A DNA stretch of 63,078 bases, filler included, from Dirinaria sp. TL-2023a (taxonomy: Eukaryota), in assembly GCA_051941275.1 (NCBI GenBank). It is 7 parts of 7 records of this genome, joined end to end, with 100 filler letters (N's around TTAATTAATTAA, not from the genome) between each part and the next. Parts side by side here need not be neighbours in the genome. Positions count along the whole stretch, not along the records: positions 54,175 to 63,078 come from JAVEBF010001126.1; 6 more parts are not named here. One strand, written 5' to 3'. The notes below the pieces were generated by a model. The model was not told the origin of the DNA, made no database searches, and saw only the letters and a program-made list of their open reading frames with translations. Below, piece after piece: positions 1 through 63,078 of the stretch. The position numbers were made by a program, and so were the translations under genes. Each line of letters opens with the position of its first letter. Positions within the stretch are counted from its first letter, which is position 1.

Positions 1-1263
1 CCTTCTCTTTGCTCCTCACACCGCCCCGCCCACTCATCGTATCCATCTATCAATATCTCTCTCAAAAACCTTTTTCTAACGTCTTCAATCGACTCCAACG
101 ATGGCACGTTCGTGATGAAATCAGATCATCGTCCCCTCACGAAATCGTCGTTGCTTGAAACTCGTACTCTGTCTCGCAGAGAAATGGATAGACTTCATTC
201 CGGGGCATCGAAGAGATCGAATACATTAGCACGGAGAAAGGTGGATTTGGCGGGGAGGGTGGTGTGGTATGGCGGCAGTGGGAGCCAATATCTATTGGCT
301 GTCAGGGATTTTGAGATATAGAGTTCTATCTCCCAGATAGTATTAGTGTAATGTTGAATCGAAGAATGACGAACGAGAAATAAATAAAGATACCGATGCG
401 CTTGACGTGAAAGTCGGCTGTTAGTAAAGGCATGGCTCTCACCTGTAAGGTTGAGTATATAAGGGGAGATAAAGGCGCTGAGATGAGAAAAGGCGTTCAG
501 CAGACAAAACTATCGATATGAATTTCAATGTTTTAGGACAAGAAACCGGAGCAACAGTAACTCGTCGTGAAGATCATTAAAAACTGATAAACGAAGTTGC
601 TCGCACACTAATCCAAAATGGCAAAAGAAAAAGCGTAAACCGCTCACGCTGCCGCCCGCCGATGAGGAGCAGCCGTCATGCAAGAGCGATATGGTGTCGT
701 AGAGATCATATGCTTGGTACCAAAGCCGCTGGCTCTACGCTTTATTTCGCGTCTGCTTGGGATCTGATCGTTTCATGGGATGAAGGGGCGTCCGTTGGCT
801 TGATCAGCCGGTTTAGTATTCGCGATTTTTACCTTTTTAATTTTGCCATGGCGCTTCGCTTGTATATATGCGACTAATACACTGCTAGGAGTTTGGGATA
901 GAAGGAGTTGTAGGCTTGGAGGGTTCATGATATGGATTGGAAGACAGGATGAGATGATCAGGGTCTCGAACTGGGAACCAGGATGTGTAGGAATGCGAAG
1001 AGAAACGTGATTCATCTTTGCAAAAGGGTAGAATTCATTACCAGTGACTGTCTTTTGACAACTTCCATCCATGTGGAGAAAGGGTACATCACAGCAAAGA
1101 GCGACGGTAGATTTGAAGAGTAGCGAGAAGAGCGTACTGCGCTTGAACAATCAATTGCAGTAACGGGTTATGAGTCTGAGAGAATCGATTGAGGACTTGA
1201 GCTTGCGAGATGTGAAGCTTTTTGCGACTTCCCTTGTTTTGCGTTTCAATCGCTATCTCATCA

Positions 1264-2745
1264 CTAGTCTCGCAAGAACTTCAGCCAGATTCTGACCCTC
1301 CACAGCGTTGGTAGTACATCTGCAGTAAGCTCCGTATCCCGATCTCTGCTTTCCTTCTCCAGCTCATTTACACATTGCTGCAAGCGAGCTGCGTAGTGGT
1401 CGGAGAATAGGGCTGTCGGAAAGCGTTGGCATCCCTGTTCTCCAGCTTCTTCTGCAAAGTAAACGGAGTGCAAACTAGCATGAGCTGTATGCTCATGAAC
1501 CGAAAGGACAGTATATAGGAGTCCACAAGGAGTCTTAGCATGACCGTAATAGATTAGTCTTGAAGGAGCACCATTTGCAAAGTCCTTAGGGGAAATGCCA
1601 CCCAATGCTTTTCTGACCGTGCGTGGACTCCAGCAAGAGTTGTCTACCGATGCTGAAACATCAGCCAATAGGTGAGAGTTGGCCTGTGAGCCACTACGAA
1701 GAGTATCTTGTAGCGCTAAGGCTCGACAAGCGTTTATGAAATCCCCAGGTGCGACTTGCGTGGTAACTTTAAAAAAGCGTTGAAAATGGAACTTGCTCAA
1801 ATCGGCCATTCTGACCAGAGGCTCCAACTTCATAGCTGGCTTGCTCCAGCCTTGTGGTTTGTCAAAAACCTCAGCGATGATTGTACGAAGTACTTTGCAA
1901 ATTCTGAGAGGGCCAGATGTTTTTACGCCGTAAACCTCCGGGATGCATCTCTTGCATGGCCGGAAGTTGGCTTGCTCGGCGGCTTCGATGGCGCCAGGGA
2001 ACAGGAAGAATCGAACGTGACGACGGGATGGACGTCGCGAGGCGCAAGACGGTCTGCAGAATATTTTCGTGGTGAGAACCCCGTACAGAAAATAACGATC
2101 CGCCGCGCGTGATCGCGATTGTGTTGCATGCCAACGTTGGTTGTCTGTACTGAAATTATCGATTGGCTTCGCTTCAGACTCAGCATTGGGAGCTTGAAGG
2201 GGTGCGAAAGCTGGTGTCGAGTATGTAGTTGTATCCGGCGCCAGTATCTCACAATCACCAGAACCATTTACGGTGGATATGGTGTCAAATATGTTATGAG
2301 AAGTATCAGCGAATAATGTATTGAATTCGGACTCGTGTGTAGAGTGTTCTTCTTCGAAGAGGCTGTGTCCTGGAGAAAGTGTACCAATAAAGCTGGTTTC
2401 CAAATTGAACCTTTGAGAGTGTTCCTCGGGAACAGGCATATCTGGCGTAAATTCATAGGAAGGAGATCCGCAAAGATACTCCGAGGAGTTCAAGCCAATG
2501 CTAGGTGGACCGTATGAAGGTAATACATTTTCTGCGCCCTGGAAATCCGCCGGGCTTGCAGCCAGCGACGTGGTAAATGCGTAAGGCTCACCACAAGCAA
2601 GCACCGGTTCCGAAGGCAAATAAGTCAATTCATGGATGTGTTCGAAGTCGAACTCCGCAATTTGTTCATTCGTCGAAGAAGTCAGATCCTCGCTGGTGCT
2701 AGCATACCAAGACTGGGACTCAGGTGGCCAAACGGTGACAGACAT
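1264..2745 (-). CDS. Ada-like methylphosphotriester-DNA methyltransferase / AraC-type regulator with acidic N-terminal extension and truncated alkyltransferase remnant
   Basis: Intronless ORF, first ATG at 2745. Contains the Ada Zn-binding motif FLYGVLTTKIFCRPSC...FRPCKRC and an AraC-like HTH (LSKFHFQRFFK). The C-terminal region resembles the N-subdomain of the Ada O6-methylguanine methyltransferase but there is no PCHR motif. Confidence 0.88.
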   Translation of the reverse strand: MSVTVWPPESQSWYASTSEDLTSSTNEQIAEFDFEHIHELTYLPSEPVLACGEPYAFTTSLAASPADFQGAENVLPSYGPPSIGLNSSEYLCGSPSYEFTPDMPVPEEHSQRFNLETSFIGTLSPGHSLFEEEHSTHESEFNTLFADTSHNIFDTISTVNGSGDCEILAPDTTTYSTPAFAPLQAPNAESEAKPIDNFSTDNQRWHATQSRSRAADRYFLYGVLTTKIFCRPSCASRRPSRRHVRFFLFPGAIEAAEQANFRPCKRCIPEVYGVKTSGPLRICKVLRTIIAEVFDKPQGWSKPAMKLEPLVRMADLSKFHFQRFFKVTTQVAPGDFINACRALALQDTLRSGSQANSHLLADVSASVDNSCWSPRTVRKALGGISPKDFANGAPSRLIYYGHAKTPCGLLYTVLSVHEHTAHASLHSVYFAEEAGEQGCQRFPTALFSDHYAARLQQCVNELEKESRDRDTELTADVLPTLWRVRIWLKFLRD

Positions 2746-2918
2746 TCGTAAACCGTATTCCAAAGTGCAAGAGTGTGTTTTGACTTGAGATTTTTACAAT
2801 CACATCAAGCAACACCCGAGAGTCAACGAGGAGAACGTAATGGCTGTGCTCTTTTCCAGAGCCTATGGGTCGCGAGAAAGGAAATGATCTGCATAAGCCA
2901 CACTACGCTAAGCAAACA

Positions 2919-3127
2919 TTGGCAGCAATATCGAGCTTGAGATCCCTGTAGCAATTTTCATATGAATCAATGGGCGTGCGATGCGCTCACATGGTGCAAC
3001 ACATGAAGCAAATGAAATGGTCGGATCTCCCTTTACTCACCTTAAGCCAACAACTTTCCTTCCCTCGAACTTCCGCATACATATTTAGCAGCAAATTTTA
3101 GCTTTAGTAGACTGGAATTGCTGCCAA
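2919..3127. promoter_or_regulatory. Three TTRGCAGCAA motifs in the divergent promoter (2919-2928 +, 3085-3094 +, 3118-3127 -); candidate Ada-type operator
   Basis: Read directly: ttggcagcaa, ttagcagcaa, ttgctgccaa. The last two form an inverted pair. Each contains GCAA, the Ada B-box core. Function is inferred. Confidence 0.35.
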
Positions 3128-3288
3128 AATGGACTTCCATCGCTTGCCATCGCTAGACAGTGAACGATAGTATATAGGATCGCATATGCCAACTGTAGAG
3201 TTGACATGGACACGAAGGAAGAGCAGCATTACCATCTCTACAATCCATCATATCCATCCGATCCGAGAAGGAGCCGAAGCCGTACACA

Positions 3289-3924
3289 ATGCACAGAGCC
3301 GTCACACCCGCAATCCACTACTGGGGCACTCCGGTCCTCATCCTCTCCACAACCAACCCCGACGGAAGCACAAATCTCGCCCCCATGTCGTCGGCCTGGT
3401 GGCTGGGACAGCACTGTATGCTCGGGCTTTCGGCCGAATCACAGACTACGATCAACCTCAAGCGTACCAAACAGTGCGTCTTGAATCTTGCCTCCGAAGA
3501 CATGGTACCGCAGATCAATACCCTTGCCAAAACATCCGGAAGGCGGGATTTATCGCCTTTCAAGCTGGCCGCTGGGTATCGGTTTGTGAAGGATAAGTTT
3601 GAGCTCTCGAAGCTGACACGCATGGCTTCGGAGTTGGTGAAGCCGCCACGAGTGGCGGAGTGTAAAGTGCAGATGGAAGCAGAATTGGTGGCTGTTCATG
3701 AGATGAATGGTGATGATGAGGATATGCGGGGATTTTTTCTGGCGATTGAGGTCAAGATTCTGTGCACGTATGCACAAGAGAGCTTGCTACAGAAAAAAAA
3801 TGCGAGCAGAGTCGATGCTGATAGCTGGAAACCGATGGTCAATATTTTTCAGCATTTGTACGGATTGAGTCCGAGGCTGCCGCCGTGCAGATTGGCGGAG
3901 ATTGACGAGGAGATGTATAGGTGA
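3289..3924 (+). CDS. Flavin reductase-like FMN-binding split-barrel protein (DIM6/NTAB family)
   Basis: Intronless 211 aa. YWGTPVLILST.N.DG..NLAPMSS, SQT..NL.RT.QCVLN and VKPPRVAEC..QME motifs are typical of the family. Confidence 0.88.
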   Translation: MHRAVTPAIHYWGTPVLILSTTNPDGSTNLAPMSSAWWLGQHCMLGLSAESQTTINLKRTKQCVLNLASEDMVPQINTLAKTSGRRDLSPFKLAAGYRFVKDKFELSKLTRMASELVKPPRVAECKVQMEAELVAVHEMNGDDEDMRGFFLAIEVKILCTYAQESLLQKKNASRVDADSWKPMVNIFQHLYGLSPRLPPCRLAEIDEEMYR

Positions 3925-5498
3925 GATGTCTCCGATAGTGGCATTTGATGTTAGCAACCACTTGGTAAAGCACGCAGCAACTCGTTTCTGCGAATGGTGC
4001 CTAGATGACTATCAGATTCCCAAGATAATAGCAGGAGATTCTTCATCAGAGCAATCGAGTTGAGAGACTAAGGCAGAGACTCGCGCGCGTCTGCGCGTTA
4101 ATTGTAGTCAGTTGCAGAGCGACCAAGGTACCGTGCTGTATTGACACACTCATCCTCAACTGTACCAGCAGCTTGGCATGCGGACATCTTGCTGGGATAA
4201 AAATCGAGGAGACAATATCACAAATCCTGGGCGGATACAGGGGTGGCATCCGCGTGCTGCTTTGTAAGAAGGATTTCGATGGTCTGTCGAGAACGACAAA
4301 GGGATCAGCAACTCCAGCAACCAAGCTATCATCAGAAAACTAATTTCAAACGAAGGCACATAGAGTTGAAAGGCGATTGGTCATACAGTAGGGGAAGGAA
4401 TGACGAGTCCACCTCCACAAGTTCGAGGGAGTGTGTTGAACCGGGTAGGTAGGCTGACCCTGATTACTGAACAAACCATGTACTCTAGAACGATCTTCAA
4501 GAGTTCCTCGTTCGGTTCGCCATCGAATGAACGAACAGCTCCAGCTCTGACTTTACTTACAGCATGCATTCAATTCCCTTCACTTTTGTATAACAATTAA
4601 CATCGAGGACCCGAATTCCATCTACTAAGACTCGAAATCGAGGTGTCGTCCCTTAAACTGAATGGATTACGAAATGTAGACCACTGAGCCAAATGCTTAA
4701 GCTTCATTGGCTCCTGAGCCATAGAGGGGTCTGGGAGGCCTGAGGGATCGTATTCGGAATCATGTTGCGAGCTCGTGTAGTGGTTATGAGGTTTTGGGTT
4801 TAGGGAGCTGTCAAGATCTCCGATCGGTTGTCGAGTCTGCCAAGCCATTACTAAGTAGAGGACATGTAGGAAGCCGAGGCCAGGGGGGGCTGGAGTAAGT
4901 TACTCGGGGTACTCGGTAGGGGCGCTTACGGGGGAACTGGTGGGTTGAAGATCGCATCGAAGCCCGGCGAGCCCGGCTACTTAGCTAAGCGCCGTTCCTA
5001 AGATGTGTAAGGTATACTTTACCTATACCTTACCTATACCTTACCTACAGTATAGTGGGTACCTTACTTGTCTCACTGCGATCATATCGCACATCATTCA
5101 TATCACTTTCCTACCAACTGTAATCTGAGAACCAATGGGATTCAACACCAAATTGCACCAGAGTCCCATGCTGAGGCTCCTACTTTACCTTACATGTAAA
5201 GTACCTTGACCAGAAAATCTTCGACGGGGAGCGAATGCCCCGCTATGATGTCACAGCTACAGCGTTACCTGCTCTTCATCTTCAGAAGCTCTGAAAATGA
5301 ATGAATGCGTCACATGTGCATGACGAGGTCCTGCTCTTGATCCGTAAGGTAAAGTTGTCTTGCCTTATTGAATCCATGCCGTTACTGCACTTCAACTCAA
5401 TTCGACCCGTATCCCAATACCCTCTTCAAACTGTCAAATCCCATTTTCGGACTCATCAGGCTGTTCGGAACACCGCATTGGGATACCACTTTGCAACC

Positions 5499-6707
5499 AT
5501 GGCCGACGACAAGGTAACCTCGTAAGCAACCACCTCTCTTACCTCGTCTGAACACGCGAATAACCTGTCTCGGATCCTGTAGAAAAACCTTCACGCTCAA
5601 TACTGGCGATAAGATTCCAGCCATTGGCCTGGGAACCTGGAAATCCTCTCCTAACGACGTGCGGGACGCCGTGCGAGTCGCCCTCCAAAAAGGCTACCGC
5701 CACATCGATACTGCGCTGGCATACGGGAACGAGCACGAGGTAGGGCAAGGGATACGTGACTCCGGTGTCCCCAGGGATCAGATCTGGGTCACTACGAAGC
5801 TGGACAATACATGGCACCACATCGTGGAGAAGGGTATCGACACAAGCTTGAAAAGTTTGGACATGGATTACGTGGATTTGTACCTCATCGTGAGTTTGTC
5901 CAAAACGTCTATGAAGTCGGAAGAATCGAAGAGAGGAATTAGCTGGTAAGGCTGCTGAAAGAAGCATGCGCTGACGGGCACTAGCACTGGCCTTCGTCTA
6001 CCGATCCTGATGACACGCAAAAACACCTTCCGGATTGGAACTTCATTGATACCTGGTAAACTGGTTTCTTATCTCTTCGTTCTATACTTCCGTCTGAAAT
6101 ATCTTCTAGGCGGGAGATGCAAAGGCTACCTTCAACAGGCAAAGTCCGGAACATCGGGATCTCTAATTTCGCCATCCGTAACCTCGAGAAACTTCTTGCG
6201 GACCCTTCCTGCAAGACCATCCCCGCCGTCAATCAAATCGAGCTTCACCCTAACAACCCGAGCCCGAAGCTCGTGCAGTATTGCACCGAGAAGGGTATTC
6301 ATTGTACAGGCTACAGCTGTCTCGGAAGCACAGACAGTCCACTGTACAAGGATCCTACGCTTTTGAAGATGTCGGAAGCAGTCGGGAGAACACCGCAGCA
6401 GGTCAGCCCCCTTGCCATTTTTCCTTTGAAAGATCAACCGATTGCACTGTCTTCTTCCCTTCCGTACTTGGTTTGATATCGGTACATGCTCATCGTAGCG
6501 CAGATACTTCTAGCGTGGGGCATCCAGCATGGATGGAGCGTAATCCCGAAGTCGGTGAACGCGGCACGGATTGAGAAGAACTTTGACCTTGATGGGTGGA
6601 GCTTGTCAGAGGAGGAGATAAACAAATTGGACAATCTCAAGGACCGTTTCAAGGTTTGTAAAGATGGATGGCTGCCGGTGAAGGTCTTTTTCGGCGACGA
6701 TGAGTAA
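5499..6707 (+). CDS. NADP-dependent aldo-keto reductase (GCY1 / glycerol dehydrogenase-like), 5 exons
   Basis: Spliced model MADDKVTS|KTFTLNTGDKIPAIGLGTW...GYRHIDTA..Y...TTKL...DLYLI|HWP...GKVRNIGISNF...NQIELHP...IPKS. GT-AG introns at about 5522-5582, 5889-5984, 6056-6109 and 6402-6503. Confidence 0.95.
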
Positions 6708-7442
6708 GCTCGACTGGACGATCTTCTCGGTTGTTGTAGCAGAGGATCCAGAACACCCTCTCTTCACAATGATACTCATTTGTGGTTCAGGCTACAGACG
6801 CTGAGAACATGACGGGGCGCACATTTGTACGTGTGACCTGTTTTCTTTACAGGAGAATCTATCCCTCAGCCTTGATAGATGCCATGAGTAGTGAAACGAT
6901 TTCTTGGGGTCTAACATCCGCCCTGAAATACCTAAAGGCGAAAAAGTGCTGAGTAATCGGATGTGCCGAGACGTCCCCAAACTCCATGTGAAAATTCCAC
7001 CAACAGCCAAACTTGGATATAAAATCCCTAAAGTTTCAACATGCATAAGCATATAACAACCAGCAGGGAAGCTACTACCAGGGACACCTACTTAGGTACC
7101 AATATTTCTAAGAGAAGCGTAGGGACCTCATAAGGTACTTCTGGAATGGTTGCTCCTACCCTATCTTCTCTCGCGCTACGTACATGTAGATTGAGGGTCA
7201 CAGTCCTGGGGGCTCCCTCCGCTTCGTCGATGGATTACGCTTGTTCCGATGTACCTACGAATCCTTCTATCACCTCCTTTTCTTTTCAAATTCCCCATGT
7301 TTTTCTAGCTCAACCCCTTAACTACTAAAACATGCTACAGCGCTACTACTCCACATAAGTAAGGCTTGGCGATATCTTTATGCTTGCCCAACTTCGAGCA
7401 ATCATTATCATCGTCATATCTAAAAATCACGACAGCGCCGCT

Positions 7443-8658
7443 ATGCCTGAAGAAGGAGAATTTGACCTCTTCCTAGGATACCATAGTCAAGGATCCGACG
7501 CTCTTTTCAGGTTTACGCCTGCGCAATACAAAGACGGGCTGGCTGCTGATACACGTGGGACAGCTAACCCATCTGTCATGGAAAAACCGTACTGGAAGTA
7601 TGTGATCAGTCGAATGGAGGGAGCGTCGGAGGTTCGTGAGACTCTTTCGCACGATCCCTTCTTTCAAAATATCGTATCTGAGCACCGAGGGCCCCAATGG
7701 TGCTTCGACCGATACGGGATGACATTCACAAGAATCCCTGACGGCCGTCTCATCTGTATTGGCGGCGCCCACGGAGGTGTTGATAACCCGGATCATTGCG
7801 TTTACAACGGTGAGTATTGAAGCCACTGGTTCCGTATAAGAAAACTCTATTGTTCCACAGGGAACTCAAGCACCAGCAAGTCATTGGCACGAAGATGACT
7901 AGATGTGACGGTCATCTCCGCACCTCCGCCAAACCACCTGGTGAAGACCAAAGAAGAACTATGCGATCCTTCGGATTGGTCCCCGCCTAATGACGAAGAG
8001 GAGACTGTCTTCGTCGAAAGCAAGAGGACTTCACTACTGACTCCACGCTGCATGGCAATATACGGGTATGTCCGCTCCAATCATCCTCTTCCCCCCCCCC
8101 GGCGAAAGTTCCAGCCATTCATTCTGACGCCTCAGCAGCTATCCTACATCAGTTCTTCCTCCAGTGAGTTTCCACACCGCATCATACTTAGTAGACCCAG
8201 CGACGGGCAAAGAGTGCATCTTTATCATCGGGGGCGTAGGATACACGGGCTCTGCTTCTCACAACCAGACCGATGTGTATCGCCTCGATCTCAGCGACTT
8301 CAGCATCCATCGGCTCCAGACTTTGGGGGAACCTCCGAAGGGAGGGATGTTTTCCCACGAGGCTAGCGTGCTTGGGGGGGAAGGTGGCCCTCTGATCCAG
8401 ATGGTTACGAAGGAGGATGAGACGTGTGCTTTGCAGGTCGCGGACTTGACTTGGTTGGGAACGAGCTCGTCGTGGGCTGAGGATCCGTCGTCTGGCTCTG
8501 AGGAATCGTCGACTGAATATTTGTCGGATGAGGAATCGGCTGCTGAGGAGTCGGCGGCTGAGGAATCGCCGGCTAAGCAATCTTCTACTGAGGAATCGTC
8601 CGCTGGGGGGTCGTTGGCTGAGGAATCGCCGGTTGAGGAGTTGTCGACCAGGGACTGA
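7443..8658 (+). CDS. Kelch-like beta-propeller-type hypothetical protein with acidic repeat tail, 3 exons
   Basis: GPQWCFDRYGMTFTRIPDGRLICIGG..H...YN|DV, IYG|YP..LPP.SFHTA, FIIGGVGY and VYRLDL motifs join in frame across introns 7810-7902 and about 8067-8138. Confidence 0.7.
8476..8650 (+). repeat. Degenerate 15-bp coding tandem repeat (GAGGAATCGNCNGCT-like) encoding EES(S/A/P)x
   Basis: Repeated ctgaggaatcg / gaggagtcg units visible in the sequence. Confidence 0.85.
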
Positions 8659-8939
8659 TCGATCGAATAAGAAACACTGGAAACAGATTCGGGGGATCGG
8701 AATACTAAAAGCTTAAAGGCATATGGAATATGGCTAACAAGCAGCATTGCAGTATTGGATTCAACTTTTCTTTTGAACCGTATATGATAGAATCTCTGCA
8801 TTAATTGCCTTTTTTTTTGTTTTGTTTTTTTGTTACTTTCTTTTTTGGGGGGGATCCAGCTCTCATACACAGAAAAGTTACCTATTTACTAAATCCGAGC
8901 CGAGAAACTTGCGGCATCCATCTAGCCTTTCCCAGAACA

Positions 8940-9039
8940 NNNNNNNNNNNNNNNNNNNNNNNNNNNNNNNNNNNNNNNNNNNNTTAATTAATTAANNNNN
9001 NNNNNNNNNNNNNNNNNNNNNNNNNNNNNNNNNNNNNNN
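8940..9039. other. Artificial contig linker N44-TTAATTAATTAA-N44
   Basis: Six-frame stop linker flanked by Ns, identical at all six junctions. Confidence 0.99.
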
Positions 9040-9471
9040 GGAACCCTGCCTGGCCATGCAGCTTACGGTGCCGGTTGTATGGTTGAACCTAAATTTATGT
9101 AGCTAGACCCCACATTTATTGTTACAACACATTCAAATGCACGTCTTTTTTAGAGATCACACGGTCTGAAAAATTTCCCACTCACACCCCCAATGGTCCC
9201 GACACACTTGCCGTTCTCATTCTGAATCTGACCATCTCTATTTTGTTTGTGTCGTTGCTTTCATCTTTGTGTTTTCATTACCTCACATCAATTTCATAGC
9301 CGCCACTTCCAACTCAGACCAACCCGTTGGCAATAGTGAAAATCTCAAAATAGTCTCTTAAGCGCGCTGCTTATTGGGAGAGGCGCTTGTGCCGGTGCGA
9401 GCAGGTCACTCCGCCGCTCCCAGGCAGTCCTCTGCTCGCCGTATCGATTTTGGAGGGGTCGACTTCCAGGC

Positions 9472-10903
9472 ATGTCCCATGTGGAGGAGCCAGATCCAAT
9501 CCCGAAGACAGAAAACTCGGAAGTCGAGTCCTTCTCCGACTCCTCAGCCGAGCCTGATGACCCCAACTTCATTCACGAAGAAGTCACTCAGGTGCAGAAG
9601 CGCAAGGGTGGACGCAAGCCCGTATGGCCTGCAACTCTGCATGAGTGGTTCACGCTAAATCCCGCTCACAGATCTATGCCACATCGGAGGAAAGAAAGCA
9701 GCGGAACAGACAGGCCCAGGCAGCGTTCAGAGAGCGGCGGACGGAATATATCAAGCAATTAGAGGCAACCATCAAGCACCATGAGGAAACGCTGCAAAGC
9801 CTGCAGCAAAGTCATCGCTCCGCTGCAGATGAGTGTCTCATGCTCCGATACAAGAATTCGCTGTTAGAACGCATCCTGCTCGAAAAAGGTATGCCGGATA
9901 TGCCCAGTCGCCATACCCCGACTCACAATATTCAGGAATCGACGTCCAGGCGGAGTTGAAGTCGAAAACAGAGGCTTCTCACCTTCCCCCGAACCACGGG
10001 GCACCACCGGCAATGAACCATCCACCGCCGACCCACAGAGCTATCATAAATCGTCATAGCCAGGCACGACGCTCTGTATCCAGCATTGCATCGAAACCCG
10101 CTTTTGCTCAGCCTTCGCCGACAAGTGCAATCACCAAACAGTCCCCCAGATTGCAACCGACACCCCCTTCCCAGGCCATGTCACCGACAGCGACCAAGTC
10201 CCCAGCGGGCTTAATCCAAGGTGGGATGACCTCACCCGGCGTGGACATGCAAGCTCAGCGACAGCAACAGCCGCCGCGTAGAGTACAGCAGCCGCCTCCG
10301 CAACGACCTAGCATATCTACCAGTGTAGCAGGGCTTCAGGTGCAGCACCAAATTCCCGTCAGCCGGAGCGGTCCGACGAGCAACGAGATGGCAAGTTCAA
10401 CGAGCTCCCAAACGAGCTATTATCCGTCTCCTTTTCAAACTCATTACGAGCAACTCGGCAAGCTGACCCCCTCCATCCCCTTCCCCTTTTTTTCTATAGA
10501 ACTTTGTTCGTCCTAGGTTGATTCCGTGAGTACAGAACAGGAGTACGATGCGCATGCCGACATGCTCGACGACCAAGATCCCAGCGATCAGTCCGCCACA
10601 GGGCCGGGCCCATATCCAAATCAATTTCATCACCCACCGAGTCACTCTCATCACCTACCTCACAGTCAGCCACCAATTCCCCCAATCCCACCAGTGCACC
10701 AAATGCCGTCCCTCCAGCCTGCACCGCCAATGCAACCTCCGTCAACATCTCCGATGGCCGACCCTAACAACCCCGGGCTGAGCGAAATGAACCAGCCATT
10801 CGATCCTTACGATCCGATCCTTGACGCGGATCCTTTTGGGTTGACGGCCAGTATGCACTTCCCAACGCAATTCAGCTTTCAGGAAAGCTCGATGCGACAA
10901 TGA
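9472..10903 (+). CDS. bZIP transcription factor, Neurospora ada-1 (all development altered-1)-like, 4 exons
   Basis: QKRKGGRKP|IYATSEERKQRNRQAQAAFRERRTEYIKQLE...DECLMLRYKNSLLERILLEKG|IDVQAEL, with C-terminal DADPFGLTASMHFPT. Introns 9622-9671, 9889-9935 and 10458-10535 (GC-AG). Confidence 0.9.
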
Positions 10904-11536
10904 TACCCGCCTTGTATAAATCATTGGGCATGTTTCGAATCTTGTAAGGGAGGATTAGCAAATAGTCACAGCATCAGCGACGGCGTTGGGAGAAATTAGT
11001 CAGCAATGGGATATTGAAGCAAAGGCATCTGACCGTTTGGAGAAGCCCTTGATAGATGAGAGAAATCTCTCGACAGCTTTTTGATCGATGCCGCCAGACC
11101 TGTATGAAACAGCGTGATTTGCCCCAAGCGCAAATAAGGCATGAGCTCGAAATCGTTGGACAAAGCTTTTGTGAAGGGTCAAAAGAAGACATATCTTTCG
11201 ATCTCCATGAACTTTATATTGTTGTTTACAACTAAGGTACTCAGGCTTAAGGTACCTTACCTTACTTTCTGTGTGTGTGTGTGTGTGTGGCCTCCTTACC
11301 CTATATGTGAGGGCTTGGCAGACGACTAGCGTGCTTCCCGATTCGCGTAAATCAGTTTCGCACAGGCATCCAATCGACTTCGCCCGCACTTTCCAAACTT
11401 CAGCCAACAACAACACCGGCATCTTTTGAGAGACAGGATCCTTTCACAGGATCTCGTTTCTCTCCTGTTACATTCCCCTTCAGCAGTGTTGCGATAAAAT
11501 AGGCGGCCTTCGAAGGAAGGCGTAGGTGGGGACGTC

Positions 11537-12928
11537 ATGTCGGACGTGAAATCCAAGGTACGTAGCTTTCTAAACCAGGCCGTGGCGTCGTCAGCCAGCC
11601 ATGGATGTTGTCCGATTAAGCGTTATGGCTAATTCTCTCTGACACAGAATCTCTACGAGCTCCTGGGTAGCCCATAAGCTGAACTCTCACTGCTTGTGTC
11701 GGACTAAGTCAAGGCAGGTAATGACCCCGACGAGGACTCGGACAGAGAACCCTCGCCTCCACCGAAAACGGTCGAGAAACCTACCACGCGTAAGGGCAAG
11801 CGCGACGCTCCGGAGAAGACTGCAACGGAAACTCCCCGTGAACCTAGTGGAGGCGAGCGTGGTGGTCGTGGTGGACGTCGTGGGGGTTTTGCAGGCAGCG
11901 ATGATGGTAAAACTCCCAACAATCATGCCTGTTTAACTACTGGCATTCGCTTTCCACCTCACGTTACAAACTCTGACGCAACCAAACAGCTTTTCGTGAC
12001 CGCGACGCTGGGTCAAGCAATAACCGGGGCAAGCCAGTCGACGATGGGCTACGACAGGACCGCCATGCAGACCGTCTAGGTGGAGGACGCATTCAGGGCA
12101 ACTACGATGGCCGTGGTGGCCGTGGCGGCCGTGGAGGTCGAGGTGGCAGAGGAAACCGTGACGACCGTCACTCTCGTGGGGTTCAGAAGTGAGTAGGCCC
12201 CAGTCATCGCTTAATCACGGTACTAAAATTCTTGAAACAGTGATCATGTGAAGCAATCCGACCAGTCCTGGGGAGCCCCGACTGGAGCCGCAGAATGGAA
12301 TGATGAGAAGGCAGGTGAAGCCATAGCCCAGGCTGAAGAAGCAGGGGGGTGGGATGCCAGCGCGGCCGGTCCAGTTGAACCCACAGATATGGCTGCTGCC
12401 GATACCACAGCCGAAGATGCGAATACTCCGGCTGGCGAACAACAACCGGCAGCGGAGCCGGAAGCAGAAGATAATAGCAAATCCTACGCCGATTATCTTG
12501 CTGAACAGGCTGAGAAGAAGCTTCAACTGAACGCCAAACCATTGGAAGCCAGGAAGGCAAACGAAGGGTCGAAGCTTAAGAAAGAGTGGGACAAGGCCAA
12601 GCCATTGAAGAAGGATGAGGAGAACACCGAATACTTCGCAGGTAAGGAGGAAAAGCCCAAGAGAGAACGAGAACGCAAAGAGAAGACCAGGTTGGATGTT
12701 GATATGCGCTACGTGGAGCCCGCCAGGGGCGAGCGTGGACGTGGAGGCCGTGGAAGAGGTGAAGGGAGAGGTGGATTCCGCGGCGACCGAGGCGGTGGGC
12801 GGGGTGGTGGGTTCCGCGGCCGTGGTGAAGGCGGTGGCTTTCGTGGGGGTCGCGGAGGCCGTGGCGGACAAGACGATTCCGTCAATGTCTCCGATGAGAA
12901 CGCCTTCCCAACTCTGGGCGGATCATAG
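11537..12928 (+). CDS. STM1: Stm1/SERBP1-like ribosome-associated RGG protein, 5 exons
   Basis: MSDVKSK|NLYELL|GND N-terminus, DRHSRG motif, KSYADYLAE, ARKANEG, RGG tracts and terminal NAFPTLG. GT-AG introns. Confidence 0.9.
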
Positions 12929-15179
12929 TCCTCTTTCAGCGCTACGCTTGGGTTTGCCATAGTCCAACTATGAAGGAGGCTCGAAAAATTTTTCACTTCA
13001 GCAAGAAGGGGTTTCGGATCACAAAAAAGCAGCGGCGGAATGACCTTTCATAATCTGTAGATTACATAGCTATCAAGCTTGCTATTGAAATTGAAATTGC
13101 AACCACTCGCGAGTTCTCCTAATGAGAAACTGATGCTGATTCAGATTTCAGTCTACATAGGTACTTCATAGTTCATAAGGTACCGCTTGCCGAGTTCGGT
13201 TCTCGGAATCTTCGGATTAAAAAACCCTATGCTAGCCCTTGATCTTCATGGTCCAACACCGCGGTAGCCCAGATTGGCAGGTACGAGTACACACTTGAGA
13301 CACCGTGTACGTTTGTTACGTCTGCGTCGATACCCAGATTGCAAAGTCTATGCGAGATACTGAAACCCTTTATCAGATCTACTTACCTACTAGTCGCATT
13401 GTTGCTATCTAAAACGCCTTGCCGAGGATGTTATAATACTATACGATGGACTTGTGCCGAGGACTGACGACTAATGACACAAATTCCACGACAATTTCTC
13501 CTGCGATGTTGACTAATTATTTGCTCCAATGAATTTTGCTACTGTGTATAGGAGTAGGCAGTGTCAGCGAGCGAGCGTTTGACACAAGTTCGGCATCTTG
13601 AGAAATAGCGATAGCTCTCTTGAGTTTTTGAGGTTGGATCTTCAGCAGCTTCGCGACAGTGCTAGTCTACTTATCTTGCTGTCTTGAATCGCTGCGAATC
13701 GATACCTCGTTATTCATCGGCTGTTTTAGAGTCATGTGACGGGGAAGGTGTGCTAAGCTGCGTTTCTGCGCTTTAATAATGGTGGGTTTGGTGGATGCTC
13801 GCTTGATGGGTTGAGGTATTATTGCTCTGCGTTTGGATTCTTAGGGACTTGCGAGCCATTTCTGGATTTCAGAAATGGCATTCCTGGCGCTACGTGCTTC
13901 AATAGAGCGACGGACTGGAGCTACTGTTGTACATGGAGTTTAGGATCTATTTGAGGCTCTACAGAAGGCATATCCTACTGTTTTGAGATGTACCAGCGCA
14001 TGCTCAGAGTTCGCTGCCATAACTATGGTCAATCCATATGGAGCAGGGCGTGGCGCGATACGGAGCGTGACGAAACGCTCGCGCAGTTTCTGACACAGAC
14101 AGAGAACCAATAAGTCACGTGTGGTGGCAAGCTGGAAGCACGTATTCAGAGCCATACTGCATCTACTTTTGGAAAAACCTCTTTGGCCAAGCATAGCACG
14201 ATGTCTACTGCAACCGGCTGTCCCGGATTCATGGTTATTTACTCAGAAAAGGGCGGCATTGACTGTCCTACAGCTTTTCCTTAGCCAATCTTCCGATCGA
14301 ACCATGATAGATTGGTAGATTGTAGGTGTTGCTCGTCCTCCATCTGGGATATCTAACGAATAGACTTTGGCCATCTATTCCGGAGCCAAACCAGCATCTG
14401 GCAGCAAAGAGCCCTTTGTTTGCCACCTCTAGAACCATGAACACTTTACCGATGGACTAGTATCTAATGTTATCTCGCCATGATAACGAAAGACTCGGAA
14501 GTGCAGTTTTCAACGTGTGGCACTACACGCACCGAGTATTAGCAAATGCCACATAGCCTACGGCAATGTCTCAGGAGCCTTAGTACAGCACGATCCAAGA
14601 TGATACAGAGGTGAACAGACAAGAGGGCCATGTAAAGGTAGAATATGAGTATACGAAGGCGTGAATTACCACTTCATTGTCCTGAGTGATATGCCAATCC
14701 GACCAGAAACGAACCTTGCTGGCAAGTTTTCCAACTCTATATTAGATACGAAGAACTAAAACACTGACATCCGGAGGTTTACAGAATGCCGGACTGCAGC
14801 TGTGGTTATATTTTATGCTGCCTTTGCAGATGAAAGAAGCATTATTGGAACAGTCCTGCCATGTGATTAAGCGAGTAGTAACCGGTTATCAAGGACTTCG
14901 ACCTAAGAAATTCATAGGTGTAGTGTCTGCGCTAAAACAATAGAAAAGCGCTACGAACAATGGCAAAGTAAGGCCATCACTCTGCTAAGATGCTGCTATT
15001 CATCACCTAAGTTATCATCAATATTTCACAATCTCAATCTCAATCTCTTCACTTGCTGTTTCCTTGAAGGCATGTATAAATCTCTGTTACCTGTCAATTC
15101 CACATCCCATCAAACCTGAGCCATCATCCTGCAGCAGAAGTATCAAACCCACCCAAACCTGCGACTCAACAGCTCCTAC

Positions 15180-17756
15180 ATGCTCACACTTTCCCCTTTC
15201 CTGACCTCAGCACATATTCCTATCCCAGCAAAGCCTGTCCAGCTTCTCCCCTCGAGAGCTCATTCCCCTCATCCGCTCACTGAACCCCAGATTCACACTT
15301 TGTGGCTGCACGCCCTCTCCCTTTACAGTCCGCTGGCGCTCTCATTCAGTCATACTGCGACGGCACATAGGCACCTTCTCAAGCATTTGCTCCGATCCCC
15401 AGAACCACCATCAGGTCCTGAGGAGCAACCTCTGCCTTTGACCTCGATAAGTGCAGCCACGACGAATCTCGAAGCTGAAGCTGAGCTCACCACCGAGGAT
15501 CTCAAAGCAGAAGAACACGCTCCGCACGCTTTCTTCCTCTTCCTGAACCTGGGACTGCTCACCGCCTTTCAGGGAGAGTATTATTTGGCTTCTCGACGTT
15601 TCCGGACTGCGCTGTCGATCGACGACCGTTCTTCGCCGGGCAATACAGCTGCCGGACTTTATCTATTGGGTCTCGCCTCCTTCCAACTGCGCCAGTATCT
15701 CAAAGCTGCGAAGCTGTGGAGGCAGTGTCTTACCTGCTTTCGACGATTCGCCTCCATGGAAAAAGGAGACGGTAGACTGGAGCTGGAGATGGCTGCTCCG
15801 TGGGTGACTAAGCTGCACGAGGCCGAAAAGACTAAACAAGGAAGCGAGGAGGTAAGCGACGGCAAGAAAGACAACATGAGCAAAGAGCCAGAGATGTGGA
15901 CCGGATTCAAGCATAAGATCTACAACACTGCCAATGTTCAGAGCACCGACAATAGAACTTGGGAACAGTGGGACTTGAAACGACGAGATGTAGAGGCAAA
16001 TCTACAGGCTGCTATCGACAACTCACCTAATTCGACGAATCCGCAACGAGGAGAAGCGAAGCCCCACACTGCAGATGTGCGTGGAATGCCAGGAGCTTCA
16101 CTCTTCTGGCCTATTGAAGAAACAGTAGGAAAGCCGCCAAAGAAGGAGTTAGTCAGTAAGAAAGTTAAGCAAGTCTCGTTGCCTCTGAGGCAAAAAAAGC
16201 CCGTGGGCTTGGGCGTCGAGCTGTCATCTGGAGCATCCACAATTGCCCACGCTGTAGAGAATCCAGCGAGGCACCGCCAGGAGTCGTCTGTCTCATCTCG
16301 GCCGCACCCACTCGAACCACAGCGACCAGATCTGAAGCTGCAGTATCAGCCCGCTCTGTCATCACCGTTGGCATCCTCTCCGGTCCTCGCGGCCCCTAAA
16401 GAAGCTGAAGACGATGGAGATCTCGTCTCTGAAGCTTCCGGAGCGGAATCACCGGTCTTTGCCTGCTTTCCTCCACGTGCTACCCGTCATACCGGCGCAG
16501 GTCCTAATGAAACGAGCGGCACAGGGCCAGACTCGCCTAAGAAGCCAACGTTCATAGTTTCTTACATAGAAGAAGCTCAAGCGGCTCGCACTGCTCAGCG
16601 GCCACAAGTTGAGGGAAGAGTTTATAGCAGGCCCAGTGATCTACGCTTCAGGAATGAAACATACACACCATCTTCTTATACCAATTCTCCACCGACGACC
16701 CAGGGTTCTACCTTCCTCGGCTACTATGGTGTCCCATCCAATGCTGGACCACGCGGCCAAGAGACAGAGAAAATCCGACAGACCCAGCCTCTCACTCTCT
16801 ACCCGGATGAGCACTCTTCCCACTCTCGCACTGAGTCAAAGCTTCTCAAAGCCAAACACCACGATTCTTGGCTTTCTCTCAACGGTCTTAAGCAGGACCA
16901 TGTTATTGACGGCGAGCTGGCAGAGAGATCTTCTGTGCACCCCACCAAATCATCAGACGTCCGCGCTGATCCGGTACGTGAAGGTGCTGAGCCAGAATCA
17001 CCTCGACCGCGTCCTACCAAGCAGAAGGAAGCCATTCAGCACACACATGGCAATGAAAACCTTCCACCTTCTAAGCAGCTCAACCAGCTTCAAACCCCTA
17101 GCCTGGCCACCGGGAAATCCCCAGGCTCTGAAATCCTATCCCTCTACAACCAACTCTCACCCAATTCGCTCTTCAACCTAACACCAGAGACCGCCAGGAC
17201 CGATTACACAGAAGATCAAGAAAGCGAACTCATGACCCCCCCAACCCCACACTTCAACACTCCTGTCACCCCTGAATTCCCAGCCAACAAACCCTCCTCA
17301 CCTACAATTCCTACTCATGCCACCAAAACCCGAGCACAGAAGAAGAAGCTGACCTTCGCCACCAAACCCCTCAACGCCGCTGCTCCGTCCACTCTGTCTC
17401 CAACCACGGCCAAAATGACCCTGAGCGAGAAAATCAAGCACGGCATTGAAACGGCCCATTTCGGGCTCGATGCAGGGGAAGGATTGAGGTTGGAACACGC
17501 GATGGAGATCCGCGAGCGGATCGCTATTGAGAAAGAGTATCAAGAATGGATGGCGCGGGAGCGGGAGCAGGAAGGGAAGACTGAGCTAGGAGGGGGCGAG
17601 ATGCTCCCTGCGAAGAAGTTTGAGGGGTTTCAGAAATCTGACGACGAAGAAGAAGAAGAAGAAGAAGAAGAAGAAGAAGAGGTGTTGCAGCCGAGGGTGT
17701 TTGAGGGCGGGAAGAAGAAGCAGGGGGTGCTGAAGGTCAAGGGAGACGAAGTTTGA
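15180..17756 (+). CDS. Hypothetical protein with NoxR/p67phox-like TPR N-terminal region and long low-complexity tail
   Basis: 858-aa intronless ORF. TPR-like helices FLNLGLL.AFQGEY..A...F..AL.ID and AAGLYLLGLA.FQL. Family assignment is by eye. Confidence 0.7.
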   Translation: MLTLSPFLTSAHIPIPAKPVQLLPSRAHSPHPLTEPQIHTLWLHALSLYSPLALSFSHTATAHRHLLKHLLRSPEPPSGPEEQPLPLTSISAATTNLEAEAELTTEDLKAEEHAPHAFFLFLNLGLLTAFQGEYYLASRRFRTALSIDDRSSPGNTAAGLYLLGLASFQLRQYLKAAKLWRQCLTCFRRFASMEKGDGRLELEMAAPWVTKLHEAEKTKQGSEEVSDGKKDNMSKEPEMWTGFKHKIYNTANVQSTDNRTWEQWDLKRRDVEANLQAAIDNSPNSTNPQRGEAKPHTADVRGMPGASLFWPIEETVGKPPKKELVSKKVKQVSLPLRQKKPVGLGVELSSGASTIAHAVENPARHRQESSVSSRPHPLEPQRPDLKLQYQPALSSPLASSPVLAAPKEAEDDGDLVSEASGAESPVFACFPPRATRHTGAGPNETSGTGPDSPKKPTFIVSYIEEAQAARTAQRPQVEGRVYSRPSDLRFRNETYTPSSYTNSPPTTQGSTFLGYYGVPSNAGPRGQETEKIRQTQPLTLYPDEHSSHSRTESKLLKAKHHDSWLSLNGLKQDHVIDGELAERSSVHPTKSSDVRADPVREGAEPESPRPRPTKQKEAIQHTHGNENLPPSKQLNQLQTPSLATGKSPGSEILSLYNQLSPNSLFNLTPETARTDYTEDQESELMTPPTPHFNTPVTPEFPANKPSSPTIPTHATKTRAQKKKLTFATKPLNAAAPSTLSPTTAKMTLSEKIKHGIETAHFGLDAGEGLRLEHAMEIRERIAIEKEYQEWMAREREQEGKTELGGGEMLPAKKFEGFQKSDDEEEEEEEEEEEEVLQPRVFEGGKKKQGVLKVKGDEV
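17646..17680 (+). repeat. (GAA)n coding microsatellite (poly-Glu)
   Basis: Visible gaa tandem array. Confidence 0.9.
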
Positions 17757-17917
17757 GCAGAAGGTACGATCTTACCACTATCTAACCAAGGTAGCTAGCT
17801 CATAGCTAAAGCGAGGAAAGAGCATCAGCATGGCAGAATCCACAATTCTCTGTACAATAATGTAAGCTTAACACCCTGATCGATAGGGAGCAAATCTGCA
17901 TACATACATATGCCAGC

Positions 17918-17940
17918 TAGATAGATAGATAGATAGATAG
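17918..17940 (+). repeat. (TAGA)n microsatellite near contig end
   Basis: tagatagatagatagatagatag. Confidence 0.9.
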
Positions 17941-17977
17941 CTTACCTTGGCTTACCTACTTAGCATGGAACCTTCCA

Positions 17978-18077
17978 NNNNNNNNNNNNNNNNNNNNNNN
18001 NNNNNNNNNNNNNNNNNNNNNTTAATTAATTAANNNNNNNNNNNNNNNNNNNNNNNNNNNNNNNNNNNNNNNNNNNN
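17978..18077. other. Artificial contig linker
   Basis: N44-TTAATTAATTAA-N44. Confidence 0.99.
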
Positions 18078-21000
18078 GCCCTACATCCCCCCACTCCCCC
18101 CTTCCGCTTCCAACGGGAATCCAACTCGCCACACCGGCCAGCACCGTGCGTTCCGGGTGAGGCATCAGCGCCAGGACCCTGCCGTCGGGACTCCTGACGC
18201 CTGCGATGCCAAGGGGACTCCCGTTCGGGTTCGCGGGGTAAGTCTCCGTCGGGTGCAAGGTCTTGGTGTCGACGTATTGCAAGGCGACGAGACCGTCGTC
18301 TAGCAGTTTTTGGGCCGCGAAACGCTGCGATGCCGGGTCTTTGGGGATGGAGGGGAAATAGGCACGGCCTTCGCCGTGGGCGACGGGGATAGGGAGGGAG
18401 CTGCCGCTCATGGTGTGGTAGAAGGCTGAAGGAGGTTGGCTTTTGGAAGGGATGGGAGGGATGGCGACCATAGCGACGCGGGCTTCGTACTGTTCGCTGC
18501 TGTTGCGGATGAAAGTCGGCCAGGCGGCTGTCCCTGGTATGATTTCTTTCAACCGAGACAGGAACTGGCATCCGTTGCAGACGCCGAGCGTGAAGGTGTC
18601 TTTGCGCTCGAAAAACGACCGGAACTGTGCCCGCACGCCGGGGTGCAGGAGCACGGATTTCGCCCACCCTTGGCCTGCGCCGAGCACGTCCCCGTACGAG
18701 AAGCCACCGCAGGCGGCGAGGCCGCGGAACGTGGACAGCGAAACCCGTCCCGAGATTAGGTCCGTCATGTGGACGTCTATGGCGCTGAAGCCGGCGGTCA
18801 TGAATGCAAAGGCCATTTCCGAGTGCCCGTTGACGCCTTGTTCGCGGAGGATGGCGACGCGGGGTTTGGATGTTAGGGAGAGGCGGGTGGTGAGGGACGA
18901 GGCGAATGGAAGGATGTCTTCCCGCGGGTTGAAGGTGAGGTTGTAGGAGAGGCCCGGGTCTGTGGAGTCGAGGATGGAAGCAAATTCAGAGTCTGCGCAG
19001 GAGGGGTTGTCTCGCAGGCGCTGCATGTGATAGGAGATGCTGGCCCATCGCTGTTGGAGCTGCGCACGAGGAGCTCGGTAGACCAGTGTCGCACCGTGGT
19101 ATAGCGTAAGGTCTTGCTTGGGTGTTGGGGATATAGTTCCGATTTTCTTGATCAAGAAATCCGGAGGCCCGCAGGTTGCGAAACAGCGGTTGAAATTGAT
19201 TACGTCCGATTTGCGGACTTGGAAGACGGCGCCGAGTTCCTCGTTGAAAAGTGTCCCGATGATGTCTGGGGTCCTGGATGAAGCACATATCGTGTCAAGC
19301 ATGATACTGATACCGCAGCGGCCAGCGAACATCATTTCCACAAGTGTAGTGAAAAGGCCGCCGTCGGAACGATCATGGTATGCAAGTACGATGCCGGAAT
19401 CATGCAGTTGCTCCAAGGCATCGTAATAGTCTTTCAATAATTGGATGTCACGGACATCTGGGGCTGTGTCACCGACTTGACCGAAGACCTGCGCAAGAGC
19501 AGACCCTCCTAGTGCTTTCCTCCCAGCTGCAAGGTCGACGAAGAGCAAAACCGATTCTTGGCCTCCATCGTCTTCTCTCCGGCGGAGCGCAGGGGTCCAG
19601 GTCTTCTCGATGTCTGCTACAGGTGCAAAGGCAGAGATGATCACTGATAGCGGCGACGTGACCTCTTTCACCTCCTTCGAGCTCTCATCGGTCCATTTCA
19701 TCTTCATTGACATGGAGTCCTTGCCGACTGGGATACTGATGCCCAACTCAGGACAAAGATCCATTCCAATAGCCTCAACCGCCTCATAGAGAGCGGCACC
19801 TTCCCCAGGATGACTACTAGCAGCCATCCAGTTCGCAGAAAGCCGGATCTTATCCAATCTCTGCACCACGTCTGCAGCGCCGAGATTCATCAACGCCTCA
19901 GCAACGGCCATGCGAGCGGAAGCTGCTGGCGAGATAAGGGCTAGAGTCGGCTTTTCTCCCATCGCCATGGCTTCTCCAGTCTTGATCCCAAGGGTGAGCG
20001 ATGTAGCAGTGACTGACACGTCAGCCACTGGTGTTTGCCACGGACCAACCATCTGATCTCTCGCTGTCAGACCGCCCACCGTTCGATCACCAATTGTGAT
20101 CAGGAAAGACTTTGAGCCAACAGCTGGTAGAGCTAGTACTCTGTCAACTGCTTCGGCGAGGAGTCCACTCGACGCTTCGGGTAAGTATGTCAAAAGGCTA
20201 TGGTCAAACGCTGGCAAAAGCGGCCTTTTCGAGTCAACTACTCTCGATACTTTTGGTGGTTTCCCAAAAAGCACTGACATTGGGAGATCGACTGGTGTTG
20301 GGTGCTCTTGTGATTCCCGGTCCATAAGTACTAGTCTCTTCTCACCCTTCACAGGACCCTCGGCTTTTCCTACCACAGAATAACCGCATCGCTCCCGGTC
20401 CGCGATTTTCTTGAATATGTTCAATCCATCTTGAGCGACAGCAATTACATACCTTTCCTGCGCTTCACAGCACCAGATCTGCAGTGGACTCATGCCTCGA
20501 TCGGCATTATCAATCTCGCGCAGTTCAAAATTAGCACCTAAACCGGCGTCATGCACTAATTCTGGCAAAGCATTCGACAGGCCCCCAGCGCCGACATCGT
20601 GGATGAATTTGATTGGATTATTCTGACCCATGGATACACATGCATTGATGACCTCTTGAGCTCTTCTCTGGACTTCGGCATTGCCTCTCTGAACGCTCGC
20701 GAAATCGAGATCTTTTGATCCCTCGGCAGAAGTCACGCTTGAAGCTGCTCCTCCTCCCAGACCGATAAGCATGGCTGGCCCACCAAGCACGATGAGATGT
20801 GCGCCAGATTGAACGATATCTGGATTCTTTAGCGCATGTTGTGGCCTCACTGTACCAATACCTCCAGCGATCATTATTGGCTTGTGATAGCCTCTAAGGT
20901 TTGATTTGCCATCCTCGGCAGGTACTTTGCTGAGGAATGTTCGAAAATATCCTGTAGTACATGGTCTGCCAAATTCGTTATTGAAGGCTGCACTTCCGAT

Positions 21001-22158
21001 TGGAGCTTCAAGCATGATATCAAGGCTACTCGCAATATGTGGTGGCTTTCCCTCATCCAACTCCCAAGGTTGGCGGAAGTCTGGTATCAACAAATTCGAA
21101 ACAGTGAAGCCACAAAGCCCTGATTTGGGCCTTGACCCTCGCCCTACAGCACCTTCATCCCGAATCTCACCTCCCGAGCCGGTAGCCGCTCCTGGAAATG
21201 GAGAAACAGCTGTAGGGTGGTTGTGTGTTTCGACTTTCGCGAGGTAGTGCACCATTTCCTTGGCTTGAGCCCACTCACCTGTAGACATCGATGGGGAAAG
21301 AAAAGTACCACTATGACCTTCCATGACAGCCGCATTGTCGCTGTAGGCGCTGATAACATGCTTTGGGTTCCTCTCATGGGTGTTCCTGATCATGCTGAAC
21401 AGGCTTCGTGGCTTTTGCACCCCATCAATTGTCCAAGACGCGTTGAACTGTTTATGCCGGCAATGCTCCGAATTGACCTGAGCGAACATGAAAAGCTCAA
21501 CATCAGTGGGAGATCTCGCTATTGCGCCGTTCGACGCGTAAGCGTCTAGAAGGTAGTCTATCTCTGAAGCATCTAAAGCTAGGCCAAGCGACTTGTTGGC
21601 GCTTTCCAGAGCATCTCTGTTACTTTGTCGGCTGTCCCCAAAATCGATAATACCCAAAGGTGCAGGCGAATACTCTGCAAACATAAGTGTCAAATCTGGT
21701 ACATGTGTACTGATCGTATCGGTCATTGGATCGTGAAGCATATCGACGACATCAGGAGATTCTCCATGCTTCAGTCCGGTAATAGTAATGATCGTGCCGC
21801 GTTCTATCCGCCTAATGACATTCTGGAATCCGCAGACCCAAGCGATGTTCGTAGCCTTGGAGCTCCACGGAGAAATCGTTCCCGCCCTAGGCGAGACAAA
21901 GAAAGTAGTTCTATTTTCATCTTCAAGCTCTCGTATATCTTCATATTCTGCGCCATACGCGAGTAGCTGTGTCAAGACCTCTCTGCTTTCATCCTGTAGC
22001 GTCTCTTGACCGTCGCTGGAAAACGCGACATAGTGGACATAGTGGACATACTGAGCGCGAACTTCAGAAGCACCGAGTCTTTGAGCTAAAGTTTGCCGTC
22101 TGAATTCGGACAATGCTGAACATCCTAAGCACGTCAAGAACCCTTCCATGTTCTTCAT
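18078..22158 (-). CDS. ADE6: Phosphoribosylformylglycinamidine synthase (large PurL type), 3' end cut by contig edge
   Basis: MFAQVNSEHCRHK, KVETHNHPT...PFPGAATG.GGEIRDE, IHDVGAGG, GGFSYGDVL, GVCNGCQ and MPHPER motifs. Start ATG at 22158 or 22149. Confidence 0.97.
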
Positions 22159-22827
22159 GACGGCCGGCAGCACCGGGGCAGCATAGAATAATAAGTCAAT
22201 TCTATGGTGTCATCCTTAGATTCGACGCGCATCTTGCCGAGTCCATTTCGGGGTTTCCACAACAGCAGTGCACTAGTGTGACCACTACGAAGTATATATT
22301 TCTACATAATCGGTGGTGAGGGAGCATTTGAAGCTCTTGGCGAATGACAAAGATGACGATGCCGTAATATTACCGTTTCAAGCCTTACCTGACCAATCGG
22401 GTCTTGCCGTCTTGGTGTTATTAGCAAGTAGGACCAGCTACCTTATCCAGAATGAGGAACGTGAACTTTTCACTTTTTAACGGAAGGGAAGCTTGCTTCG
22501 TATTGGGATCGCATATATGGCTGGAGTCAATGCGGTGAGTGGACGAGAGGCAGGAAAGGAAGGCAGAGCGCGGGAGGACGTCCGTGGTTACAGATTATTA
22601 AATAAAATTTTCAAGATATCGTAGTGGGGTTTTGGGTTCCAGCGATGGATGAAAGGGAGGAAGATAGATGAATAGACCACGCGATAGGTAATCCACAGCC
22701 ATGTCTTCTTGTGCACAGCAATTTGTAGGAGAGAGCTATGTTTGGATGGCTGCAATACGTATCCGATGCTACTACCGACTTGCTAAAACCCGTCCTACCT
22801 TGCTCATTTTCGTCCTTCAAAGGCCGT

Positions 22828-24147
22828 CTAATTCTCATGCAAAATCTTGGCAAAATGCTCTGCAGCCCTGGTCGGCTCACCCCCCTGGAATTTCTCCTGT
22901 CCCAATTTCTTCTCACTGAAGGCCTTCGCGTACGGGTTGAGGCGAAGGAGTACTTGGCGATTGCGCAGGGGATTCTTCTTCTGCACACGGGCGCGCTTGG
23001 TCCTGACGTCGCCCTTCGCTGGGCGCACCACTGCTTGCACCTCGGAACTGTTGATGAGGCGGCTGATATCGGCGTTAGCGACAACGTTGGAAGGAAGGAG
23101 GAAATCTTTCTTTAGAGCGCTGGGCGACGTCGTGGAACCGTAGATCGTATCAAGCGCCGCGAATGCTGAAGAGGTCCATATGATAAAGCGGCCGAGGTGG
23201 CCACCCGGTGCCAGTTGGAGCAAGTTCAGCGCAAACACGCTGTTCGTCTCCAGACCTGGAATGTTTCGGAATGCTCGTACAAGCTCTTTCCCGTCCTCTT
23301 CCGGGTTGTAGACCACCAAGGGCCCCCGACGTTGTCGGTGTCGGCGGCCACGAAGCTTGCCTTTGCCGGAACGGAGTTTACGACTGGCCCGCGCCTTCGC
23401 TGCATCTGGCATTGCGCCAACAGCTACCAGCAGTGCCAGAGCAGAGGCAGTCTTTGTGATCTTGGCCCCTGCAAAAGCTTCGGAGGAAACCACGAGTGGA
23501 ACTTCGGGAACAGAAGAGATGCGGTGGCCACGAGCTAGCAGAAGGGAGGGGACTGAAGAGGCAGCGAGGGCCGAAGCTGTAGCGAAGCGCCTGTACGCCG
23601 TGATTGTCAGTGAGAAGTTCTTGCATTCAGCGTGTTCATGTAGCTCACTTCTGGTTGAGATTGATCTTTTGGTGCCATTTGCGCCAGACCTTGGTAGGGG
23701 CGAACATGCGGCCTGAGCGACATTGATTGCCAAAGGCGGCTTGGCCAGCTCGATGAGTCCCACCACCAGAGACACGAGGAATACGTGCAACAGCGCGACC
23801 TAGGTTCCGACTTCAAATCAGTCCTCCAATACCTTGGCGATTTCACCCAACTCTTCCTCCAGCATCTTAGATTCGTAGAGGCTGTACATATCGGTTCCCC
23901 ATGACTCCGCCGATGTCTGGTGGCCAGCTTTCTCGCTCACTGCATACGGCTGACGCTTGTTCTTTGCCATTCCCGCGTGGACACTCCTATCATACTATCA
24001 ACATTGAGTGCGAGCTTTGAATTGAGGAGCGCCGTACTGGACAATGTCCGGACGGATTGGAGCCTTGAAGACATCTGGAAGAGGATGTGTCGAGCCGCTA
24101 GGCTTGCCTTCGGGTGAGGCAATCGTGACTGTAGGACGAGTGGCCAT
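22828..24147 (-). CDS. RPL4: 60S ribosomal protein L4 (uL4), 4 exons
   Basis: MATRPTVT...[60 protein letters not shown]...[10 protein letters not shown]...LRLNPYA. Second intron (23800-23891) begins ATATGT. Confidence 0.96.
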
Positions 24148-24292
24148 GTTGGAGCGCTCTGGTCGATGGCAACAAGTGCGAGTGCTTTTGGAGATGGATT
24201 TGGTTCGGATCGAGGTGTGTGTGCCAAGCGTTCAAGCTAGTGATTAGCGATCAAGCTAGGCGAGTTTGGGAACGACAAGTGACTCCCTCAAT

Positions 24293-24306
24293 TAACCCTA
24301 ACCCTA
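24293..24306. promoter_or_regulatory. Telomere-like (TTAGGG) box about 150 bp upstream of RPL4
   Basis: taaccctaacccta. TTAGGG-type sites bound by Tbf1-like factors are known in fungal ribosomal-protein promoters. Confidence 0.5.
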
Positions 24307-24957
24307 TCAACGCTTGTGTGAAAGCCTGCACTTCGTTGCCTCTTGTGCCAGTGCTATTCGCATATCCGAGTCATGGATAAGATAATTGTCGTTGTACCCA
24401 AGGCTATCATTCTTGCGAAACTCCTTATGCAGACTGGCCGGTTTGGTTATACCTTATAACGTTAGGAGCTTCGAAATACAACTTCATGCTGACGGTATCT
24501 TTCTTCCCTAGACCGTTTCTGATACGCCCCATGTGCTTGCTGAACATTCCGACAAGGACTTATCAAGCGTATTGACTATAGCGCACAGAAGATAAATATG
24601 AAAGTGCATGCTGCCTTCGTGGCTGCCAAGTTCCTTGCCTGAGCAAATTACCTTTCCCTGACAAAGACCATTAGACAGTATACGGACACGCAGCAGTAAC
24701 ATTGCATCCTGCGGCCATGTCTCTTGATGCTCTCGCTGACATGAGTTACGCAAATCGAGAAAAACTTCTACTAGCAATGTGCCTTACTCATTGACAATGG
24801 TTGGAACTGGAGAAACAATGCGAAAAACTATGTACAACGGACTGGGACTACTCATGACCAGATCTATCCACTAAATCTCTGGAACAATCAATGAGGCTTT
24901 GATTTGGTTTATTTCAAATCTATTGCTAGAATATCATGCAGCACTGGAGATTAGAGG

Positions 24958-25810
24958 TCAAAAACTGTCAAAACTTGGGTCCTCGTGCGCAAAAGCGCTC
25001 AAGATTTCTTCCGCCAGCACTCCACTCCCTCTCATGAATCCGTTCTCGATGATCGAGCTGACTATCTTGTCCTTGTCCCCTGTCGCACAACGAGCAGCGC
25101 TTTTTAGAGACTCCTGGACAAAACATCTGAAGCTGGCATCTGACTCTGGTATATATGTGTTGAGGACGGCGACCAAATGCAGGAATCGCACGGGATACTT
25201 GGGTCGGTAGACAAGGTTGCCTAACTTCGCCAGTGCGCAATCTCCGAACCGTGGGAGCAGGTATTTGTCGCTCAAAACATAGATCTGGGCTAGATCAACG
25301 GCTACGGCTCGTTCCGCGTCAGTCAAGGGGTCAGTTCCGCTATGTAAGTTGTCCTCGTGCTCCTGTATGTCTAAGGCTGGGGATACTGTATCGCATCCAG
25401 CTTCAAGCGAGGAACCGTGTTTGACAGTCGGTGGGTTGTGAGAGCTTGATGACAGTCTTTCCTGTCTTTCGTTGATCGATTTGATGAACTTGGCTCGAAG
25501 ATCGCACTCTGATTGCGTGTAGAAGTTCTTTGTGTACAGCCAAGCGATCATACATCGGATATGGGAAGCTTCATCAACTGGAAGCTGTATAGTTCTTTCT
25601 TCTTTTTCTTTGACCGGCAATGTGGTCATTGCGTGGAAGACGGGCGATTGAGCTAGGACCGCTTCGTGGACCAAAAACCGCTCCTTGGTCTGTCCAGCAA
25701 TGACGGTGAAGATTCCTGAGGAGTAGCAGCTGTTGAAATTAGCATGCTTATAACGATTCGTGGAGTGAGGTCACTAACTCTCCCTTGTAGGCTGCCACTG
25801 AATTATACAT
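24958..25810 (-). CDS. BTB/POZ domain protein, 2 exons
   Basis: MYNSVAAYKGD|CYSSGIFTVIAGQTKERFLVHEAVLAQSPVF...E..ERTI.LP.D....WLY...LAQIYVLSDKY. One GT-AG intron with a GCTAAT branch site. Confidence 0.85.
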
Positions 25811-26279
25811 GTTCGAAGCTTCAACTTTTGGAGCTGATCGAATGTCAATTTCATATCCGAGAGGAATTCATTAATTGAAAAGACGCACATGTACGGGAAG
25901 TTTGAACAAGCAGACTTGATCCCTCTATGTCAGGTTACGGCACTCCTGAAATCCTCTCGTTGCAGTAATGGGGAGCGATGGGTGATGAATTCAATGTCCG
26001 AAACATACGAAGCTCACGAATGTGTGGAAGGAGAATGCAAGAGAAGAGGAGAGGAGTGGGGAAAGCTTTCAAGGCTCAAGAAGATCAACTCTCCCGGCAA
26101 TTCACCGAAATCAAGCGTTATGACTATACACCAATGAAGCATGACTCAGGAGTTTTCCATACCTCATGTGTCAGAAGTGAGCCCGGTCTTAACAAGAACA
26201 AGATATATAATATATCAACGCTAGCTTGATGATGTGCACGTAACAAATCGGCGTCGAGCATGCATGAGCTAAAGCAACA

Positions 26280-26960
26280 GAAACAAAATGAACAAAGGAA
26301 GGAAAAGAAAAGAAAAAGAAAGAAAAAAACCACAACCAAATCTCCCTGGCTCCAGTGTTCACAGTCGAACCTTCAGTAGCAAACCTCAACTCCCACTTGT
26401 TCCTTTTCTGTTTGCACCACTTCATGACAAACCTACTTTACACGGACCCCCCCGTCTCTCTTTCTCTTCCCCTCATACCACTCACTACTTTCCAGTTTCC
26501 ACAGCAACCCTTAGCCCTTACCTCGCAAATCCATTCACCCTCCTCCTCCTCCTCCCAAAAAAAAAAAGAAAAAAAAAAAAAAAAAAACCACCAACCATCC
26601 TCGCTCCCCAAAAAGACACCAACCATCATACAAAGGTATTTCTGACGGAATCTCACATATGCTTACTTACTCGGTTGCTGGATTAGACCCTCAAAAATCA
26701 ATCAAATCCTTCAAATACAATCCCAAAAACATCTTTAAAAAAAAAAAAAGACAATTAAATCCAAGGTCCAACAGCATCAGCTGCATCACGCCATACCTTT
26801 CTTCTCCAGTTCCTCTAAATCTCAACCCTGTTCTTCGCTAATCTTAAAAACTGTCTCGCTCTCGTACGAGTACGAGTACATGGTCATCAAGAATGAAGAA
26901 TTAAACCTGGAAAAAAGGAGAAAAAAAGATAACATACTCGTTCCCTCTTTTCTTTCTTCC
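26280..26960. repeat. Low-complexity poly-A / purine-pyrimidine tracts
   Basis: Several long A runs and CT-rich tracts. ORFs here are spurious. Confidence 0.8.
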
Positions 26961-27012
26961 TCTCCAAAAATCACCCTTATACTACATGAGATCACGGTAC
27001 GGTATACTAATC

Positions 27013-27112
27013 NNNNNNNNNNNNNNNNNNNNNNNNNNNNNNNNNNNNNNNNNNNNTTAATTAATTAANNNNNNNNNNNNNNNNNNNNNNNNNNNNNNNN
27101 NNNNNNNNNNNN
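27013..27112. other. Artificial contig linker
   Basis: N44-TTAATTAATTAA-N44. Confidence 0.99.
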
Positions 27113-27169
27113 GGGGGGGGGGTTCACAAAAAGTGCCTCTCAAGACAGGATTTTTTTTTTGTTTTTTTT

Positions 27170-28315
27170 TTACAGCGCCTCTCCAAAATCGTAATGCCCA
27201 GTCGTCGAGGCATGCTCCGTGGCCCCTTTTTCGCCCACCAGCATCGCTCCGCAGACATTGCAGCGGATGCTGAAGCTTGCAGTATTGGTGAAGTAATGCT
27301 GCCCCTGCAGGATTTTACAGAGTTCCCTCGCGCGATCCAGCACGATATCGTCGTCCGCCTCGAAGATCTTCGTGTCGAAATCCGGCGGCGCGTAGGTACT
27401 CGTGTAGGGCGGGTCTGAAGGGCTCAACGCGATCACGTCATAATGGATGCCGGAATATACCAGGATGCACCGTTTAGGCCTTCCCTCGTTGAAGCGATCG
27501 ACGCGCAAGGTTTGCACGTCTATCGAGCAGATCTCGACGTCGAAGTGCTTGCTCAGGATATCCAGCTCGATGAAGCCGCCCCACGCGTCTTCCCGTTGTA
27601 TCCACCGGCAGTACGCATCCGGTTCTTTGTCGAGCACGGCGGCGGAGTAGTCCTCCGGACGCCCTTGGATGTATTGCGCGATGATGGACCGCAATTCGTG
27701 CATGTTGTCCATGGCGCCGAAGTAGGCGCTGTTGAAAGCGCGGAATAGACACGAGTTGTCATCCGGCATGATGCGGAGGAGAAGCGTCGCGGCGTGAGTA
27801 GGCAGTGGAAGCTCGGGAGGTTCGGTGTCCAGTTTATTGGGTTTGCGGCTTAGTGATAGGGGTGATAAATTACTTGATTGTGATGATGGTGCGGCGTTGG
27901 CAGGCTTGTTTGGAGGGGGCGACGGAGGAGCAACGCCGACGTCTGCGAAAGAGAACGAGGATGATACCGATTTTGCGGTGGAAGTCTTGCGGGGTTGCTC
28001 GCTAGCTGAGGATACTATGGGTACTCCGGATGGCTGATTTGGTATTTTATTGTTCTCTTGAGAGCTCTGCTTGACAGGCGCGACCCTCTGGCTGACTATG
28101 AGCTGTTCGCCATCAAGCTTAACGCCTAAGCCTGATAAACTCGCTGTCTTCTCATAGTTCTCCAAATGCAAAGGTTTCGGCGGATAGCCGTATTTAATGT
28201 CTGGCGATGTAATGGATGTTAGCTTAGCTATGTTTGACTGCAAATCTCCAACTGTTGCGTTCTGCTCCAGGGTCAGCGTGGACTGGCCAGCTGGACCACG
28301 CACTCTGAGGCGCAT
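27170..28315 (-). CDS. OTU1: Ubiquitin thioesterase OTU1
   Basis: N-terminal UBX-like MRLRVRGP...YGYPPK, catalytic PDDNSCLF, WGG.IE and SGIHYD, and C-terminal C2H2 (CNVC...H...TGH). Confidence 0.95.
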   Translation of the reverse strand: MRLRVRGPAGQSTLTLEQNATVGDLQSNIAKLTSITSPDIKYGYPPKPLHLENYEKTASLSGLGVKLDGEQLIVSQRVAPVKQSSQENNKIPNQPSGVPIVSSASEQPRKTSTAKSVSSSFSFADVGVAPPSPPPNKPANAAPSSQSSNLSPLSLSRKPNKLDTEPPELPLPTHAATLLLRIMPDDNSCLFRAFNSAYFGAMDNMHELRSIIAQYIQGRPEDYSAAVLDKEPDAYCRWIQREDAWGGFIELDILSKHFDVEICSIDVQTLRVDRFNEGRPKRCILVYSGIHYDVIALSPSDPPYTSTYAPPDFDTKIFEADDDIVLDRARELCKILQGQHYFTNTASFSIRCNVCGAMLVGEKGATEHASTTGHYDFGEAL

Positions 28316-28887
28316 CTTGCCTGCGACTTATCGTCGTGTACGTAGTCAGAGCTTTGATCCTTCAGCAGAAGAACGGTTTCTTGGGCCGAATGCTGTCAAT
28401 ATCAGAAGCCCAGAGTTGGAGAAGTCAAGGAAGGGTCTAAACAAGCACAGCCGAAAGATTCAGTAAACGTAATCGAGAGGAAGGGGCTAAGCCTGTACAA
28501 AGGGAGATATAGACGAGTATTTGATCACTAATGGTGGAGAAAAGAAACTATGTTTGATCTATTTATCAAACTTGGAGTCTCATGAATAATAATGAAAACG
28601 ATGCCAAGCAAACTCTCCTCACCTTAATCGGCAATCGGCTCCGCATTAAATCCACTAGCGGTCGATCACCAGTCGCGTACTCGCCAGGTACCTTAAGGTA
28701 TCTTACTTACCTCCCCTTCGGCTGAATTTCGGGCAGATATTTCGCGTCTTAGCCTACCGTATCTTCAAGTACATGGAAGGAAGGTACCTCCCAACCCTAG
28801 GTTGATGCTGGGATTTGTCGAAACCGCCTCAGCGCGCCTCTTGCAGGCTTCATCGGTATTCTAGGATCGGTGCGCAATATATTCAAC

Positions 28888-31838
28888 ATGGCTGAAGCCA
28901 GCGCTTCTCCCAGCCCGACGCCAATGGACACTACTGAAACAAATGCCACGCCTGCTGCGCAAGACGGGCGAGGAGAGTCAACCATGAAGGATGCCCACTG
29001 GAAGGCTATCAAGTCCGTGATTGAAAAGGCATATGCGTATCGGACACCGGAGTATGCGCAGTCTACATAGATGGACTCTTCAATTAACTAAACAACAATT
29101 TAGTGGTCATGATCCCTCCAAAGTGTTTCATCGCAAAGTCAATAAACGCTCTCTGCCTGACTATTATGACGTTATCAAAGAGCCAGTCGCATTGAGTACC
29201 CTCAAGTCAAAAGTGCTCAACAAGGACTACCGGAAATTTGCAGAATTTGTAAGGGATTGCGCCTTGATCCCCCATAATGCGCAAACGTACAATAGGCCAG
29301 AAGCAGGCGCGTACCAAGATGCTCTCGTTATGCGGGACCTTTTCGCAAGAGAAATCAAGGGTTTGGCCGATGACGGCGTGATCACTGAAGAGGAAGCGAT
29401 CCTTCCAGACCTTGGGGAAATCCCCCCTGCTTCCCCTCGCCCTGCCGAGTACGAAGAGGAGGAGGAGGAAGAGGATGACGAGGATGACGATGATGAAGAT
29501 ATTGAAGACTCGGATGAGGATGGAAAAAAGAGGAGGAGAAGAGGTCCGCGCTCGACTGCTGCAATTACGAAACGCGAAGGAGGCTCGAAGGAGGACGGCC
29601 AGAAAGGTGGCGATGTAGATCCCAGGAAAAGAAGAGGACGACCACCGCGCGTAGACACTCCCATGGAAGCTAGGATTAAAGCGATCTTGAAAGGTATTCG
29701 AAAATTCAAGAGCGAAGCCGGCCCTATCATGATCCACCAATTTGAGAAATTGCCTGACAAAACGACGATGCCCGAATACTACCAGGAGATCAAAGACCCC
29801 ATTGCCATAGAGATTATTAAGGTAGGCGGAATGGAGTCGGAGTGTGGATCAAGGAATATCCTTTGAGATGCTGACATCTTCCCAGAGAAAGCAAAAGCGT
29901 AAGAAGTATCAATCCGTAGACCATTTTCTGCGTGACATCGATACCATGTTCAACAACGCCAAGAGCTATAACCAAGACGAAAGTCAGATTTATAAGGACG
30001 CTGTATATCTACAAGTCTGTGCTCAAGGCAGGAGTATCACGCTGCTTCGTGCTAACAGTCTTCGCAGAAAGAAGCTCATAAAATCGCCGAAGCCGAGCTA
30101 GCTAAACCTGACACTGACTATGTCATGGAAGAAGGTCGCCTGCCGCTGCCACATGGAATTTTGCACAACGGTGAGCTTAGGAAAGTTGGAGATTGGGTTC
30201 ACATACAGAACCCGAACGATGTGACCAAGCCCATCGTCGCCCAGATCTATCGTACCTGGCAAGACAACGAAAGCCAGAAATGGGTCAATGCATGCTGGTA
30301 CTATCGACCAGAGCAGACGGTCCACCAGTACGAAAAGCATTTCTATCCCGCGGAAGTCGTGAAGACCGGACAGTATCGTGATCATCGAATTGAAGAGGTC
30401 ATAGATCGTTGTTTTGTTATGTTTTGTACAAGGTACAGCCGAGGCCGACCTCGAGGGTTTCCTAGTGACAAAGAAGTCTACGTGTGCGACTCAAGGTACA
30501 ACGAAGAGAAACATAAGCTCAATAAGATCAAAACCTGGGCCAGTTGCCTGCCGGACGAAGTACGCGATAAAGATTACGAAATGGATCTATTCGATGGTGT
30601 GAAGAAGGTTAAGAAAGTACCGAGTCCTTTACTCCATCTACTACCAGCAGAAGCAAAGGAGACCGATGACACACCCAAGCCCCAGTGGGGTGTTGATAAT
30701 GCACCTCCTGTTGTTGGCGCGGTGCACAAAGGCCCAAGAGATGAGAATGTGTGTAAAAAAAAATTATGACTCGTCACATTTTATTTTCAGTTTCGCTAAT
30801 TCTTTGTTCCAAAAGCAATCCCCACCACCAGAGCCAACACCTTCTCCTCCACCTCAACCTCCGCCCCCACCACCTCGACAAATCTCCCACAACTCCAACC
30901 GCGAGACACCCAGTTATCGTAAGAACAGCGAAGTCGACGCTAATTCGACGAATATGTCATCAAATCAAACGCCTGCAGTCGCTCCCTCGCCAACGCCTGC
31001 AACTCACCCCCAGTCTTACGCGTCTCAGGTGTCACAGTATCACGCCCCCTCAGCGTCGCCGGCTCCTACCCATCCTCAGCACTACGCCCATCAATTAACC
31101 AGCTACGCTCAGCAACCACACAACAACATCCCACCAAGCCAATCCCCGGCCCAGGTAGACCACTATTCCACCCCTCAAATCCGCTACAACCCAACCCCGT
31201 CACACAACCGCTCCAGCGCAACGGCAATCCAAGGCTACAACCCCAACCTACCCCGTCCGATCGAAGTCTATCGGCTCCCAGACTCCGCAAACGCAGCCAT
31301 CCCCCCGGGCATCCGAGAGCAATTCCAACGCGACGAGGAGGGACACGTATTATTCTTCACGACACCGCCTGTGGACGTCCTTCCGCCCGTCGGCGAAGGC
31401 TCAGCCGTGGGGCACACAGCGAAGTATCTCGCCAGTAAACTACGCAAGAAACTCGCGCTCCAAAAGGAGAAGCGCGAGGCCGAACGTGGAGGAGCTCCTC
31501 CCGCCTCCTCCGATGAGAACGGGCCGGCATCCAAGAAAGCGAAAGTCGAACACGAAGAACCGTCTCCGCAACACGTCCAAGAGCTGCGGGATCAAGGGTT
31601 GCGGCTGCTGATCGAGCAGATGAATCAAGGGACCGAGGATATCTACAAGAGCATATACGGAGCCGATAGCTGGAAGGAAAGCATGAAGAACGAGCAGGAG
31701 CGGTTGAAGACGCGGCAGGCGGATGCGGCGCAGCGCAAGGCCGAGTTGGAAGTCAGTCGCCAGAAGAGGATGGAGAGGGAGAAGGTCGATATGCATGGCT
31801 CCGGGGTGTACCTGGATGATTATGATCCGCGTTACTGA
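28888..31838 (+). CDS. RSC1: RSC chromatin-remodelling subunit Rsc1/Rsc2 (two bromodomains, AT-hook, BAH), 5 exons
   Basis: PDYYDVIKEP...NA.TYN, KRRGRPP, PEYYQEIKDP...FNNAKSYN, and BAH VGDWV..QNPND..KPIVAQIYRTW...CWYYRPEQTVH. Introns 29052-29103, 29822-29885, 30015-30067 and 30749-30815. Confidence 0.93.
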
Positions 31839-31848
31839 TGGTTCGCAA

Positions 31849-32109
31849 TTTTTTTTTTTTTTTTTTTTGTATGCATTCCACACCACGCTATTACCTACCT
31901 ACTAGACGGCGGGAGAGGTTATTAGATGTGTACGATAGATAGACTTCGAATAAGAAGGGGGGATGGGTTCTTAGCTTTTCAGAGAGGAAAAAATCCCAAC
32001 ATATCAGATTTTTTGCAAGGCCTTTTTTTTTTTCTTTTTTTTTTTTTTTTGTGTTGCTTCTTCTCGCGGCCGGCTCCAAAAGTTTCCTCCGAAATGGGAA
32101 GGAAAAGAA

Positions 32110-32141
<32 letters not shown>

Positions 32142-32530
32142 TATAGGATTAGGAGAAAGCGGTCCAGTCCGATTCTTCTCGTCCAACTACAGCAATAATA
32201 ATATTTGTATGTATCTGTGTGTGTGTGCTTGCGTGATGAATACCAGTTAGTATATTGTGATTGAACCCCTCATGACATATTTGAAACAAATAATCAAACT
32301 TTGATTCTATGTACACTTTCGGCTTTGCTCTTATTTTATACACATACATATACATTTTTATGGTAGCAAACAGCAGCCTCTGTCTGCTACCAAATCCGTT
32401 AATTCATACTCTTCTTATCATTTGCGGCTTTTTCCGCCGCCCAGAACCATGGCGCTTTCAAAATCAATGCACTAGTTATACAGTGACCAAAAAAAAAAAA
32501 AGGAAAAAAAGGAAGAACAAAAAAAAAAAT
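31849..32530. repeat. Low-complexity intergenic region: poly-T, poly-A, (GA)n, (GT)n
   Basis: Long homopolymers and dinucleotide arrays are visible. Confidence 0.85.
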
Positions 32531-32545
32531 CGCCCACGAACAAAG

Positions 32546-33263
32546 TCAAGCAGCGGGCGCCGCCGTGACCATGTCACTTAGCCACCATGCGTCCAGCTCG
32601 GAAGATTCGTGGGGCGACACCCCGTCCGGCACTTCCGACAACCAATCCAGCAACCTCGAGGGAGTGCTCCGTGGCATCTCATCCCTTGCTCGAGAGGCGC
32701 GGGAGGACGGAAACCATTCCGCCAGCGAGATGCTCGAAAGCGGGTTCCGCCTCTGCGCTCTCCGCTTCCGTCTGCGCTGGCTAGGCGTTAGAGACACCAG
32801 CGTCTCGTCGCTGCTGTCGTCGGCGGTCCACCGGTTCCCAGGACCGATCGCGAGGGTGGTGAGGCTCGCTTGGCGTCGTCGGTGATACTCCATCCATTCC
32901 AGCGTGTGTTGCCGCTCGACGTGGACCGCGGTGATGAGGCGGCGGATGGAGTTGCGGATCTCGGGGTATTGGCGATCCGGGAGCCAGCGTTCGACTTCTT
33001 GCTGGCGCACCATGCAGGTGTCCAGCTCGAACATTCGATCTGGGCCACTTTGGCCACGCGGATAGGGGGCGTAGGTGGCGAGAAGTTGGCAATTTGAGAA
33101 TGGAGGCCCTCTGGATAGGGCCTCGGGGGATAGTGGAGGTAGGCTGGTTCATTGTTAGCTTTGGATTGTGTCAAGGTATCATGATGAGGAGAAGTGTTAC
33201 TTACCTTGATAGTACCTCATGATGGATGATATTTTTTTGAGTAAGAGGTACACGTAGAGCCAT
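32546..33263 (-). CDS. Orphan hypothetical protein, 2 exons (about 218 aa)
   Basis: ATG at 33263. A canonical intron 33144-33204 (GTAAGT...GCTAAC...CAG) joins MALRVPLTQKNIIHHEVLS in frame to the 32546-33034 ORF. Confidence 0.6.
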
Positions 33264-33630
33264 CTTACTATTTGTACGTTATATCTTAGACTGGTAATGT
33301 CTTCTGGAGTTAGGATAGTCTATATATCGTAGTCAGAGGTGGAAGAGATATGATAACTCAAGCTTAGTTTTGGATGGACTCAAGCTTAGTGTGGGGATCG
33401 TTAGATGTACGAATGATGAGAGTTCGAAAGTTCATGGACAGCAGGATAAAGCTCTGCTCTTATAGTATATCATAGAAAAATCTACTCTTGTTGAGCGGGC
33501 TATGCAGCCGCCGGGAATTGTTGATGAGAATGTATTTTCCTTCCAGATGAGGATACTCGGTTAGATATTGACTCATCTCGAGCTCAACAGAAAATACGGT
33601 ACCAGAAATCTTCATTATACTTTTTAATAA

Positions 33631-33926
33631 CCACGATTATTTTATCGAGTGACCTTAGAGAATTGCTATCTTTCAGCACAGCAGCCATGATCTAGACCTC
33701 AGCAGAGGCAAGCATGCAGCCCAATCTCCCAGAAAGCCCTCGGCCACAAAGGAAATGGTTGAGTCAAGATATGAGGGGAAAGCCACGGTTAGTTTGTCGA
33801 GTGACCTTAGAGAATTGCCATCCTTCAGCACATAGCAGAGGCAAGCGTAGCATAGATGCAGCCCAATCTCTTAGAAAGCCCTCGGCCATTAAGGAAATGG
33901 TTGAGTCAAGATACAAGGGGAAAAGG
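33631..33926 (+). repeat. Diverged tandem duplication of an approximately 150-bp unit
   Basis: tcgagtgaccttagagaattgc...agaaagccctcggcca...aaggaaatggttgagtcaagata occurs twice. Confidence 0.9.
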
Positions 33927-34601
33927 CAACTTTACAGTTGCCACTCCGAAATTTTTTTTTTTTTTTTTTTAAAAAAAAAACCCGTTCATGAAGCTCAACG
34001 CAGGATGGAATTAGAAGAGGAGAATCAAGACATCTCTCCAGAAAGATATCAACCCCCCTTCAATATCAGCCAAGATTGAATATCCATAGGTCCATGCTGT
34101 CATTGGTGAGAGTTCTTTTCGGTGACCAGAGCGTAGCTCTGAAGTGAGCCGAGAAATGAAGCATTCATGATGAAAGCTTGCTCGATCAGAGTGTTCTTAA
34201 TATCAAATCCCTCTCTCGGCTAGTACTCGTACGAGTACGAGCGCTTGATGGGTGAAAGTGAAGCAATTGTGACTGTCCACCAACAGCAGCCTCGGCTCCA
34301 AGCTAAGAGATAGATTGAGTGCACTGTGAATAAGGTAGTGTTTACTATTAGTCTATTTTCCTGTCAAAAATAAACAAGGGAATGAGATAATTGAGAAGTT
34401 CTTTCCTAATTAAATCCCTCTGCTCCCCTGATTTTCAATCGGCTGCACTTGCCCACTCAGGTCCCAGCTCCTGACAACCATCCCACTTTACATACATGTG
34501 ATAGCTGGGCAATTTGATCAATATCATGGGCATACTCATACAATATCTAACGTGGACGATGTTTCGTGTCACGCGATAAGCCACCGAAGAAAAGAGCCAA
34601 G

Positions 34602-36046
34602 ATGAACGTCGCAACAGCGCCTTCAACCCCAGAAAACGCGAAGTCCCCACCCATCTTCCGCCGCGCCTTTACCGTCCCTACCAGAATCTCTAGCCTATCC
34701 AAGGCCACAGTACCCCTACGCGAGGCAGAGGTACAGGGAGCAGAAACCCTTTTCGCACACGAATACTGCAGGATCGTATCATTCAGCACCGGCTTCCGGC
34801 GACCGTCGAGTTCAGGTGGTGGATACAATGGGAACCTGGAGGAGGATCCTGTGGGCACTTTGCCCTGGGCTTCACTTACAGAACGGACGATTGCGGCAGG
34901 TGAGCATACAAATATTCCTGGCTGAATAAATGTTTACTCACTCTTACCCACGTCAGGCCCACTACGAATCTACAGAGTGCTGGAAGTATGCTTTCTGAAT
35001 TCGGGCAGCACGCTGCGACCTATCTTAGCCAAGTCGCAATGCTGGTGCGTCGATGGCGAATCCAAATTTGTCCTCAAGGTCGCGCCGGATTCTTTTTATC
35101 GAATCGAACTACCTAATACCTGCCCGGAAGAGAATGAAAAGGTGGAAAAGCTGAAGGGAGTTCTGGCGAAAGTGCTACAATATGAGACTACGCAGTGCCC
35201 TTTCAAGCGAGGGTTCACGGTCGATCTGCCCAAGCCACCTGCAACGCCCGTACGGAAACGACCTTGGAGACCTAAAAGGCCGTCGCAGCCTTCGCTGGAG
35301 CCCCCGCTGGAGCTTGGCGTCGATTCTAGCGGGAAGGAATATTGCCATAGCCTTGGAATGGACGCGACCTTGGAAGACTGCGGAACAGACAAAGGAGAAT
35401 CGAGCCAAGGTGAAAGCGCTGACGAAGCCAGCGTTTCTTCAAACACCAGCAGCGCAGTGGCTCAAGACGATGCAGACAGCAGTACGGTTCAAGACACAGA
35501 GGACGTACTGCCAGCCGTCGGTCCAGACCTCGCTGAACTTGATCTTATGAAGACACCAACACGCCCCAAGTCATTGAAAGCAGGACGTGCCATAACAGCG
35601 CCGCCTCAATTGACATTGAGAACGACACCGCCCTCAAATTCAACATCCAGCATCCCCATGCCACAAAAGAGAGAAAAGGAATCACCCAGTATCTCCTCGA
35701 GCACGGACTCATTCCACTCCTTCCACAGCCCGATCTCACCTCTACCTCCGTCACCACCATACTCAGATCCACCGTCCTTCTCCCTCCTTACCGGTGAAAA
35801 AGACGACACCATCAAAGTCGAGCGCGTGCGCTCACACAAGCGCGACATATCAGATTCAACCCTGACCACAGACACCCCGCGCGACTGGATCATGACACCC
35901 ACACCCACCAGCCACGACGCTCCCCCGACTCCTCAAACCCCAACCCTAATCAACGACGACGCCTCCTCGCAAACCTCCTCTCCAAACCCGGACCCCGTCA
36001 CGCCCTCCCCTCAAACGCAACTCCGGCACCGCCGCCGCGGCGCAAC
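34602..36046 (+). CDS. INP1: Inheritance of peroxisomes protein 1, 3' end cut by contig edge
   Basis: ETLFAH..CRIVSF, GTLPW.S.TERTIAAG|PLRIYRV...FLNSG..L.PILAKSQCWCVDGESKFVL...YRIELP, CPFKRGF. Intron about 34899-34956. Confidence 0.88.
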
Positions 36047-36146
36047 NNNNNNNNNNNNNNNNNNNNNNNNNNNNNNNNNNNNNNNNNNNNTTAATTAATT
36101 AANNNNNNNNNNNNNNNNNNNNNNNNNNNNNNNNNNNNNNNNNNNN
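36047..36146. other. Artificial contig linker
   Basis: N44-TTAATTAATTAA-N44. Confidence 0.99.
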
Positions 36147-39100
36147 GATAGGTAAACCGCAGGGCTCCGGGTAATAGTAATATCGGGTATATAGTAACCC
36201 ACAATTCCTCGCTTTTCTTATAGATGTTAGGCAATTAATCACACACATACAAACTGCCAAACATAGGTACAATTGACCTCACAAACACCTCCTAAATCTG
36301 ACATTCGGTCTTTGAACTACTTGTCATGATCTTCCCCGAGTCAGGGCCTATACAAGTGGAAGATGACTACCTGTGCATACATTATTTAGGCTTAGTGTGT
36401 TTGCAGAGGCACTGTTTGTATGCTAGGAACTATTGCATCGATAGCTTTTACCTCATTATCATTACCCACCACATCTTGTGCATGACCTCCTTATGACATT
36501 GACCCGTAACACTACTGCACATCACATCGGAACGCTTCCAAGTCTCTGCATATTCAATGGGGCATGGGTAAACTTGCTGATCGCTCTTAGCGCTCTCCAC
36601 AAGTAACCACTTTGTCGCTACTCCAAATCTTTCCCAACGACTCTCTTCGATAAAGCACCTTACTAGATTATTCCCTGCAGACAATACTATCTCACGTAAA
36701 TCAGCTCTGCGAGCCCGGAACCAGCCTCTCGTATCTTCTCCATTGGCACAGCGCGTGCTGATGATCGCCAACTTGGGTCATCCAGGGCGCTAACTTCCCT
36801 GCCACCACTATATCCGTCGGATATCTTTTTCAATCGTATGTTGCACAGGCAAGAAGACCCTTTCGGTCCCTGTATCTGTGGGATTAGCATACCAGAAATA
36901 TCCTCGGTGTCGAATTTCTTACCTTTCTTTACGCCAAAAGTGCGTCGACTGTGACCCTTTAGTGGGCGAAAGCCCGCTTGTCGCGACTGGAGATTGTCGG
37001 TGTCGGTTCTCTGTTTCAAAGCGACTACTTCGACGACTGTATCGAAGACGCCGGTGACACAGGTGTATATAGAGGCATAAGGTAGGTGTATGTCGTTGCG
37101 CAATTCTAGATAGCACGCTAGTCGGCTCGCTTAGCACGGTCACGTGAAAAGCCCTAAGAGTTCATCGAATAAGGTAGCTAAGGTATGTCCGATGTCGATT
37201 ATGATAGCGGCTTGATTGAGATTATAATTCTGCGGTGATGAAGTGATTGTTTGGACTTCGTCGGACAAGGAAACATTAGTACGATACTCTGGCACATGCT
37301 CCTCATGAATATCCCACATGAAGCACCCAAGCAACTGTTGCTTTCTCAGGAATTGGCAATCTCTTTCCGTGGTTTGTTCATAAGGGTCAACGATGTCCAG
37401 TATAAAACAAGTTGAAACCAGCTAATTCTTGAATCGGAAAAGATGTCCACAGTTATGATTCTCGATTGTATTCCTATTTCACTCCCTTGCGAGGATATGT
37501 CTAAGATAATCAGCATATAGCAGCTCTATGGTCTCACTAGCTCGATCAGAATTGATATTGCCACTCTCCATGGCCTTGAACCTCGTGCACCCCTTCAGGA
37601 GTATGAAAAACAAGTATATGTCCAAAGACAATTCAAAAAAGCTTTGCTCAGCAGCAACTTTTCGTCAGATCTCAATCTCCTCTTTACGATCACTTGAAAA
37701 GCTCCATGAACAATTTATTCACCAGCTGCAAATTCAACTTTATTTCGATGTTACTCACCGCTCTTCAGAATACTGCTGCTCACAAGGCTCTGCGCTCTGC
37801 TCTACGTCGAGTTTCCGCTTGAACACTTCAGCCACAATTAATTTCATAGAAGAGGTTTTGAATATGAGAGTGAGCGTTGCCGCCAGGACAGCGGGCGACA
37901 AAGATGTGTCGGCTAATTCAAATTCTCATATAAAAAATGTAGCGGAGGAAACATAGGAAGCCGAGGACCTTCCCCGACTCCGCCTCCACTTGTTTTTTGT
38001 TTCCCGCGCCTTTTTGGAGAGCGTATGAAGCTTTTCACGAGTGATTTTCCTAATCACAAAAATTACAGACTGGAGATGGGTTAGATTCTGGCTAATGGAG
38101 GTTGGAGCATCTAAGGTCGAGAAGATTTTGAGCTCAGATAGAGAAATCTTGCGTAAGACACACCCTCACCTATGCATATCAGATGACTTAGAACTCATTG
38201 ATCACCTAAAGCTTAGACTGGTGTGAGCTGAAGATGCTTCATTTTTCATCTTCTATTCCAGCTGACTGCGCATCATGAATACAAATTTTGAATCGACATG
38301 ATACAGAGACTCGGAGTAAGAGATGACATTATCATATTCCTTGTTATCTTTTCATATAACGTTTACGAGATCTTTTTCTCCGAACACAGAAAAATTAAAA
38401 GGGTACCACTATCGTCACACCACCCTCACTTCACCACCTCAATTCCCTGCCATCTACCCACTCTTTTCCATCAGACAATGTCTCTCTCCCAGATTTTGCT
38501 TGCGCTCTTAACATTTTAACAGATTCACGATTTGACGATGGCACTTCCCTGGTGATCGGCCCATCGTCATTTCGTTCAATCGTCTTTACTTGGAACCCGC
38601 ATACTGAGCGCAGAAGTGGAGATCATTAAGCTTGATGCACGAAAAAGATCGAATACATTACCGAGTGATGGGCGATGTGGAGGCAGTAGTATCCAGTTGC
38701 AAGTACTCCATCTCTCTCTGTGCAAGTCTGTTGTGTTTGCGCTCTGGATAGCTTCCTAATATGTTCTATCTTTCATGGATTCTTTCCATGTATTTCTTCA
38801 ATGTCTCCAGTATAGCAAGCGTGTGGACAGATATCAGTCATTCCCGATTTTCCTCCGAAAAAAATCGATTTCCTGGCTTGAGATCCACGATAGAGGAAAA
38901 CAAACTAGGATCTCAGCGTGTTATGAGATGAAGTAATTTCAAGCCCCTCAACACCACAAAAAAGTGATGCAAAGTCAGTGTTCTTCCACACTCATCCCTT
39001 TCCGTCACTCATTCCGAATTGAAATTCTATGAATTCTAAGTGTTGTTCCTTCTTCACGCTAAACAATCGCCATCATACAAAGCTCCCATTGGAATTGAAG

Positions 39101-41013
39101 AACCATAACATTCTCCTCTCAGAAAGTGAGTGCTTCTTCATCATTGAATTGATACTGAGAATGTGAACGTAGAAGCAACACATACATGCAACACCTCCCC
39201 AGGTGCAACACATCCCCTAGCCCCTTGGGTATTTAAACACGCACTTGCTCCCAGATTCCTCTTCCTTTTCTTTTTACTTTCTCATACTTTCTCACACTCT
39301 ATCTTCTTCGCTATATATTCAGCTACTGCTTTGGCTCTACCTTGGAACATCATAGATACAGTGTCAATTGAAAATACTATCTACTAAGTCACTCAATCTG
39401 CTAATAATGACTTCGCATTATCACTCTGACATCGCTATAAATGTATTCTCTGACACTCCTCCTTGAAAGTCGCTATCCTAGACAGTCCTTGTGTAAGTTA
39501 ATTAACCTGGCATCTTCTGCTAAGACTACGGATCTTACCATCAATTGTAATTGACTCCAGCTATAGGAATACCGTAGTGGTGTACGCTTACATGCCTCTC
39601 CTCTTCTTAAGTCTTCTGCTATGAGCACACCATAAAAGAGGACTATAGAGTTTACCTCCCGAGACCATTTTTATTTATACAAGTCCTTTCAAATCAAACA
39701 TATGTCTCAAAATCTGTGCAAAAGAGCAACTTGAAGCACCAGAGAAGTCTTCTAGCGACTTTACATATCGCTTCCAAATCGTCAGTGACATGATCGCGAG
39801 CCCAAACGTTCTCTCAGCCATGTTGTGCTGGATGTCTGCTTCAAAATCCTCTATAAAAACTTCTTACTTCGAGGCTTTACCATTGCCATCGCGGCCTTGA
39901 ATTGTCAGCCGTTCTTCATTGAAATATCTAGCCGATTGCTGGTATATTTATATAAATCCGTGACACATCATTTACTCCCTCTAAATGAGCCACATCTGTC
40001 TTTCCACGGGCAACTCCGCAAAGAGATGTCCCTGATCGAAGAAAGCAAAGACACATAAGCGCTCGTCGCCTCCTGCGTGCCCTTGACATGCGAGATACGA
40101 GTTTTCGCAACCACAGCGGATCTGACACAGGAAAAGTCGGACGTGGAGAAATGAGCCCGCATATCGACCGCATTGCGGACTCGGAAAAGCGGTTGCGTGA
40201 TCTCCAATACGATACGCTCAAGAAGGAAAAGTGCATCGTGGAGAAGCAGTACGCTGCGTCTCAAAAGCTGCTTCGACAAGTTTTAGACCACGTCCGAGCA
40301 ATCTCAATCAACCTCTTGGTTTCCCCAAGGCCGGATCACAGTGGCAAACTGTCGATCCACGAAAGCGGTCTTGCGAAGGGTCGAGCAACACTCGGATGCT
40401 TCCCGTAATGGAGATCCTGGACAAACGGTTAGCAGAGCTTGAACCTGAAAAGAAAGCTCTTTCTCGAAGCCTGGGAAGCCAAGAGAGCAAGGCTGGGAGC
40501 AAAGTAGGCTGTAACTGTGCCGGAAGTGATACATCCTGGCAGTGAGGATGCAATGGATATCTCCGGCTCGGTCCCACTCGACAAGACTCTATGCTGACCA
40601 CAAGAATCGTGAGGCCGAGTCTACTGAAAAAAGACACAGGGAAATCCTGCCAGCGAGATACGGGCCTCTCCTTCCGAATCAACAAGCATAAGCCGGATGA
40701 GGACGTCTCGAAGAACCCAAATGAACTTTCTCATATCAGTACCCAGATCCGATTAGGTGTCGCTCGGCAATCTCAACAATCCCTCGCTGCACAGCTTGCG
40801 CCTGGGACTGCACCAAGCGTGTCATTTCCATTAAACGCTACTGACCAGAGCGGACCTTCAGCTTCTATTCGTGTACCAAAGAGCCCTTCAAATGGGGGAC
40901 GAGCACCAATCTACGACCCATCGAGGAGAGTTACAATGACAGCACCGGATTCAATTACCCAGAATCTGCCTCAGCTCTCACAATACTACGACTAGAGACA
41001 GAGAGAGCTGGCC

Positions 41014-43330
41014 GTGAGCATTAAGAAGACACCGACCATCAAAGAGACAGGCAAAATGATGTACATTAGAAGCACCAAAGCTAGGGAGCTGAAGTCTCGC
41101 ACATTCCCAAAGGCTGAGCACACTGGGCCTTTCTGGAATCAGACTGACGTTCAGCTGATTCGCGAGGCACACTGGAACGATGGGTACGGTCGCACAATTT
41201 CACGTGCGAGGGTACGGCGCGTATGTCATGGCAATGCCCGACAGCAGGTTGTATATCCCCAAGGGATGCAGTGGACGGAGCGAGACTCAGAAACGTACGG
41301 CGTCCGAGTTCTTTGTCTTCATCCGGTTACCGTTCGTGAAAGGGGGAAAGAAAGCGACGCCACTAGCGTCTACTTGGTCCTGGAGCCGCGTGGGTTGTCA
41401 AGAAATTTGTTGATATGACCCGAGGACCCAACCCGAAAACCAAGGTAGAAGTAGAGGCGAGCCGAAGACTGTATCAAGAGCTGCTCCAAGTGCACATAGA
41501 AGCCACCAAGAACGAGCGGCAAATATCTATGCTCGCGAGTACCATGGAGATGCTGAAATGCTTCTTAGCTGTCGTCGGTTTCCCCAGCTCGGGGAAGACC
41601 CATTCCCAGACCGCCTTTGCAGGGCTTTTGCATGCTGTGGATCACACGCTTTTGATATGCACGGGGACCAACAACAGCCTGGACAATGATACCAGAGCGA
41701 TGTACGCAGTTCGCCCCGCCGGATGCAAAGCCAAACTTCTGCGTTTGGAGACCGCTGGCATCGAAACCGCTGCCATCAGCCAATTCGCCGTGCTTGACGA
41801 TGAGATCAACCCGAGTGAGCCATTGAAATCGAAAGTGTGGAAGGACATGCTTGCAGATAATTACGCTTACAAGAAGGCAATGAGCAAGTACTTGATGGAG
41901 TTGGCCGGTACAGAAGAACAAGAGACAGCCAAGGAGAGAGACCGCGACAGCTCCCGGCTCATGCACTTTCTCGACCTATCATTCTAATCGGCACTACTCA
42001 GTGTGAACCATGGCCACCGCAGCGATTGCTATGCTTGCCCAGTGGGTATATGGGAAAACGTTCAAGGGGGCTGTTGAGGTTCCCGCCACCGCGCAGTTGA
42101 GGCCAAGGTCTCGTGTGGAGGCGTTTCGAGACTCAACTCACCTCAAACATTCTGAAAGTTGTGACAGATATATTCGCCGAAATGACATTGCATTGACGCA
42201 TCCAGAATCTGATGCGGCGCGACGAAATCGAGACCCAAGTAACCTAAGACAAACAAAAACATCAAAAACGTAAGGCCAGCGTTAGTGGCCCGGAAATCGC
42301 GGAAGTGTCTCAGGATGGCAAAATCAAATCTTCTTCTGATCGATCCAAGTCAGCCGAATACAACTGGTATCTGAAGAAATACCTCCGAAATGAAAAGCTT
42401 TCAAAGGTTTCTCGGATGAGATTTCAAGCTCTTTAAGAAGAGCCGATCGCTCGGGTCCTTCAAGAGACCGACATCCTGTTCGCCGCCTTCAACAACGTTG
42501 GAGCGGAGATTGGCGGTTTAGCGATACATTACAGCTCCGACCACAGCAATGTCTTTGCAAACCAATGAATTTGGGGCCAATTCGAAGACTTCGCCGCTCG
42601 AAGCGGTTATTGAAGAAAAAGAGCGCTCTCAGATCGCGTTCAAAACGCAGTATACTAAATATATAACTTGCCATTTATACATCATCGATCGATTTTTTTC
42701 GACAACTATCATCAACCATCTCTTACCGATGCGTGGCAACGAAACTCGTCGAAAGATCCGAATCTTGTCGAAGCGGTTCTACGGCAACAAGAGTGAGGAT
42801 AGTTCAGAAGTCATCGTCGTCAGTGTAGAGCATGGCATCTCTCGGGTCGAGCCGGGTGGAACGTCTCTGCAGAACTACGCCAACGTCGACGCCATCCAGC
42901 TTGCTCTTGAACGATGTAAGAAAGCCGGCATCAAGGAGTCTCAGATCTCCATCCTGACCCCGTATCGCGGCCAGAAGATGCTCGCCCTGACGATTCTCGA
43001 GCGCGGCCTGTATCAAGAAGTCTCCACAATCGATTCGGTCCAGGGGGAAAGAGAACGACATCATCTTTCTGGACTATGTCACCGCGCGGAAGCTGTTCAG
43101 ACGTCCATGGGGCGCAGCACGATGAAGAGGACGACGAGCTGGATTTCACATCGCTGAGCGGCGATGAGTACAATAGGCTCACCTACTAGACACCTCAAAG
43201 ACATTCACCGAAACTGCGTCGCTATCAGCTGCGACCAGATTCGGTCTCTTTATCTTCTTGCAGGCCATGCAATTCCATTCGGGAAGCAAGAAAGACGATA
43301 GCACCGTCCTCGGCGCTCTGTTCAAGGATT
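41014..43330 (+). pseudogene. Fragmented SF1 (Upf1/Sen1/Dna2-like) helicase
   Basis: Motifs in correct order but broken by stops and frameshifts: GFPSSGKT, LLICTGTNNSLDN, KTQY, S..NYAN, ISILTPYRGQ, VSTIDSVQG, RNCVAIS...RFGL. The 5' limit is uncertain. Confidence 0.8.
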
Positions 43331-43853
43331 ACCTGGGCGATGCTTTAGTCTATCATGATAAACAGCATGGGGACACGCATCCCAATACTTTGGAAGAACG
43401 TCGTCGGAACGAAGCGAGGGCCTAGGATCACGAAGAAATCCCGGGACTACAGTCAACGCTTTAGCTTCTATAACGAGATTGCGAAACGAAAAGTGGCCGA
43501 TCAAGCGCCGTCGGGGCTCATCAAGGTAAATCGACACAGTCAAGCCCCAAAGGAAATAGACAGCAAAAAGAAACCTCACCACCATCAAACTACGCCCTTC
43601 GGCCCCCTAAACCAGGATCAGGCGCAGCACCGACACCCCACATCACTAGCCAGGACGCGCAAATGCAGAGTTAGACGATCTCTATAAGGATACCGAGACG
43701 GAGAGGGTTCGTGTCGACCGTTGCCCGCCCCCGAGCTAGACCTCATCAGATCCTTGTCTGACCCCCGTTCTAATCACACACACACAGAACTCCTTTCATC
43801 AAGCATCCTATACTATGCTCATTGTAAAACCACACTGCACATACCTCATCAAC

Positions 43854-44945
43854 ATGACTGACAACAAGAGGGACATCAAATTGACCTCCCAGAGGGACTG
43901 GGACCCCTGGATCGCTATCTTTAGGGCAATAGCAACCGGCAACAAAATATGACATCTGATTGACCCCAACAAAGAAGCGAAGCCAGTAGGACGCATTGAA
44001 CCTAATCCACCATTGTTTACAGTCTTGCCAAACGAAGATTTCGTTGAAAAGAACATCCTCTACGGCCATGCCAAAGAAGACTATAAAAGAAACTTCAAAT
44101 TGTGGGAAAAGAAGCAAGAAGCTATGTCACAAATGATAAAACACATATACAGTAACACCGCCCCCGCAAACTTGACCTTCATAGAGAAGACAGAGATCCA
44201 CCCCTGAAATGTGCTCCGTGCACTGAAGGCACACCTTGCACCAACAGATGCAGCAAGACGTCAAGATTTGAAGCATCGATATTGTCGCCTTGTAAATGAG
44301 CCATCCAGAAATCAAGACGCGGAAGCTTGACTAGACGACTATCAAAAGATGCATGCTCTAGACAAAGAATATAAGATCGCAGAAGTTGCAGATGACGAAT
44401 CAGCATATAGAGACTTCCTCGAGGCAGTACACCCGACAGAAAAGGAGTTCTCCAACGCACACTATAGGGTCATACATAAGGTCGCAAACTATGAAGAGCA
44501 ATTGCTTGAAGCCATGAAAGAATACCGCAATATCATACGCCTAAGCGATGCCAGGAAACCAAGATCATCAGCATCAAATTCCGCCTTCGCAACCGGGTCT
44601 ATTGACGACAACAAGCCTACTTTTCAGGGTGCAAAACAACCTCCTACTTGCATTTGCGGACATAAGCATTGGTACTCCGATTGCCACTACCTAAATGAGG
44701 AGATAAGAACCCCCAATTGGGAGCCAGATGAGGCAACTCAGAAGAAGGTCAACGATGCCCTAAAAGATGATAAGAAGCGAAAGCAGGTGGAGAGCAACAT
44801 TGCAAAGACTGAAGAACTAAAAGAAAAGAAGAAGGCTAAAGCCTCTGCTTCTGCTTCTGCTTCTGATTCTACCTCTGCAGAAGAATCAGCCAACAAGTCA
44901 ATGGCATCTATGTATGTGTATTTGTATGTTGCATGTATTGTCTAA
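43854..44945 (+). mobile_element. Degenerate LTR-retrotransposon (Ty1/copia-like) gag region
   Basis: One reading frame from ATG 43854 with WDPW, LIDP, LKAHLAPT and a CICGHKHWYSDC knuckle. Three in-frame TGA. No pol visible before the contig end. Confidence 0.72.
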
Positions 44946-45063
44946 AGTCTATGGAAAAGCATTTGTGGGCACTATTTACCCTTAGAGGTGTTGAGGTGAC
45001 TAGTCTAGAAGCTAGACCGTTTTGGTCAACCTATCTAAGAAATGTTGTTGGGGGTGTTGAGGA

Positions 45064-45163
45064 NNNNNNNNNNNNNNNNNNNNNNNNNNNNNNNNNNNNN
45101 NNNNNNNTTAATTAATTAANNNNNNNNNNNNNNNNNNNNNNNNNNNNNNNNNNNNNNNNNNNN
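45064..45163. other. Artificial contig linker
   Basis: N44-TTAATTAATTAA-N44. Confidence 0.99.
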
Positions 45164-48100
45164 CCCAAACCACGAGGTTACGCGGTCCTTCACGGACTTT
45201 GTCTGGTTCTGATAACATTCCTGTAGGAAACTCTTCCAGCATGTCGAAAGCAAACCTTGAAATACCTAAAACCCCCTTATCGGCAAGGAAAAGGGTCCAA
45301 CCTCGTCCTCCTAGCTACTGGCTCGAACAACCTGAAAGTTATTCTTCGAGAGAACCTCTTCCATTATATGAGGATCTACGGCAGCGGGTGCGCCTGGACT
45401 GGATGATTTTATTTGATCTTCGATTGTGGAAGAAGGCACGGATCGATCTCAGAGAACTTTACATAAGCACTGTGGTCAACATACCGCAATTCAAGCGCAT
45501 CCTAGGTCTTCGGTTTGCTGGCTTGTATACAGTGCTGGCTCAATTATATCTTGTTGCAGATCGGGAGCCAGACCATTCCATTATCAATCTCTCCTTACAA
45601 ATGCTTACTAGCCCTTCCATAACTGAAGAGATTGTGGAGCGTGGGAACTTTTTAACAAATCTGATGTCTATCTTATACACTTTCCTTACCACTCGTCAAG
45701 TGGGTCATCCCTGGGAAATGTCTTCCATTGCTACTCTGGCGTTTGATGCTGGCTCCGTAGCCAATCGACGAATGGCCCATTTCTTCCAAGACCTACATTA
45801 TCTACTGGGGTGCGACTATGTTCAAGAGAAGCTACGTATCGAAGAGAGGTATGTGTTACAGTTACTAGATTTGATAAAGCTTCCACAGGGTATTTGCCCT
45901 AACACAAGAGCCGTGGGAGACCATGTGGAATACGAAACAGATGCCTGGATCAGTGCCTCCCTACTAACAAGGGAGATAAACAAATTATGCCGCCAGTTCG
46001 CAGAATCATTCCGGCGTTCTAGAGACGACAATTCTGTGGACCTGGCAAGGGTTATTCGGACCGTGGCAAAAGCTGCAGTTATCAACTCGACCGGTGCAGA
46101 ATGTGTGCGATTTGACCAAGCCGAATTGAAGACCGAAACTCGCTTCAAGAACCTCGAGCCATTCCTGTTCGATAATCATTACATCGGATACGATTGGAGC
46201 TACTCTGTCGTAGAATTTGTAGTCGAACGGGAACCCATTAGCTTCCACCATGCGTTACATTACACACTGTCTTGGCTCATTGATTGTGGTAAAAGCATGT
46301 CCGTGGACCAAATGCGAAGATCGTTACATTTTACGTATAGAGATATCCAAGCAACGCATCCAGCGCGAGTCCTCGTATCAGAGCGTGATCCAGAGAGTTA
46401 TCTTCTGGCTCTCTTTGATATTCCGTTACGAGTATGCGTTTGGTTGGCCCAGATGAAAGCAGGTATCTGGGTCCGAAATGGCTTAAGCCTTCGTCATCAG
46501 ATGCACACATACCGCGGCGTTTTGAGCCGCGACCTCGCCCATCACCGCGACATATTCCTTTTGCAGACGGCCATGGTCATCTGCGATCCGAGCAGGGTAC
46601 TGGCATCCATGATAGAACGCTTTGGTATGGATGACTGGATGAGAGGGCGGTATTACATTCGAGCCGGCTATGAGCCTGCACAGCAATTGGATGTAGCGGA
46701 AGATTTCATACACCTGCTGATCGTCCTGCTAAGCGATCGAACATCACTATTGCCTCAGGATGATCAAAAGAGCAACCAAGGACTCTCGATACGACGTGAC
46801 ATCGCTCACATACTATGTTTCAAGCCACTATCGTTCTCTGCGCTTAGCGAGCGGCTCTCAGAAAAGTTCACTAATCAAGAAGAGTTCCAAGAGATTCTTG
46901 ATGAAATGGCTAATTTTCGATCTCCAGAAGGCCTTTCGGATTCGGGTACCTTTGAGTTGAAGCCTGAGTACCTGGCCGATATCGACCCATACATAGCACA
47001 TTACAGCAAGAACCAACGTGACGAGGCTGAGAACGTCTATCGTACATGGAAGGCAAAGCAAACTGGACAGGCGCTCGCCGATGTTGTACTAGAGCCTAAA
47101 ATTCAGCCAATAACTCGGGGTGTCTTCCAGAATCTCTCCGCCTTCACTTCTACCCCTTTATTCACCCAGATTCTTTATTACTCCATGTGGCAACACATGG
47201 AGCCTCATGGACTCCAAGGAATACCAAACACGAGGTTTGAGGCTTTTCTCCATGTGGTATTGCATCTCATGCTGGTCGCTATAGCAGAAGATGTCACACG
47301 TGAAGACGATATTGAATCAAGAACTTCCTTTGTCCGCTTCGCCCTCAAAGGAGTGGCCCCTGGAACGTATTCTCCAACCCTGTTCTCTTTACTAGTCCGC
47401 ATGCTCGACAATGAGGATATCAAAGCCTGTCACCCTAAGATTCGCCTCATCATACAGCGACTAGGACAGCACAGGCCTTCCCTATATAGATTTGCGGTAA
47501 GAAGACTCGACGGCTCAGTTGGTAGCGCAGCCCAAACCCTTTTCCTCGAAAGAACAGGTACAGAGTCACCGCAGACACCTTCAGGCGAAGATTCGGATGC
47601 CAAGCAGCGACAAATTAGGGAAGCAAAGAAGTTACAAGCTCTGGACAGACAGGCGAAGGTGATGGCCCAATTTCAGCAACAACAACAGAATTTTCTTAAA
47701 AATCAAGAATCCTTTGACTGGGGCGAAGATGACATCGATGACACCGAGTCAGTAGCGACTGGGGCAACCGAGGAATATAGAAAGTTGTGGAAATATCCGA
47801 CGGGCAATTGTATTCTTTGCCAAGAAGAGACCAATGATGCCAAACTATACGGCACATTTGCTATGATAATGGAAAGCAAAATATTCCGGCAGACGGACCC
47901 AGGTGACATAGATATCGTTGAAGAGGCTCTCTTCACGCCATTGAACCTGGATCAGTCGGCGGAAGGCATTCGACCGTTCGGTATTGCGAGGAAGAATAGA
48001 AAGGAAGTTTCGAAAGTTACGTCCGAAGGTCGCAACATTATTGCCCAGCATCAAGGCCTTGGTAAAGGTTTTCCACGTTCTCATGCCACCACGGGCCCAG

Positions 48101-50222
48101 TCTCCACAGGGTGCGGTCATATCATGCATTATAGCTGCTTTGAACTATATTGTACCTCAGCCGAACGGCGGCAAAGCCACCAAATCGCTCGCAACCATCC
48201 TGAGAGGCTTAGAAAGAAGGAATTCGTATGTCCCTTGTGCAAAGCACTCGGCAACGCATTTCTACCTATTATATGGAGAGGAAAAGAAGAAACGTACCCT
48301 GGAGTACTTGAGATAGGTACAGCATTCGATGACTGGCTCAATGCGAGCATGGGCCTTGCGTTGTCCAGATTTCAGAAGCGAGTGACTGGCGAGGAGGCCT
48401 CTTCTAATGTCACACGATATCGTGAGCAATTTGCTTCATATGCATCCAGAGCCGTAATACCTCCCCTAGCGAGCAGGCTCTCTAGCCAGGTTCAGCTAGC
48501 CCCTCCGCTCGCGCCGCTGTCACCACTCACATCCCTCTTGCCAGGTCTCTTTCCATCTGATGAAGGCCGCAATGCAGTGTCGCCCTGGCCCAACCCGCCA
48601 AATTCCTTGCTCGAAGAGCTGGATTCTATCTATAGTAGACTGAATGCAACCATCAAATCCAATCAACTGCCGACGTTCTTCTCAGAATCGCGCTCTAGTC
48701 CATCAGATGCTATCGAGTTAAGCTTCATCGACACTCTCCCAAGGACGCTCGGATACTCGATCGCAGCGACTGAGATTGCTCAGAGAGGGGTACAGTCCGA
48801 GCCAGGTCAAACGCTGCTAGACAAAGTCCCCACACTTACTCTGACTCATCTACGCATCTTGTCGGAGACAGCGTCGTCCTACATCGCCATTGGGGGTGTC
48901 AAATATTCGGGCCAAAACCCGACCGCTGAAGAATTCCACCAAATGTGTAGCCGGCAGCTCTGGCAACTTTTCGCCGGGCACCCTCAGATGTCGGGTAATG
49001 GTCCAGAACTGTGGAGCAGAAACCAGCTGCCGCCAGCGCTGGGCCAGGACTCGTTCGTGCTGCTGGCAGAAAGCTCGGTGTGCATGGTCCCAGCGCTGAA
49101 TCTAGACATACAGCATGTCCTACGTCTGTGTTATCTCTTGGAACTGGTGAAGGTGGTGTTCTTCCTTCTAATAGACCCAAATGCCTGCAATCAGTTGTCG
49201 CGCTCCACGTACGTCAAGAGGGAGGGGGGGTCCACCAATGTTCCCGAAGGCATCAAGATAATGTCTACAGAGGGTCTTAACGCTCTTCAAGGTTTCTGCA
49301 CTCGGATCCACGAGTTTGCATATCCAAACCGTAGGGGGAGCCCACTGATCGAGCGCATGCTGTCGGAAGTTGGGGAAAGCATATATGCAGCGATCGTACC
49401 TTATGCACTGGCTTTTCTACGTAAGGCTACCATACTTCTACATGTCAGATATGGGGTGGACTTCCCATTCGCCGGTTTTGCCGACATGGACAAACCCGAG
49501 ATTGAGCGACTCACGAAAGCTCTCCGTCTGCCATCTCTAGCCGAAATGTTTGCTTCTGTCGGCGCCAACGTCGCTCTTGGTCCAACGGTTGCACAATCGG
49601 CCGTCAATGGGTGGATTGAGCATTGGCAATGGAGCTACATGACACCGACACTAAAAAGCAGTGCTGTCCGTGGCCTCGTACCCGGCCATCCTGCCATCTT
49701 CGAGCTCATTGGCCTACCTAAGAATTTCGATTCTCTTACTTATGAGGCCATGCGTCGCCGTTGTCCGACTACAGGAAAGGAGCTTGTCGACCCAGCGGTC
49801 TGTCTGTTCTGTGGCGAGATCTTCTGCAGCCAAGCGATTTGCTGCTACAAAGACAAGATGGGGGGCTGCTCGCAGCATATGGCCAAGTAAGTCCTCTTTT
49901 GCTGCACAGCTGTCTGTCCATGGTTAAGGGTGTCAAGCTGACGATCCTCCGTAGGTGTGGTAGCTCTATCGGTCTCTTCATTAACATTCGCAAGTGCAAC
50001 GTGCTCTATCTACATGCAGGCAACGGAAGCTGGACCAACGCTCCGTATCTCGACAAGTATGGGGAAGCAGACCCCGGCTTGAGGAGGAATCGTCAATTGT
50101 TCCTGAACCAGAAGCGGTACGATGCGCTGTTGAGGAACGTGTGGTTGCAGCACGGGATACCTACCATGATCAGCCGGAAGCTGGAGGCGGATACAAACAA
50201 TGGAGGTTGGGAGACTCTCTGA
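45164..50222 (+). CDS. UBR1: N-recognin E3 ubiquitin ligase UBR1, 5' part missing (contig edge)
   Basis: FDLRLWKKAR, DREPDHS, VGDHVEYE, WVRNG, RING-H2 (CILCQE...CGHIMH..C...CPLC) and C-terminal YLDKYGE.D.GLRR...NNGGWETL. Intron 49887-49954. Confidence 0.96.
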
Positions 50223-50623
50223 AGATTACCATGCTTATGATAGGGATGCAGGCGTTTAGGCGGGAGTTCATGCATACGTAGCGAGAGCTGGGTGGTCACC
50301 TTCAGGCTTTTACATGGGAAGCGTATTATAGAGATATGAGAGACGAGAAACACGGCTCTTACTTATTTCCCGAGATCCTATGCTCAGGGAACTGAAATAG
50401 CGAAATGAAGGTAATCATAGAGTCAATCATTCTGTACTGAGACGTAGTTCCACTCCTCTGGGCCTTGACTTAACCTAGCCCGAGGACACGTGATGAAAGG
50501 TTCCCAGCTAATCATTAATAGAAGCTCTGCCACAGTCAGTCCGACTGCTACAACTTCATATCGTCGCGGACAGTGATTCAAAAGTCTAATAGCGCAACGC
50601 CCTTGCTGAAAAAATGATCCGTC

Positions 50624-51759
50624 CTACTGCTGGTAGCTTGTGGACGGTTCAGGCTGTGCCACAGTTGAGCTTCCACTGACATCGCGCGCATTCGGAGACA
50701 GCGGCTGACCTGCTTTTGCGGTAGCCTCTTCCACATTGGCAACAGCCCGCTGCTGCACGGGACTGCTCGTAGCTTGCGCTTCCGGCGACGACGGCATCAA
50801 ATTCGTCCCCAGGTCTGCGGCCGAGCTGGGGATCGGTTCGAGACTCGGAGTCCATTCGCGCAGGTCTTCCTCCGCATCGTTTAGGACTTGTCGTGCTTGG
50901 TGGCCTTGATCGAACGCAGGGCGGGTGTCACCTGGTACCACCGGCGTGTCGTCGAGGAGGTTGAGCAGTCTCCGCCCGTGGCGGGCAAGGAGGATCTGCT
51001 TTTCTGCGCGCTCGATAGTCGCGGCGAAATGGAGGTCGTAGGCTTCCTTCAGCTTTTGACGGGTCTGGATGACGATTAACAGCTATAGCGGGGGAAGATG
51101 GTTGGAGGCAGGGGGGAACTTGCAATGTTGGTGAGCTGTGCCTCGGCGACGAGGTTCTGCGCTTCCGCCCTGACCAGCTCCTGTTCCAGCGTCACGAGTT
51201 TCGTGCTTTGCGGCTCCTTGTACTTCAATTTCTGGATCTCGTCGTAGATCTTAGCCTTGTGATCCCTGCTAGGCTGCACTGAACTCTCCGTGTTCCGGAT
51301 TTGCTTCAGGACAGTGCGATAATCCTCCAGGTTTTGCGCAAAGACGTCTTCTTGTTCTCCGAGCTCGGACAGGAGCACCCCCAGCTTGTCGGAGATGTCG
51401 GAAATGGAGTCGTCGCCGGTAGCCTCGCCCCAGTCGGACAGCTGGGAAGCAATGGATATACGTTCCCGGCTGGCGGACTCGTAGGCTCCAATGGCGTGGT
51501 TCTCGCTCTTGATCATCTTGTAAAGCTTCTTGCTGAGTTCGGGCTGCTGGATACCGCGTAAAGTCGCCATTGTGAAACGGTGCTTAGGCGTACCCTTCTC
51601 GCTCGCGGTCGAGGCATTGTCCTTTTTGGACCGGACCGAAAGTGAGCGGTTCCTAGCATGGACATGTCAGTAGACTGCGGTGTAGCTCGATTGCAGCTGA
51701 TATGCCTCAGGTCGTTAAACAGGAGGTAGAAAAGCTGGGGAAAGGAGAGCCACATACAT
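50624..51759 (-). CDS. Eisosome BAR protein, Pil1/Lsp1 family (PilB-like), 3 exons
   Basis: QQPELSKKLYK, SDISDKLGVL, IRNTESSVQPSRD, LEQELVRAEA..LVAEAQLTNI|TRQKLKEA, LLDDTP. Introns 51653-51757 (splits the ATG) and 51065-51123 (GC-AG). Confidence 0.93.
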
Positions 51760-52648
51760 GTTGATGCCCGATTTTACAAATTAGTTCCAAGACGAGCACT
51801 CAGTAACGGGGATTTCTGACTGATGCAATGATTCGACTTCTGAATTTAGACGTAGTCTCCAATTGTTAGAGCCGAAGCTTAGACTAATAATTACTGCAAG
51901 GCCTAGAAGATCGAAGCGGATAGGAGGTGAGGCTTTACTATTAAGCTGCAGCCTCCAGATAACGGCGGGTGCGGGTTAGCTCCCTTTATGATGATAAGTG
52001 CGGGAGGACGATGCCATGAGTTCTGGCTAGCACGGTCGATGCCGACAGCGGGGTCAACTGAAAGTTCCCCGGAGGACCACCAAATATTGTCACCCGAACG
52101 CGCCGACTCCCTACCCAGGGTGCAGCTGTTCTCTGCAAAGCCCACCTGTAGTCACCCGGACGACTTTCTTGGCATACACGACGCAGGCCAGGGTTCTTGG
52201 CGTCAATCTCCTTACCAGGACGTACTCTACTGTACGAGTACTCGCACTGTATCATGCAACTGCAAAGCTCCGCTTTTGAGTCTCACATACCCAGGGTCCG
52301 CACTCCTTGACTACCTTAGGTATGATACTATGGTAATCTTCCCTTGATAATCACGAATAATCTCGCTTACCTTGGCTTAAAACCTTGATCAAGACACTCT
52401 CGTGATGCACGGTAATGTTATCTGTCTCTCAAAGACCGCGCACTATGTTTCAGCAAATGGTGTATTAGCAGCTGCCTGTCAGGCACACGCTTTCTTTTCT
52501 GCGCTACGGCTCGAATTGAGACGGTACAAATTATGCCTTCCTGAAGCTCAAGACAAATTAATCCCGATCTTCTAATCATCCAAAGCCGGTAGAAGTGTTT
52601 CCCGGGTAGTACTCTCCATTTCATTATGAATCGACATACACATCAACT

Positions 52649-53557
52649 ATGATGTTTAGATCTGACAATGGCGGGCTTGATGCCATCCTCAAAAGGCCAG
52701 AGAAGAAGCCAAACCCTACCTTCTGGCAGGGTTTCTTCTCATCTCCATGGAGACATCTTGCGGATTTGCTATATGAAAAACGCCAGGTAGAGCCAAGATA
52801 TCACACCCACCCTGTCAGCATAGTCTGCGTTTCCGACACACATAATAATGAACCCAACATTCCTGATAGCGACGTGTTAGTCCACGCCGGGGACCTAACG
52901 CAGACCGGCACCATGGAGGAAGTTCAACGAAACCTAGACTGGCTACAATCCTTGCCACATCCACATAAGATCATCATTGCAGGCAATCACGATTTTGCGC
53001 TTCTGTCAGAAGACTGGAGAAGTTTGAGGTGGGGAGACATTGTCTATTTGCAAGAAGCAAGGACGAAGATACGCTTCGCCAATGGTCGGACAATCAATTT
53101 CTACGGAGAGCTGGGGGGAACTTGCAATCACGGAAACCTGCTCTTCAAGTATCATCCGCACGAAGATACGTGGAACGACAAAAATCCGCAGGAGGTCAAT
53201 GTTTTCATCACTCACGCGCCGCCGAAATACCATTTAGACGTCGACGGCTACGGCAGCGATCATCTGCTCAAAGAATTGTGGCGCATCCGGCCAAGGCTGC
53301 ATGTTTTTGGACATGTACATGGTGGGTACGGTAAGCAGGTGATGACCTTCGACAGATTCGAAGCCGCCTACGAGCAAATTCGTCGAGGACATGCTGGTAT
53401 CGGTGCCCTATTGAAGATGTGTTATTATTACGCTGCGTATCTCCTCAGTCCGGCCGCTATGAAGGACGCCATTCCTAGGACGACTCTGGTCAATGCAGCT
53501 ATTGTTGGAGGGTTACGGGATGAATTACGAAGGGAGCCGATCAAAGTTTTTATATGA
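52649..53557 (+). CDS. Calcineurin-like metallophosphoesterase (MPPED/239FB-like)
   Basis: SDTH, HAGDLT, AGNHD, THAPP and FGHVH motifs. Intronless. Confidence 0.92.
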   Translation: MMFRSDNGGLDAILKRPEKKPNPTFWQGFFSSPWRHLADLLYEKRQVEPRYHTHPVSIVCVSDTHNNEPNIPDSDVLVHAGDLTQTGTMEEVQRNLDWLQSLPHPHKIIIAGNHDFALLSEDWRSLRWGDIVYLQEARTKIRFANGRTINFYGELGGTCNHGNLLFKYHPHEDTWNDKNPQEVNVFITHAPPKYHLDVDGYGSDHLLKELWRIRPRLHVFGHVHGGYGKQVMTFDRFEAAYEQIRRGHAGIGALLKMCYYYAAYLLSPAAMKDAIPRTTLVNAAIVGGLRDELRREPIKVFI

Positions 53558-53879
53558 AACCCGTACGAAGCATCATTTCCCGCTACTACTACTAAGGCTT
53601 CCGCTACACAATTCACGAGGCCGCAAGGGAAGAGTCCATTATACGAGGATCCTAATTGCGGCCTCGTATATACCGCATTACCTTCTTGGGGAGCAATCAA
53701 TTTAAAACTTCAAATATGTCTGGATCGAACCGGCACATGTTCTATTCCTGATACCTTTCCTAACTAACGTCCATTCATGCACAGTTCAAAAAAATTTCAA
53801 TAAAAGTCTCCAGCCTCTTTCTTTTTACACCATCCCATCCTGCTCCAATTGTAGAAACGTTACGAATACGCCCTTTTCC

Positions 53880-53912
53880 CTCCAGCTCCAGCTCCAGCTC
53901 CAGCTCCAGCTC
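53880..53912 (+). repeat. (CTCCAG)n microsatellite
   Basis: Five tandem copies. Confidence 0.9.
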
Positions 53913-54074
53913 GTTGCCACGCAGCACAGCCTCAATCCCCTGAGCACTGCTTGCCTTCATGTATATGGAATAGATACGAGTACATCCTGGACAACCCATT
54001 AATCCTCAGCGTATCATATCCCTCCTCCCTCAAAATCCCTCCTAATCCTTCCCGCTCACCCCTCACCAACCGTG

Positions 54075-54174
54075 NNNNNNNNNNNNNNNNNNNNNNNNNN
54101 NNNNNNNNNNNNNNNNNNTTAATTAATTAANNNNNNNNNNNNNNNNNNNNNNNNNNNNNNNNNNNNNNNNNNNN
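54075..54174. other. Artificial contig linker
   Basis: N44-TTAATTAATTAA-N44. Confidence 0.99.
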
Positions 54175-57100
54175 ACTATCCGGGCCACTGCCTATATCTA
54201 TTATCCATTACCTGAGCACTAGCGTTTCCGAGGACTGCCATCTTGCGGAGGCTAACCGTTTTCGTCAACTTTCCACATTTGGTGGCGAACCGGTCCACCC
54301 GGTCCCGGTTTTACATTTTGCAAATGTTCCTCGAGAAGAACGACACTCTCTTCGTCGATATACTTTAAGGGCTTTGAAGCAAAATGTAATAGGACGATTG
54401 TCAGATCTCGATAAAACGCTCTGTGCTCAACAACAGCAGGGACAGACGACTTGCAGTATGATACAATTTCATCTGGCGTGAGAAATGTCAGATTCGGATA
54501 TTGTACCATCGTAGCAGATCCGCCTGCTCGCAGACTCGTATGCAGCACTGTTGTCTGATACAGACGTGATTTCCATATTAGAGATAAGCATCTTCAAATT
54601 CTCGAGAGAGTCACGGCCAAACATCGACGATTCTGTTCCTCAGAGACCCATTAGGACAGAAGTGCTGCATACTCTTGTTTCAGCACTTTTCGGATGCGTG
54701 ATTCCATCCGCAGCGATCCAGGCTTCTCGAATGCGAGTGACGGCTGCACCGTCGACTATAACATTGTTTGCGCCTCAGTGCGACCCACATCAGCTGTCCT
54801 GCTGCGTCGAGAGTTACTGGGTGCTATACATGCATTCGACGACTATTTTGACTGTATTCACAAGTCCATGGGAAAGGGCGAATCGTTTCACGAGATTGGT
54901 TACTTCCATCACAGACTAGATTGTCTAGAGGCCGGCCCGTAACTCAAGTCGTTTTCTCCAAATTGCTCGTACATGCAGTGTCTTCACGTGCTGCGAATAA
55001 GCCGCGCGTGCTCTGTCATACTGATGCTGGTAAAATTAGCTCTTTGCGCGTATCTCTCATCATTGTCAGAGTCGATCGATTTTGTCCCGTAGACTTTGAT
55101 TGTACCCCGACAGTTTTCTTTCCACTCGCTAACATCCTGAATGCAAATTTTATAATCAGAGGATGAACTATTCTTGTCCAACAAACTCGTCGTTGGACGC
55201 ATACAAATCTACACTCTCGTTCGAGCAGTTCATTGACTACAATGGGGTGCGAGAACGTCGCGTCTTTGATTGAAATTCCCTTGATGGGTGTGCTGGCGTC
55301 CGCGAGCTGCTTTGCGCCTTGGATTGCCATGGCTATCGTATCGGTTGCGGGGTAGATAGACCTGCCGTTGATTCTATGGTCTTCTATTCAAGGCGTTTCT
55401 GCGAAATCGAAGAACTTTCGCCACCTAGGCTCAAGAAGGTTCCAATCCATATGACTGGAGTACCAAGGAGCTCAAGCCTTGGAGCTTCGCGCCACAGCGA
55501 ATATCTTCTTATGTCGTTTTCTCACCAATAACTTTGAGAATGGTCGAACGGATACTCATGCAAATTAGTCAGGACAATACGTTTGAAGGCATTCGCTATG
55601 CTAGTTTGATTGATTCGTCCAAAGCTACATGGTAGCCACATGACCAAAGTGATCCAGCCAGACCCAGTATTCCTTCCAACCGGGCTGTTTTCGTGGCAAT
55701 GCATACCTGTAAGATATATTCGCACTCGACGAACTACGTTCGGCAACGAGCTTGGTGGGTCGCTGTAGAGCTGGATGAGGACCAATCTCTACAAGCTCGT
55801 ATATGGCATTTTGGGTTCTAATTCCCAATTTCCGTACACTGCGCGAGATAGAGCCAGTCTTTGTGAGTGCATCAAGGTATCTTACAGGCTGGACCATGTT
55901 TTTGACCCAGTAAGTTGCGGTTGCCAGGCATGCGACGTCTTTGACTGGATCACCAGTCATCGAAGATATCATCTTTATACGATGTGATCGCGTGTCGACT
56001 CGCATACTCAGATCTTCTAGACATCTGTCGTATTCGGCAGCTATCTGATGCATGAACGATGAGTGATATGCTACTCCGGATTTGAGCTTATGGACAACGA
56101 CGTCCATTCTCTCGAATGTAGTCTTGAGCGCGTCAATGTCGCTTTTCAAACACGAGATTGTGACATTTTGAGAGCTGTTGATGATAGCGATATGCATGCT
56201 GATTCAAGCGAGAGACCACCCACAGCATAGCTGCATCGCTCTCAGTAAATACTCGCTACTGGTAGTTTACATTGACTCGTGCTGCAGTAATCTCACCAGA
56301 GGAATGTCTCACTACAAGAGACGGGACTATATTGAATTCCCTTAGCAGCTCGTATAAACTGATGTGTAAAGCTGTTGTCCACGACTGACTATATCTTGGA
56401 CCATGGATGAGGGTACTCTTCTCAGAGCGGCTCAATTCGTCTGCTCGTGTCAGTCACAGATACATTTTAAACAGTCTACGCAATGTTGATGGAACCAAGA
56501 CGACTGACCAATGATTGACCTTGGACAACGCGGCTCAAATAGTGCTTTGTCGCACACTTCAAGAGTGCGCCAATAAGCCAGGTACACCAGAAACGCTGTG
56601 TCCCTCCCATTGTATTGTGCGCCATGGCTGCTGAATCAGGATGAAGTTCCATGCTTCTTGCTTTGGGATAGGCTTGGACTTTTGCGTCTTTCAGCTGATG
56701 CAGACTTGCTACTGAGCTCGCAAGCGCAAAGTATCTCCACGGCAGAGAGCTTGCGCGAAATCTCGAAGATCAACGCTCTAATTGGAACGTGAATGGAGGC
56801 TCAAACTTGAGAAGTAGCGTTCCCAAACTTCCACCATGCGCCTGATAGCACGTTCGTTGGACGCGGACCAGACATATTCTTGGTATTTGCTGTGTTGCGG
56901 ACGTAAGTGATGTTTTGCTGAAACTCACGGCCATAGAGCTATTATCTAAGCCTAGATACTCTCCGCCTTCATTTATGACGACCTCCGAAGCTGCAAATCC
57001 ATGAGACTCCCATTCCGACCTGAAAGATGGGCACGGCGTGTGATCGGTCAAGTCGCTAGCAGTTGATCCGCGAATATTTTCGCTGAGCATCGGCGGCTTC

Positions 57101-58159
57101 TGTATCGTGCAATGCCGAGCCACAAGGGTTCTTGACCCGAGGTAGTGGTAGGCGTCATCTAAAATTGCATGAGTTCGACTTGCCCAAACCGAATGATGCT
57201 ACGGAGCTCTCCATTATCCAGTGATGGGCCAAGAAGTCAAATTGGTGGGGAACTGCTCATATATTCGAGTGAGTGGACATCAGCTAAAGTGTCGCTGAGT
57301 GTACTGGAGTTCTGGAAATTCAGCATCCATGGGTTGACTGTCTCAAATCCGCGTTCGGAGGAATGACGCCCTTTTCAATGACCAGGACTATCTTAATCAG
57401 GCCTGCCACACCGCTTCTTCCTTCAAGATGTTCGATACTTTCTTTGCCAACTCTACTAGAAACCATCAGAATCTCTAAATCTGATCTCCAACGCAGGATA
57501 CTCCAACTTACACGAACAGCGGGTTTCAAATGCTACGAGCGATTCTGCAACAAAATTCCGATGACTCTCGCTTCGATACGATCTCTGTCAGATTTTAATG
57601 ATATGGAGACGAATTGAAAGTCTTTTGTATATGTATTTGATGCTCAATTGCCAAAAATTAAAGAACTTTAGTGGGAGGTGATAACCCAGGGTCTGCTGAC
57701 TAATGTACAGTCTAACCGCTTTCGTCAAACCATACTTGGCATTTTATTAGTGGTGGGGAGTTTCTCTCAGTCTTACAACCTCCAATTGAAGTTGCAATAT
57801 CTGTAGATCATCGCGATGAGGAAACTCATTGAGCAACAGCTACGAAGATGCTTTCACCATGAGCCTTAAGTAACCTTGTGTAGTCGTAATTCAATTTGGC
57901 TTTACTAATAGGTATCTGTAATCAACACTACCTAGGACTCCTTACTCGGCTGAGTTAATCTTGGAATATGGCTATCCTGGTTTGATCCTGTAGCTCTTAC
58001 TATGAGCCTTATCGGATTTCCGTCTCTGGTTGCATTCTCTAGTCGCTTTGGTAGCACTACGCCAATGCCTTCGCCTCGAGAGTAGCCATTGGCTCTATGG
58101 TCAAATTTATAGCGGCGGTCATTTGGCGAAAGTGTTGTCACACCTTTCATTAAGGACAC
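54175..58159 (-). pseudogene. Reducing iterative type I PKS relic (KS-AT-DH fragments)
   Basis: KS: FDHRANGYSRGEG, GSNQD, EHLEG.SG.AGLIK. AT: HSSGEI, VAYHS, YWVKNMVQPV, EIGPH. Linker YPFDH..SYW. DH: P*IEDHRING...YPA. Many stops and frameshifts, and the KS N-terminus is not seen. Confidence 0.9.
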
Positions 58160-58457
58160 TGTTTTTTCACAACTTGATCTGGGAGGTAATGGATGCTTTC
58201 TTCCAAGTCATAACGATCGGGATGTCCTTGATCCGAGCTCTGAAACGTACGGCCCTTTCTTCAGGCATCAGAAAAGGGATAGACGGCTGTGCTTGCCTTG
58301 AAACAAGATCACCCAAGTAATCTCCCTCCTTTCTCGCACCATTTCTTTCTTCCCATTCGATGCTTAGAGGCTTAAAGTAAGCACACTTTAGGTCCCCAGA
58401 GACGCAATTTGTCGCTTCTAGATGTTCAAAGAATTACATTGACTCTACATTGACAGA

Positions 58458-61400
58458 ATGACGAGGTCCGCCAGCGTGACACCAAGCCTCTGGGATCAGA
58501 CTTTCGACTCATTAGACAGCGGTCTAAGGAAGAGCTTGAATTCGACAAGGACACATAAGCGCGATATTTTGGTGAGCACTTTCCCGGAGATCAACTAGCC
58601 ATCACTGACGAGACTCAGGAGGCTGTGCTCAAAGAGATTGAGGCTAAAAGAGACTTGGCTTTACGCAAAAGATGGAAATTCAAGAAGCCCAACGGCGATA
58701 TTGTCGTCGTGCGTGATGTGCTCGGAAAATTCGCGAGATGGATCTACAGATTCAAGGAGACGGGTGATGTTGTCGCCCAGTACAACCCCGCTCACCTTTC
58801 GCTACAGTGGGCGGCTTTCAGGTTCGTTCTTCAAATATCTGTCTCTGAGATTCAGGTATTTGGAGCTATGGCTGATGATTGTAAGTCCGGATGGAATGTT
58901 TGGCAGCGCACAGGAGCGAGCATGCCTGATATTGGTGGAAGCCAAGCTAATTCAACGACGCAGTGGAGAATATTGCCCGCATCATCACCCGTTATCGCGA
59001 GTTCGAGCGTCTTTATCTGCAGGCAACAAAATCTGAGCTGGAGTTGATGTTACAGAAGGCTTTAATTCGTCTCTATGTGGAGATACTGACCCGTCTGGCT
59101 CGCGGTGTGAGTTTCTTCCGAGAGAAATCCATTAGTGAGTTACGTTTCTTGCACCTTCTGTTGTATCCTGGGAGACCTTCTCGTCACGGTAGGAGGCCCA
59201 AGGGAGCGCATTGTTGCAAGCTCTCCCTATCAGGATCCGCCGTGCCAAATGGAGATGATTATCAATCCACGCTGCGGGGGTCTAAGATATTCTTGAATAT
59301 ACGAGCTAATGTCCGGCAGTCCGCTTAATCAAGACGCCTTTTCGCACGGTAGACGAGAAACAACTGCACCAAGTTCTAGCCCAGGAAGCTGAAGTTCTCA
59401 AGATTGCCAAGCTAATAGACACCGACAAAATACTAAACCTCGAGGCTGCTGTCACAAGGCTCTCGGTACAACCTAACATGTATTCTCAGTCACTATCAGA
59501 TCAGAAGTATGAACGCTTCCTGAAATGATTGTCGCTCTTACCATATTACAGCTATCATCAATTTATCTCACACTCCCGATTCGCCAACCTCGGGAAATGA
59601 CTGCTTAACAATCAGAACTATATCGATTGGCAAGCGTCGAATTCACCTTCCATACTTTTGATGCATGGCATCACAGGCTCGGGAAAATCCATGTTGTGCT
59701 CGATGATTGTGGACGCTTTATTGTCTACTGCTAAAAATGATCCATCCGTGGCCCCATTTGAATACATCTATTGTGCAAACCCCGACTTCGAAGAAGCGCC
59801 CTGTTCTTCTGATGCTGTGATGCGATCTATACTCGGTCAACTTGCTCTCGATAGAACTGGCCGACGTACAGTCAAGAATTTCCTATATTCGGAGTATGAG
59901 CGCCAAATTGCAATCGCAAATGTTAACGGTGTGGAGCTACCAAGGTTAAGAACGCAAGATTGCGTTCGACTTATGCTGGAGCTTGCTGAACAAGATTCAT
60001 TATCCATTATAATCGACGCCATTGATACCTTCAAAAAGAGTGAACGACATGCTCTTGTTTCCACATTGGAAGAAATCGTTCTGAAAGCCGACAATGTAGT
60101 CAAAGTTTTGGTAACGAGCAGAAGTAGCAACATTGCAGCAATCGAGCTGACTGTCAATAAGCAGATCCAGATCACTAGCGATGAAACTAAACAAAATATG
60201 AAGAGTTTCGTCAATCATCTCATTGACACTGTGATTACGAGCAAGCTGCTCCTCGAAGGGAGGGTATCTCCAGCTTTGCGTAACATGCTAATAAAATCAC
60301 TTCTTGATGGAGCTGAGAAAATGTAAGTGTCTTCGTTGATCAGTGAACACTCAGGGTAACTGGAACAGGTTTCTCTGGGTCAAATTGCAAATTGAACGTC
60401 TTTGTCGAGAGAAGACTGAGGATGACGTTGTGATGGCATTAGAGAGCAATCTTCCAGAATACTTAAATCAGCTCTACGAAAAGTCATTGAGTCACATCTT
60501 TGAGATTGGCATGACCGCCCGCGATGCTGCCATCAGAATCTTTTCTTGAATGCTTCACATGAGAGAACCATTGACACCATCAGCTCTCTTGACCGCCGTT
60601 TGCAACGGCCAAAAGTCGACCATGAAGCTCTCTGAATTGATGACGCTATGTGCGAATTTGGTCGCTTTGGACAAATATTGCAATGTCATACGCTTTGCCC
60701 ATGAATCGATCAAGGACTTCTTATCGCGTCATGACGCTTTTACAGGCGCAGTAGCGCATAATCTTCTTGCCTCGACTTGTATTGAAGTCTGCTCTCAAGG
60801 TCCTGTTTCTGGAAGAAGCTTACAATATCCAAGCGATGATTTCTATGTTTATGCCGCAATCTACTGACCTGTCCACTCAGAAAAGGTCGAGAACTTGGCA
60901 GCGAATAAAGACATCGTCAACAAAATGATCTCTTTCATCTTCGATGAGGATTTTGACATCACTTTGTCCTTCGGCTCCTGGCTTGAAACGAGACAAGAAA
61001 TCGTTTCAATGCTTGCTAATGATCATGCTATGAAATTAACTTTGGATGCAATCCCTACTGACGATGCTGGACCTTTCTTCTTGATCAGCGTGTTTGAACT
61101 GACCAGCCTCTTACGAGTGATGTTGAAGCACATGGTCAATCTCAATGTGAATCAAAAGAATGAAATTGACCATACACCTATCTATCTTGCAGCTGCGCTG
61201 GAACATTCGGCTATTCTCTCTCTATTCGTCGACCACGAAGCTGAAGTCAACGTTCAGTGCGGGCAGTATGACAGTCCACTCCACGCGGCATGTTTCGCAG
61301 GGCATCTAAAAGCAGTCAAAACCCTCCTCGAGCTTGATGCGAACACATCTTGTGATATGATGTTTGATGACGCTTTTGAGGCTGCATGTCGGGGTAATCA

Positions 61401-63078
61401 AGAGGGTGTGGCATTATTTCTAATTGACAGCTCTATAGTCAGATCCGAGAACGACTATGAAAAGGTTCTTGAAGGCGCTGCTCGTGCAGGTTTTGTTGAT
61501 GTAGTCGAAAAACTCCAAGAACCACCATTCCGGTTCTTTACGAACAGCACCCCTGATCAAGTCAGGAAGAAGACGAGGGAGGCCATAGAAGGGGGCCAGC
61601 TTGGCGTCATTCGTCAATTCCTTGATCAGCAAACAAACAGGAGAGATGTATTGCCATTAGACGGCATTGCCCTTGCGACCTTGTACAATCATAGGACCCG
61701 AGTACAATTCCTCCTAGGCGAAGGTCTGAGTGTACAAGCCGAAGGAGCATTTGGAACGCCGCTGAGGACAGCTTGTCTTCTCAACTACCAGCCCATAGCT
61801 CGCTTGTTATTGGACAGAGGGGCAGATATCAATTCTTGCGGAGTCTTTGATGACGCACTTCAAGCTGCGACGATGAAGAGGCACACAAAGATTGCAAAAC
61901 TCATCACAGAAGAAGACGCCAATGTGAATCAGCAAGGCGGGTTCTATGGAGGGCCCTGCAAGGCAGGGTGGAAGTGTCTAGATGCCATGGCACTATTGCC
62001 ACTTTCGGGATGGCAGTTATTGTCGTCTCAAAAACTTTTTCGAATACGATTAAAAATTTCAACGACGAAATTTTCATCAGAGATTTTTGACATTATACAT
62101 GACAGTTTTTTAGATGACAGTTTTTTGATCGACTTGATTGCAAATTTGCAAAAAATTTTCGATTTTTTTCGCATTATACATGACAGTTTTTTTATCAGTG
62201 ACAAAATGTCGAATTTGTCGATATATAACATATAATGTTTCATCGACATTTTTTTTGATTTTCATATTTGTTTCATCGTCTGTTTATTATCGCACTCGAT
62301 ATCGCATTGCGAAAACGTTTTCTGATTCACTCATTTCAGATATCGATCGCGTAAATAGATGAAGTTGCTGACGTTTGAGACAGCATGTTTTTGAGGCAGG
62401 TTTTGCTTGCTAGATAGTCGCTTTTGGCGCCGGCGAAGCCCAAAATCTAATATAGTGACTTACATCATTTGGTCCCCATGAGGCATCGAAAGCACTTCCA
62501 CAGCTCCACAAGCTGCAGCATACCATGGTCATCACAGTACAGTAGAGTTTTTGCTTGACGCTGGTGCTGATGTGCATGCTAAAGGGTACTCCAAGGATGC
62601 TTTTCATGCTGCTGCCGAAGGAGGACTTCAAGATGTCATAATGCTGATGCTTCGAAAGGGCTATCAGATCCATCATCCATTAAGCAAGCGACGGTTTTTC
62701 AGGGGAAAACCGTCGCCGTATAAAGCACTGATGCGAGATGCATCTCCTGGACGTGTTCTTGATCCGTCTAGAAAGACAGTCATTTCGAGCTTGGGAAGTT
62801 GACTCTGCTACAGCCACGAGGCCTATTATCAAGCTAGAGACCGTTTTCAGATTAGCAGAACAAAACCCAGAGATGATTGGGGTGCAATCCGAGAAGGTCC
62901 CAAATGCTGGCTACATTTCGAGATCCTACGCACGGCATCGGGAAAATTATCCACTTGAGGCTGCCGCTTCAGCGGGCCAAGAAGCGAGTGTCAAAGTGCT
63001 TTTGGAACAACGTGAGGTGTTGGGCATTCCAGAAGACGAGATCAGTGATGCTATCAAACTGACTGCCTCAAATTCTCA
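58458..63078 (+). pseudogene. NLR-like STAND gene (helical N-terminal domain - NACHT - ankyrin repeats), disrupted
   Basis: N-domain RWKF...VRDV..K..RW..RFK..GD..AQY.P.H.SL.WA..RF.LQ; Walker A HGITGSGKS; Walker B IIIDAID; KVLVTSR; FLWVKLQ; IRFAHES; ankyrin repeats. In-frame TGA at 59526, 59598, 60547 and 60865, and an insertion near 61960-62500. Confidence 0.9.
61962..62503. mobile_element. Non-autonomous TIR-bounded (MITE-like) insertion in the ankyrin region
   Basis: The ankyrin frame QGGFYG resumes about 550 bp later as QAAAYHGH. Imperfect inverted ends GTGGAAGTG..GATGCC.ATGG / CCATG.GGCATC..CACTTCCAC. Internal direct repeat cattatacatgacagtttttt. Exact ends are uncertain. Confidence 0.7.

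Follow-up and report, generated by a model that had tools for sequence, protein, structure and literature searches.

A strand-biased C>T signature in CpC context in a young NLR pseudogene of the lichen fungus Dirinaria

A dead NLR gene of the lichen fungus Dirinaria carries dense, almost pure C:G>T:A changes that fall on the second G of GG along the coding strand, that is, on CpC of the template strand. The spectrum, the context and the strand bias are all evident in the gene itself, which shows no canonical RIP signature and contrasts with the dead gene beside it. The window analyzed is a 63,078-nucleotide stretch made of seven segments of a Dirinaria MAG. The region described here is one of them, an 8904-bp contig on which the NLR gene (+ strand) and a dead PKS gene (- strand) lie head to head (Table 1).

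Table 1. Features of the two pseudogenes, in positions of the window
Feature	Position	Strand	Basis
PKS pseudogene (KS-AT-DH and onward)	54318..58153	-	Pfam, homologs
TGA at invariant Trp, PKS DH domain (P*IEDH)	55388..55390	-	W in 7/7 homologs
NLR pseudogene: N-terminal helical domain, NPHP3_N/NACHT, ankyrin repeats	58458..63078	+	Pfam, homologs
In-frame TGA at conserved Trp (K*LS)	59526..59528	+	W in homologs
In-frame TGA at conserved Trp (GK*LL)	59598..59600	+	W in homologs
In-frame TGA at Trp (FS*ML)	60547..60549	+	W in lichen-homolog consensus
In-frame TGA at invariant Trp (Y*PVH)	60865..60867	+	W in 20/20 aligned homologs
Ankyrin stretch with 11/23 polarised GpG>GpA events, 8 of these 11 Gly>Asp/Glu	61097..61916	+	
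AT-rich insertion, 549 nt, GC 36.5%, inside ankyrin repeat	61951..62499	+	
1-nt frameshift in NLR frame, poorly conserved linker	62773..62773	+	Frameshift-aware alignments to P0176, P0171

The NLR relic matched the Pfam families NPHP3_N (1.1e-24) and Ank_2 (1e-22), runs past the contig end and is 70-77% identical to intact homologs from lichen fungi (P0171-P0176). DNA identity to an intact ortholog, L001, was 77.1% over 58346-61329. The introns of the intact ortholog are kept (gaps 58572-58618, 58880-62, 59134-59318 and 60324-60369), so the locus is not a retrocopy. In the public record the relic is modelled as a 526-aa protein, with splicing around two stops. As an earlier note on this DNA had claimed, each of the four in-frame stops is a TGA occupying a site that is Trp in intact homologs; two of four Colletotrichum homologs carry Cys at 60547. 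The same note had listed six ankyrin Gly>Asp/Glu sites. Five are specific to the relic, with Gly in 20-21 of 21 homologs (DHTP 61168, ALEH 61201, HEAEVN 61237, YDSPLH 61270 and EDANVN 61915), while the Asp of the sixth, LDAN (61336), is common to five of the six closest intact homologs and was therefore inherited. Among 45 conserved Gly codons, nine have become Asp or Glu and one Arg. The insertion contains short internal direct repeats and is missing from P0003, P0171 and P0176, whose alignments span the site. Apart from this insertion and the 1-nt frameshift, nearly all damage is coding-strand G>A; the pseudogene is young.

Could the NLR be alive because TGA encodes Trp, in this gene or organism-wide, or is read through? 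All four stops are TGA at Trp sites, and the last is followed by a 455-codon open stretch, as such a reading would have it. However, intact homologs show W rather than a stop at the TGA sites, TGG still encodes Trp elsewhere in the relic, and other segments of the window contain ORFs of 1377 and 1574 codons that are open under the standard code. Moreover, the nine altered glycines include ankyrin Gly positions invariant in 21/21 homologs, and with the insertion and the frameshift present the frame is not otherwise intact or conserved. Reassignment has next to no chance of being correct and is refuted for practical purposes.

To define the sequence context, we scored 622 conserved codons of the NLR relic. 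Frequencies of G>A by 5' neighbor were 23/97 after G, 4/64 after A, 5/66 after C and 2/106 after T; the contrast between GpG and all other contexts (11/236) was strong (Fisher OR 6.4, p 1e-6). Coding-strand C>T showed the complementary dependence on the 3' neighbor (C 3/44, others 0/167; p 0.009), and pooling GpG with CpC gave an OR of 8.1 (p 5e-9); the whole case is built on about 26 polarised events from a single locus. The enrichment was also present at first codon positions alone, where the neighboring base is not set by the amino acid (GpG 10/43 vs 9/165, p 0.001). Among 134 positions identical in at least 12 intact homologs, 11 had changed: eight were G>A, all after G, one was C>T at CpC, one T>C and one ambiguous, so that nine of 11 were of the GpG/CpC type and none was a certain transversion. 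At these invariant sites 8/32 GpG had mutated, compared with 0/53 for other G (p 2e-4). The base 3' of the mutated G mattered as well (A 8/30, C 8/33, T 6/15, G 1/19). The NLR target is thus 5'-G[G]H (5'-D[C]C when the template strand is read), and at conserved codon positions roughly one in four such sites is mutated. These results bear out the earlier proposal that a C>T process preferring CpC acted on this gene.

In comparison with ortholog DNA, GG>GA was found at 31/157 sites on the forward and 11/114 on the reverse strand. Among trinucleotides, GGA had the greatest net excess of G>A (19/59 vs 5/41). At third codon positions against L001, the enrichment held (12/32 vs 3/20). The pairwise comparison also shows an overall GC>AT shift that extends to every context and lies mostly at third codon positions. 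In NLR introns and upstream DNA compared with L001, there was no GG>GA excess (5/23 forward, 6/24 reverse) among 448 sites with 33% mismatch. Evidence from composition is weak because the NLR family is natively GG/CC-poor (observed/expected 0.84 for GG and 0.78 for CC in L001). Handled identically as a control, intact L001 had 14 of 383 positions changed and G>A at 0/213.

The changes are strongly polarised. On the NLR coding strand, G>A exceeded C>T both over all contexts (34/333 vs 3/211, p 3e-5) and within the favored one (GpG 23/97 vs coding-strand CpC 3/44, p 0.019). In a focal-lineage test, G>A made up 26 of the relic's 65 changes, compared with 144/635 pooled over 18 intact homologs (p 0.0035), whereas changes other than G>A numbered 39 in the relic and 43 in the closest relative, P0171; these figures favor a burst over gradual decay.

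The PKS relic had been said to share this pattern. Pfam identified ketoacyl-synt, Ketoacyl-synt_C, Acyl_transf_1 and PKS_DH_N; about 215 N-terminal residues are gone, the gene extends toward the contig end, and its alignment to P0012 contains 10 frame changes. Eleven in-frame stops have the support of at least three homologs. The three cited sites are correct, comprising the DH-domain stop, Gly>Glu at 57433 (Gly in 6/6 homologs) and Gly>Asp at 55342 (Gly in 4/8), but the gene as a whole does not follow them: pooled CpC-type changes were 15/109 vs 24/274, with no significant context effect (OR 1.7, p 0.19). The AT-DH part was the only one to reach significance (9/53 vs 7/140, p 0.015), on both strands. 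At 101 invariant positions we found 23 changes of broad spectrum, of which eight were transversions and only 10 were C:G>T:A, far from the near-exclusive transitions of RIP. G>A and C>T stood at 29 to 10, no different from 144 to 58 in intact homologs. The CpC-type share at invariant sites differs between the two neighbors (NLR 9/11, PKS 4/23; p 5e-4), which likewise favors a burst in the NLR over gradual decay. The PKS gene is an older pseudogene in ordinary, mixed-spectrum decay. With the signal clean in one gene only and the adjacent spectrum broad, the suggestion of an organism-level mutator is not supported. The note's further suggestions, that the process was repeat-directed and reflected altered RID/Masc1 specificity, gained no support either.

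Ordinary neutral decay might be extended to both genes as unitary pseudogenes, with GG>GA arising by chance or through ascertainment from Trp and Gly codons. It fits the PKS relic, the inherited LDAN site and the GC>AT shift seen in all contexts, mostly at third positions, and G>A is the commonest inferable replacement in intact homologs too (144/635). For the NLR we disfavor this reading and consider it very improbable: GpG enrichment appears at first codon positions, at third positions against L001 and at invariant sites, no certain transversion is found among the 11 invariant-site changes, and the NLR and PKS spectra differ.

RIP targets duplicated sequence within the same genome, roughly 400 bp or more in length and more than 80% identical; it is premeiotic and depends on RID/Masc1-type or DIM-2 methyltransferases, and single RIP events are polarised to one strand. 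The NLR relic resembles RIP of Neurospora crassa and other Pezizomycotina in several respects: changes are nearly exclusively C:G>T:A transitions (9/11 at invariant sites) packed densely into a stretch the size of a gene, the decisive context lies 3' of the cytosine, one strand predominates, and the stops created have killed the gene. The dinucleotide differs. The preferred site of known RIP is CpA, with CpG or CpT favored in some fungi (PMC2621366), both the RID and DIM-2 pathways of Neurospora prefer CpA (10.1101/344036), and published work on lichen fungi (Cladonia, Xanthoria) describes ordinary low-GC RIP. In the NLR relic the dinucleotide is CpC, and the canonical CpA/TpG context is the least affected of the four (TpG>TpA 2/106). 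The stops are TGA from TGG rather than TAG or TAA, GC stays at 46%, and neither CpA preference nor shifted TpA indices are found: TpA/ApT was 0.49-0.67 and (CpA+TpG)/(ApC+GpT) 1.26-1.59, compared with RIP thresholds of at least 0.89 and at most 1.03 (PMC2621366). TpA-based indices are therefore negative, and miss the pattern, as had been foreseen.

Our tentative reading is that a single short, strand-biased, context-specific C>T burst of the RIP kind scarred the NLR, an explanation that is quite plausible though short of probable. An enzyme guided by the nucleotide 3' of the cytosine it targets, in the manner of DNA-methyltransferase-like enzymes, would have acted mostly along one strand, and the burst would probably have been triggered while the NLR existed as two similar copies; the enzyme, an earlier duplication, the timing and a history of just one burst are all inferences. 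An analogy for the trigger comes from duplicated NLR genes of Podospora, which are RIP targets according to one report (PMC13449251). As described there, nwd6 and nwdp-2 are likewise NACHT-class NLRs with a repeat sensor domain, pseudogenised mainly through C>T/G>A changes, but they differ from the Dirinaria NLR with its CpC context in having CpA/CpT context, AT-rich alleles and a known duplicate. In Dirinaria, repeat comparison revealed no second copy of the contig sequence among the other six segments of the window, and no second Dirinaria protein was present among 118 NLR homologs of 857-2729 aa. The CpA, CpG or CpT preference of known RIP (PMC2621366), the canonical low-GC RIP of lichen fungi studied so far and the lack of GG>GA excess across the 448 intron and upstream sites (33% mismatch) also weigh against a burst of the RIP kind, and the coding-strand bias fits guanine damage with transcription-coupled repair equally well.

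A wider possibility, which we consider unlikely, is that Caliciaceae lichen fungi, or at least the Dirinaria studied, possess a gene-scale, strand-polarised 5'-D[C]C>T mutator, unlike every described RIP system and invisible to TpA indices, that inactivates duplicated or otherwise marked genes, NLRs among them, with hardly any effect on GC. RIP screens rely almost solely on CpA>TpA indices and low GC, so a CpC-context C>T defense or mutator would escape them, and its pseudogenes would end up annotated as genes. If the process is enzymatic, lichen fungi would harbor an enzyme that modifies cytosine with a novel sequence preference.

Guanine alkylation, which the earlier note did not consider, is a serious rival because both the context and the strand bias match those it yields. 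O6-alkylguanine arises preferentially at a purine-preceded G, pairs with T and gives G>A; transcription-coupled repair would clear the template strand, so that G>A accumulates on the coding strand. Mutagenesis of this sort would be a lineage-wide episode or habit, caused for example by loss of O6-alkylguanine repair or mismatch repair, and the pseudogene would merely reveal it. SN1 alkylators prefer 5'-GG, and the largest net excess in the relic is at GGA. The NLR changes resemble SBS11, the signature of temozolomide with mismatch-repair defect, described as C>T mainly in CpC or CpT (PMC8565797) with an excess of G>A over its complement on the non-transcribed strand (PMC11817618); the NLR coding strand shows the same asymmetry (34/333 vs 3/211). 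Also favorable are the both-strand enrichment in the PKS AT-DH part and the (CC+GG)/(TC+GA) ratio of the contig, at 0.54 the lowest of the seven segments (others 0.65-0.89). By contrast, the relic shows no rise at ApG (4/64, with CpG at 5/66), which makes up the second half of the SBS11 context, and the transcribed introns show no excess, at low power. A steady genome-wide process should have marked the PKS alike, yet transversions are 8/23 there and 0 certain of 11 in the NLR, and the other six segments lack strong CC/GG depletion (observed/expected 0.86-1.09). SBS11 is genome-wide and somatic in human tumors, whereas the NLR is one fungal germ-line locus. We regard alkylation as rather unlikely; if it acted, together with transcription-coupled repair, the relic would record a rare germ-line damage signature in a slow-growing symbiotic fungus.

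Finally, the polarity of the changes raises the possibility of a kataegis-like, strand-coordinated cluster, formed while the locus was single-stranded during break repair or replication stress and then deaminated chemically or by an AID/APOBEC-like enzyme. The NLR changes are strongly one-stranded, almost purely C>T and close-set: 4.6 kb hold 23 polarised GpG events, and 820 nt of this account for 11. A clean signal is missing from the neighboring PKS. The events are nevertheless spread over the whole 4.6-kb gene rather than gathered in one tight cluster. AID/APOBEC-family deaminases are guided by the base 5' of C (TC, WRC, or CC with the 3' C edited), whereas in the NLR the 3' base decides and the 5' base need only be non-C, with A, G and T at similar rates. 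We therefore consider a deaminase cluster quite improbable. The closest parallel of this kind is APOBEC3G hypermutation of retroviral DNA, which, like the NLR relic, shows coding-strand G>A at GG and turns Trp codons into stops. APOBEC3G changes the first G (GG>AG, TGG>TAG), for which the relic shows no excess (15/157 forward, 12/114 reverse); in the relic the second G is changed (GG>GA, TGG>TGA), and introns are kept.

Protein searches with the NACHT part of the NLR relic, a dead NPHP3_N/NACHT and ankyrin gene, first matched Colletotrichum proteins at about 50% identity. This set was dropped as too distant (4 of 26 Gly changed at 410 conserved positions, a weak-looking signal), and closer lichen homologs were used in its place. 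A search with the part after the NACHT recovered much closer intact relatives, namely P0171 (77% identical to the relic), P0172-P0175 (69-74%), the full-length P0176 from a Heterodermia metagenome-assembled genome (70%), P0179 from Pseudocyphellaria and P0186 from Lecanora. These relatives mark it as a native gene of lichen fungi, of which Dirinaria is one. A scan of JGI metagenome contigs yielded one intact orthologous DNA, L001, which is 77.1% identical to the relic and collinear with it, introns included. Retention of introns rules out a retrocopy origin of the relic. Most metagenome-derived homologs among P0171-P0185 begin either at an internal Met or right after the position of a 46-nt intron; intron-blind gene calling, rather than a shorter protein, probably explains why they lack the NACHT part. 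Proteins were aligned to DNA with a custom frameshift-aware dynamic-programming aligner, plain tblastn HSPs for the PKS having been set aside for crossing frameshifts and giving spurious stops.

To score substitutions by context, we took 622 codons at which homologs agree (at least 80% agreement among at least six homologs after position 60340, full agreement among at least three before it) and counted every G or C, changed or not, whose change would alter the residue. On the coding strand, G>A had occurred at 23 of 97 sites with a 5' G, compared with 4/64 after A, 5/66 after C and 2/106 after T, and C>T at 3/44 sites with a 3' C and 0/167 followed by A, G or T. The excess of G>A at GpG over other contexts was strong (Fisher odds ratio 6.4, p = 1e-6), as it was with both change types pooled (odds ratio 8.1, p = 5e-9) and at first codon positions alone, where the neighbouring base belongs to the preceding codon (10/43 versus 9/165, p = 0.001). 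The earlier note had placed the change at the second G of GG, and the 45 conserved Gly codons agree: 34 kept Gly, one became Asn, and nine turned to Asp or Glu as against one to Arg. Grouped by the base that follows GpG, the hit rates were 8/30 for A, 8/33 for C, 6/15 for T and just 1/19 for G, which gives 5'-D[C]C as the motif on the cytosine strand. The same procedure applied to intact L001 found changes at 14 of 383 positions, and none of 213 sites had turned from G to A; the scoring thus does not create the signal, although the branch of L001 itself is short. The polarised events that make up the case number about 26 and come from a single locus of a metagenome-assembled genome.

All four in-frame stops of the NLR relic are TGA codons where homologs carry Trp, as had been claimed, and L001 has Trp at each. 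Five of the six ankyrin Asp/Glu residues put forward as former glycines are specific to the relic, 20-21 of 21 homologs having Gly there. LDAN is the exception: five of the six closest intact homologs carry its Asp too, so no mutation took place at that site. That TGA is read as Trp has next to no probability, being excluded by the Gly to Asp/Glu changes, the 549-nt insertion and the frameshift. In the public annotation the dead NLR appears as P0001, a protein of 526 aa, obtained by splicing out the stretch with the first two TGA codons and ending at the third; a pseudogene is thus presented as a gene. Long intact ORFs in the other segments rule out a sequencing or DNA-damage artefact.

Changes in the NLR relic were also biased between strands: coding-strand G>A (34/333) far exceeded C>T (3/211, p = 3e-5), as did GpG (23/97) coding-strand CpC (3/44, p = 0.019), so the mutated cytosines lay mostly on the template strand. 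A kataegis-like cluster produced by a deaminase acting on single-stranded DNA would fit this polarity but not the dependence on the 3' neighbour, and we regard it as quite unlikely.

Pairwise counts against L001 are unpolarised, confounded by GC3 and noisy by trinucleotide, and were used solely as forward-versus-reverse contrasts. Transitions toward A/T outnumbered the reverse (G>A 152 versus 87, C>T 136 versus 83) and transversions were balanced. Much of this excess affects third positions of codons on either strand and tracks the difference in GC3 (58% in L001, 50% in the relic); it was not taken as hypermutation. GG>GA, the contrast on which the claim turns, does hold, with 31/157 forward versus 11/114 reverse; the other contexts gave 15/157 versus 12/114 (GG>AG), 24/140 versus 16/117 (CC>TC) and 24/223 versus 13/222 (TG>TA). 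By codon class, GpG gave 27/102 versus 7/70 at positions 1 and 2 and 12/32 versus 3/20 at position 3. Noncoding sequence had no GG>GA excess (5/23 versus 6/24; 448 sites at 33% mismatch, with low power), which counts against a DNA-level burst.

The canonical RIP signature was absent. In three 3-kb windows, TpA/ApT was 0.49-0.67 and (CpA+TpG)/(ApC+GpT) was 1.26-1.59, the thresholds quoted in the RIPCAL paper being at least 0.89 and at most 1.03, respectively (PMC2621366); TpA-based indices thus miss the NLR signal, as the earlier note had foreseen. The contig carrying the two relics has a GC content of 46%, and its RIPCAL-type index (CC+GG)/(TC+GA) is 0.54 versus 0.65-0.89 in the other six, remaining low once GC-corrected (Mann-Whitney p = 0.003). 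Observed/expected ratios of GG and CC were 0.75 and 0.74 in the relic and 0.84 and 0.78 in L001. Since GG and CC are scarce in intact L001 as well, a low ratio is no proof, and composition supports the signal weakly.

At 134 positions identical in at least 12 intact homologs, the NLR relic had 11 changes: eight G>A, all after G, one C>T at CpC, one T>C and one ambiguous. A focal-lineage comparison over 475 positions gave the relic 65 private changes, of which 26 were G>A, against 144 G>A among 635 changes pooled from 18 intact homologs (p = 0.0035). Other changes numbered 39 in the relic and 43 in its closest relative, so its excess is almost purely G>A. Chance or ordinary decay is disfavoured by these invariant-site results and by the first-codon-position test, and is very unlikely.

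The adjacent PKS relic was compared with its homolog P0012, which covers just the AT-DH part in tblastn pieces of 39-56% identity, and with distant PKSs. At 101 positions invariant in at least five homologs it had 23 changes (seven G>A, three C>T, eight transversions, three multi-step and two ambiguous), with CpC-type changes, that is C>T before C or its complement, at 4/28 sites versus 6/67 in other contexts. The three PKS sites cited by the earlier note were correct when checked against homologs; its wider statement that this relic has the same pattern fails on this mixed spectrum. The AT-DH part contains 10 frame changes, and 11 in-frame stops are backed by at least three homologs, one at Trp and one at Gln. 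Counting frames aligned to any homolog, there are 29 stops (18 TGA, 8 TAG and 3 TAA), again with one at Trp, one at Gln and no more. The CpC-type share at invariant sites differs between the relics (NLR 9/11 versus PKS 4/23, p = 5e-4), and the two therefore lack one common neutral spectrum. The PKS relic is a product of older, ordinary decay, and the NLR relic took a specific hit with little time since. The better aligned AT-DH part of the PKS has a modest CpC-type enrichment (9/53 versus 7/140, p = 0.015), and its KS-linker part none (6/56 versus 17/134).

The PKS contrast bears on the main rival explanation, guanine alkylation combined with transcription-coupled repair. Signature SBS11 has its C>T changes at CpC or CpT (PMC8565797) and more G>A on the non-transcribed strand than on the other (PMC11817618), matching the NLR relic in CpC context and in orientation. 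However, SBS11 also includes CpT, whereas ApG is not raised in the relic, and if the process were genome-wide the PKS ought to have an equal spectrum, which it lacks; alkylation is unlikely.

Within one gene, and across 4.6 kb or more, the NLR relic has undergone a short, strand-biased episode of near-pure C>T (G>A) change at 5'-D[C]C. RIP events are polarised to one strand. We tentatively rank a RIP-like enzymatic event first, because the 3' base decides, the episode is gene-sized with one-strand polarity, and duplicated NLR genes of Podospora are documented RIP victims (PMC13449251). A RIP-like enzyme would read the base 3' of its target cytosine, like DNA-methyltransferase-like enzymes, and its action would run mostly along one strand. 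Against a RIP-like event, no duplicate of the NLR was found in the other six segments or among the protein homologs searched. RIP as described in two sources prefers CpA, CpG or CpT (PMC2621366; 10.1101/344036), whereas the relic's context is CpC, and the lichen fungi Cladonia and Xanthoria, of the same class, have ordinary low-GC RIP (PMC12542154; 10.1101/2025.11.25.690456). Literature searches on RIP, covering passages of openly available papers, turned up no RIP-like signature in which CpC dominates.

Features of the relics and of the joined stretches
Feature	Position	Strand	Details
Spacers	8940-9039, 17978-18077, 27013-27112, 36047-36146, 45064-45163, 54075-54174		N44-TTAATTAATTAA-N44
Adjacent direct copies	33631-33923		two, about 150 nt each, 80% identical
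Low-GC stretch	36147-41000		GC 0.40-0.44; no ORF of at least 150 codons
PKS stop count	54175-58153	-
PKS relic	54318-58153	-	Pfam ketoacyl-synt, Ketoacyl-synt_C, Acyl_transf_1, PKS_DH_N
Interval between relics	58153-58457		about 300 nt
L001 match	58346-61329
P0001 model	58458-60549
NLR relic	58458-63078	+	Pfam NPHP3_N/NACHT (1.1e-24), ankyrin repeats (1e-22)
Insertion	61951-62499		549 nt, AT-rich (GC 36.5%), inside NLR ankyrin repeat
Frameshift	62773		in NLR relic

The relic genes lie head to head, the PKS remnant lacking about 215 N-terminal residues. Upstream of its match to the window, nt 1-885 of L001 have no PKS similarity. Rearrangement may have brought the two relics together. The insertion in the NLR relic is not present in homologs shown aligned across the site; it contains short internal direct repeats with units of about 23-28 nt, and clear terminal inverted repeats or a target duplication were not found. 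Candidate identities are a gained intron and a small non-autonomous element.

The seven stretches of the window, about 8.9 kb each, are joined pieces and not one stretch of genome, so sequences on either side of a spacer are unlinked; both relics lie in the last of them, 54175-63078. In the low-GC stretch, no credible Pfam match to a second relic emerged among 19 ORF pieces, and (CC+GG)/(TC+GA) is also low there (0.44-0.53), largely accounted for by GC. By self-BLAST, the adjacent direct copies are the sole internal repeat in all seven segments.
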